This document shows, one piece after another, positions 1 through 64,000 of a stretch of 64,000 nt of DNA. Source of the DNA: Eledone cirrhosa (Eukaryota); assembly GCA_964016885.1 (NCBI GenBank), contig OZ024764.1, forward strand, positions 17,546,001-17,610,000, written 5' to 3'. The position numbers were made by a program, and so were the translations under genes. Below the pieces are notes generated by a model. It did no database searches. It saw only the letters and a list, made by a program, of their open reading frames with translations, and was not told the origin of the DNA. Within the stretch, counting starts at the first letter, position 1; each line of letters starts with the position of its first letter.

Positions 1-239
1 TACATATATATATATATACATATATACATACATACATATATATATATACATATATACATACATACATATATATATATACATATATACATACATACATATA
101 TATATATACATATATACATATATATATATACATATATACATATATATATATATACATATATACATATATATATATATACATATATACATATATATATATA
201 TACATATATACATATACATATATACATATACATATATAC

Positions 240-276
<37 letters not shown>

Positions 277-755
277 CATATATATATACATACATACATA
301 TATACATACATACATATATACATACATACATATATACATATACATATATACATACATACATATACATATATACATACATACATATATACATACATACATA
401 TATACATACATACATATATACATACATATATACATACATACATACATACATATATACATACATACATATATATATACATACATATATATATACATACATA
501 TATATATACATACATATATATATACATACATATATATATACATACATATATATATACATACATATATATATACATACATATATATATACATACATATATA
601 TATACATACATATATATATACATACATATATATATACATACATATATATATACATACATATATACATACATACATATATATATACATACATATATATATA
701 CATACATACATATATACATACATACATATATATATACATACATATATATATATAC

Positions 756-789
<34 letters not shown>

Positions 790-1356
790 ACATACATATA
801 TATATACATACATATATATATACATACATATATATATATATATATACATACATATATATATATATACATACATATATACATACATATATATATACATACA
901 TATATATATATATACATACATATATATATATATACATACATATATACATACATATATATATACATACATATATATATATATACATACATACATATATATA
1001 TATACATACATATATATATATACATACATACATATATATACATACATACATATATATATATACATACATACATATATATATATACATACATATATATATA
1101 TATATACATACATATATATATATACATACATACATATATATATATACATACATACATATATATACATACATACATATATATATATACATACATATATATA
1201 CATATATATACATACATACATATATATACATATATATACATATATATACATACATACATATATATATATATATACATACATACATACATATATATATACA
1301 TACATACATACATATATATATACATACATATATATATATATATACATACATATATA

Positions 1357-1388
<32 letters not shown>

Positions 1389-1839
1389 CATATATATACA
1401 TACATACATATATATATACATACATACATATATATATACATACATACATATATATATACATACATACATATATATACATACATACATATATATACATACA
1501 TACATATATATACATACATACATATATATACATACATACATACATATATATACATACATATACATATATATACATACATATACATATATATATACATACA
1601 TACATATATATATACATACATACATATATATACATACATACATATATATATATATATACATACATACATATATATACATACATACATACATACATACACA
1701 TACATATATATATATATACATACATATATATATACATACATATATATATACATACATATATATATACATACATATATATATACATACATATATATATACA
1801 TACATATATATATACATACATATATATATACATACATAC

Positions 1840-1884
<45 letters not shown>

Positions 1885-2074
1885 CATATATATATACATA
1901 CATATATATATATACATATATATATATACATATATATATATACATATATATATATACATATATATATACATACATATATATATACATACATATATATATA
2001 CATACATATATATATATACATACATATATATATACATACATATATATATATACATACATATATATATACATACA

Positions 2075-2126
<52 letters not shown>

Positions 2127-2152
2127 CAGACATATATATATATACATACATA

Positions 2153-2246
<94 letters not shown>

Positions 2247-2247
2247 C

Positions 2248-2342
<95 letters not shown>

Positions 2343-2522
2343 CACATACATATATATATACATACATATATATATATACACATACATATATATATATACA
2401 CATACATATATATATATATACACATACATATATATATACACATACATATATATATACACATACATATACATATACACATACATATATATACACATATATA
2501 CATACATATACACACATATATA
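1..2522. repeat. Compound (TA)n/(TACA)n microsatellite, >2.5 kb
   Basis: Read directly: almost only TA and TACA units; lies in the presumed UBE2G1 intron 1. Confidence 0.97.
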
Positions 2523-2669
2523 CAATAAAGTCTATTTTCCATACATCAACTGGTTTGGCAGTCTACCAAGAAGCAGTGAGGTGTGACGGTCAGATCACTA
2601 AGAACTTGTCCAGACTCCCTTTCTATGGTTGGATGCCCTTCGTAACAACAACTTCATATTGGGGACTGG

Positions 2670-3650
2670 GAGTATTTTATGACTAGGGACTGGGGTGCTT
2701 TTTGCCACAGCACCAGCATTACCCCATTACAGAGTGGACTGGGTGTATTTTGTCACAGCACCAGCATTACCTCATTATAGAGTGGACTGGATGTATTTTT
2801 AGTTAAAACACCAGCATTACCTCATTACAGAGTGAACTGGGTGTTTTTTGTCACAGCACCAGCATTACCTCATTACAGAGTGGACTGGGTGCATTTTTAG
2901 TTAAAACACCAGCATTACCTCATTACAGAGTGAACTGGGTGTTTTTTGTCACAGCACCAGCATTACCTCATTGCAGAGTGAACTGGGTGTTTTTTGTCAC
3001 AGCACCAGCATTACCTCATTGCAGAGTGAACTGGGTGTTTTTTGTCACAGCACCAGCATTACCTCATTACAGAGTGGACTGGGTGCATTTTTAGTTAAAA
3101 CACCAGCATTACCTCATTACAGAGTGAACTGGGTGTTTTTTGTCACAGCACCAGCATTACCTCATTGCAGAGTGAACTGGGTGTTTTTTGTCACAGCACC
3201 AGCATTACCTCATTACAGAGTGGACTGGGTGTATTTTTAGTTAAAACACCAGCATTACCTCATTACAGAGTGAACTGGGTGTTTTTTGTCACAGCACCAG
3301 CATTACCCCATTACAGAGTGGACTGGGTGTATTTTGACACAGCACCAGCATTACCTCATTACAGAGTGAACTGGGTGTTTTTTGTCACAGCACCAGCATT
3401 ACCTAATTACAGAGTGAACTGGGTGTTTTTTGTCACAGCACCAGCATTACCTCATTACAGAGTGAACTGGGTGTTTTTTGTCACAGCACCAGCATTACCT
3501 CATTGCAGAGTGAACTGGGTGTTTTTTGTCACAGCACCAGCATTACCTAATTACAGAGTGGACTGGGTGTATTTTTAGTTAAAACACCAGCATTACCACT
3601 TTACAGGGTGGACTGGGTGCTTTTTCTCGTAGCACCAGCACTACCTCTTT
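2670..3650 (+). repeat. ~49-51-bp minisatellite (cacagcaccagcattacctcattacagagtgaactgggtgttttttgt)
   Basis: About 19 tandem units visible; source of the repetitive ORFs 2971-3578. Confidence 0.93.
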
Positions 3651-4216
3651 ACAACTCAGGGACCCCATGTATGAGGCAGGGAAGGATCAACAGGAATGTG
3701 AGGGGGAAGGCGAGAATGTACAGGCCGTATGATGTTTGCTGGGGATCAGCATAAGTAGATGTCCCATCGGAATGGAAATGCAAAGTTATAAGGGTGACCC
3801 TGAAGTAAGTGATCTCCCACATATATGAGGGGCTGCTGAAAAGTTGCTGGGTTTAAGGGTATCGCGGAAGGGTAGATTTGTTACCTTTACAGGGGAGATA
3901 GGACCACAGCAATAAGTGTGTGATCCTGGGTGGGGAAAAATGTTTAAAAAAATCATAACTGATCCTCCTGTAATTTTCTTTTACCCCAAATCAGGGAGTT
4001 CATCACCCCCTCGTAAATAAATATATAAATATATAAATATATATATATATATATCATACATACACATGTAAGTATGCATACGTACACACACATTTATGTA
4101 TCAGCTGCGCTAGAGCGAGAAATAAAATTATAATTTTATATATATAAATATACACACACTAGCATATATACACATTTATACATACATTAGAAAATCGGAC
4201 GGTTTATATTACACAT

Positions 4217-4255
<39 letters not shown>

Positions 4256-4261
<6 letters not shown>

Positions 4262-4332
4262 GTCCCCAAAAAATATATACACACTTCCAGAGCATTCCAA
4301 TAAAAGTATGTATACATTTTTGGGACACCCTG
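4256..4332. mobile_element. Tc1/mariner-type MITE, TIR (c/t)agggtgtccc..aaaa..tatacac
   Basis: Terminal inverted repeats agggtgtcccca / tgggacaccctg, TA-flanked; related copies at 9533, 34487, 38180. Confidence 0.7.
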
Positions 4333-4380
4333 TAGAGAAAGGGAAAGAGAGAGACTAAAGATTGTGTATTCCGCTTATAA

Positions 4381-4429
<49 letters not shown>

Positions 4430-4694
4430 TACATACATTTATACATTACAAAATCGGACTGCCCATATAATATATATACACGCATACATATACACACACA
4501 TGCTTTGTCAATGGGTGTATATATACTTAAATATACACTGAACGAAAGAACAGATCTGAAAAAAATTCAACACTATTTTTCATATATATATATCTGTATA
4601 TATATATCTATATACACACATATTTTTCATATATATATATATATACACAGATATATTTTTCATTTATATATATATATATATAGATATATTTTTC

Positions 4695-4739
<45 letters not shown>

Positions 4740-4761
4740 TACACATATATATATCTGTATA

Positions 4762-4797
<36 letters not shown>

Positions 4798-4995
4798 TAT
4801 ACATACATATACACACATATATTCATGGGTTCCCGGTGTAAATCGGGTGATGACCGCGGTTAAAAAAAGGTACTCAATACGTTGGTGAATGTATTTTATA
4901 TATTAATGACTTCTACAGGACTAGAACTGTTTCATTCAAAAGAAATCATACACACACACATATATAATGATGATGATATATATACATACACACAC

Positions 4996-5065
<70 letters not shown>

Positions 5066-5151
5066 ATAATCAGACGTTGATAGAGTGACGCGAAGAGATC
5101 TCAATATATATTAAATTATTTAATATATACATATATTATAAATACATAGAC

Positions 5152-5198
<47 letters not shown>

Positions 5199-5288
5199 TA
5201 TATATATGCACATATATAATAAATATATATATATAGACAAACATATATATATAAAGAGATAAGTGTATATATATATATATATATATAT

Positions 5289-5362
<74 letters not shown>

Positions 5363-5592
5363 TTATATATTTTAGTCTTCAAATTTATTATTATTACTAT
5401 ATATATATATATGGCATCTACAGGACTAGAACTGTTTCATTCGGAGGAAATCATTGATTGAACCCTGGATAAACTAGATATATATATATATATATATATT
5501 AGATAGATAGATAAATATATATTATATATAATATATATTAAAAATATACAAGGTATATATATATTTTATATATTTTCTAAGACAAAACTTAC

Positions 5593-5638
5593 CATTTAAT
5601 TGCCGCTTCAGCAATAGTGAAGACTGGTCGCGGGCCAT
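5593..5638 (-). CDS. UBE2G1: Ubiquitin-conjugating enzyme E2 G1 (Ubc7-like), first coding exon; gene continues beyond the left edge
   Basis: Minus strand ATG..AAT G|gtaagt encodes MARDQSSLLLKRQLN(E), resembling the UBE2G1 N-terminus MTELQSALLLRRQLAE; 46 nt with a phase-1 consensus donor. Only 15 aa visible. Confidence 0.75.
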
Positions 5639-5945
5639 TGAACAAAAGACCAGGTGTAACTTGTGAGGAGAGGGTGAGAGAGAGGTAGAGAGATAGACAG
5701 AGGTAGAGAGATAGAGAGACAGATAGGTAGAGAGAGAGAGTAGGGGACACAGAGAAGGAAGGGATAAAGGGATTGAAGGGAGTAGGGCGACTGTTATATA
5801 TATATATCTCTGGAAATGACTAGGGAGACAGGCAGGACAGGAGACAAACAGATATAATACTATATATATATATATGTGGGGAGGTCAGACAGATATATAT
5901 ATATATATAAAAATATAAATATATATATATATCACTCTCCTATGC

Positions 5946-5988
<43 letters not shown>

Positions 5989-7969
5989 ATGTGTGTATAT
6001 GGAGAGGGACAGATATGAATTCACCAACCGATCTTGCTTACCTAGGTCTATAAAAACTTGGGGCTATTTTGAAGACCAGTGGGATATAAGGGACCTATAA
6101 ACATATATATATATTTATATATGTATATATATAAATATGTGTATATATATATATAGAGAGAAAGAGAGAGAGAGATGGACAAGAAAAATCTAAGTAGGAT
6201 ATTGACGAAGCTACCTTTTAGTCTAAGCTAGTCGCAGGAACAAAATGGGACAGGATATATATACATATATATATAGTTAGAACTATATATATATATATAG
6301 AGATAGATAAAGAGACAGCTAGGTGGACATAAGACAAGGTAGAAATAAATATGAGGGAGAAACCGATCTAGCTTTTTTGTTTTAGTTCAAAATCAACTTG
6401 TACGGGCAAAATGGGACAGAGCAGACACTAGCGACCGTACATACATACATACATACATATAGATAGATGTATATAAATATATATTAGGGGATAAATATAC
6501 ACACAGGAGAGGGTGGAGGGTATACAATAGATATATAATAATAATTAATAAGAAATATACAAGACAGAAGAGAGAAGACACAGGTTTCTTTTTCTATCTG
6601 AAAACGAGATGAGAGAAGACAGGCATATATATATATATATATATAATGTATATATATATATATATATGTGTATATATGTAAATATATATGACAGATCAGT
6701 GAACTGATATACACAGAAGAGGGGGTGGACAATAGATATATGATAATAATTACAACAATAATTAAGAAAAATACAAGAGAGCGGACATTAAAGAGAGACA
6801 GAGATAGGTTTCTTTTTCAAGCTGAAAATGGGAGAGAGGAATCGACATAGACGTATATATATATAAATATTTAAATATATATAGAAGATAGAGGGCAGAT
6901 GTACACACAGGACAGTAGACAAGGGGTATATAATAATAATTAATAAGAAAAATACAAGATAGAGGACATAGATTAGAGAAGACAGAAGAAAGAAGAGACA
7001 GGTTTCGTTTTTCTATGTGAAACTGAGGAGATGAGACATGGACGAAGGGGCGGCTAAACAAATGTGTTTGTTGAGGGGGTTAATAGACGACAGACAACAT
7101 GGAGACCCCTGTAAGCTCCCTGGTAGGTATATAGGTAGTCAGTACTGTTGGTAGATCTCTGGGTGTGTGTTCCTTGTGTGTCCCCAGTGTGTCCAGATGA
7201 AAGAGGAGCAACAGAAAAGATTTACAAGACACAAGAGACAGTAATGGCTGATTGTTTGAGGAAACTACAGCGCAGCCGCACTCGTGTACTTCCGTTTCTT
7301 GTGCTTTTTGCTTTCATGGAAGGATTTCTTTAGAAATAAATAAAACATATATAAACATGTGTACATACATGTTTTTTATTGTGTGTATATATTTATATAT
7401 ATATGTATATATGTGTTATCAGTATTGTATTGCGTTGTTGTATCGTTGTATTATATTATTTTATATTTATGTATGTGTGTGTGTATATATATATGTGTGT
7501 GTGTGTGTATATATATACACGTGTGTGTATATATATATTTATACACGTGTGTGTATATATATATATATATGTATGTTTGGATATATATATATATATATAT
7601 GTGTGTGTGTATGCCTACGTATATATAAATGTGTGTGTGTATACATATGTATATGTGTGTGTAAATATATAATATATATACGTGAGCGTATCTATACACA
7701 CACATACATATGTATATGTATACACGCACACATATATATACACGCCCGCACGCACGTGAAAGGGAGGTAACTTCTACTAATCCCTTCTTTCAATTTTTGC
7801 TTTTCGTGTTTTTAAACAATAAACGTCTTTTTACAAAGAATAATAATAATAATCGTTTCTACTTTACGCACAAGGCTAGCAAATACCCCAGTGTATTACT
7901 GGTACTTTATTTCCATCATACATTACATTCTGCTCTCCCTTATTCTTTATCTTGTGTAAACACTTAACT

Positions 7970-8310
7970 GCTTCTTATATGAACAAATGAGGGAGCCTCT
8001 AGGATGCTTAGTAGAAATATTAAATCAACCCTGGTACTTGACTGTTACTTATATGAACAAATGATGGAGCCTCTAGGATGCTTAGTAGAAATATTATATC
8101 AACCCTGGTACTTGACTGTTACTTATATGAACAAATGATGGAGCCTCTAGGATGCTCAGTAGAAATATTAAATCATCCCTGGTACTTGATTTACTTATAT
8201 GAACAGATTGATGAGGGAGCCTCTAGGATGTTTTGTGGGAATATTAAATCAACCACAGTACTTAGCTATTACTTATTTAAACTAATGAGGGAGCCCCTAG
8301 GATGCTGTGT
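7970..8310 (+). repeat. ~78-bp tandem repeat, about 4 units
   Basis: Repeated ttacttatatgaacaaatga..ggagcctctaggatgc..aaatattaaatcaacc. Confidence 0.85.
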
Positions 8311-8952
8311 AAGAATACCTGTTCAGGGGCTGAGGTCACTAGTAAAAATTAAAGGGCTCAAATGTAGGAAAAATCCTTTTCTAGGGAGGAGGAATTTGGG
8401 GCCCAAGATATTAAAAGCCTTCACCCTTTAGCCATCAAACCCGCCAGAATTCTTTCACCTCTTTCTGTTCAGACCGGCTGTAACTGGCCAGAATTCTTTC
8501 ACCTCTTTCTGTTCAGACCAGCTGTAACTGGACATCAAAATCTCATAGATTCGATACTATGTGAGATAAAGCCTTTACCACGAAAATACAATATAAAGTA
8601 ATGGTAAGGCATCTAAGAAGTGATAATCCCTTCTTCATCCACTTATTCCTTGGAGGGTCATGTCAGCAGAATCCCTAAGCATGCCTTCCAGCAGGTCCTG
8701 TCTTTTGAAACCACAGCCAACACCATATCCCTGTGTATACCCAGTTTACAATAGGTACACTGTATCCCTGTGAAATATCTGGTTTACAATAGGTAGACCA
8801 TCATCCATTTCGGGAATCGAACTCACAACCTCACGTTTGCGAATCCAATTTTCTAACCGCTCAGCCACGCGCTTCACTAACGCATGTGTGTATCATGACT
8901 CATACACTGTTCACTCTCCTGACATTTGTACATTATTATTGTACATTTGTAT

Positions 8953-9075
8953 TCTGAGTTCAAATCCCGCCGAGGTTAACTTTGCTTTTCATCCTTACGG
9001 GGTCGTTAAAATAAAGTACCAGTCATACACTGATAAATTGCTGGCCTTGTGCCAAAAGTAGAAACAATTATTATT
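8953..9075 (+). mobile_element. SINE fragment (tRNA-like B-box gagttcaaatccc followed by a conserved body) inserted in a CR1 3' UTR remnant
   Basis: Same sequence at ~13955, 18525(-), 35335, 36370(-), 55400, 58590; flanks 8890-8950 and 9110-9170 match the LINE tail at 48390-48490. Confidence 0.7.
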
Positions 9076-9532
9076 AAACCTTATTTTATTTATTTATGCC
9101 TAAAGTATTATTTGTACTATACATGCACCTTTGATGAGTTGTAGTGCACCTGAGCACTGTACACAATAATGTCATTATCATATATATATATATATATATA
9201 TATAATTTGTGTGTGTGTGAGAGAGAGATCTAGAAGAAAAAAAAAAGAGAAACGAAAGGTCGATATAAAATCATAGAATGGCATTTTATTTAAACTATAT
9301 GTGTGTATATATATATACTCTTTTTTTTCCTTTCGTTTTTCGCTATACGTTATTTCCTGATCGGGTTTTTACATTGCCCGCTTCTACCGCCAACATTAAC
9401 AATGCAGTAGCGCTCGGCCGTTGTTAGACTAAACAAGGGAAAGACGTGTTTGAGTGGAGGCAAATGTTGGCTTTAAAACAGGAATGGCTGTCGGTAACGG
9501 GACGAAACGACACGCTCGTAACAATAGATATG

Positions 9533-9638
9533 CGGGGTGTAAAAAAAAAATGTATACATACTTTGATTACCTGTAGAAGCAAAGCAATATTTATTAGAAT
9601 ACCATTGAAGTATGTATACATTTTTGGGGGACACCCTA
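9533..9638. mobile_element. Tc1/mariner-type MITE
   Basis: TIRs ggggtgt..aaaaaatgtatacat / atgtatacatttttgggggacaccct. Confidence 0.65.
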
Positions 9639-11609
9639 TATATACATATATAAGAATTAAAAGAGACGAAACATCAGACAACTGAAGAGTGGAATTGTCT
9701 TGTTTCCAAAACATTTCTAAATACTATATATATATATATATATATGTATAGAGAGAGAGAGAGAGTTACATAATGAAGCGAGTCAGCTGAAACTTCGAAG
9801 TTACTGCCAATTTTTCTCCTTGGAAAATAAATTGCTTCACTCTATCCAACCGTATTGAGTACACACCACAGCCGATTAAAGTTTATACGTTTTAAATATT
9901 ACGGTAATATATATATATATTTGAGTATCTTTAAAATACCGGTATATGTATATATATATATATACTGGTGAGTGTATATATATTTGAACATGTTTAAAAT
10001 ACCGGGGTATATATATATATATACACTCACACTAATATATACGCACAAAGGCCTCTTTCCTGAAATATATATATATACATACAAAGTGTGTTGACACCGC
10101 TTGACAACCGGTGATGGGTGTTTATGTCCCGTAGCATAGCGGTTGATAATACAAGTCACTGACTCTAAACAATATATGTGCGTACGTGTGTATATATATA
10201 TATATACGTATGTTAACATCTCTCTCCATATATAAATATATCTACATATCTTTCTATATATATATATATATACACATAGGTGTCGTGTTGACGTGGAACA
10301 CCGGTAAATGAACGAAATGACCTTGTATCGATCAACAACCAATAAACGAAGCTATCAGGTTTAATCAATACGCTAGGTATATATTTCCGATTTCACGGCT
10401 CTTCCTAATATATATGTAACATTAATCCCCTTTTAACCACTTACAATCACCCATATATACGTGTGAATATATATATATATATATAATAGGAACATAATCA
10501 GGACCCTGAGCTCTGGCTGTTTCAATAGCTAGATCCGAACTAAAACACCAGTATATATATACACACACATACATACAAATATAGTTATACTTTGGGTGGG
10601 TCATGTTGCCAATAAAAACACATGTAGCTGTTAGTTTTCACTTCAATTTATTATAAATTTCCAGTTGGTTCTATATTGTCAAAGCTCTTTCACTACACTT
10701 CCTGTAACCTCCTTAGCAACTGATTTCGTATTTTGTCTCTCTCTCCCACCATCTTGTTTTGTGCATGCAGTTATTTACTTGGCACTAATTAGTTGTTGGT
10801 TATGTGTGTGTCTGGTTTGGTTCTTGTGGATCTCTGTAGGTCTTCATTATTAGTTGTGATGCTGTCGCTATTCCACATGAGTGTTCTCAGGGAGATTCCG
10901 CGTGAAACCAAACATGACAAGGCAAGGCCCTTTGAATTACAGATACAACTCATTTTTGCCAGCCAAGTGGACCGGAGCAATATGAAATAAAGTGTCTTAT
11001 AAAGGACACAATTATTGTGTAGTGCTCAGGTGCACTACAACTCATCAAAGGTGCATGTATGAGTCATCATATACACACAATAAATATTGAGTAATGTAAA
11101 TACTAAAGGGTTAAGCCTTTCTAAATGTCATCATACACAGGAATATTGTGGATAGCCAGAATTCTCACCTCTTTCTGTTCAAACCAGCCTCTCATACTGA
11201 TGTTAAGGTATTGTTCTCAAAATAAATAACATCAAACTCTCATAGATTCAATATTATGTGAGGTAAAGCCTTTACTGTGAAAATACAACAGTATATATAG
11301 AGTAATGAAAATACTAAAGGGTTAATCTCTTTCCAATAGCAAGAACACGCAAGTGAACTTTTCATTTTTGTCAGTCTAACTCTCGAAGGTTTGATGTTAC
11401 TCCAGTTCTAAGTGTTATTGGTTGAATGGCTGGTTAGAAAGCCCAAGACATGCTTCAACCCTTTAGCATTTAAACTGACCACAATTGTCTTACCACTCAT
11501 ACTGATGTTAAAGTATTGTTCTCAAAATAAATAATTTCAAAATTTCACAGATTCAATATTATGAGATAAAGCCTTTACTGCGAAAATACAATAGTATATA
11601 ATATAATTG

Positions 11610-11960
11610 TTTGAGCATTGGGCTTACAATCGTTGAGTTCAATTCTCGGACCGGGTTCTGCATTGTTTTCTTGAGCAAGACACTTTATTCCACATTGTTC
11701 CAGATCACGCAGCAGTAGAAATGAGTTGCGATATTACTGGCACCAAGCTGTATCGGCCATTGCCTTTCCTTTGGATGACATTGGTGGCACGGAGAGGGGT
11801 GTTTGGTATGCACGGGCAACTACTGGTCTTCCACAAACAACCTTGCCAGGACTTGTACCTCGGAGTTGAACTTTCTAGGTGCAAATCCTATGGTCTTTAC
11901 CTTGAAACAGTTCTGTATGAGCAAGACATAGTACCCTGATCTCACAACAGAACAACTAGC
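11610..11960 (+). mobile_element. tRNA-derived SINE
   Basis: B-box-like gagttcaattc followed by the cttgagcaagacactttatt core; reverse copies at ~10870-11010, 21280-21410, 45600-45720, 46060-46190. Confidence 0.65.
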
Positions 11961-12609
11961 ATGAAAAAATGGACAGTAATGATTCGGACATTCCACATTT
12001 ATTTTGCATAACAGGGTGTAATAAACCCACTGAATAGAATAAGATGGACATAAGCACAGATAGAATCCAAGTATATATAAAACACCAGGGTATTCCAGCT
12101 CGGTTTTGAAGTAGTGTAATAAGCTGATATTCAGTGAATCAGGTTCAAATCCTACACACAGCACGTAACTCTCAATAAAATTGCTAAAGTTTATTTTTTT
12201 TCTAGACTTTATAGGTTTCACTTATTTAACCCTTTAGCATTTAAACCAGCTGTATCCAGCCAGAATTCTCTCACCTCCTTTTGTTCAAACTGACTACTCA
12301 TACTGATGTTAAAGTACTGTTCTCAAAATAAATAACATCAAAATCTCATAGATTCAATATTCTGTGAGTTAAAGCCTTTACCATGAAAATATAAAGTAAT
12401 GTAGATCAGAAATGTCAAACCGAGTCCCTGAAGGGCCACACACAAATACTACTTATCTTTTTAAATTCTATGTTACGAAGATAAAACATCCTTGCGCTGT
12501 AAGAAACCTTTGTGCAGGCCACGTGTGCTTGTTAAGGGCCAGATGTAGATGACAAAGAGTTAAGGGTCTTCATCCAATTCTCAAGGTTAAATGTATTTTA
12601 TTACGTCCC

Positions 12610-12735
12610 TACCATACAAGTCTTCTTCAGAGCTGTAGTCGAGTCAATTCTTTTGTATGGTTCCTCAGCATGGACAATGACAAAAAGGTTAGAGAACAAG
12701 CTTGATGGGACATACATCCAAATGCTACTTGTAGT
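12610..12735 (+). mobile_element. RTE-clade LINE fragment
   Basis: Encodes ..ILLYGSSAWTMTKRLENKLDGTYIQML, typical of the RTE post-RT region; RTE-like 3' end nearby at ~13510-13605. Confidence 0.65.
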
Positions 12736-13069
12736 CAGGGCTGGATTTAATGGGAAGCAAATGCCTCAGGTCCCCTGCAGTGGGGTGCTCCACCAGCAAC
12801 AGCTGTACCAGTTTATTTGTACACTAGTTGGGTTCTTTAGTTTTAGAATGGTTAGATTCTTTTTTTAATTTAATAGCTCTATGTATAACTTTTCAATTCC
12901 AATTACTTGCACCAAGGTGACTTTCGTCTGTAAAATTGGAGGTTTGCTGTGTATTCTAATATTTTATGTAAGAGATCTCAAAATTGAAGTGCTGAACAGG
13001 TCCTAGAAATATCATTCCCCGAAAGAAGATCTATATAGACAGATCCCTCCTGTATCAGCTTCAGTTTGG

Positions 13070-13480
13070 GCTTTACAGTGAGTACTAGGTGCTTTGGTCG
13101 TGACACCTACATGACTACTTTACAGTGTGGACTGGGTGCTTTTGTTGTGACACCTACATGACCACTTTACAGTGTGGACTGGGTGCTTTTGTTGTGACAC
13201 CTACATGACTACTTTACAGTGAATACCGGGTGCTTTTTGTTGCAACACCTACATGACTACTTTACAGTGTGGACTGGGTGCTTTTGTTGCAACACCTACA
13301 TGACCACTTTACAGTGTGGACTGGGTGCTTTTGTTGTGACACCTACATGACTACTTTACAGTGAGTACTGGGTGCTTTTATCATGACACCTACATGACCA
13401 CTTTTCAGTGTGGACTGGGTGCTTTTTGTTGTCACACCAACATGACCACTTTACAGTGTGGACTGGGTGCTTTTATCAAC
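13070..13480 (+). repeat. ~47-bp minisatellite (gacacctacatgaccactttacagtgtggactgggtgctttt)
   Basis: About 8 tandem units; shares the ttacag.gtggactgggtg core with the 2670 array. Confidence 0.9.
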
Positions 13481-14847
13481 CAACTAACTAAAGATGTTGG
13501 TTTGACAACCCAATCGAAGACCTGAAAACAGCAATGGAGGACAGAGACATCTGGAGAGGGAGAGTGGAGCTGGCCAAAGCAATTTGCCCAATCCAATGAT
13601 GATTTTTATGACAGCTACCTGTTTCAATATCTGAATGTATGGGGTTATCTTCAATTTAACTTCAATATCTTATAACAATGGTTCCCAGGAGAGTCTGGGG
13701 TTCTAAAAAAAAGCATAGACAGTATATTTATATTACGACCATATAAAGAGTATCAGACTTTGGGGGGTTTCCCCCAAAAGTCTCTGAACCAAAAAGGGTT
13801 CTGCATTTGAAAACGTTTGGGAAACCCTGTTTTATAAGAATGATTAATATATATCCATTAGTGGTTTATTCTCTGGTACTCGAGTTTCTATAGGAGGTGA
13901 ATTGGTAGTCATTAGCACGTTGGACAGAATGCTTTATGGTATTCGCTCCGGCTGTCTGAGTTCAAATCCTGCTGAGGTCAACTTAGTTTTTCATCCATTC
14001 AAGCGCAATAAATAAAAAAAAAGTACCAGTCTAGTACTGGGGTCGATTCTTCCTCTATATATATTTCTCACTACCTATCCTTCTCTAAAAATCTACTGCA
14101 TTCAGGCCTGGAGAGAAGATAGGCTTCGCTAGGCTTAAAAAATGCCCCCAAAACGCTGTACCGTATTGTCAATATGGCGCCCCTATGACTAACAGGAGCT
14201 ACGGGACCATACATACTCCAATTTCTACTAATTTAAAAAATTCTTTCAAGAATTCAAGCAGTCCAGAAAAATATTAAAACTGCATTCAAAGATAAGTTTC
14301 ATTTTCATCTAACCTGGTGCTATTATTCAATATAAAACACTTCCTATCACCCAACCACTGTACAGAGTGTACTGGGTGTATTTTATCATGGCACCAGCAC
14401 TAGAGAGGATGTCCTGCCCTTGAGACAACCAAAGAGACCTCTTCACTCTATATTTGGCAAGATTTCTATGACTGGATACCCTTCCTAACACCAAATATTT
14501 AAGGAGGTTGTCATGTCCCCAACACAACTAAGAGATAGGGGGAGACTCTCTGCAAAATATATATTTACCTACGCCTTCTGACTGCTCTATTTCACCAGCT
14601 TGCCCAGCTATCAATTACCTATGGACCTCAAATACTTGTATATATATCTATTTATATATACACATGTATATATATATATACACATGTATATATGCTATAT
14701 AAAATTAACGAAGATCGCTGGTATTAATTCAACAGTCCCCGACCAGCGTCTAGCTCACCCAGTGAATTTATTGAATTGTAGTAATGCAGCTGCAATCAGC
14801 CGTTCAGAGTGCACACATTTAGTTTTAGTAGATGTGGTGGCGGTGTT

Positions 14848-14881
<34 letters not shown>

Positions 14882-14913
14882 CATATATAATCAGAGACGA
14901 ATTCATATACTAA

Positions 14914-15003
14914 GCACATCTGATGACCTTACGATTACAGAGTCAGGTTTGATCTGTAACAGGTCTTGCCCCGAGCTGATCGATAGTGAAACATGTAATA
15001 TGT
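14914..15003 (+). ncRNA. Degenerate minimal hammerhead ribozyme motif (Penelope-like)
   Basis: gcacat-CTGATGA-long imperfect stem II-GAA-ACATGT (palindrome)-A-atatgt; same family as 34714 and 46548. Confidence 0.5.
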
Positions 15004-15224
15004 TATGATGCAACATTGAATCCTTGTTCCTTATCCTTATAGTTTATATATATATAATAGGTGTAAAGAAAAGTTTTAGCTGTTGTACAGCAAGTACTAT
15101 TCGATTTGTTTGCGGCAATCATAATGGACTCAATGGATCGAAAGTGAAAAACATTAGGTCAGGAGTAAACAAACACCAAGAAAACCGAGTAAGGGCACTG
15201 GTTATACATATAACACAAGAGGAT

Positions 15225-15735
15225 GGTGTTAGGAAGGGCATCCAGCCGTAAAAACCATGGCCAAATTTACAGTTCCATCAGAGCAAAGTACAGCGTGGAC
15301 AATCCTGGCCAGATTCGTCTCTCAATGCAGACGGACCTGCTTGACCCAAGGAAAATGTGGTTGGTATTAGGAAGGGCAAATGTGGTTGGTATCCAGCTAT
15401 AAAAAAACCCTGACAAAACTAGACACTCGACGCAGACGACTCGCCTGACCCATGCAAAATATGATAGGTATTAGGAAGGGCATCCAGCTGTAAAAGCTCT
15501 GGCCAAACTAATCTCTTGACCCATGCAAAATGTGATAGGTATTAGGAAGGGCATCCAGCTGTAAAAGCTCTGGCCAAACTAATCTCTTGACCCATGCAAA
15601 ATGTGATAGGTATTAGGAAGGGCATCCAGCTATAAAAAAAAATCCTGGCCAAACTAATCTCTCGACGCAGACGACTCGTCTAATCCATGCAAGCATGGAA
15701 AAAAAAAAATGGACGTTAAACGTTGACGATGATGA

Positions 15736-15740
<5 letters not shown>
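15225..15740 (+). mobile_element. SINE/RTE-tail element with an internal ~70-bp tandem amplification
   Basis: Repeated ggtattaggaagggcatccagct; ends catgcaagcatggaa..ggacgttaaacg(atg)n; similar tails at 21080(-), 37220, 37660, 58280. Confidence 0.65.
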
Positions 15741-15768
<28 letters not shown>

Positions 15769-15979
15769 ATAGAAAAAATAAACAAAACCTCAAAAGACCA
15801 TATATTTTAAACAACAACAACAATAATAATAAACAACACAAAAAAATCCCCAATTCATTAATGATGAGAGAGAAAGAAAGAAAGAGAGATAGAGAGATAT
15901 AATTGACACTGAATTTCATGAATCAATATTAAATCAATCGCCTTCGTTACACAGCACAAGTGAAGGCTTACAATTTATA

Positions 15980-16898
15980 AGTCTGCTGTTGTAGTTGTAG
16001 TAGTAGTAGTAGTTGTTGTAGTTGCAGTACCTGTTGTTGTTGTTGTAGTAGTAGTAGTGTTATCATTACTATTATTAATAATAATAATAATAAATGTTGT
16101 TGTTGCTGTAGTAGTTGTGGTGGTGGTAGTAGTACTTGTTGTAGTAGAACAAGTATCTTTTTTAATAAGCATTGTTGTTGTTGTTGCTGTAGTAGTAGTA
16201 ATAGTAGTACCTGTTGTAGTAGAACAAATATCTTTTTTAATAAGCATTATTGTTGTTGTTGCTGTAGTAGTATCACCAGTACTATATGATTACAAGCGTT
16301 GTAGTAGTAGTAGAAGTTGTAGTATCTGTAGTAGAAGTACCACCATTATTATAATTACAAGCGTTGTTGCTACTGTTGTAGTTTTAATAATAGTATCTGT
16401 AGTAGTACCACCATTAAAAGTTGTATCTATAGTAGTAGCAGTAGTAGTTGTAGTGGTGGTGGTAGTAATAGTTGATGTAGTTAGTGGTAGTAATCAGCTA
16501 CTATGTGGTGGTAAGTGTTGTAGTATCTGTTGTAGTAGCACCACCAGTATTATGATTACAAGCATTGTTGCTGATGTAGTAGTAGTAGTGGTGGCGGCAG
16601 TAGTAGTTGATGTAGTAGTAGTAGTAGTAGTGGTGGTGGTGGTGGCAGGAGATGATGTAGTAGTAGTAGTAGTGGTGGTGGCGGCGGCAGTAGTAGATGT
16701 AGTAGTAGTAGTGGTGGTGGTGGAGGCAGTAGATGATGTAGTAGTAGTAGTAGTGGTGGTGGCGGCGGCAGTAGTAGAAGTAGTAGCAGTAGTATCTGTA
16801 GAAGTAGCACCACCAGTATTATGATTACAAGCGTTGTTGTTGCTGTTGTAGTGGTGGTGGTGGTAGTAACTAGCTACAATGTGGTGGTAGCAGTAGTA

Positions 16899-16931
<33 letters not shown>

Positions 16932-17071
16932 TTTTGATATTGAAGATGATGTAGTGGTAGTAGTAGTTGTTGATCTGTTGTAGTAGCAGTAGTGGTGGTG
17001 ATGGAGTTAATACAATTCATTGTAGTAGTAGTAGTAGTAGTATTTTCATAGAGGATGTTGTTGTTGCTGTT

Positions 17072-17109
<38 letters not shown>

Positions 17110-17300
17110 AAGTCTGAACAACTAATACGCTGGAGGAATGCACAAAAAAAAAACATGAGAGGATGGTGGTGGTGGTGGTTGTTGTGATGGTGGTGGTGGC
17201 GCTGGTAGTAGTAGTGGTAGTAGTAGTAGTAGTAGTAGTAACAGTGTTGGCGGCAGTGGTGGTAGTTAAGCTGCTGCTGATGATGATGCTGCTACCATCA
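15980..17300. repeat. (TAG/TGG/TTG)n trinucleotide low-complexity tract, probably within the eIF4H 3' UTR
   Basis: Read directly; gives the poly-V/poly-T ORFs. Confidence 0.9.
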
Positions 17301-17349
17301 CCACGACAACGACGACAACAACACATACATACATACGCACATGTATATA

Positions 17350-17385
<36 letters not shown>

Positions 17386-17550
17386 ATATATATATAATAT
17401 AATATAATGTATGTGCACACGCACGCACGCACTCACACACACGCGCGCGCGTGTCCGAGTAAGGTTGTTGGTGGTGGTGGCGGCGGTGGTGTGGCTTTTG
17501 AAAAAAAAAAAAAAAAAAAAAATACAGGCTGACCAGAGTAGATTTAGATT

Positions 17551-17581
<31 letters not shown>

Positions 17582-17678
17582 CAGACACACAGACAGACAA
17601 GGTGGTAGTAGTAGTAGTAGTGGTGGCGCACTCTAGTGACCAGTGACAGCTCCACTCATACACCAAACAGCCGACATC
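17300..17678 (-). other. EIF4H: Probable non-coding terminal 3'-UTR exon of eIF4H (3' end uncertain, may extend to ~15.8 kb)
   Basis: Strong acceptor ttttttttcttctcttttcag|GATGTC at 17678 pairs with donor GG|gtgagt at 18715, 31 nt after the stop. Confidence 0.5.
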
Positions 17679-17849
17679 CTGAAAAGAGAAGAAAAAAAAC
17701 AAAACAATGTTATCTCCGAGTCGAAGCAAGTGTTTTTGAATACATATATAAAAAATGAGAAAACTCATCGCCAGAAGTCATTACGACAGCTAAATGCTGT
17801 CAAAGACAGCTCCTTTTTCACCCACTTATACCCGAGAAGGTCGTGAGGG

Positions 17850-18440
17850 CAGAGTCCTCAAACACTCCTTCCTGAAAGGTCCTATCAGAAGCAATTGTCT
17901 CCAACTGATCCGGCTCGATCCCCAAACGAGACCAGTCAAGCTCACGGATGTTATCTAACAATCTTGCTCAGGGTCTACCCGCTGAGTCTCCTGTCTGTAA
18001 AATCTGTCCAGAGGTTCTTTCCTCAGACATTCTAACCACATGTCTGTAGTATCAGAGCTGTGATCTCTCAATTCAGAGATTCTTTCCTGAGACATTCTAA
18101 CCACATGTCTGTAGTATCAGAGCTGTGATCTCTCAATCCAGAGATTCTTTCCTCAGACATTCTAACCACATGTCTGTAGTATCAGAGCTGTGATCTCTCA
18201 ATCCAGAGATTCTTTCCTCAGACATTCTAACCACATGTCTGTAGTATCAGAGCTGTGATCTCTCAATCCAGAGATTCTTTCCTCAGACATTCTAACCACA
18301 TGTCTGTAGTATCAGAGCTGTGGTCTCTCAACCCAGAGATTCTTTCCTCAGACATTCTAACCACATGTCTGTAGTATCAGAGCTGTGATCTCTCGATTTA
18401 GAGAAGTAGTAGCTCTTCCAGGAGTGACTCTCTGACCTCC
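17850..18440 (+). mobile_element. Dispersed element with an internal 59-bp tandem array (~7 units, 18010-18400)
   Basis: Reverse complement of 29160-30060 and of the single-unit copy at 35875-36190. Confidence 0.8.
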
Positions 18441-18745
18441 GAGTTACACATGGTGCCTAAAGTAGAAACAAATATTGTTATGCTTGGTAGAACTACCAAG
18501 CATAACAATATTTGTTTATACTTTAGGCACAAGGCCAACAAATACCCAGTACATTACTGGTACTTTATTTTATCGACTCCGTAAGGATGAAAAGCAAAGT
18601 TAACCTCGGCGGGATTTGAACTCAGACTGTAAAGGGATGTAACTATGCTAGAAAGCATGGCGTCCAACCCACTACCGATAAGTCAATAATAATATTAAAA
18701 AACATAGTACTCACCCCCACCACCTAGGCAAGGCTCCCCCAATAT

Positions 18746-18942
18746 TCAGTAATCTCTGTCATTATCTTCGGGATGACTATCTTGAAGATGTTCTCCCCTG
18801 TCACCGTATTCAGAGGCGCTCTCATTGCGGGGTTTACCCGTGCCGAAGATAGAAGCATTCCTCTTCGACTTCACGATGTTATTTACGGGTTCTTTCACCG
18901 TCCTCGGCAGGAGCTTAAGAGGGCGTCTGCCAAGCGACGATT
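18746..18942 (-). CDS. EIF4H: eIF4H coding exon 7 (last), (E)SSLGRRPLKLLPRTVKEPVN..SIFGTGKPR..DY*
   Basis: ttttcag acceptor, phase 1; RPxLxLxPRTV and SIFGxxKPR are conserved eIF4H C-terminal motifs; TGA at 18746-18748. Confidence 0.93.
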
Positions 18943-18988
18943 CTGAAAAATAATGGACCAGACACAGAATATAGATTATATACATATG

Positions 18989-19048
<60 letters not shown>

Positions 19049-19222
19049 GAGAAGAAAGAAGAATACTGCGTGGTTGCACATGGGTTACATATGATAAAAA
19101 TAGTCCTTCGTCAGTGATTTGCCAACCATCATTGATATTTCATCGCATTAAAAATCAAATATATATATATATATATCATCATCATCATCATTTTAGGTCC
19201 GCTTAAAATGATGATGATGATG

Positions 19223-19292
<70 letters not shown>

Positions 19293-19513
19293 AAAATGAT
19301 TTATAAAAGGGTTTGCAAAGTGCAACTGGGCTGGTGTGTATATATATAAAGAATCTTTATAATATGTTCAAACATTTATGTTTAAAATTTGATGTCAGCG
19401 AAGCCTGCTTTCTCCATTTTGGATTATCAAAACATTTGTTATATCAAAACATTTGTTATTAGGTTAAATTGTTTCTTCGTTAAAACTCCTGCATGCTGAC
19501 TCTTGGCCACCAT

Positions 19514-19550
<37 letters not shown>

Positions 19551-19946
19551 GCAAAATAAGTTGACAGGAATAGCATGGGTTTCACTGCTAGGACCGGTTG
19601 CTTCTCAGTGTACTCAATAGGTAATGTTAAGCAAACTCCCAGAGTAGAAACATAGTTATTCATATACATATATATATACATATATATATATTAGAAATAA
19701 AAAAAGGGAGCTGCACAAGACAAAGACAATGGAAAAGACAACAGAAGGGACAGAAAAAGAAAGGGCCATTGGCAGTTACTTGTTGTCAGAGTTAGGGGTA
19801 CAGGATTAGTAGTGGAAGGACACAAGATAAATGAGAGGGGGCCGTTTGTAGTTACCTGTTGTTAGGGGTCAGAGAGACAAAATTAGCAGAGGGAGGCCAG
19901 AAGGTAATGAGAAGAAAGGGGGTCCCAACTTCCTGTTGGTACTCAC

Positions 19947-20223
19947 CTGCTGTTGGTTCTGGGAAGTCCTGTGGCTGTCCTCCACTGTTGCGCCGTTGGC
20001 GGGGTGGTGGCCCCCCACCGCCGCCACCAGCACCAGCACCAGCCCCACCGCCGCCTGCTCCTGCTCCTCCTCCGAAACCCCGGCTTCTGTCCGAACGATC
20101 GTAGCCCTTCTGCCCGGAGGAATAGCTCATGGGAGGGCTCTGTTGCCACTGTTCAGAGTTGCCCCCGCTGTAGTCTCGGTATTCACGGCCACCGCCACCA
20201 CCACGCCCAGAGTATGAATGAAC
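19947..20223 (-). CDS. EIF4H: eIF4H coding exon 6 (Gly/Arg-rich, ends QDFPEPTA)
   Basis: ccacag acceptor and G|gtgagt donor; DFxEPT motif; 277 nt, with a phase conflict against exon 5 (see findings). Confidence 0.85.
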
Positions 20224-20491
20224 CTGTGGAAGTAGGAAGAGAGAGAGAGAGAGAGAGACATAATACATGTGTGAGTATAAGTTATTCCAGGTTGAATCAG
20301 AGGTAACCACAGTAAGTAAGGTACTCAATACATAGCAGAGTATAAAAGTTTTAATATAGAAGAGCTTCTTCGTATGCAAGCCTCTGCGGCTCGCTCTGAG
20401 CACCCTCATTTTTTCACATACGAAGAAGCTCTTCTATATATATATATATATATATTGTTTTGTTTTTTTTAAGCTTCATATCATGTCTCCC

Positions 20492-20562
20492 TATTTTATC
20501 TGACGAGAACGCAAATATCGTCCCATGATAATATTTGTTTTTGAAATGCGCATAATAAAATA
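20492..20562 (+). ncRNA. Minimal type-I hammerhead ribozyme (Penelope-like element/retrozyme type)
   Basis: Stem I TATTTTAT/ATAAAATA (8 bp), core CTGACGA, 12-bp stem II with one mismatch, GAAA, palindromic stem III ATGCGCAT, AUA cleavage triplet (cut after 20554). Confidence 0.8.
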
Positions 20563-21458
20563 CATGGAACTCTTTTAACCATCTTTTCATTTTATATTAT
20601 ATATACTCCAGTCCTATAAACTGTTGAGTGCTACTTATCCGATATTTGCATTGCTTTATTGTGCTACAATAAAACTCACCTCCTACACACATATATATCA
20701 AAATTATGCGTACAAACTAATTAAGGAGGAGAGATAGATTAGTTGTGAGAATTATATGCCAGTATGCTCAGAATTTGGTATTGTTTTCTCTAACATTTAA
20801 TTTCTACACATATATATATATATATATATGTAATATAGAAGTATATATAACAGTATATAGACGTATATTTAACAAGTAATATAGATATATATAACATGTA
20901 ATAATGAATTTCAATACTGTAAAGCTAATGACAATACATTGTTAAAGAAAAAAGTACTTTTTTAATTCCGCGAAAGCAGAATGGTATCTCATACCATAGG
21001 ATAAATAAATATCAACATCTCATAGATTCGTTATTATGTGAGGTAAAGCCTTTACTGTGAAAATACAGTAGTATCATCATCATCATTTTACGTCCGCTTT
21101 TCCCTGCTTGCAAGGGTGAGACGGGAACTGATTCTGGCTTGATTTCTACAGCTGGATGCCCTTCCTAACACCAACCTCATTTACAGTGAGTGCTGGGTGC
21201 TTTTTTGCCGTGGCACCTCCACAACCACTTTCACAGTGGAATGATAGGGACCCCAGTCCCTATCATCACATTTCTACAGCTGAGTAAACTGGAGCAATGT
21301 GAAATAAAGTGTATTGCTCAAGGAAACAACACATCACCCGGTCTGAGAATTGAACTCACAACCTTTCGATTGCAAGGCCAATGCTCTAACCACTAAGCCA
21401 TGTGCCTCTAGTATATATAGAGTAATGTAAATGTTATGTGAGGTAAAGCCATTGTTAC

Positions 21459-21489
<31 letters not shown>

Positions 21490-21592
21490 AGAGCGTGTGT
21501 AACATTAGTCATAGAGGCATGCGTGATCATTTAGTTGCGTGTGAAAATAAGAGAGGATGGTCATGTTTGTAATGTTGACACATACGACATAC

Positions 21593-21683
21593 CTTGTGAA
21601 CGAGCACGACCACCACCAAAAGACCCCTTGTCACGCTGACGTCCCTCTGCAACGTCAACCCGTATTGAACGCTGTTCAAGAAG
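21593..21683 (-). CDS. EIF4H: eIF4H coding exon 5, LLEQRSIRVDVAEGRQRDKGSFGGGRARSQ(G)
   Basis: ttgcag acceptor, G|gtatgt donor; end of the RRM (cf. LLGDRSLRVDIAEGR). Confidence 0.95.
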
Positions 21684-21789
21684 CTGCAAAGATAATAATA
21701 ATAAACCTAGTGTATTTATTTGTATAATACCTTTGATCACAAGCCTACTGGATCAGGACCGACCTGGGGCTGAACAAAACAAAAAGATA

Positions 21790-23410
21790 GGACACATTAG
21801 ATGATGTAGTCCTAGGTACACTGTGTCTGTATAAGACAGGACACATTAGATGATGTAGTCCTAGGTACACTGAGTCTGTATATAAGACAGGACACATTAG
21901 ATAATGTAGTCCTAGGTACACTGTGTCTGTATATAAGACAGGACACATTAGATAGTGTAGTCCTAGGTAGATTGTGTCTGTATATAAGACAGGACACATT
22001 AGATAGTGTAGTCCTAGGTAGACTGTGTCTGTATATAAGACAGGACACATTAGATAGTGTAGTCCTAGGTAGACTGTGTCTGTATATAAGACAGGACACA
22101 TTAGATAATGTAGTCCTAGGTACACTGTGTCTGTATATAAGACAGGACACATTAGATAATGTAGTCCTAGATAGACTGTGTCTGTATATAAGACAGGACA
22201 CATTAGATAATGTAGTCCTAGATACACTGTCTCTGTATATAAGACAGGACACATTAGATAGTGTAGTCCTAGGTAGACTGTGTCTGTATATAAGACAGGA
22301 CACATTAGATAATGTAGTCCTAGGTACACTGTGTCTGTATATAAGACAGGACACATTAGATATTGTAGTCCTAGATACACTGTGTCTGTATATAAGACAG
22401 GACACATTAGATAATGTAGTCCTAGGTACACTGTGTCTGTATATAAGACAGGACACATTAGATAATGTAGTCCTAGATACACTGTGTCTGTATATAAGAC
22501 AGAACACATTAGATAATGTAGTCCTAGATAGACTGTGTCTGTATATAAGACAGGACACATTAGATAATGTAGTCCTAGATACACTGTGTCTGTATATAAG
22601 ACAGGACACATTAGATAATGTAGTCCTAGGTACACTGTGTCTGTATATAAGACAGGACACATTAGATAATGTAGTCCTAGATACACTGTGTCTGTATATA
22701 AGACAGGACACATTAGATAGTGTAGTCCTAGGTAGACTGTGTCTGTATATAAGACAGGACACATTAGATATTGTAGTCCTAGATACACTGTGTCTGTATA
22801 TAAGACAGAACACATTAGATAATGTAGTCCTAGATACACTGTGTCTGTATATAAGACAGGACACATTAGATATTGTAGTCCTAGATACACTGTGTCTGTA
22901 TATAAGACAGGACACATTAGATAATGTAGTCCTAGATACACTGTGTCTGTATATAAGACAGGACACATTAGATAGTGTAGTCCTAGGTAGACTGTGTCTG
23001 TATATAAGACAGGACACATTAGATAATGTAGTCTTAGATACACTGTGTCTGTATATAAGACAGAACACATTAGATAATGTAGTCCTAGATAGACTGTGTC
23101 TGTATATAAGACAGGACACATTAGATAATGTAGTCCTAGATACACTGTGTCTGTATATAAGACAGGACACATTAGATAGTGTAGTCCTAGATACACTGTG
23201 TCTGTATATAAGACAGGACACATTAGATAGTGTAGTCCTAGGTAGACTGTGTCTGTATATAAGACAGGACACATTAGATAATGTAGTCCTAGATACACTG
23301 TCTCTGTATATAAGACAGGACACATTAGATAGTGTAGTCCTAGATAGACTGTGTCTGTATATAAGACAGGACACATTAGATAATGTAGTCCTAGGTAGAC
23401 TGTCTGAATA
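21790..23410 (+). repeat. 51-bp satellite array 1 (~31 units)
   Basis: Unit aggacacattagataatgtagtcctagatacactgtgtctgtatataagac. Confidence 0.97.
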
Positions 23411-23521
23411 AAAGACAGGATGGTCACAGCTGGAACATCTTTGATCATAGATCTACTAGATCAGGACTGACCTGGGGCTAGACAACAATAACAGGGGATT
23501 TACAAAAAAAGGGATACTCAC

Positions 23522-23586
23522 TGCACCATCATACGTGAGGGCCTTCTTCAGTGATTGAAGATGATCAAATTCAACATAGGCAAAAC
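23522..23586 (-). CDS. EIF4H: eIF4H coding exon 4, GFAYVEFDHLQSLKKALTYDGA (RNP1)
   Basis: ttttcag acceptor, gtgagt donor, phases consistent; RNP1 KGFAYVEF. Confidence 0.96.
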
Positions 23587-23744
23587 CTGAAAACAGACAA
23601 AGAAATATTGTATTCATAAAAATAAAATAGAACTAAATTGGCAGTCAGAAACTGCACAGAAGTCTGTCGTGTATGCATGTAATAAAAGGTCGCCTGTATG
23701 AGAAGTCCTATGCTGCATGGGCAGTGACTGCAGAGGACATGCGC

Positions 23745-24095
23745 AGGTTGGAGAGAAATGAAGCAAGCTTGCTTTGATAAAGAACAACAGAGCTTGGATG
23801 AGCTGAGAAGAAAACTGGGTATAAGATGTTATGTACAAGAGAGAAGACTGAGCTGGTATCGACATGTGATGTATATGGATGATGATCACTGCGTGAAGAA
23901 GTGCCAAGAAATCCCAGTGGAAGGGAGCTGCAGCAGAGAAAGACCAAGGAAAACCAGGACAGAGAGAAAAGCTGGGTATAAGAGGAATCAGATGTTGTAT
24001 GCAAGGGAGCAGACTGCACTGGTGTAGACATGTAATGTGTACGGATGATGATCACTGGGTGTGAAGAAGTGACAGGAAATCCCAGTGGAAGGTCC
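23745..24095 (+). mobile_element. RTE-clade LINE 3' fragment, partially duplicated
   Basis: ERRLSWYRHVMYMDDDHCVKKCQEIPVEGSCSRERPRKT resembles the RTE C-terminus. Confidence 0.75.
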
Positions 24096-24620
24096 TTGGT
24101 ACAACCAGAGACCACAATCTCTTCAAAGGGGCTTAACAATTATTACCCTATGAAACCTGTTGCTTATATTAATCCTTTCAAATGAAATACACTGTTTCAA
24201 TTAATTAATGAAGAATTTTGAGGGATTTGTTAAAATTATTAATTATTTCATTACTAAGACTTAAAATAAGATTCTTATATAAAATTATGTTGCAAGATTT
24301 AAATTTAAATAGGAACCTTGTATTTCTATTAATTAATTAAACATTTTAAGGGATTTACTAAAATTATCAATTATTTCATTACTAAGATTAACTTAATGTA
24401 AGGTTTTTATAGAAAATTATGGCGGAAGAATTTAATTTAAATTGGATACATTTAAAATGGGGCATTTTATTTCATAGAACCAGGGCTGGTTTTGACCGGG
24501 TTGGTAACTAAAGGGTTAATGAAACTGAGGGCCAAATGCACATTAAAAAATAACAACAAAAACGTGCCAGCAGCAAATTTGTTTGTCAGCCAAACAAATG
24601 TGTGATAGCAATTAACTCAC

Positions 24621-24669
24621 CTTTAAATTTGTCTGTATCTCTGTCTCGGACCAGTCGTACACTTCGTAC
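24621..24669 (-). CDS. EIF4H: eIF4H coding exon 3, VRSVRLVRDRDTDKFK(G)
   Basis: ttacag acceptor, G|gtgagt donor; near-identical to the eIF4H RRM (IRSVRLVRDKDTDKFKG). Confidence 0.96.
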
Positions 24670-24894
24670 CTGTAATTAAAAGAGGGAAACAGATTAAATA
24701 GAGTTGAGAGGTGACAAAGGTATATCATGGTGTGGACCCGAATCTCATGACGGAGTTGTAGGGACGTCCTAGTGGCACACAAAGGTGTAATATATTAAAA
24801 GAAAAGGTGTATGGAAGTTAACAAAACATTCTGATATAAAAACTAGTTTGGAAAGGGTTTAATTTAACCCTTTTTAATTCCAAAACCCACGTGT

Positions 24895-25440
24895 AGGTGA
24901 AAATTTACAGTATTACAGTAAAGACTTTAATATTTAATGTGATGTAGTCATAGTGTTGTTTTGTACTAAATGTTTATAGTATCTTTACTGGTGGACAGAT
25001 TGTTGTGAATATTTACAGTATTACAGTAAAGACTTTAATATTTAATGTGATGTAGTCATAGTGTTGTTTTGTACTAAATGTTTATAGTATCTTTACTGGT
25101 GGACAGATTGTTGTGAATATTTACAGTATTACAGTAAAGACTTTAATATTTAATGTGATGTAGTCATAGTGTTGTTTTGTACTAAATGTTTATAGTATCT
25201 TTACTGGTGGACAGATTGTTGTGAAAATTTACAGTATTACAGTAAAGACTTTAATATTTAATGTGATGTAGTCATAGTGTTGTTTTGTACTAAATGTTTA
25301 TAGTATCTTTACTGGTGGACAGATTGTTGTGAATATTTAATGTGATGTAGTCATAGTGTTGTTTTCTACTAAATGTTTATAGTATCTTTACTGGTGGACA
25401 GATTGTTGTGAAAATTTGTATAAAACTACAGTAAAGACTT
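24895..25440 (+). repeat. ~109-bp tandem repeat (~5 units)
   Basis: Repeated ttacagtaaagactttaatatttaatgtgatgtagtcatagtg..ggtggacagattgttgtg; one inverted monomer at ~47630-47730. Confidence 0.9.
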
Positions 25441-25570
25441 TAACATCTTGCTAATGTGGTTTCATGTGGTACAGGACATTACGAGTTCAACAAAAGGATG
25501 AAGGAGGAAAAGAAAAATATATTGCGTGCAAAAATAAAAAAATAAAAAATAAATAAAAAAAAACACTTAC

Positions 25571-25823
25571 TCCGAGTCCTTCAAATATAATTTCTAAGTC
25601 TCTCTGCACCACCTTGTACGGTAAGTTGCCGACAAACGCTGTGTAGGGGGGTTCAGTGGGTAGCCGGCTGTTGGATCGGCCACCGCCGCCCCCACCGCCG
25701 CCTCCACCACCGCCCCCACCCCCACCCCCACCGCCTCCGCCTCCACCACCATCGCTGTACCTGTCACTGCCACTGCCACTATAGTCACCTCCATAGCCTC
25801 TTCCACCTCCGCTATACTCATCT
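25571..25823 (-). CDS. EIF4H: eIF4H coding exon 2 (poly-Gly N-terminus plus RNP2, LPTEPPYTAFVGNLP)
   Basis: ttcag acceptor, gtaagt donor, 253 nt, phase 2->0; LPTEPPYTAxVGNLP is diagnostic of eIF4H/eIF4B. Confidence 0.96.
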
Positions 25824-26000
25824 CTGAATAACAACAATAACAACAACAACATCATTAAACATGTTATAGTATTTGTACTGTTCTGTCTGTCAGTCACACA
25901 GACACTAAACTCTTGATAAAATAGTTCTAAAATGTTTTCATCCATTCCAGAATCACTTCCCTACAATCAGACCCCAATTCTCTTTATTTGTGTATATTAA

Positions 26001-28046
26001 CCCTTTAGTGTTTACATTACTCTATATATACTATTGTATTGTCACAGTAAAGGCTTTACCTCACATAATATCTCACATAACATTTACATTACTCTATATA
26101 TACTATTGTATTGTCACAGTAAAGGCTTTATCTCACATAATATCTCATAACATTTACATTACTCTATATATACTATTGTATTTTCACAGTAAAGGCTTTA
26201 CCTCACATAATATCTCACATAACATTTACATTACTCTATATATACTATTGTATTGTCACAGTAAAGGCTTTATCTCACATAATATCTCACATAACATTTA
26301 CATTACTCTATATATACTATTGTATTTTCACAGTAAAGGCTTTATCTCACATAATATCTCACATAACATTTACATTACTCTATATATACTATTGTATTGT
26401 CACAGTAAAGGCTTTACCTCACATAATATCTCACATAACATTTACATTACTCTATATATACTATTGTATTTTCACAGGAAAGGCTTTATCTCATAATTAT
26501 CTCACATAACATTTACATTACTCTATATATACTATTGTATTTTCACAGTAAAGGCTTTACCTCACATAATATCTCACATAACATTTACATTACTCTATAT
26601 ATACTATTGTATTGTCACAGTAAAGGCTTTACCTCACATAATATCTCACATAACATTTACATTACTCTATATATACTATTGTATTGTCACAGTAAAGGCT
26701 TTATCTCATAATATCTCACATAACATTTACATTACTCTATATATACTATTGTATTGTCACAGTAAAGGCTTTACCTCACATAATATCTCACATAACATTT
26801 ACATTACTCTATATATACTATTGTATTGTCACAGTAAAGGCTTTATCTCATAATATCTCACATAACATTTACATTACTCTATATATACTATTGTATTTTC
26901 ACAGTAAAGGCTTTATCTCATAATATCTCACATAACATTTACATTACTCTATATATACTATTGTATTTTCACAGTAAAGGCTTTACCTCACATAACATTT
27001 ACATTATTCTATATATACTATTGTATTTTCACAGTAAAGGCTTTACCTCACATAATATCTCACATAACATTTACATTACTCTATATATACTATTGTATTG
27101 TCACAGTAAAGGCTTTACCTCACATAATATCTCACATAACATTTACATTACTCTATATATACTATTGTATTGTCACAGTAAAGGCTTTACCTCACATAAT
27201 ATCTCATAACATTTACATTACTCTATATATACTATTGTATTGTCACAGTAAAGGCTTTACCTCACATAACATTTACATTACTCTATATATACTATTGTAT
27301 TGTCACAGTAAAGGCTTTACCTCACATAATATCTCATAACATTTACATTACTCTATATATACTATTGTATTTTCACAGTAAAGGCTTTACCTCACATAAT
27401 ATCTCACATAACATTTACATTACTCTATATATACTATTGTATTTTCACAGTAAAGGCTTTACCTCACATAATATCTCACATAACATTTACATTACTCTAT
27501 ATATACTATTGTATTGTCACAGTAAAGGCTTTACCTCACATAATATCTCATAACATTTACATTACTCTATATATACTATTGTATTTTCACAGTAAAGGCT
27601 TTACCTCACATAATATCTCACATAACATTTACATTACTCTATATATACTATTGTATTGTCACAGTAAAGGCTTTACCTCACATAATATCTCACATAACAT
27701 TTACATTACTCTATATATACTATTGTATTTTCACAGTAAAGGCTTTACCTCACATAATATCTCATAACATTTACATTACTCTATATATACTATTGTATTT
27801 TCACAGTAAAGGCTTTACCTCACATAATATCTCACACAACATTTACATTACTCTATATATACTATTGTATTGTCACAGTAAAGGCTTTATCTCATAATTA
27901 TCTCACATAATATCGAATCTATGAGATTTTGATATTTATTTTGAGAACAATACCTTAATGTTGGATGAGCAGCCAGTTATAGCCAGTTTGAACAGAAAGA
28001 GATGAGAGAATTCTGGCTGTTTCTGGCCGGTTTAAATGCTAAAGCG
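26001..28046 (-). mobile_element. piggyBac-like (TTAA) MITE with an internal ~70-72-bp satellite expansion (~26010-27910)
   Basis: ttaa|ccctttag ... ctaaagcg|ttaa termini; unexpanded copy next door at 28175-28356. Confidence 0.8.
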
Positions 28047-28174
28047 TTAATGTTTTGTCTCATCTCTTACTCCACTGGACAGCGTCTGGCCTATGTCAGA
28101 TGCCATGGCCAGCAGTAACAAAGGACATTTTGAATTAAAGAGTTCTAGTCCTGGAGAAGCCATTTCTATATTAA

Positions 28175-28356
28175 CCCTTTAGCACTTAAACCGGACGTAT
28201 GCAGCCAGAATTCTCTCTTTCTGTTCAAACCAGCCACTCACACCGATGGTAAGGTATTTTTCTCAAAATAAAAAACATCAAAATCTCAGATTATGTGAGA
28301 TAGAGTTTACTGTGAAAATACAATAGTAAATATAGGCTAATGTAAATGCAAAAGGG
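28175..28356 (+). mobile_element. piggyBac-like (TTAA) MITE, unexpanded copy
   Basis: ttaa|ccctttagc ... gcaaaaggg|tttaa; further copies/fragments at ~8425, 11150, 11455, 12230, 21010, 47730-48540. Confidence 0.75.
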
Positions 28357-28380
28357 TTTAACATGGTTGATGTAAATATA

Positions 28381-29042
28381 CAGTGAATCTTCGCTTATCC
28401 GGACGGTCAAAACCAAATAGTTAGAAAAAGATCCAGTTAAGTGAAATATCCGGATAAGTGAATTCTAAAATCCCATTGTTACATAATGCTCGTGGTTTCT
28501 AATGTTTTGGGTTCTTTTAGTCAAAATAAAAGACAAATGCTAAGTAAAGAAAGTTTATTAGAATAAAAGAGCAGCTAGAATTTATAAGAAAATTAATTAA
28601 ACAAACAAGAATAACTAAAAACTTTGTAAAACTGAATTCAAACCATAAAAAGTTAGTACTTTTATAAAAATGAATAAATAGAAGATTGTTTTCGCGCCGA
28701 AGCTCGTCGTTCCGCTACCATTTCATCGCAACAGATGAACGGTCAACCACCTCCCTCATGTTTATCGCACGTAAAAATGGATTCATTCCCGTGTCCCCTT
28801 TTCAGATCAAATCCCGCAGCAATTGTTTTCTGTAAATCGGCTTTAGTCTCTCCAAAACTACCTGGTCCATTGGCTGAATAAGTGACGTAATGTTCGCCAG
28901 AAGAAATGCTGCCCGAATCTGTCCGTCTGCCGAAATCAAGTCCTCCTCATCCGGAGGTAGTATAAAAATAGCCGTCCCGTAAATCAAATTTCAGAAAAGC
29001 GATATTCGGAAAAGCGATATCCGGATAAGCGAAGATGCACTG
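28381..29042 (-). mobile_element. Internally deleted pogo/Tigger-like DNA transposon
   Basis: TIRs cagtgaatcttcgcttatccgga / tccggataagcgaagatgcactg, TA duplications; internal DDE_1-like remnant FLLANITSLIQPMDQVVLERLKPIYRK (28802-28987). Confidence 0.85.
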
Positions 29043-29159
29043 TATATGTATATATTTGAAAAAAGGTAAAGAATGACTTCACTTGTAGTTGGTATTCTAC
29101 AGCAATTTAATTGTTTTGAAGAAGAAGCATGTGTGTGTTCAGTCAGTCATTTTGTAGGA

Positions 29160-30059
29160 GACCAGACCACAGCTCTGATACGACAGACATGTGGTTAGAA
29201 TGTCTGAGGAAAGAATCTCTGGATTGAGAGATCACAGCTCTGATACTACAGACATGTGGTTAGAATGTCTGAGGAAAGAATCTCTGAATTGAGAGATCAC
29301 AGCTCTGATACAACAGACATGTGGTTAGAATGTCTGAGGAAAGAATCTCTGAATTGAGAGATCACAGCTCTGATACTACAGACATGTGGTTAGAATGTCT
29401 GAGGAAAGAATCTCTGAATTGAGAGATCACAGCTCTGATACAACAGACATGTGGTTAGAATGTCTCAGGAGAGAATCTCTGGATTGAGAGATCACAGCTC
29501 TGATACTACAGACATGTGGTTAGAATGTCTGAGGAAAGAATCTCTGGATTGAGAGATCACAGCTCTGATACTACAGACATGTGGTTAGAATGTCTGAGGA
29601 AAGAATCTCTGGGTTGAGAGATCACAGCTCTGATACTACAGACATGTGGTTAGAATGTCTGAGGAAAGAATCTCTGGATTGAGAGATCACAGCTCTGATA
29701 CTACAGACATGTGGTTAGAATGTCTCAGGAAAGAATCTCTGAATTGAGAGATCACAGCTCTGATACTACAGACATGTGGTTAGAATGTCTCAGGAAAGAA
29801 TCTCTGAATTGAGAGACCACAGCTCTGATACTACAGACAAGTGGTTAGAATGTCTGAGGAAAGAATCATTGGACACATTTTACAGGCAAAACCAACCGGC
29901 AGGAGACCCAGGGGTGACCTCGAGCAAGATGGTTGGATAACATACATGAGCTTGGTTGGTCACGCTTGGGGATCCAGCCTGATCAGTTGGAGACAGAGGA
30001 CCAGCTGGAGTGTTTGAGGACTCTGCCTCCAAACCCTCAGGAATTAGTGGGCGAAGAAG

Positions 30060-30060
<1 letters not shown>
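29160..30060 (-). mobile_element. Dispersed element with an internal 59-bp array (~12 units, 29165-29880)
   Basis: Unit cagctctgatactacagacatgtggttagaatgtctgaggaaagaatctctggattgagagatca; inverted relative to 17850-18440. Confidence 0.85.
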
Positions 30061-30100
<40 letters not shown>

Positions 30101-30103
30101 ATG

Positions 30104-30138
<35 letters not shown>

Positions 30139-30224
30139 ATATATATATATGTGTGTATATATATACATACACACATCTCAATGCGTCCTCTTTGGATTTT
30201 GGTCTGTGTTTATCATTACTACTA

Positions 30225-33030
30225 TAAAAGACACATTAGAAAATGTAGTCCTAGATACACTGTGTCTGTATATAAGACAGGACACATTAGATAATGTAGT
30301 CCTAGATACACTGTGTCTGTATATAAGACATGACACATTAGATAATGTAGTCCTAGATAGACTATGTCTGTATATAAGACAGGACACATTAGATAATGTA
30401 GTCCTAGATACACTGTGTCTGTATATAAGACAGGACACATTAGATAATGTAGTCCTAGATACACTGTGTCTGTATATAAGACATGACACATTAGATAATG
30501 TAGTCCTAGATAGACTATGTCTGTATATAAGACAGGACACATTAGATAATGTAGTCCTAGATACACTGTGTCTGTATATAAGACAGGACACATTAGATAA
30601 TGTAGTCCTAGGTACACTGTGTCTGTATATAAGACAGGACACATTAGATAATGTAGTCCTAGGTACACTGTGTCTGTATATAAGACAGGACACATTAGAT
30701 AATGTAGTCCTAGATACACTGTGTCTGTATATAAGACAGGACACATTAGATAATGTAGTCCTAGATACACTGTGTCTGTAGATAAGACAGGACACATTAG
30801 ATAATGTAGTCCTAGATACACTGTGTCTGTATATAAGACAGGACACATTAGATAATGTAGTCCTAGGTACACTGTGTCTGTATATAAGACAGGACACATT
30901 AGATAATGTAGTCCTAGATACACTGTGTCTGTATATAAGACAGGACACATTAGATAATGTAGTCCTAGATACACTGTGTCTGTAGATAAGACAGGACACA
31001 TTAGATAATGTAGTCCTAGATACACTGTGTCTGTATATAAGACAGGACACATTAGATAATGTAGTCCTAGGTACACTGTGTCTGTATATAAGACAGGACA
31101 CATTAGATAATGTAGTCCTAGATACACTGTGTCTGTATATAAGACAGGACACATTAGATAATGTAGTCCTAGATACACTGTGTCTGTAGATAAGACAGGA
31201 CACATTAGATAATGTAGTCCTAGATACACTGTGTCTGTATATAAGACAGGACACATTAGATAATGTAGTCCTAGATACACTGTGTCTGTATATAAGACAG
31301 GACACATTAGATAATGTAGTCCTAGATACACTGTGTCTGTATATAAGACAGGACACATTAGATAATGTAGTCCTAGGTAGACTGTGTCTGTATATAAGAC
31401 AGGACACATTAGATAATGTAGTCCTAGGTAGACTGTGTCTGTATATAAGACAGGACACATTAGATAATGTAGTCCTAGATAGACTGTGTCTGTATATAAG
31501 ACAGGACACATTAGATAATGTAGTCCTAGGTAGACTGTGTCTGTATATAAGACAGGACACATTAGATAATGTAGTCCTAGGTAGACTGTGTCTGTATATA
31601 AGACAGGACACATTAGATAATGTAGTCCTAGATAGACTGTGTCTGTATATAAGACAGGACACTTTAGATAATGTAGTCCTAGGTAGACTGTGTCTGTATA
31701 TAAGACAGGACACATTAGATAATGTAGTCCTAGGTAGACTGTGTCTGTATATAAGACAGGACACATTAGATAATGTAGTCCTAGGTAGACTGTGTCTGTA
31801 TATAAGACAGGACACATTAGATAATGTAGTCCTAGATACACTGTGTCTGTATATAAGACAGGACACATTAGATAATGTAGTCCTAGGTAGACTGTGTCTG
31901 TATATAAGATAGGACACATTAGATAATGTAGTCCTAGGTAGACTGTGTCTGTATATAAGACAGGACACATTAGATAATGTAGTCCTAGGTAGACTGTGTC
32001 TGTATATAAGACAGGACACATTAGATAATGTAGTCCTAGATACACTGTCTGTATATAAGACAGGACACATTAGATAGTGTAGTCCTAGATACACTGTGTC
32101 TGTATATAAGACAGGACACATTAGATAATGTAGTCCTAGGTAGACTGTGTCTGTAGATAAGACAGGACACATTAGATAATGTAGTCCTAGATACACTGTG
32201 TCTGTATATAAGACAGGACACATTAGATAATGTAGTCCTAGATACACTGTGTCTGTATATAAGACAGGACACATTAGATAATGTAGTCCTAGGTACACTG
32301 TGTCTGTAGATAAGACAGGACACATTAGATAATGTAGTCCTAGGTAGACTGTGTCTGTATATAAGACAGGACACATTAGATAATGTAGTCCTAGATACAC
32401 TGTGTCTGTAGATAAGACAGGACACATTAGATAATGTAGTCCTAGGTACACTGTGTCTGTATATAAGACAGGACACATTAGATAATGTAGTCCTAGATAC
32501 ACTGTGTCTGTAGATAAGACAGGACACATTAGATAATGTAGTCCTAGGTACACTGTGTCTGTATATAAGACAGGACACATTAGATAATGTAGTCCTAGAT
32601 ACACTGTGTCTGTATATATGACAGGACACATTAGATAGTGTAGTCCTAGGTACACTGTGTCTGTATATAAGACAAGACACATTAGATAATGTAGTCCTAG
32701 GTACACTGTGTCTGTATATAAGACAGGACACATTAGATAATGTAGTCCTAGGTAGACTGTGTCTGTATATAAGACAGGACACATTAGATAATGTAGTCCT
32801 AGGTACACTGTGTCTGTATATAAGACAAGACACATTAGATAATGTAGTCCTAGGTACACTGTGTCTGTATATAAGACAGGACACATTAGATAATGTAGTC
32901 CTAGGTAGACTGTGTCTGTATATAAGACAGGACACATTAGATAATGTAGTCCTAGGTACACCGTGTCTGTATATAAGACAGGACACATAATATAGTCCTA
33001 GATACACTGTGTCTGTATATAAGACAGGAT
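30225..33030 (+). repeat. 51-bp satellite array 2 (~55 units)
   Basis: Same unit as 21790-23410. Confidence 0.97.
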
Positions 33031-33810
33031 GGCCACGGCTGGAACATCTTTGATCACGGTAGGTTCTTCTGATCGATGAGGTGTTGGCCTGGGGCTAAAC
33101 AACAACAGAAAGGAAGCAATGCTGACCCAGTTTCTTTGCTAGAAATAACAGCCAAATGGATCCCCGATCCAATCAAAACTTGACGGTATGGCCATGTTTG
33201 GATACACATGTGACTGACCTAGAGCTAAACAAGGCACAGGAACCTGGATGTGGCCATATTACTTGCTAGAAATAGCAGCCAAAGACCTTTTAAAAAAAGT
33301 ACCACCACCAACGCCTCCATGGAACTCACGTTGGCATCGTCCTAAATCATGAATAGGGTAGGACTGACCTAGGGCTAAACGACGTCAACACCAAGACCTC
33401 CATGTGGTCGCTAGAAATAGCAGACAAAATATCAACAACGACCAATCTCTTTAAGAAATTGATCGGATGGTCACGGCTGGAGTGCATCTGATCACCAATA
33501 GGTCCTGTCCACCCAGTCAAGATTGACCCGGGGTTAAACAAACTCTACGCGCTAGCTGTACTTGCTAGAAATAGCAGCCGAATTTCACCTCACAACTTCG
33601 TTAAAACGAACTTGCCTACGGCTGGTCTCCATAAGTGCTAGAAATAGCAGCCAAATCTCGCATCAGAACCTCGTTAAACCGAACACGGCCGCCATTTGAT
33701 CTGTATACTTGCTAGAAATAGCAGCCGAACCTCCCTCGGGATCGGAACACTTTTGATCACATGTCTAGTGGATCATGACCGACCTAGGGCTAAACAACAA
33801 CAAACTAGAA
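33030..33810 (+). repeat. Cluster of degenerate repeated SINE-tail-like modules
   Basis: gctagaaatagcagcc x~6 and gacctagggctaaac x~5. Confidence 0.6.
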
Positions 33811-33943
33811 GAAAGGACGTGGAATGAACAAAAACGACGGGATGGTCACAAATGGAAAGCCCCCCACGTTCGCAACACCAGAGACTGCGCATATATATAG
33901 CACATATATATATTTACACATAATTACACAGATACATATATAA

Positions 33944-33980
<37 letters not shown>

Positions 33981-34211
33981 AACGCACACACATATATATA
34001 TAAACACACACACACATATATATATATATACACATATATATACAACACATACATAAACATATATATATAAACACACACACATATACATAAACATACATAT
34101 ATATATATACAACACACATACATATATATATACAACACATACATAAACATATATAAACACACACACATATAAACATACACACACATACATATATACAACA
34201 CACACACAAAC

Positions 34212-34244
<33 letters not shown>

Positions 34245-34486
34245 TACATAAACATACACACATATATATATACACACAAACACGAGAAAACGACAAAAGA
34301 AGCTAAGAGGAAGTAGGAGGGAACACATGTGAGGAGTAGGAAGAGGTAACAAAACGGTGGCGTTTCTCAAATACGATTTAAAAGGTGCAACACACCCCCA
34401 CGCGCGGGTGGGTGTGTACGTTAAGGACCCCAGATGATTGCATATATATATATATATGGATATAAATATATATATATATACACACA

Positions 34487-34586
34487 CAGGGTGTCCCACA
34501 AAAATATATACACACTTTGATTACCTATACAAGCAATATTTACTAGAATGCCGTTGAAGTGTGTATACATTTTTTGGGACACCCTG
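34487..34586. mobile_element. Tc1/mariner-type MITE
   Basis: TIRs cagggtgtccca / tgggacaccctg. Confidence 0.75.
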
Positions 34587-34713
34587 CCTGTGTATGTATG
34601 TATATATATATAGGAACGATCGACTTTCGTCAAATCGGACCGGGGGAACAATGTTTCCGTTGGTCTTTCCAATTGCTAGTACTATCTATCGGTCGCAACT
34701 CCACGATTTGAGT

Positions 34714-34788
34714 AGTGACGCGCGTTTCGCTATTGATCAGCTCAAGGTTCGATCTGGCCCGACTTTTGAATCAAAAGCTCGTCGGTCC
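34714..34788 (-). ncRNA. Minimal hammerhead-like motif with a CCGACGA core variant
   Basis: Minus: CCGACGA-GCTTTTGATT..TGATCAATAGC-GAA-ACGCGCGT (palindrome)-C; GUC triplet; stem I weak. Confidence 0.55.
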
Positions 34789-34819
34789 TCTGCTTTTATA
34801 TATATATATATATATGTTC

Positions 34820-34861
<42 letters not shown>

Positions 34862-34949
34862 ATAATAATAAATTTGAAGACTAAAATCCAGAGAGGGCTC
34901 GATAAGGATAAATATATATCAGATATATAAGAACTGTAGAGCAAATATT

Positions 34950-35076
34950 TATTAAAATAACAGATTAAAGTTTAAGCAAAGAATCGCTGCTTTCACCCTT
35001 AACGGGATCTTCTGAAGATCCCGTTAAGGGTGAAAGCAGCGATTCTTTGCTTAAACTTTAATCTGTTATTTTAATA
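34950..35076. repeat. Perfect palindrome, 63-bp arms, 1-nt centre (35013)
   Basis: Arm-by-arm reverse complement read directly. Confidence 0.95.
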
Positions 35077-35874
35077 TATATATCACACAAGTGTGTTATG
35101 GTCCGCTTTCCCTACTAGCAGAGGTCGGACGGGTCTACACACATCGCATCCCTGCGTGTTGTAAGAGACAACTAAAAAAAAAAGGGGGGGGGGGGGGCGC
35201 CATGAAGGGTCTCCTTCCGGACTGAAAAACATTCAGTCCGACCCATGCAAGCATGGGAAAAGTGGACGTAAAAACGACGATCGGTGAATCAGATACCATG
35301 CTTTGCAGCATAGAGTTACAGCCCTTTACGATCTGATTTCAAATCCCGCCGAGGTTAGCTTTGCCTCTCATTCTTACGGGGTCGATAAAATAAAGTACCA
35401 GTAATGCACTGGTGTTGATTTAATCGTCTTTCCTCTCCCCAAAAATTACTGACCTTGTACCTAAAGTAGAAATCGTTATTTATATGAAATATTTACCATG
35501 ACCCCGTGTGGCTAAAGTGCTCGCTTCTAAACCCCGACGAGGTCCTGGGCCCAGTCTTGTCTCACTGAATACACCTCCTTGGGTCAAATGTCTTCTACAC
35601 TTCTATAGCTTCATCGGGGTTGACCGATCGATGCATTGCGAGTGGATTTAGGGAATTTGGTAGGCAGAAATTGCAGAAGCTCCCTTTCCCCCGCCAAAGA
35701 GAATGATAAAATAAATACCAAAAATTTTTGAGGGGGATTTTTTTATTTATTTGGCGGTGACAACCCTTACAAGAATCTTGGGTAATGACCGAAAGAATCC
35801 GATCGCGAATACAAATGGCAGAAATGGGGTTCCTCTGAAGGGTCTTTGGAGAAACTTTACTCGATAAAGTGCGC

Positions 35875-36190
35875 AGCTCAGAGATCAGAGAGTCACTCCA
35901 GGTAGAGCCCCTACCTCTTTGAATTGAGAGATCACAGCTCTGATACTAGACACGTGGTTAGAATGTCTGAGGAAAGAATCACTGGACAGATTTTATGGGC
36001 AAAACCAACCGGCAAGAGACCCAGGGAGGGGTAGATCCCGAGCAAGATGGTTGGACAACAGCCATAAGCTTGGCTGTTCTCACTTGAAAATCAAGCCTGA
36101 TCAGTTGGAGATGGTCACGCCTGACAGGGCCCGCTGGAAGGAGTGTTTGAGGTCTCTTGCCCCCCACGACCCTCTCAGGAATAAGTGGGA
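35875..36190 (-). mobile_element. Single-unit parent copy of the 59-bp-array element
   Basis: One 59-bp monomer with flanks matching those of 29160-30060 and 17850-18440. Confidence 0.75.
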
Positions 36191-36948
36191 GAAGAAGAAA
36201 AGGCGGCCGGGTTGATCAACCTTTCTCTTAAGAGTCGTGACCCAGAATGGCTCGCAGTCAAAATACTTGAAACCAATATTAATAAAAAAAAAAAGAAATG
36301 TGTCAACATCCGGTTGACTTGGGGGAAATTTTGAAATTGAAAATGTAGTCGTTGCAATGTAAATAACTATAATAATTGTTGCTGTTGTATAAAGGCAACA
36401 ATTTTAGGGGAGACCGATTCAAAGTCGACCCCCACCCACTCGCCGTAACGGACGAAAGGTAAAATTGACCTCGAAGGGATTTGAATCCAGGGAGCACAGC
36501 ATCTCAAGGGCCCCCAGTCCCACAGCCTCCCATCTCCCGGGAAGGATGCTAGAGCTCAGAAATCTTACACCAATTTCAAACTCTTCTTATTAATAACTGC
36601 ATTGTTTCTTTCTAGGGACGGTGTAGAAAAAATAAACCTCATTTGGTCATTCCATGAGAGTATCTTGGTCAGTCTACGAATTCTTTTAGCCGATCCTCGT
36701 GTGCACAGGGGGTTAGATCTAGAGCTTGGGGAGCCCAGGGCACTTTAAGTTTAGGGAGGACCTTCATACACAATCAGAATTCACTGCAAATCTCCCAATT
36801 TTACATATCAAAGTTCTACATACAGGTAATAAAGTAAATTCAAAAATTCTAACCGTCCTAAAACTAAAAAGCCCAGCTGAGGGCACAAATAAATTGTTAC
36901 GGCCGTCGCTGGAGGGGCCCGGGGTAATGACCCCATTATATCCAACCT

Positions 36949-36991
<43 letters not shown>

Positions 36992-37123
36992 GTGAGGCTT
37001 TTTTTACAAAATGAAAAATAACCGAGGTGTCCTACACGAGTGAAAGTATAAAGAAAAAGAGATGAAATCGAAAATGCAACTGGAGTCTTATTTTTTTTTT
37101 TAAATATATATATTTATTTGGTT

Positions 37124-37159
<36 letters not shown>

Positions 37160-37364
37160 GTCATATACGAGCGAGACACGGTCACCCGACCAATCTTGCC
37201 CCAAGTGGGACAACTCCCGTCTAACCCATGCCAGCGTGGAAGATGGACGTTAAACGATAATGATATATATATATATATATATATAAAACGAAGGAAATGT
37301 GGTAAGGAACCAGGTGGACCATGACGCACCAAAGTACTCAATACTTAGAGTAGTAGAGTGGGTA

Positions 37365-37492
37365 ATAGGAACGAGTAGGACCCCGACGGCTGAGCTCAAG
37401 CCGTTTCGACGGCTAATTCTGGACAGAATTGAGTCCAGAATTAGCCGTCGAAACGGCTTGAGCTCAGCCGTCGGGGTCCCACTCGTTCCTAT
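37365..37492. repeat. Near-perfect palindrome, ~60-bp arms, 8-nt loop
   Basis: ataggaacgagtaggaccccgacgg..ggac agaattga gtcc..ccgtcggggtcccactcgttcctat. Confidence 0.93.
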
Positions 37493-37739
37493 ATATATAT
37501 ATATATATATACACACATAGTGTAAACGTGGTTGGTGTTAGGAAGGGCACCCAACTATAAAATCCCTGGCCGAATTAACAGCCCTCGGTCGGAGGAGGGT
37601 ACGGCGTGGCCGAAGTGGCTAGATTTGTCTTGTCCCCCAACGTGGACGACCCACTTAACCCATGCAAGCATGGCAAGATGGACGCTAAACGAAGATGATA
37701 CGAAAGTGACTGAATCAGAAACATTTATGGGTTTTTACA

Positions 37740-37811
37740 TGGAAACCGAAATTAAAACTAACTCGGGTACGTAGATCTACGTACCCGAGTTAGTTTTAAT
37801 TTCGGTTTCCA
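37740..37811. repeat. Perfect palindrome, 36-bp arms, no loop
   Basis: tggaaaccgaaattaaaactaactcgggtacgtaga|tctacgtacccgagttagttttaatttcggtttcca. Confidence 0.95.
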
Positions 37812-38032
37812 AGAAATCCACCTAACGTTTCTGAGTCAATCATATTCGTGGCCTCGTGGTTAAAATGGTGTTCATAAACGACTATAAGATCGTAAAGGGT
37901 ACGATTCCCAGACAGGGGTGCCACATATAAGGGTTTTGATTGTGAGCAAGAAACGGTGACCTTGGCCTTCACGGAAAGGGCCGGAACCAATTAGACCGCA
38001 TGTGTCGATTTCATTATAAAGACACACAGACA

Positions 38033-38080
<48 letters not shown>

Positions 38081-38139
38081 GATATATATATATATATACA
38101 CGTCAATACATACAGAAATATATAACATATGTATAAATG

Positions 38140-38179
<40 letters not shown>

Positions 38180-38180
<1 letters not shown>

Positions 38181-38281
38181 AGGAAGTTCCAAAAAAATGT
38201 ATATACACTTAAACAGTATTTTAATAAATATTGCCTGTGCAGGTAATCAAAGTGTGTATACATTTTTTTGGAGACACCTTG
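38180..38281. mobile_element. Tc1/mariner-type MITE (diverged)
   Basis: Same internal sequence as the 9533/34487 copies, inside a TA tract. Confidence 0.6.
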
Positions 38282-38532
38282 TATATATATATATATATAT
38301 AAAAGTTTATATACAGGACTAGTACTGTTTCATTCGTACTAAATCATCAGGAATGTCTGATGTATATATATATATCTGTATATATATATACACACACACA
38401 TATACACACAAGCACATACATATATCTATATATAGACAAAACATTTATGTTTCAAAACAAGTGTTTAATAGCGAAACGAAAGAGAAAGAGATTTCACCAG
38501 AATCTTAAGCAAGATTTTCTACACGATCCCAG

Positions 38533-38564
<32 letters not shown>

Positions 38565-38651
38565 TATATATACACATATATATATATATATATATACATA
38601 CAAACATATATATATTTATATATATATATGTATATATATACATACACACAT

Positions 38652-38682
<31 letters not shown>

Positions 38683-38884
38683 TATACATATATATAAAGG
38701 AACGATCGACTTTCGTCAAATCGGACCGAGGAAACAATGTTTCCACCCGTCTTTCCAATTGCTAATACTATCTATTGGTGGCAACTCCAGGTATATATAT
38801 ATAGATATATATAAACGATCAAGGGTGTGTAAAGTGTAATATCACTATGCGTAGAAAGCATGTGTGTATGTATATATAATACAC

Positions 38885-38922
<38 letters not shown>

Positions 38923-39216
38923 TTTCTGCAACTACTGACTGCAATTCGATATAAGAGAGGGGAGAAGAGATAAAGCCTGTCTGAGAGAGCCCCCCCCCCT
39001 CTCTTTCTCTCTATATATATACATATATATATATAGAGAGAGGGGGGGAATCTTCCCTCTTTCTAACACACACATACATATATACACATATATATATAAG
39101 GTGAGAGGGTAAGACATACACATAGGTACATAGAGATATAAAGAGAGGGATATACATATACACAAAGAGAGAGAGAGAGGGGGGGATATATATATATATA
39201 GAGAGAGAGAGAAGGT

Positions 39217-39254
<38 letters not shown>

Positions 39255-39293
39255 GAGAGAGGGAGATATATCTATATACAGAAAGAGAGGGAG

Positions 39294-39328
<35 letters not shown>

Positions 39329-39342
39329 CACACACAGAGAGG

Positions 39343-39379
<37 letters not shown>

Positions 39380-39616
39380 TATATATATAGAGAGAGAGAG
39401 AGGGAGAAGACGAGAGAGAGAGATATACATCTATATAGCGAGAACGTGCGATCGAGAGAAAAAGATATGGCGAAGATACGAGAGTAACAGGGTACAGCGT
39501 GTGTGTGTGTATATATATATTATACATACATATATATGTCTATGTATATATATACACGCATGCTCTCTCTCTCTCTCTCCTATATATATATACTTCCTCG
39601 CTCTCTCTTTCTATAT

Positions 39617-39677
<61 letters not shown>

Positions 39678-39740
39678 ATCGTGATCTCACTAGAATGAAA
39701 CGGTTCTAGTCCGGTAGAAGACATTTATATATATATATAT

Positions 39741-39794
<54 letters not shown>

Positions 39795-39967
39795 AAAAAA
39801 CACACGAGGCGAGGAGAGATGAAACGAAAGAAATATAGACATATATATATAATGTACTATATATATATATATATATATATATAGTAAATATGAAAGTTAA
39901 ACGACCAGTAATATATATATATGTATATATATATACACGATTGAGTGTATATTAGATAGATTGATCA

Positions 39968-39999
<32 letters not shown>

Positions 40000-40057
40000 A
40001 GAAGGAAACACGGGGCTGAAGAGAGGAGGGACACACATGTATAACCTAGCAGTATAT

Positions 40058-40122
<65 letters not shown>

Positions 40123-40264
40123 TTAATATATATAGAGATCGAGATCTAAAAATATAGATTTTTATATATATATATATATATGCACATACACATGTATATA
40201 TAGACATAGATGTACTAAATATATAAGGATCTAAAAGATATATATATACACACACATATATATT

Positions 40265-40295
<31 letters not shown>

Positions 40296-40734
40296 ATAGA
40301 TATATAAAGGCATATACACATGATCAAACATCCATTCTTATCCAGAATTATTTTATTCCTTTCCTTAATACACAGACATATACATACATGCATGCATATA
40401 TACACACATGTATATATATCTTCTTAGATCTCTCTCTATATATATATTTATATAGTTAGCTTATACATGTGTATGTGTGTATATATATATGTATATATAT
40501 ATACTACTCTCTCTCTATATATATATACATACACACATGTGTATGTATATAATAGTATATATATATATATATATACGCCATTTTCTGGAGGTTCTTTTGC
40601 TTTACACAAAAAATGAGAGAGAGATATTCCATGTAAAGAGGATCGTTTGTCGGTCTCCAGGTGAAAGGTTTACCTGTTAGATGAAATATATTTGCCAATC
40701 AAAGGTGTGCAGTGATGATGCACGTTGAACTTAC

Positions 40735-40805
40735 CTGCCGGGAGGGTCTCCATAGCGACTGTCCCCCCTGAAGAAATTGTGGTTCGGATCCGAATAATCG
40801 GCCAT
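40735..40805 (-). CDS. EIF4H: eIF4H coding exon 1, MADYSDPNHNFFRGDSRYGDPPG(R)
   Basis: caaaATGG start context, MAD(F/Y) start as in eIF4H, AG|gtaagt phase-2 donor matching exon 2. Confidence 0.88.
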
Positions 40806-42631
40806 TTTGGGTAGAAAAAAAAAATTATATCTTTCTCACTACCGGAAGTAGTGCAAAAAGCGCGACGCGACGACCCCTAGCGGATAATAAGTATAATAAT
40901 ACTACTAGAGTGGTCTATGGTAAAGAGAGAGGCGTAGGGAGGGAGAGGAGGAGTAATGAAGAGTTATAAAGAGAGGGGAGGAAGAGGAGGAGTAATGAAG
41001 AGACATAGAGAGGGGAGGAGGGAAGAGAGACAAGGAATAAAGGGAGAAAGTAGGAGGAGGAGGAGGAAGAAGGTGGTAGTAAGAAGATATATACAGAGAA
41101 GGAAGAGAGGAGAAAAGAGAGACGAGGAATAAGCAGAAAGAGAGAGAGAGTAGGAGGAGAAGAAGGTAGAAGGCGGAGGGAAAGAAAGAGAGAGAGAGAA
41201 GGGAGGGAAGGAAAGAGAGAAGGAATAAAGACACAGCGAGAGTGAGTAGGCATAGAGAGGAAGGGGTAAAAGAGATAAGTAAGAGGGAGGAGAACAATAG
41301 AGAAGGAGAGATAAAGAAGGAAGAGGTTATAAAGAGAGTGAGTGAGAAAGATAGAAGGTAAGAGAGGAAAGAAAGAGGAGAAGAAATAGAGAGAAAGCAA
41401 GGAACAGAAAGGTAATAGAGTATGAGTAATTAGAAAGGGTAAAAGAAATAACGAAGAAATACTGAAGGGGAGAAGACAGGAACAAGAAGAGATTAAAGAC
41501 GGAGGGGGAATTAAAAGAAAGGGTAAAGAATAGATAAGAGGTATGGTAGGAGTAACGTAATAGTAGAGAACACTGCGGAGGGAGGTAGAGTAAGAAAGAG
41601 TAGCTATTACATTAGACGGGGCGGGGGTAAGGGATAAGTGAAAGAGTAAAGAATAGATAAGAGAGAGAGGAAAGAGGGAGAGCGTAGAAAGATTAAAGAC
41701 ATAAAGAGAGGGAAGAAAGTAAGAAAGAGTAAAAAGTAATAGAGGTAGGAGAAAAGTAGAAAGTGTAGGAAATTAGAGTAAAGAGGAGTTGAGGTCACAG
41801 TGAAGAAAGTAAGAGAGAGACAGATAAAGTATAGAGAGAGGGGAATTAGAAAGGGTAAGGGATTAATATATAGAGAGAAAGAGACATATATATAGTATAT
41901 AGAGAAGGGAAGGGAGGATTAGAAAGGGTAAGAAATCAAAGAATATATATATAGAGAGAGAGAGAGAGGGAGGGGGACAGAGAGAGAGAGGGGGACAGAG
42001 CGAGAGAGACGGTGAAAGAGAGAGACAGATACACAGTGAATGTGAGAGATAGAAAGAGAGAGGGGGGGGACAGACAGAGAGAAAGAGAGAGAGAGAGGCA
42101 GACAGAAAGAGGGAGACGGAGAGAGAGACAGTGAAGGGGAGGGAGAGAGAGAGAGAGAGAGCAAAGAGAGACAGACAGAGTGACACAGAGAGAGAAATAG
42201 ATAGATAGAGAGAGAGTATTCATATTGAGAGAGAGAAGGAGAATAAGGGGGAGAGAATTTGCTGTGTTTCTTTTATTCGACGATAGACAGCGCTACACAT
42301 TCACTTCCGCCACCCGGTTTCGTTCATTCCAGCGTGGTTTCGGTCGTAAAGAAGTTTTCACGTTATATTTTACATATGTTGATTATATATAAATATTTAT
42401 AAATATATAAATATATATTATTAGTACAGACAATAAATATATATATTTATTATCTGCTCTACGGGCTTATATACATTTTTTTAATTATTATATATACATA
42501 TATAAATATATATATATATAACCCTTATCAAGCCCTCAACGGATTTGGTCTTAATAATTATTATTATATATAAATATAAATATATATAATTTATATTATT
42601 TTATATTCCTTTGCCTTAAATCTCCCCCAAA
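40806..42631. promoter_or_regulatory. Divergent promoter/5'-UTR interval shared by eIF4H and MYBBP1A
   Basis: Head-to-head ATGs 1.83 kb apart; ETS-type ACCGGAAGT at 40841-40849, CACTTCCG at 42302-42309, YY1-like AAAATGGCCG over the eIF4H start; CpG-richer patches at both ends. Confidence 0.6.
40900..42255 (+). repeat. Polypurine (GA-rich) low-complexity tract, ~1.3 kb
   Basis: Plus strand almost entirely A/G. Confidence 0.9.
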
Positions 42632-42868
42632 ATGGTTGAACTTCTAAGTAATAAATCTGCTACGAAGCTTGACTCTTCGTTAACCGGGACACTCCCTCAA
42701 GAGGAACACGTGTTGCCCTCATCTAAGTTGATGGACATCGTACCCAGAGCTATAGATGTGGACAGGGAGATCCTGGATCTATTCACAGTGTTGGCTGTCG
42801 CCTCTAAAGACAACAGAATCGTCGCCGTTCAAGATTTGATCACAAAACTTAAAGAAAAACAAGAAGAG
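42632..42868 (+). CDS. MYBBP1A: Myb-binding protein 1A (Pol5 family) coding exon 1
   Basis: caaaATGG; ..DREILDLFTVLAVASKDNRIVAVQDLITKLKEKQEE|gtgagt resembles MYBBP1A SREFLDFFWDIA..RLAA. Confidence 0.85.
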
Positions 42869-42889
42869 GTGAGTTTTTGTTTTGTATAT

Positions 42890-44090
42890 ATTGTTGCTGT
42901 TGTTGTGGTGGTGGTGTCGGTGTCGGCTGTTGTTGTTGTGGTGGTGGTGGTGTCGGCTGTTGTGGTGGTGGTGGTGGTACTGGTGTCGGCTGTTGTTGTG
43001 GTGGTGTCGGCTGTTGTGGTGGTGGTGGTGTCGGTGTCGGCTGTTGTTGTGGTGGTTGTGTCGGCTGTTGTGGTGGTGGTGGTGGTGTCGGCTGTTGTGG
43101 TGGTGGTACTGGTGTCGGTGTCGGCTGTTGTTGTGGTGGTTGTGTCGGCTGTTGTGGTGGTGGTGGTTGTGTCGGCTGTTGTGGTGGTGGTGGTGGTGTC
43201 GGCTGTTGTGGTGGTGGTGGTGTCGGCTGTTGTGGTGGTGGTGGTGGTGGTACTGGTGTTGTGGTGGTGGTACTGGTGTTGTGGTTGTGTGGTACTGGTG
43301 TTGTGGTGGTGTCGGCTGTTGTGGTGGTGGTGTAGTGGTGTGGTACTGGTGTTGTGGTGGTGGTACTGGTGTTGGTGGTAGTACTGGTGTGGTTATTGGT
43401 GGTGGTGGTGGTAGTAGTACTGGTGTGGTGGTGTTGGTTGTAGTACTGGTGTGGTTATTGGTGGTGGTGGTACTGGTGTTGTAGTTGTTGATATCAGTGG
43501 TGGTGGTGGTGTTAGTACTGTGTTGTAGTTGATGTGGTGGTGGTGGTACTGGTGTTGTTAGTGGTGGTGGTGGTGCTGTAGTTGATGTGGTGGTGGTGGT
43601 GGTGTTAGTACTGGTGTTGTTGGTGGTGGTGTTGGTACTGGTGTTGTAGTTGATGTGGTGGTGGTGGTGGTGTTAGTACTGGTGTTGTTGGTGGTGGTGT
43701 TGGTACTGGTGTTGTAGTTGATGTGGTGGTGGAGGTGGTGTTAGTACTGGTGTTGTTAGTGGTGGCGGTGTTGATGGTGTAGTTGTAGTGTTTGTTGTTG
43801 GTGTTGTTGTTGTTGGTGGTGGCAGTTGTGTTGTTACAGCTGTAGTGTTGGTGGTAGTATTATTATTGTTGCAGTAGTAGACATGGTGGTGTTGTAGTTG
43901 TGTTAGTGGTGATGTTGATGGTACTGTTGTTGTTATCATTGGTGATGATGTAGGTGTTGTTACAGTTGTAGTAGTAATAGTGTTGTTGTTGGTGTTATTG
44001 TTACTATTACAGTAGTAGTAGTAGTAGTAGTAGTAGTAATAATTGTTGTTACAGTTGTAGTAGTAGTAATTGTTGTTACAGTTGTTGTAT
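42890..44090. repeat. (GGT/TGT/TAG)n low-complexity tract in MYBBP1A intron 1
   Basis: Read directly. Confidence 0.9.
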
Positions 44091-44122
44091 ATAACCCCCC
44101 TGCCCTGTTTTCTATTTTCCAG

Positions 44123-44236
44123 GATTCAGAAACAGAACCCTGCCTTGAGGTCCGTTATTCCCTAAAGAGACTTATTAAGGGTCTGTCATCTCCCCGCAAG
44201 TTGGTTCGTGTTGGTTACCCTTTAGCCCTTTGTCAG
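44123..44236 (+). CDS. MYBBP1A: MYBBP1A exon 2, DSETEPCLEVRYSLKRLIKGLSSPRKLVRVGYPLALCQ
   Basis: ttccag/gtgagt; YxLKRLIxGL..R..YxLAL is the hallmark Pol5/MYBBP1A motif. Confidence 0.95.
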
Positions 44237-44334
44237 GTGAGTATTTCTAGATCCCTAAGGTAAGGAAAGGTTAGAGCAGAACCCATCAGCCTCTTTAGGC
44301 CTTCGAGGTGGAATCAAACATAACATCTTATGTT

Positions 44335-44365
<31 letters not shown>

Positions 44366-45104
44366 CTTTATGGTAAATATCATCTTGGTTAAGAGAGTGG
44401 GACTGGCTTTGTGCAGTGCCTTTGCTCACTATAAAAGCTTCACGGCACAGGCATTGCTTTATATCTGGAGATCTCTCTGCACTTGTCGTCACATGGTGCC
44501 ATGGGCCCAGCACTATGTGTCAATAATTGTCACAAGTGTAGTGTTTGTACCAGAGTTTTCAAGTCGCTGGCTGGACTAAAAAGTCACACTCGTTCAGCGC
44601 ATTGGTAGGGGTTCTCCTACATGGATATAAAGTAGTGGCCGTACTCGAAAACGAGTTGGCAGCTACCATATATATATATCATCATCATCATTTTACGTCC
44701 GCTTTTCCCTGCTTGCAAGGGTGGGACAGGAACTGATTCTGGCTTGATTTCTACAGCTGGATGCCCTTCCTAACACCAACCTCATTTACAGTGAGTGCTG
44801 GGTGCTTTTTTGCCGTCGCACCTCCACGACCATTTTGCAGTGGAATGATAGGGACCTCAGTCCCTATCGTCTCATTTCTACAGCTGAGTAAACTGGAGCA
44901 ATGTGAAATAAAGTGTCTTGCTCAAATGTGTCTTAGAAAATGTATGAATCCCAAAACAGAAAATATCTCTAACCTCACTCAATGGTTATAAACAATATCC
45001 CCTCCCCGCTATATATATAGGGGTATGTAGAATGCTCAGCATGTATGAAGAATCGAACTCTGTATTTCTTAAATTCTTCAAAATTTCCATAATTTCTTTT
45101 CCAG

Positions 45105-45194
45105 ATTCTCCGCCAATTTCCTGAGATACAAGTTATCGATGTTCTACAAATGGTGGAAGAATGTTTGGATCTGACGAGAGCCGAGAGTTCTTCG
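45105..45194 (+). CDS. MYBBP1A: MYBBP1A exon 3, ILRQFPEIQVIDVLQMVEECLDLTRAESSS
   Basis: ttccag/gtaaat, phase 0-0. Confidence 0.9.
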
Positions 45195-45269
45195 GTAAAT
45201 CAACTTCTTCTCTTAAATATTGTTCTCCTTCTCTTTGATCTTCATCTTTTTCTTTTACTTTTTCAACAT

Positions 45270-45570
45270 ATCCTGGACAGGACACCAGTCCATTGCAGGG
45301 TTAAACACCCAGCTTTAGTTACCTTGGTGTTAAGTGACTGAGAGTACAAGACTCCCCCCTGGACAGGACACCAGTGCATCACAGGGTTAAACACCCAGCT
45401 TTAGTTACCTTGGTGTTAAGTGACTGAGAGTACAAGACTCCCCCCTGGACAGGACACCAGTGCATCACAGGGTTAAACACCCAGCTTTAGTTACCTTGGT
45501 GTTAAGTGACTGAGAGTACAAGACTCTCCCCTGGACAGGACACCAGTCTATTGCAGGGTTAGATCCCCAA
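45270..45570 (+). repeat. 85-bp tandem repeat (~3.5 units) at a SINE end
   Basis: Repeated ggacaggacaccagt..gggttaaacacccagctttagttaccttggtgttaagtgactgagagtacaagactc. Confidence 0.85.
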
Positions 45571-45759
45571 TTATTACTGGTACTCATTTTCAGTTGAGTA
45601 TACTAGAGCAAGGTGAAATGAAGTGTTTTGCTCAAGAACGCATCACACAACCCAGTCCAGGAATCAAACCCATCACATGATAATCCTAAGTCCAATACCC
45701 TAACCACTAGGCCACATATCCCACTGTGCTTTTTATTGTTTTTGTTTCTTACCCCTCAG

Positions 45760-45831
45760 GAAAAATCCAACATGGAGGTCGGCATTGCTCTTGCATATGG
45801 TGCTGTGATACAGTCAGATGTCTTGTTGAAG
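45760..45831 (+). CDS. MYBBP1A: MYBBP1A exon 4, EKSNMEVGIALAYGAVIQSDVLLK
   Basis: cctcag/gttagt, phase 0-0. Confidence 0.88.
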
Positions 45832-46286
45832 GTTAGTATATATATATTTCATTTTATTTCATTTTACGTCCACTTTTCCCTGCTTGCAAGGGTGGGACGG
45901 GAACTGATTCTGGCTTGATTTCTACAGCTGGATGCCCTTCCTAACACCAACCTCATTTACAGTGAGTCCTGGGTGTTTTTTTTGCCGTGGCACCTCCACG
46001 ACCACTTTGCAGTGGAATGATATGGACCCCAGTCCCTATCATCTCATTTCTACAGCTGAGTAAACTGGAGCAATGTGAAATAAAGTGTCTTGCTCAAGGA
46101 AACAACACATCACCCGGTCTGAGAATTGAACTCACAACCTTTCGATTGCAAGGCCAATGCTCTAACCACTAAGCCATGTGCCTCCATATATATATATACT
46201 ATATATTGTATATTATATACTATATATACTGTATATTATACCACTATGCTACCACTAACACACTGTTATCTCTCTCTCTATACCAG

Positions 46287-46394
46287 GATCAGACCCCAAT
46301 AGTACCACTGCTACACCAGTTAATGTCTTTCAAAAGTGACAGACCCTACATACAACATATCTGGCACCAATGTCTGCCGTTATTCATACACAAG
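46287..46394 (+). CDS. MYBBP1A: MYBBP1A exon 5, DQTPIVPLLHQLMSFKSDRPYIQHIWHQCLPLFIHK
   Basis: taccag/gtaaga, phase 0-0. Confidence 0.88.
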
Positions 46395-46415
46395 GTAAGA
46401 ATTTCTTCAACTTCA

Positions 46416-46449
<34 letters not shown>

Positions 46450-46547
46450 ACTATATATATATATATATATCCAGGGAGAGTAACTTGGAGTTACTGTAGG
46501 TTCACCCGGGTGAGCACTCGATGTTTAGGTTCACTTCCATTATAAGG

Positions 46548-46622
46548 GGTCCGATGAGCCGCGGATTACAGAGTCAAGTCAGATCAAACCTTGAGCTGAT
46601 CAGTGGCGAAACACGTGTCACC
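46548..46622 (+). ncRNA. Minimal hammerhead-like motif with a CCGATGA core variant
   Basis: GGT-CCGATGA-GCCGCGGATTA..TGATCAGTGGC-GAA-ACACGTGT (palindrome)-C-ACC, then AATAAA; GUC triplet. Confidence 0.6.
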
Positions 46623-46675
46623 AACCAATAAACGTAATGAAGGAGTAACCAATCGTCCTTGTTATTTTATTTCAC

Positions 46676-46755
<80 letters not shown>

Positions 46756-46787
46756 ATTATGTAATAAACAACATGAGAAAATTATTC

Positions 46788-46848
46788 CATTTACCAAAGG
46801 TTTCACGAAGACAGACGAGCTTCAGACAGACGTCTGAAATCACTCATC

Positions 46849-46850
<2 letters not shown>
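46788..46850 (-). ncRNA. Hammerhead core, 5' stem-I strand replaced by (TA)n
   Basis: Minus: CTGATGA-GTGA[ttcagac hairpin]TCGT-GAA-ACC TTT GGT-A; GUA triplet. Confidence 0.55.
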
Positions 46851-46887
<37 letters not shown>

Positions 46888-47104
46888 AATATAGGACTAG
46901 AACTGTTTCATTTGAATGAAACAGTTCTAGTACTGTAAAAGCCATTTTTATATTAAATTTTGTATATACTTTACTAATGTATTGAGTTCTTTATTTACTG
47001 TGGTTACCCTTGATTGAAGCCAGTGCTCACATATATATATATATATATATATATATGTTAGAGATATTGGTGAATTCAGAATGTATATTACAAGTAAACA
47101 ATAT

Positions 47105-47390
47105 CACTTCTCCAACCTCTGGGTCACCTCACTGACCTCTGGGTCACCTCACTGACCTCTGGGTCACCTCACTGACCTCTGGTTCACCACTCCAATCTCT
47201 GAGTCACTTCTCCAACCTCTGGGTCACCTCACTGACCTCTGGGTCACCACTCCAATCTCTGAGTCACTTCTCCAACCTCTGGGTCACCACTCCAATCTCT
47301 GAGTCACTTCTCTGACCTCTGGGTCACCTCACTGACCTCTGGGTCACCACTCCAATCTCTGAGTCACTTCTCTGACCTCTAACCTCTGGC
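47105..47390 (+). repeat. 19-bp minisatellite abutting the exon 6 acceptor
   Basis: Repeated acctctgggtcacctcactg / aatctctgagtcacttctc. Confidence 0.9.
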
Positions 47391-47399
47391 CCCTTTCAG

Positions 47400-47525
47400 T
47401 TGGTGACACATGAAGACTTTGAGACTAAAATCTGGCCAGTCCTCGAGAAGGATCTGTCAATGGGGTGGAAGGATGTGACACCTGAGAGACTGGAAGTCCT
47501 CTTGATGTGTAAACAACACCTGCCT
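47400..47525 (+). CDS. MYBBP1A: MYBBP1A exon 6, LVTHEDFETKIWPVLEKDLSMGWKDVTPERLEVLLMCKQHLP
   Basis: tttcag/gtgagt, phase 0-0. Confidence 0.9.
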
Positions 47526-47819
47526 GTGAGTATAACAATTATATTCTTTTACTGTGGCCATGCTGGGGCAGTGCCTTGACTCATGGCATTCTGTTCCACA
47601 TGAAACCACATTAGTAAGACATTGTTGAAAAATACAAAACAACACTATGACTACATCACATTAAATATTAAAGTCTTTACTGTAATACTGTAAATTTTGA
47701 CAACAATCTGTCCACCAGTAAAGATACTATACGTGAGGTAAAGCCTTTACCATGAAAATACAATAGTATATATAGAGTAATGTAAATGTTATGTGAGGTA
47801 AAGCCTTTACTGTGAAAAT

Positions 47820-48495
47820 ACAAGACAAGCGAATACCCTCCATCAGGCATCTACCATACTCTGAACGCCTTGCTTCCCTGGGTATCGATACATTGAAGCT
47901 CCGACGTCTGGCAACTGACTTGGTAGACATCCACAAGATTATTAACCATCTTGCCAACAACAATCCTGAGCACCTTTTTTAATTCCATGTGTCTAACACA
48001 CGTGGATATGCCTACAAAGTCAGAAAACAGCACAGCTCCCATGACTTTCGGAAACATTTTTTCACGCTCAGAGTTGCTGAAGCATGGAACAAACTACCTG
48101 CATCAGTTGTTAGCTGTTGAGACACTGCATCCTTTAAAACCTCCATGGAACAAACTACCAGCATCAGTTGTTAGCTGTCGAGACACTGCATCCTTTAAAA
48201 CCTCCATGGAACAAACTACATGCATCAGTTGTTAGCTGTCGAGACACTGCATCCTTTAAAACCTCCATGGAACAAACTACCTGCATCACTTGTTAGCTGT
48301 CGAGACACTGAATCCTTTAAAACCTCCATCCTTCCTGAAATTCACCAACACTACACCTGATATTCCCCCTCCATACACTCACAGACATATCATGACTCAT
48401 ACACTGTTCACTTTCCTGACATTTGTACATTATTCTATGTACTATACATGCATCTTTGATGAGTTGTAGTGCACCTGAGCACTACACAATAATTT
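47820..48495 (+). mobile_element. CR1-clade LINE 3' end (with a ~58-bp internal tandem at 48085-48330), nested in a TTAA MITE
   Basis: Decodes to LPYSERLASLGIDTLKLRRLATDLVDIHKII..HFFTLRVAEAWNKLPASVV, a typical CR1 C-terminus, followed by a 3' UTR. Confidence 0.8.
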
Positions 48496-48591
48496 GAATA
48501 TTTTTATAACTATAGAGTAATGTAAATGCTAAAGGGTTAATTAATTAACTAATTAAATAATGACGATGTTGAATTAATTGTTGTTTTTCAG

Positions 48592-48684
48592 TTGAAGATA
48601 GACAAGCCGTTCCTTAAGAAACATTGGCTGAGTAAGACGGTAATTGGAGAGAAAACATATAAACATATTGTGTCAGTTCTGGAG
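48592..48684 (+). CDS. MYBBP1A: MYBBP1A exon 7, [31 protein letters not shown]
   Basis: tttcag/gtatgt, phase 0-0. Confidence 0.87.
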
Positions 48685-48898
48685 GTATGTGATGTCGTGG
48701 TGTTCATTATAGGCAGTCTGTGTTGTGTGTGTGTATGTAATGTCAGTCTGTATGTGTAGAAAGTAGAGGATAAATGGTGGTGATATATAATCAGTGTATA
48801 TGGATATATAGGCATGTATGTATGTGTGTATATATATATATATATATATGTATGTGTATATATATCTATGTGTATGTATATATGTGTATATATGTATG

Positions 48899-48939
<41 letters not shown>

Positions 48940-49158
48940 CTGTATGTGTGTATGTATATGTATATATACGTATGTGTGTATGTATATGTATATATACGTA
49001 TGTATGTATATATACATATATACAGTATCAGTCTGTGTGAGTGAATAAGGAAGTATATATGTCTGTGAGTGTATATACATACATATATATATATATATGT
49101 GACACACACACATATATATATATATGACACACTCACACATCTACACTATATATTTCAG

Positions 49159-49258
49159 GAGTCCACACGTGGCCATCCCCTCATACACAACGTCAGTAAA
49201 CTCCTGGTCCAGGAACTTTCTCCGGACATGGTCAGAATATTCTGGAAAGAGGTCGGTG
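49159..49258 (+). CDS. MYBBP1A: MYBBP1A exon 8, ESTRGHPLIHNVSKLLVQELSPDMVRIFWKEVG
   Basis: tttcag/gtaagt, phase 0-1; FWKEV motif. Confidence 0.92.
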
Positions 49259-49459
49259 GTAAGTATCATTGCCGTGGCTCTAATCCTGGGTGAAGGTCAC
49301 TTAGGATTGTCTCCCCTGTCTGATCTTCACTGTGTGTCCACAAGGTATGTTAGGATGGAGAGAGGAAAGGAATGTAGTGTTCTGGGTGTTGTTTAGCCCC
49401 AGGTCAGTCCTGATCCTGTAGACCTATAATATGATCAAAGATGTTCCAGTTGTGACGAT

Positions 49460-51575
49460 CCTGTCTTATATACAGACACAGTGTACCTAGGACTACATTA
49501 TCTAATGTGCCCTGTCTTATATACAGACACAGTGTATCTAGGACTACATTATCTAATGTGTCCTGTCTTATATACAGACACAGTCCACCTAGGACTACAT
49601 TATCTAATGTGTCCTGTCTTATATACAGACACAGTGTACCTAGGACTACATTATCTAATGTGTCCTGTCTTATATACAGACACAGTGTATCTAGGACTAC
49701 ATTATCTAATGTGTCCTGTCTTATATACAGACACAGTGTACCTAGGACTACATTATCTAATGTGCCCTGTCTTATATACAGACACAGTGTATCTAGGACT
49801 ACATTATCTAATGTGTCCTGTCTTATATACAGACACAGTGTACCTAGGACTACATTATCTAATGTGCCCTGTCTTATATACAGACACAGTGTATCTAGGA
49901 CTACATTATCTAATGTGTCCTGTCTTATATACAGACACAGTGTACCTAGGACTACATTATCTAATGTGCCCTGTCTTATATACAGACACAGTGTATCTAG
50001 GACTACATTATCTAATGTGTCCTGTCTTATATACAGACACAGTGTACCTAGGACTACATTATCTAATGTGTCCTGTCTTATATACAGACACAGTGTATCT
50101 AGGACTACATTATCTAATGTGTCCTGTCTTATATACAGACACAGTATATCTAGGACTACATTATCTAATGTGTTCTGTCTTATATACAGACACAGTGTAT
50201 CTAGGACTACACTATCTAATGTGTCCTGTCTTATATACAGACACAGTGTACCTAGGACTACATTATCTAATGTGTCCTGTCTTATATACAGACACAGTGT
50301 ATCTAGGACTACATTATCTAATGTGCCCTGTCTTATATACAGACACAGTGTACCTAGGACTACATTATCTAATGTGTCCTGTCTTATATACAGACACAGT
50401 GTATCTAGGACTACATTATCTAATGTGTCCTGTCTTATATACAGACACAGTGTACCTAGGACTACATTATCTAATGTGTCCTGTCTTATATACAGACACA
50501 GTCTATCTAGGACTACATTATCTAATGTGTCCTGTCTTATATACAGACACAGTCTACCTAGGACTACATTATCTAATGTGTCCTGTCTTATATACAGACA
50601 CAGTGTACCTAGGACTACATTATCTAATGTGTCCTGTCTTATATACAGACACAGTGTACCTAGGACTACATTATCTAATGTGTCCTGTCTTATATACAGA
50701 CACAGTGTACCTAGGACTACACTATCTAATGTGTCCTGTCTTATATACAGACACAGTGTATCTAGGACTACATTATCTAATGTGTCCTGTCTTATATACA
50801 GACACAGTGTATCTAGGACTACAATATCTAATGTGTCCTGTCTTATATACAGACACAGTGTATCTAGGACTACATTATCTAATGTGTCCTGTCTTATATA
50901 TAGACACAGTGTACCTAGGACTACATTATCTAATGTGTCCTGTCTTATATACAGACACAGTGTACCTAGGACTACATTATCTAATGTGTCCTGTCTTATA
51001 TACAGACACAGTCTACCTAGGACTACATTATCTAATGTGTCCTGAGACAGTATATCTAGGACTACATTATCTAATGTGTCCTGTCTTATATACAGACACA
51101 GTGTACCTAGGACTACATTATCTAATGTGTCCTGTCTTATATACAGACACAGTGTACCTAGGACTACACTATCTAATGTGTCCTGTCTTATATACAGACA
51201 CAGTGTATCTAGGACTACATTATCTAATGTGTCCTGTCTTATATACAGACACAGTGTATCTAGGACTACAATATCTAATGTGTCCTGTCTTATATACAGA
51301 CACAGTGTATCTAGGACTACATTATCTAATGTGTCCTGTCTTATATATAGACACAGTGTACCTAGGACTACATTATCTAATGTGTCCTGTCTTATATACA
51401 GACACAGTGTACCTAGGACTACATTATCTAATGTGTCCTGTCTTATATACAGACACAGTCTACCTAGGACTACATTATCTAATGTGTCCTGAGACAGTAT
51501 ATCTAGGACTACATTATCTAATGTGTCCTGTCTTATATACAGACACAGTGTATCTAGGACTACATTATCTAATGG
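49460..51575 (-). repeat. 51-bp satellite array 3 (~41 units), opposite strand to arrays 1 and 2
   Basis: Reverse complement of the same unit; internal 447-bp duplication marked by a deleted unit at ~51043 and ~51490. Confidence 0.97.
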
Positions 51576-51662
51576 TACGATGGAGGGATGTCTCTGCTCT
51601 GTGTGAGAGCAGTCCCTTGTGATGTTTGTTCTGCCTTGTAAATCTAACTGTTTTATCTTCAG

Positions 51663-51751
51663 AGACCCTATTTCATGGCGAACTCTCCAAAAGACGTCTC
51701 GGTATGTTCCTCTTATCGGAATTGATCAAGAAACCCTTGGATATTGAACAG
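51663..51751 (+). CDS. MYBBP1A: MYBBP1A exon 9, (E)TLFHGELSKRRLGMFLLSELIKKPLDIEQ
   Basis: cttcag/gtatgg, phase 1-0. Confidence 0.88.
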
Positions 51752-51953
51752 GTATGGATGATTGATTTGAGTTTAAAAAATAACTGTTTGATCCTTTTGA
51801 TACCAAACTGCCTGAAATTGCACCGATTTCTATGATACAAAACCTCTTTATGTATTTATCTAAGAAGAAAACCCGTTTTATGTAAGAACCTTTGTTTTTC
51901 ATTAGAAATAGGGTAATGAAAGTGTTAAAGTGTTTATATGTTTACTTTTCCAG

Positions 51954-52043
51954 ATTGAGATGTTGTTATCTAAACATGTCTGTGAAACGGTGTTTACAGA
52001 TCTTAAGTTCATCAATACGGACAAGTCTTCAGCACAAATGGTG
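51954..52043 (+). CDS. MYBBP1A: MYBBP1A exon 10, IEMLLSKHVCETVFTDLKFINTDKSSAQMV
   Basis: ttccag/gtaggt, phase 0-0. Confidence 0.83.
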
Positions 52044-52073
52044 GTAGGTAGCTTCTGCTTTTTGTCTAAGATA

Positions 52074-52181
<108 letters not shown>

Positions 52182-52322
52182 TTATAAATGTGTGTGTGTA
52201 TATATATATACATATAGATGTGTATATATATATATATATGTTTTTATATATATATATAAATGAAGTAATTCCATCGGAAAGGTCCAGGAAAAAAGAGTGC
52301 TCTATGTAGGTTACAGAGCTTA

Positions 52323-52390
52323 ATAGTTATGTAATAAACAACATAAGGCAATTATAAATAATTGCCTTATGTTGTTTATTACATAACTAT
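52323..52390. repeat. Perfect palindrome, 33-bp arms, 2-nt loop
   Basis: atagttatgtaataaacaacataaggcaattat aa ataattgccttatgttgtttattacataactat. Confidence 0.93.
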
Positions 52391-52915
52391 ATATATATAT
52401 ATGAACAAGAGAGAAGGTTGTGTAGTTGCTAGATAAGGTATACTTAAATATAAGAAGAAAGCATGAACGGGAGAAAGTTTTCCTTCATCAGTTGTCTGCT
52501 GGGGGTCTCGGATATTTCTACCCATTAAAAACAAATATATATATATATATATATATATACATACATACATATCTATATATATATATATATAAATTAAATA
52601 AAAATGGTGTAGGCATTACAATACAACAGGAGAAAACACAATAGTACCACTGATGATGTCACACATGTGTGATGAAAGTACTTTGATAGACTATATATAT
52701 ATATATATATCTGTATTTTTAACCATTGGTCAATCAATGATAAACATTGATTGCCAGATAAATTAACTATGGAGATATAAAAGATACAGAAGCGAAAACC
52801 AACCCCAACCAAACAGTGAGTGTGTTCTGTTATTATTTCTGGCAATATTATAACAATATGACCCTCCCCAAGTATATCAATATATATATATTGTGTGTAT
52901 TATCTCTGTTTTCAG

Positions 52916-53059
52916 CTGGACAGTCTGTGCTCTCTCCTGGCCACCAGAAAAGATGACTCCCTCCACTCTGCTGTGGTCAAATGTTTCACCACATCACTGG
53001 ACAGTGAGAAAACTCAAACAATGGAACTGCACGCAGTTCTCTCTGCCATTGTACCACAT
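52916..53059 (+). CDS. MYBBP1A: MYBBP1A exon 11, LDSLCSLLATRKDDSLHSAVVKCFTTSLDSEKTQTMELHAVLSAIVPH
   Basis: tttcag/gtaagt, phase 0-0. Confidence 0.87.
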
Positions 53060-53378
53060 GTAAGTAATAGGGGTGGTGTGTGTGTGTTATTGTACCACAT
53101 GTTGGTAATAGGGGTGATGTGTGTGTCATTGTACCACATGTTGGTAATAGAGGTCTGTGTGTGTTATTGTACCACATGTTGGTAATAGGAGTAGTGTGTG
53201 TGTGTCATCGTGCCACATGTTGGTAATAGTGTGTGTGTGTTATTGTACCACATATTGATAATAGGGGTGGTGTGTGTGTGTTATTGTACCACATGTTGAT
53301 AATAGGGGTGGTGTGTGTGTGTGTGTTATTGTACCACATGTTGGTAATAGGGTTGGTGTGTGTGTCATTCTACCACAA
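53048..53378 (+). repeat. ~41-47-bp tandem repeat seeded on the exon 11 donor
   Basis: Repeated ttgtaccacatgttggtaatagg..gtgtgtg; the first unit is the exon end plus gtaagt. Confidence 0.88.
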
Positions 53379-53393
53379 TATATATATTTACCC

Positions 53394-55317
53394 TATTAAA
53401 TAACCCACCTATCACCTCTCTTGTATTAAATAACCCACCTATCACCTCTCTTATATTAAATAACCCACCTATCACCTCTCTTGTATTAAATAACCCACCT
53501 ATCACCTCTCTTGTATTAAATAACCCACCTATCACCTCTCTTGTATTAAATAACCCACCTATCACCTCTCTTGTATTAAATAACCCACCTATCACCTCTC
53601 CTGTATTAAATAACCCACCTATCACCTCTCCTGTATTAAATAACCCACCTATCACCTCTCTTGTATTAAATAACCCACCTATCACCTCTCTTGTATTAAA
53701 TAACCCACCTATCACCTCTCTTGTATTAAATAACCCACCTATCACCTCTCCTGTATTAAATAACCCACCTATCACCTCTCTTGTATTAAATAACCCACCT
53801 ATCACCTCTCTTGTATTAAATAACCCACCTATCACCTCTCTTGTATTAAATAACCCACCTATCACCTCTCTTGTATTAAATAACCCACCTATCACCTCTC
53901 CTGTATTAAATAACCCACCTATCACCTCTCTTGTATTAAATAACCCACCTATCACCTCTCTTGTATTAAATAACCCACCTATCACCTCTCTTGTATTAAA
54001 TAACCCACCTATCACCTCTCTTGTATTAAATAACCCACCTATCACCTCTCCTGTATTAAATAACCCACCTATCACCTCTCTTGTATTAAATAACCCACCT
54101 ATCACCTCTCTTGTATTAAATAACCCACCTATCACCTCTCTTGTATTAAATAACCCACCTATCACCTCTCTTGTATTAAATAACCCACCTATCACCTCTC
54201 TTGTATTAAATAACCCACCTATCACCTCTCCTGTATTAAATAACCCACCTATCACCTCTCTTGTATTAAATAACCCACCTATCACCTCTCTTGTATTAAA
54301 TAACCCACCTATCACCTCTCTTGTATTAAATAACCCACCTATCACCTCTCTTGTATTAAATAACCCACCTATCACCTCTCTTGTATTAAATAACCCACCT
54401 ATCACCTCTCTTGTATTAAATAACCCACCTATCACCTCTCTTGTATTAAATAACCCACCTATCACCTCTCTTGTATTAAATAACCCACCTATCACCTCTC
54501 TTGTATTAAATAACCCACCTATCACCTCTCTTGTATTAAATAACCCACCTATCACCTCTCTTGTATTAAATAACCCACCTATCACCTCTCTTGTATTAAA
54601 TAACCCACCTATCACCTCTCCTGTATTAAATAACCCACCTATCACCTCTCTTGTATTAAATAACCCACCTATCACCTCTCTTGTATTAAATAACCCACCT
54701 ATCACCTCTCTTGTATTAAATAACCCACCTATCACCTCTCTTGTATTAAATAACCCACCTATCACCTCTCCTGTATTAAATAACCCACCTATCACCTCTC
54801 TTGTATTAAATAACCCACCTATCACCTCTCTTGTATTAAATAACCCACCTATCACCTCTCTTGTATTAAATAACCCACCTATCACCTCTCTTGTATTAAA
54901 TAACCCACCTATCACCTCTCTTGTATTAAATAACCCACCTATCACCTCTCCTGTATTAAATAACCCACCTATCACCTCTCTTGTATTAAATAACCCACCT
55001 ATCACCTCTCTTGTATTAAATAACCCACCTATCACCTCTCTTGTATTAAATAACCCACCTATCACCTCTCTTGTATTAAATAACCCACCTATCACCTCTC
55101 TTGTATTAAATAACCCACCTATCACCTCTCTTGTATTAAATAACCCACCTATCACCTCTCTTGTATTAAATAACCCACCTATCACCTCTCTTGTATTAAA
55201 TAACCCACCTATCACCTCTCTTGTATTAAATAACCCACCTATCACCTCTCTTGTATTAAATAACCCACCTATCACCTCTCTTGTATTAAATAACCCACCT
55301 ATCACCTCTCTTGTATT
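53394..55317 (+). repeat. 30-bp minisatellite (~64 near-identical units)
   Basis: Unit taacccacctatcacctctcttgtattaaa; last unit runs into the exon 12 acceptor. Confidence 0.98.
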
Positions 55318-55323
55318 TTCCAG

Positions 55324-55394
55324 TTGTCAGCAAAAGTGTCGGAGGAACTAAGTCAAGAAATTATGAACCTTATCGAAGGGCAACCATTTTATGG
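55324..55394 (+). CDS. MYBBP1A: MYBBP1A exon 12, LSAKVSEELSQEIMNLIEGQPFY(G)
   Basis: ttccag/gtaggt, phase 0-2, matches exon 13 phase. Confidence 0.82.
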
Positions 55395-55512
55395 GTAGGT
55401 CTTTGCCCTTCATCTTTACGGGGTCGACTTTCCCCTCCCCCCAAATTACTGGCCTAGTGTCTATACTAGAAATTATTATTATTATATTTTTATAGTGGTG
55501 GCAATCGCATCT

Positions 55513-55944
55513 CCACTACTACTACAACTACTACTACTACAACTACTACCACTACTACCACTACTACTACTACTACTTCCACTACTACTACCACTACTAC
55601 TACAACCACCACTACTACTACTACCACTACTACTACTACTACTACTACCACTACTACTACTTCCACTACTACTACTACTACTACTTCCACTACTACTACT
55701 ACTTCCACTACTACTACCACTACAACCACCACTTCTACTACTACCACCACTACTACTTCCACTACTACTACCACTACTACTACTACTACAACCACCACTT
55801 CTACTACTACTACTACTACTTCCACTACTACTACTACTACTACTTCCACTACTACTACTACTACTACTACCACTACTTCCACTACTACTACTACTACTAC
55901 TACCACTACTACTACTACTACCACTACTACTTCCACTACTACTA

Positions 55945-55981
<37 letters not shown>

Positions 55982-56360
55982 CACTACTACTACTACTACT
56001 ACTACTATCACTACTACTACCACTACTACTACTTCCACTACTACTACTACCACTACTACTACTTCCACTACCACTACTACTACTACTACCACTAGTAACA
56101 CCACCACTACTACTACTACAACCACTACTACTATTACTATTAGTACAACCACTACTACTACTACTATTACTAGTAACACCACCACTACTACTATTAGTAC
56201 AACCACCACTACTACCACTACTATTACTAGTAACACCACCACTACTACTATTAGTACAACCACTACTACTACTATTACTAGTAACACCACTACTACTACT
56301 ATTAGTACAACCACTACTACTACTATTACTAGTAACACCACTACTACTACTATTACTATT
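55513..56360. repeat. (CTA/CCA)n microsatellite
   Basis: Read directly. Confidence 0.93.
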
Positions 56361-56372
56361 GTTTCTTTTCAG

Positions 56373-56592
56373 TTTGCAGTTAAGTGGTCCGTCCGTCCGT
56401 CAGTGGTCCATTAACCAGCTTGGTCTGTTCTTCGGCCACACCACCACCACCACCAGCACCACCACCAGCGCTACCGCCGGTCAAGAAGAAAAAGAAGAAG
56501 AGTCCAGACATGGCCACCATGCCTCTATCCTCCAATACCTCTTCAGACATGCCTTCTTCATCTCCGTAAAACCCTCAACGCAGATACCACAC
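56373..56592 (+). CDS. MYBBP1A: MYBBP1A exon 13, LQLSGPSVRQWSINQLGLFFG..ILQYLFRHAFFISVKPSTQIPH
   Basis: tttcag/gtaagg, phase 2-0; RxW and LFxHAFF..KP..QIP match the family. Confidence 0.92.
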
Positions 56593-56953
56593 GTAAGGGA
56601 TTTTAAATCATCATCATCATACGTCCGCTCTTCCCTGCTTGCGAGGGTGGGACGGGTCTTATCCAGCAGCACAGCATCTCTCCACTCGTCACGGTCCTTC
56701 GTCATCTCCACCGTGAGCTTCAGTCACACACATATATATAAACAATGAGTTATATGGTTTTCAAAATTATTTAAATTTGTATTTCCTATTCAACAATGTT
56801 TCAAACAAGCTACAAAACTCTGTTATATTTAAATAAATTTAAATAATTTTAAAAGCCATTAGAAAATTTAAGGTCCCAAGATAACGATAGAGTTTTACCC
56901 TTAGCAAATTTAATTAAATGACTCCTAATATCTCCCCTTTCTCTCTATTGCAG

Positions 56954-57050
56954 TGTAACAGGGAACCCCTGAGTTTTGGTGAGAAGCTACAGAAGACGTG
57001 CCACATGGCCTTTGTGAAAAACTTTCTCAAGATAATCACCATTAAATCTG
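56954..57050 (+). CDS. MYBBP1A: MYBBP1A exon 14, CNREPLSFGEKLQKTCHMAFVKNFLKIITIKS
   Basis: ttgcag/gtaagt, phase 0-1. Confidence 0.87.
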
Positions 57051-57185
57051 GTAAGTGGTTGTTGTGGTGGTGTTTAGCCCCAGGTCAGTCCTGATCCTGT
57101 AGACCTTTGATCAAAGACAGCCCCAAACCTGGAACCCTAACTAATCAGTTAGTAAAATTATTTACATTTTCAATTTCTTCTCCAG

Positions 57186-57244
57186 ATAAAAACAAGAAAA
57201 AACACATCGCCATGACAGTCCAGAAGATATTTTCATACGTTGAG
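57186..57244 (+). CDS. MYBBP1A: MYBBP1A exon 15, (D)KNKKKHIAMTVQKIFSYVE
   Basis: ctccag/gtaaat, phase 1-0. Confidence 0.85.
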
Positions 57245-57668
57245 GTAAATATTGTTGTTGTTCTTATCGCTGGCCATACCTGCCACAGCCTTAGCTGGCC
57301 TGCTATAAGGTTACATTGCATAGGAGCTTTCTCAGGTGTTTTAATGACAGGGACCCCAGTCCTATCATGTTGTTACAGCTCACAGCTATGTAGGATTAGT
57401 TAGACTCCTACAGGGTTGTAACTCATAGGAGGTTTCTTGGGTGTTTTAATGGTAGGGACCTCAGTCCTATCATGTTACAGTTCACACCTATGTAGGTTTA
57501 GCTGGCCTCCTACAAGGTTATATCTCCCAGGGAGGTTTGGGGGTCTTTTAATGATAGGGACCTCTGTCTTATCATTAAGTAAATGTAACGATATTAAATA
57601 AAGGGGCTTTATTTGAAACATTTTTGTGATATGGTGTTGATTTTTCTCTCCCTGTTTTTTCTCTCCAG

Positions 57669-57722
57669 TCTTTGGTCAGTAACCCAGATGTTGTGAAACC
57701 ACTGAAAGAATTAAATGAAGAG
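57669..57722 (+). CDS. MYBBP1A: MYBBP1A exon 16, SLVSNPDVVKPLKELNEE
   Basis: ctccag/gtgagt, phase 0-0. Confidence 0.85.
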
Positions 57723-57852
57723 GTGAGTGTGGGTGGAGAGGGGGGGTCTCTTGACCACTGGTTTGTCTATGTGTTGTATATTTGCTAATGTGTGTCTTTG
57801 TGTGTGTATCTGGCAGTGTGTGTTTGTATATATATATATATATATGTATACA

Positions 57853-58175
57853 TATGTAGGGGCTCCCACAGGAGCACTGAGTGCAATGCCAACTCTGGAT
57901 GTCGGTGAGCATGTCCAGCTAACCTCAGTCTCCTCTGTGACACTTTTGAGCTGACTTTTAGGAGGCTCCCGTACAGCTCTGAGTTTTTCATCCTCAGTGT
58001 ATACTGGGAGCCCCTACATGGAATCACTGGAAGAGGAAGACCAAGGTTAACGTATGTTGATGCCCTAAGGACAGACACTGGTCTGTGGGAGACGCAGGAC
58101 ATGGCAGCGATAATGAGGGACAGAGACTGCTGGAGAGAACTCGTCCATGGATCTCGGGAATTTTACCCGCCCTAG
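57853..58175 (+). mobile_element. RTE-clade LINE 3' end with an inverted 5' segment
   Basis: Minus 57853-57995 encodes ..QRRLRLAGHAHRHPELALHSVLLWEPLH; plus from ~58004 continues WEPLHGITGRGRPRLTYVDALRTDTG..MRDRDCWRELV. Confidence 0.8.
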
Positions 58176-58332
58176 AATACATATATGTATGTATATATGT
58201 ATATATATATATATATACAGTTCCTGTATGAGCAAGGCATAGTCAGCCAACCAGACACTGCCCACAACAAGACAACCCGTCTAACCCATGCTAGCGTGGA
58301 AGAACGGACGTAAAACGGGGATGATGATGATG

Positions 58333-58369
<37 letters not shown>

Positions 58370-58782
58370 TGTATGTGTATATATATACATATATATATAG
58401 TGGTGGAACACTGGAAGGTAATATCCGTAGTGGTAGAGCACTCAGTCCAAGGGACGAGTTAGGTAGAACTATATTATATTATTATATAATATATTATATA
58501 TATATATTATACAATATATTATATATATATATTATTATATAATATATTATACAATATATTATATAATATATTATTATATAATATATACGGTCTGAGTTCA
58601 AATCCCGCCGAGGTTGACTTTGCCTTTCATCCTTACGGGGTCGATAAAATAAAGTACCAGTAATGTACTGGATAATTGCTGGCCTTGTGCCTAACGTAGA
58701 AACAATTATTATACAATATATTATATATATATATTATTATATAATATGTATTATATAATATAATATATAATTTCTATTCCAG

Positions 58783-58836
58783 ACACTACAAGCCCTTCAC
58801 CAGATCAAACAGATGTTGTCACAGATGCAGTCAATT
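58783..58836 (+). CDS. MYBBP1A: MYBBP1A exon 17, TLQALHQIKQMLSQMQSI
   Basis: ttccag/gtaaga, phase 0-0. Confidence 0.83.
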
Positions 58837-59203
58837 GTAAGACATTTTATTTTACTGTGTGTCAGTTGCTGGCTACATATCACCACCACTGTCACCATCT
58901 CCACCAACACCACCACCACCACTGTCACCATCTCCACCAACACCACCACCACCACTGTCACCATCTCCACCAACACCACCACCACCACTGTCACCATCTC
59001 CACCAACACCACCACCACCACTGTCACCACCACTATCCCCTCTCTCTCTCTGTCTACCACCACCACTATCCTCTCTCTGTCCACCACCACCACCATCCTC
59101 TCTCTGTCCACCACCACCACCACCACCTCTCTGTCCACCACCACCACTACCACAGTCACCACTACTACCACCACCACTCTAATGTTCTCTCTCTGTCCAC
59201 CAG

Positions 59204-59311
59204 AAAACTGACCACTCTGAAAGTAAGAATATTTATGCCTTTGAGATTCTCCTCACTTACCTGGCCCTCCAGGTGTTCTGTGACCCTCAAAACTGCTTAG
59301 ATGTCATACAG
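59204..59311 (+). CDS. MYBBP1A: MYBBP1A exon 18, KTDHSESKNIYAFEILLTYLALQVFCDPQNCLDVIQ
   Basis: caccag/gtaaat, phase 0-0; AFxxLL..L.L motif. Confidence 0.9.
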
Positions 59312-59333
59312 GTAAATATACACCTTCTACATT

Positions 59334-59372
<39 letters not shown>

Positions 59373-59441
59373 CAGTCAATATACTGTGTATGTGTGTGTA
59401 TATATATATATATATATACACACCTATATCTATATTTCCAG

Positions 59442-59499
59442 GACAGTCTGTCTTGCTGTGAAAATGCTGTTAAAAAGAGGGTCAAATCTTCAGAGGATG
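59442..59499 (+). CDS. MYBBP1A: MYBBP1A exon 19, DSLSCCENAVKKRVKSSED
   Basis: ttccag/gtaagt, phase 0-1. Confidence 0.87.
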
Positions 59500-59669
59500 G
59501 TAAGTAACGAACCCTAATTCTGGTCTGACCCCTACTTTAACCCTAATGCTCTATATTAACCCCAGTTCTGTTGAGCATGTCCATGTCACCCCTAACCCTA
59601 CATTAACCCCTAAGTACTTCACAATAAACTCCTACGGTGTTACCCCTAAATTGATATTCCCTCTTTAAG

Positions 59670-59706
<37 letters not shown>

Positions 59707-59910
59707 TTACTCTTCGTGTTACCCTTCTTTTGACCCCTACTATAAATTAAGCCCTTATAGTTCCTGTTAATTCTAAACCTATCTTGACCCCTAGTACTAT
59801 ACATTAATCCCTAGTGTGTTACCCCTGTATATTTTAACCCTGTCCCTACATTAACCCCTAAGTACTCTATATTCAGCCCTTACAGTCCCTGTTAACCCTT
59901 GCTATTTCAG

Positions 59911-60053
59911 AACCCGACTGGTTGGATGTCCTGCTAGATGTCCTTATCGGTATGATGACCCACCCTTCCAAACTCTCTCGTGCCATAGCAACCAGTATCT
60001 TCTCGGCTGTCAACGACCACATCACACCCCTAACTCTGGGGCTTCTCACAGAT
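59911..60053 (+). CDS. MYBBP1A: MYBBP1A exon 20, (E)PDWLDVLLDVLIGMMTHPSKLSRAIATSIFSAVNDHITPLTLGLLTD
   Basis: tttcag/gtaagt, phase 1-0; resembles EPPWVEVLVEILLALLAQPSHLMRQVARSVF..HLTP. Confidence 0.94.
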
Positions 60054-60355
60054 GTAAGTACACCCTATACTGTCTCCCACCCCCTGGGGCTTGTCACAGA
60101 CGTAAGTACACATAATACTGTCTCCCACCCCCTGGGGCTTGTCACAAACGTAAGTACACATAATACTGTCTCCCACCCCCTGGGGCTTGTCACAGACGTA
60201 AGTACACACTATACTGTCTCCTCCCCCTGGGGCTTGTCACAGACGTAAGTACACACTATACTGTCTCCTCCCCCTGGGGCTTGTCACAGACATAAGTACA
60301 CACTATACTGTCTCCTCCCCCTGGGGCTTGTCACAGACGTGAGTACACTCTATAC
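60035..60355 (+). repeat. 47-48-bp tandem repeat, each unit carrying the exon 20 end plus a 5' splice site
   Basis: ctggggcttgtcacagac|gtaagtacac repeated; GT at 60054, 60102, 60150, 60198, 60245, 60339 (ataagt at 60292). Confidence 0.92.
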
Positions 60356-60452
60356 CCTCCCCTCTGTGATACCATCTCTCCATTTTTCTCTACAGTTCAA
60401 CCCTCTTGTTACTGTGTTTCTGATAAAATATTAAATAAATTACACTGTATTC

Positions 60453-63397
60453 AAATACACCCAGTACACTCTGTAAAGTGGTAGTTGGGTAATGGACACT
60501 ATATAGTGAAGAGGGTTGTTTTGTCTGGTCAAGGACATGGCAACCTCCCTAGGGCTGATAAAATACACCTAGTACACTCTGTAAAGTGGTAGTTGGGTAA
60601 TGGACACTATATAGTGAAGAGGGTTGTTTAGTCTGGTCAAGGACATGGCAACCTCCCTAGGGCTGATAAAATACACCTAGTACACTCTGTAAAGTGGTAG
60701 TTGGGTAATGGACACTATATAGTGAAGAGGGTTGTTTTGTCTGGTCAAGGACATGGCAACCTCCCTAGGGCTGATAAAATACACCTAGTACACTCTGTAA
60801 AGTGGTAGTTGGGTAATGGACACTATATAGTGAAGAGGGTTGTTTTGTCTGGTCAAGGACATGGCAACCTCCCTAGGGCTGATAAAATACACCCAGTACA
60901 CTCTGTAAAGTGGTAGTTGGGTAATGGACACTATATAGTGAAGAGGGTTGTTTTGTCTGGTCAAGGACATGGCAACCTCCCTAGGGCTGATAAAATACAC
61001 CTAGTACACTCTGTAAAGTGGTAGTTGGGTAATGGACACTATATAGTGAAGAGGGTTGTTTTGTCTGGTCAAGGACATGGCAACCTCCCTAGGGCTGATA
61101 AAATACACCCAGTACACTCTGTAAAGTGGTAGTTGGGTAATGGACACTATATAGTGAAGAGGGTTGTTTTGTCTGGTCAAGGACATGGCAACCTCCCTAG
61201 GGCTGATAAAATACACCTAGTACACTCTGTAAAGTGGTAGTTGGGTAATGGACACTATATAGTGAAGAGGGTTGTTTTGTCTGGTCAAGGACATGGCAAC
61301 CTCCCTAGGGCTGATAAAATACACCCAGTACACTCTGTAAAGTGGGAGTTGGGTAATGGACACTATATAGTGAAGAGGGTTGTTTAGTCTCATCAAGGAC
61401 ATGGCAACCTCCCTAGGGCTGATAAAATACACCTAGTACACTCTGTAAAGTGGTAGTTGGGTAATGGACACTATATAGTGAAGAGGGTTGTTTAGTCTGG
61501 TCAAGGACATGGCAACCTCCCTAGGGCTGATAAAATACACCTAGTACACTCTGTAAAGTGGTAGTTGGGTAATGGACACTATATAGTGAAGAGGGTTGTT
61601 TAGTCTGGTCAAGGACATGGCAACCTCCCTAGGGCTGATAAAATACACCCAGTACACTCTGTAAAGTGGTAGTTGGGTAATGGACACTATATAGTGAAGA
61701 GGGTTGTTTTGTCTGGTCAAGGACATGGCAACCTCCCTAGGGCTGATAAAATACACCCAGTACACTCTGTAAAGTGGTAGTTGGGTAATGGACACTATAT
61801 AGTGAAGAGGGTTGTTTAGTCTGGTCAAGGACATGGCAACCTCCCTAGGGCTGATAAAATACACCCAGTACACTCTGTAAAGTGGTAGTTGGGTAATGGA
61901 CACTATATAGTGAAGAGGGTTGTTTTGTCTGGTCAAGGACATGGCAACCTCCCTAGGGCTGATAAAATACACCTAGTACACTCTGTAAAGTGGTAGTTGG
62001 GTAATGGACACTATATAGTGAAGAGGGTTGTTTAGTCTCATCAAGGACATGGCAACCTCCCTAGGGCTGATAAAATACACCTAGTACACTCTGTAAAGTG
62101 GTAGTTGGGTAATGGACACTATATAGTGAAGAGGGTTGTTTAGTCTGGTCAAGGACATGGCAACCTCCCTAGGGCTGATAAAATACACCTAGTACACTCT
62201 GTAAAGTGGTAGTTGGGTAATGGACACTATATAGTGAAGAGGGTTGTTTAGTCTGGTCAAGGACATGGCAACCTCCCTAGGGCTGATAAAATACACCTAG
62301 TACACTCTGTAAAGTGGTAGTTGGGTAATGGACACTATATAGTGAAGAGGGTTGTTTAGTCTCATCAAGGACATGGCAACCTCCCTAGGGCTGATAAAAT
62401 ACACCTAGTACACTCTGTAAAGTGGTAGTTGGGTAATGGACACTATATAGTGAAGAGGGTTGTTTAGTCTGGTCAAGGACATGGCAACCTCCCTAGGGCT
62501 GATAAAATACACCTAGTACACTCTGTAAAGTGGTAGTTGGGTAATGGACACTATATAGTGAAGAGGGTTGTTTAGTCTGGTCAAGGACATGGCAACCTCC
62601 CTAGGGCTGATAAAATACACCCAGTACACTCTGTAAAGTGGTAGTTGGGTAATGGACACTATATAGTGAAGAGGGTTGTTTTGTCTGGTCAAGGACATGG
62701 CAACCTCCCTAGGGCTGATAAAATACACCCAGTACACTCTGTAAAGTGGTAGTTGGGTAATGGACACTATATAGTGAAGAGGGTTGTTTAGTCTGGTCAA
62801 GGACATGGCAACCTCCCTAGGGCTGATAAAATACACCCAGTACACTCTGTAAAGTGGTAGTTGGGTAATGGACACTATATAGTGAAGAGGGTTGTTTTGT
62901 CTGGTCAAGGACATGGCAACCTCCCTAGGGCTGATAAAATACACCTAGTACACTCTGTAAAGTGGTAGTTGGGTAATGGACACTATATAGTGAAGAGGGT
63001 TGTTTAGTCTCATCAAGGACATGGCAACCTCCCTAGGGCTGATAAAATACACCTAGTACACTCTGTAAAGTGGTAGTTGGGTAATGGACACTATATAGTG
63101 AAGAGGGTTGTTTAGTCTGGTCAAGGACATGGCAACCTCCCTAGGGCTGATAAAATACACCTAGTACACTCTGTAAAGTGGTAGTTGGGTAATGGACACT
63201 ATATAGTGAAGAGGGTTGTTTAGTCTGGTCAAGGACATGGCAACCTCCCTAGGGCTGATAAAATACACCTAGTACACTCTGTAAAGTGGTAGTTGGGTAA
63301 TGGACACTATATAGTGAAGAGGGTTGTTTAGTCTGGTCAAGGACATGGCAACCTCCCTAGGGCTGATAAAATACACCTAGTACACTCTGTAAAGTGG
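60453..63397 (+). repeat. 108-bp satellite (~27 units)
   Basis: Unit aaatacacctagtacactctgtaaagtggtagttggg..caacctccctagggctgata; variants recur at 972 bp (9 units). Confidence 0.97.
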
Positions 63398-63596
63398 AGA
63401 CTGTCTTTGGATTTGTCTGGGTTGGTATCAAAAAGGTTTGTGAAAATAATTTTGAGAGATTTAATTAAATTATTAATTATTTCATTACTAAGACAGCAAC
63501 TTAAAATATGGTTCTTGTATAAAATTATGTTGGAAGATTTTAATTTAAATAGGAACTTTTTATAATTGTTTTAATTATTTTTATTTTTAATTAAAG

Positions 63597-63651
63597 ATCT
63601 TGATGAAAAAAACAACAGACATGTCAAATGATGAAGATTTCACATTTGGTG
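63597..63651 (+). CDS. MYBBP1A: MYBBP1A exon 21, ILMKKTTDMSNDEDFTFG; gene continues beyond the right edge
   Basis: T-rich tract plus aag acceptor, G|gtaagt donor, phase 0 fits exon 20; start of the acidic region expected here. Confidence 0.68.
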
Positions 63652-63878
63652 GTAAGTGGAGATATATATGTATATGTATATATGTTTGTGTGTGTGTATA
63701 TATATGTTTGTGTGTGTGTATATATATGTGTGTATGTGTATGTATATATGTTTGTGTGTGTGTATATATATATATATGTGTATGTGTATGTATATATGCT
63801 TGTGTGTGTGTGTGTGTATATATATGTGCGTGTATATATGTTTGTGCATGTGTGTATATATATGTTTGTGCATGCGTG

Positions 63879-63913
<35 letters not shown>

Positions 63914-64000
63914 ATATATGTGTGTATGTGTATGTATATATGTTTGTGTGTGTATATATGTTTGTGTGTGTGTATATATGTTTGTGTGTGTGTATATATA

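Follow-up and report, generated by a model that had tools for sequence, protein, structure and literature searches.

A type I hammerhead motif on a high-copy repeat, likely from the end of a Penelope-like element, inside an eIF4H intron of Eledone cirrhosa

Analysis of a 64-kb stretch of Eledone cirrhosa DNA (here called the window) revealed that positions 20492 to 20562 of its plus strand are, judged by their sequence, a genuine hammerhead motif of type I with a dimer-type stem III. The motif lies on a high-copy repeat abutting (TA)n, and with good confidence we take this repeat to be a likely 5′-truncated 3′ end (pseudo-LTR) of a Penelope-like element (PLE) or a non-autonomous derivative of one, whose lone antisense copy in the eIF4H intron is likely inert.

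Architecture of the motif and its host intron

The motif combines a long stem II with a short palindromic stem III. Three helices surround the core, and helix I is open-ended, which is the type I topology. The 5′ strand of stem I (20492–20499) pairs with 20555–20562 at 8 of 8 positions in Watson-Crick fashion, with pair probabilities of 0.65–0.85. Beyond a 6-nt bulge the stem extends through catg/catg (20482–20485/20563–20566). Both the perfect 8-bp stem and its extension had been noticed in a sequence-only reading of this DNA and were found where it placed them. The core box C3–A9 (CUGACGA) occupies 20500–20506, followed by stem-loop II (20507–20542) and by a segment (20543–20554) with G12–A14, the self-complementary stem III and the cleavage-site residue A17. 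The GAA of the core is at 20543–20545. In stem III, A20546 pairs with U20553 and U20547 with A20552 around a GCGC loop, so helix III of the monomer has 2 bp only, and the 8-mer 20546–20553 is self-complementary. The invariant type I core (C3, U4, G5, A6, G8 and A9; G12, A13 and A14; A15.1-U16.1; H17) is present as read from the letters, and the predicted cut site is 3′ of A20554. An AATAAA (20554–20559) overlaps this site; it lies within the stem I complement and is common to the repeat family. The core residues, the palindrome, the cut residue and the AATAAA had all been described by the sequence-only reading and could be read at the same positions.

Two of its descriptions held in part. Stem II had been given as 12 bp closed by G·U; the G·U closing was borne out, but the strands (20507–20518/20531–20542) pair at 11 of 12 positions, in the order G·U, A-U, A-U, a C × U mismatch (C20510 × U20539) and eight pairs, with two of the pairs being G·U. 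The motif had also been called intact, which is right for the core but not for distal stem II, where a pair is lost through an A at 20530 in place of the family G. An unpaired base between A9 and 10.1 may be drawn or omitted, at −2.5 kcal/mol with the extra base and −4.9 kcal/mol without it; position 20507 varies between G and A and is compatible with either register.

We then considered how far such a motif might be expected by chance. A loose core pattern gave six matches where 2.62 were expected, and six was reached in 10 of 100 shuffles, which is not significant. The full descriptor (core, stem II of at least 3 bp and stem I of at least 5 Watson-Crick bp) gave one match in the window and 0 in 400 dinucleotide shuffles, a comparison in which the descriptor was written after the motif had been seen and local AT-richness is lost by shuffling the window as a whole. 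No match to the Rfam hammerhead models was found at gathering score across the 64 kb, and none of the 11 Rfam matches at E ≤ 10 within 20300–20750 was a hammerhead. The Infernal comparison with hammerhead models proposed by the sequence-only reading did not recover the motif. Rfam is not known to model the PLE hammerhead variants. Overall folding stability was rejected as evidence, the whole-region z-score being 0.18, that is, no greater than that of shuffles.

That z-score, the missing Rfam match, the frequency of the loose pattern and the nearly equal folding of the minus strand (−9.7 vs −9.1) would all suit an AT-rich repeat hairpin that looks like a hammerhead by chance and has no ribozyme ancestry. 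The scarcity of the full descriptor among shuffles and the exact palindrome of stem III argue against such an origin, as does variation among copies that hits free position 7 and keeps plus-strand pairing (see below), and we regard it as very improbable.

The probability of the catalytic monomer fold was about 2e-5 by nearest-neighbour folding, and the predicted dimer reached −38.9 kcal/mol, compared with 2 × −12.8 kcal/mol, with an intermolecular stem III of 8 bp. These values are indicative only, since the folding model ignores tertiary contacts and since stem II is slipped in the predicted dimer, where core bases take part in pairing. On this modelling, the monomer is predicted hardly to adopt the catalytic fold and the dimer to form the 8-bp intermolecular stem III.

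The host gene is on the minus strand. The best structural match of a minus-strand exon was the eIF4H RRM (2dng, E 6e-10), and the best of 22 protein matches with exon 2 as query came from an eIF4H-like Argonauta hians protein, at 89% over 36 residues; the protein search with the last exon as query gave no match. The Argonauta protein maps to seven collinear minus-strand exons separated by six introns, all six of them GT-AG. The motif sits between exons 5 and 6 on the opposite strand, in intron 5 (20224–21592, −), which confirms the antisense, intron 5 position first proposed for it. As a result, the eIF4H pre-mRNA carries only the reverse complement of the motif. We also agree that the possible substrates of the motif would be limited to antisense RNA and RNA derived from the element.

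The junction of exons 5 and 6 (21593/20223, −) is one base out of frame in the assembly and leads to an early stop, possibly through an assembly indel close to where exon 6 begins. An extra exon inside intron 5 was considered and rejected, since the frame stays shifted with either candidate and the mapped Argonauta protein has no gap to fill. An exon-like signal was observed on the eIF4H strand at 20716–20680 (−), with a pyrimidine tract and AG, 37 nt and a strong donor. This donor comes from the element tail, and inclusion would shift the eIF4H frame.

The repeat family and variation among its copies

Contigs from 4 of 19 listed public runs (X1, X4, X5 and X7) were aligned to 20260–20800 at 80% likeness. 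The four runs carry three organism labels in all, and the small runs are possibly traces; the runs left aside include 12 holders with small shares. X1 gave 7371 contigs, a count shared with the neighbouring repeat at 20276–20370, while X4, X5 and X7 gave 402, 62 and 41, respectively, and all three cover the element too. The summed depth in X1 was 1.9e5–1.9e6 over 20469–20696 and 212–851 over 20716–20800, where depth is not to be equated with copy number. The stretch 20472–20698 (+) plainly belongs to a high-copy interspersed repeat, of which it is one hammerhead-bearing copy. A blastn search of the 64-kb window found no second copy of 20457–20700.

On its 5′ side the copy is preceded by a (TA)n tract (20435–20455), the likely insertion target, and by a U-rich tract ending in AG (20456–20473, +) just upstream of stem I. 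By analogy with Penelope of D. virilis as described in PMC4209133, the latter might serve as a 3′ splice site for an intron within the element. The contig alignment skips 20426–20471, which hides the 5′ boundary of the repeat and the upstream part of longer copies. At the other side, family copies run into (TA)n after either 20605 or 20698, two 3′ ends that differ by 93 nt. Each was seen in 42 contigs of X1 and in one contig of X5, and the 20698 end was also seen in one contig of X7. Among the joints listed, a set that leaves aside 20426–20471 and 241 further loose ends, none linked either of these 3′ ends to the 5′ end.

Compared with the X1 majority, the eIF4H-intron copy has 9 differences in 227 positions, three in the 71-nt motif and six in the tail. 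Of the three, one is at free position 7 and the other two are in distal stem II, where an A-U pair has become G·U and a C-G pair is lost. The family-majority stem II continues for four further pairs (20519–20522/20527–20530), one of which is broken in the eIF4H-intron copy; the lost pair (A20530 for G) is kept in 94–100% of family depth. At free core position 7, the eIF4H-intron copy has C and 45–97% of family depth in the four runs has U. The 10.1-11.1 closing pair is G·U in this copy and A-U in 43–81% of family depth. The element tail also holds a hairpin (20654–20672, +), which would gain a ninth pair from the majority base of the family at 20663.

Plus-strand pairing survives at 8 of 8 variant sites in stems I and II, whereas 21 of 38 possible transitions would preserve it (P=0.004). 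With three sites found mainly in X4 removed, pairing is kept in 5 of 5 (P=0.04), and with the 16-position family stem II in 7 of 7 (P 0.012). All these stem changes are one-sided exchanges between A-U and G·U, with no two-sided compensatory change seen, and the sites are not independent events. They could reflect editing as well as selection. Under either, the pairing-preserving variation points to a folded plus-strand RNA in the history of the family. At the 12 invariant core positions and within the 8-nt palindrome, no variant of 5% or more was found. Core invariance alone was rejected as evidence, being not significant at the background rate (P0=0.28), and contig placement needs near-matching words and so favours conserved cores.

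Pattern scans for relatives gave no match in viral contigs or prokaryote genomes. The single match in the metagenome scan was GC-rich, coding-like DNA without the stems and was rejected as chance.

Several other elements were observed in the window. A second hammerhead-like family has at least six short copies, most of them adjoining (TA)n, at 4880–4960 (−), 5395–5480 (−), 28115–28185 (+), 38295–38375 (−), 39680–39755 (+) and 46885–46960. These copies preserve the cut-site triplet and the 3′ half of the core well, and a complete 5′ box is seen only at 38350. At 46.9 kb the copy takes the form of an inverted pair, head to head. The tail of this family also occurs beside the studied element, at 20276–20361, joined to a long inverted repeat (20354–20439) with arms of about 24 nt, whose middle (20374–20430) is relatively much deeper in X4 than in X1. 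A third motif (52650–52688, +) has a textbook PLE layout, with core box, an extra base after A9, a 6-bp helix II, GAAA, a 4-nt palindrome and an imperfect helix I, and is followed by (TA)n. A perfect head-to-head inverted repeat at 34980–35050 is centred on a core-like box with a 3-bp helix II. There are also three long arrays of a 51-bp minisatellite (21784–23420, 30230–33029 and 49459–51574), two of them inside eIF4H introns, and a 72-bp array (26011–27910) built from a dispersed repeat that occurs many times in the window.

Probable origin and relation to known hammerheads

Hammerhead variants with a small palindromic helix III have been reported in the pseudo-LTRs of metazoan PLEs (Cervera and De la Pena 2014, PMC4209133). 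According to that report, they have a long helix II, a U-rich 5′ and an AU-rich 3′ flank, and occur as thousands of mostly single, dispersed copies per genome that come from truncated PLEs. The present motif shares with them the type I topology, the CUGANGA/GAAA core, the long helix II, the palindromic helix III that needs a dimer, both kinds of flank and the many single dispersed copies. It differs in having a helix I of 8 bp rather than 2–5, a helix II of 11–15 pairs rather than 5–8, and a helix II closed by G·U or A-U instead of G10.1-C11.1, the consensus at more than 80%. G10.1-C11.1 is called conserved in PMC2837043 and PMC544870, neither of which, as far as their text was available, states a frequency for G·U. 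As two Lottia motifs in Fig. S3 of PMC4209133 close helix II with G·U and A-U closings are found there also, the pair is typical of PLE hammerheads without being strictly required. The same figure has motifs from Aedes, Drosophila willistoni and Hydra with a palindromic loop of 4 nt or shorter. No cephalopod was noted among the species in Table S1 or the text of Fig. S3.

PLEs are described in PMC8557442 as 5′-truncated, with a tail at one end only and hammerheads near their 3′ ends, and (TA)n is the preferred target of some PLE types. The repeat resembles them in its many dispersed short copies and (TA)n ends, although the 93-nt gap between its two 3′ ends exceeds the 30–40 bp tail of that source and so weighs against PLE parentage. 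In favour of it, the same window holds a second hammerhead-like family with (TA)n flanks, in at least six copies. Also against it is the lack of RT or GIY-YIG coding sequence linked to the family: no PLE ORF was linked in the 64 kb, and neither domain was matched in Pfam by any of 150 ORFs scanned (of 157 filtered window ORFs of at least 55 aa), where only a DDE fragment was above the cut-off. The lack of an ORF near the eIF4H-intron copy is expected of a truncated element end. Two traits of the PLE consensus also fit the motif only loosely and count against this parentage: the G10.1-C11.1 closing, and the extra nucleotide after A9, which here requires a register less stable by 2.4 kcal/mol. 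Taken by analogy, the motif would work like a PLE-end hammerhead, and membership in a PLE family is likely. The sequence-only reading had not noticed the high-copy (TA)n-associated repeat; since repeats of this kind have been described since 2014 (PMC4209133), most of the surprise of the motif is gone.

A second candidate parent is the non-LTR retrozyme of animals (PMC7229834; bioRxiv 10.64898/2026.07.22.740005), a short non-coding unit that occurs in head-to-tail tandem arrays and would spread through circular RNA, of which the present copy would be a dispersed monomer. The repeat is likewise a short non-coding one with a type I hammerhead; its length of about 230 bp lies within the 150–450 bp of PMC7229834, no RT or GIY-YIG ORF was found among the 150 scanned, and in Xenopus 42–44% of dispersed monomers are intronic, according to the 2026 preprint. 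This reading differs from that of a PLE end mainly in the existence of tandem arrays, however, and no array of the hammerhead unit is present in the 64-kb window. No circular RNA of the unit was seen, and none of the listed public runs is on record as RNA, which carries no weight in either direction. In addition, the ends at 20698 and 20605 run into (TA)n, with no 3′-to-5′ joint among those listed, and the retrozyme hammerheads described are mostly of canonical 6-bp/4-bp form with a 4-bp helix II, in contrast to the 11–15 pairs found here. We therefore hold a retrozyme monomer to be unlikely; the preprint itself derives retrozymes from PLE ends.

On the preferred reading, the motif would be a type I hammerhead on a short repeat from a PLE end. 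On a tandem precursor RNA of the parent element, two hammerheads would pair by means of their palindromic stem III and cleave that RNA, a presumed role in processing. For the lone copy in the eIF4H intron to act, an antisense transcript would be required as well as a trans partner. As no partner is present in 64 kb, we read this copy as a passenger that is likely inert at the locus. It might instead have been recruited by the host and would then cut an antisense transcript through eIF4H, tuning eIF4H expression, as the undamaged core and stem I and the AATAAA over the cut site could suggest. But this AATAAA belongs to the stem I complement shared by the family, the 9 differences from the X1 majority, 3 of them in the motif, are like those of an ordinary young copy, and the monomer, with no partner copy nearby, is predicted not to fold actively. 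A single minimal PLE hammerhead showed no cleavage in PMC4209133, where multimers cut weakly. Recruitment is thus highly improbable. Absence of cleavage in vitro would not exclude membership in the family, because the members published so far show poor or no cleavage in such assays.

Hammerheads inside introns of protein-coding genes are also known in amniotes, where HH9 and HH10 are single-copy, conserved and fast as monomers. The present motif shares the intronic location, but it is a young repeat copy, lies antisense and has no Rfam model match. We found no report of an octopus hammerhead in a literature search whose scope lay outside Repbase, Dfam and subscription journals, and repeat databases may hold the family.

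Possible editing and significance

In X4, A>G changes at 20515, 20555 and 20562 made up 10%, 5% and 6% of depth (1, 20 and 16 contigs, respectively), compared with 0.3%, 0.03% and 0.003% in X1 and 0 in X5 and X7. A20555 is the base directly 3′ of the predicted cut. No T>C change in the hammerhead stems was among the variants listed. X4 comprises 88 million letters with a longest record of 24 kb, which would fit a transcriptome, its run type being unrecorded. Editing directed at repeats has been reported for coleoids (PMC9068888), and our literature search found no paper on ADAR editing of a retroelement hammerhead. It is conceivable, though doubtful, that transcripts of the family carry the ribozyme strand and that their stems are A-to-I edited by the very active cephalopod ADARs, which would tune or disable self-cleavage of the retroelement. 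X4 is another sample than X1, however, and sites of other kinds differ between them too (20633 A>T, 67% vs 12%; 20511 G>A, 33% vs 9%), so that a different mix of subfamilies explains the A>G excess as well.

The intronic copy says nothing about eIF4H and likely does nothing for that gene. The repeat extends the known class of retroelement hammerheads, already counted in thousands per genome, by an octopod family whose helices I and II are unusually long. Its importance would rise if the family turned out to be fast as a dimer, since the metazoan PLE hammerheads published so far are slow. If the stems were indeed edited by ADAR, RNA editing in cephalopods would be linked to the control of a retroelement ribozyme.
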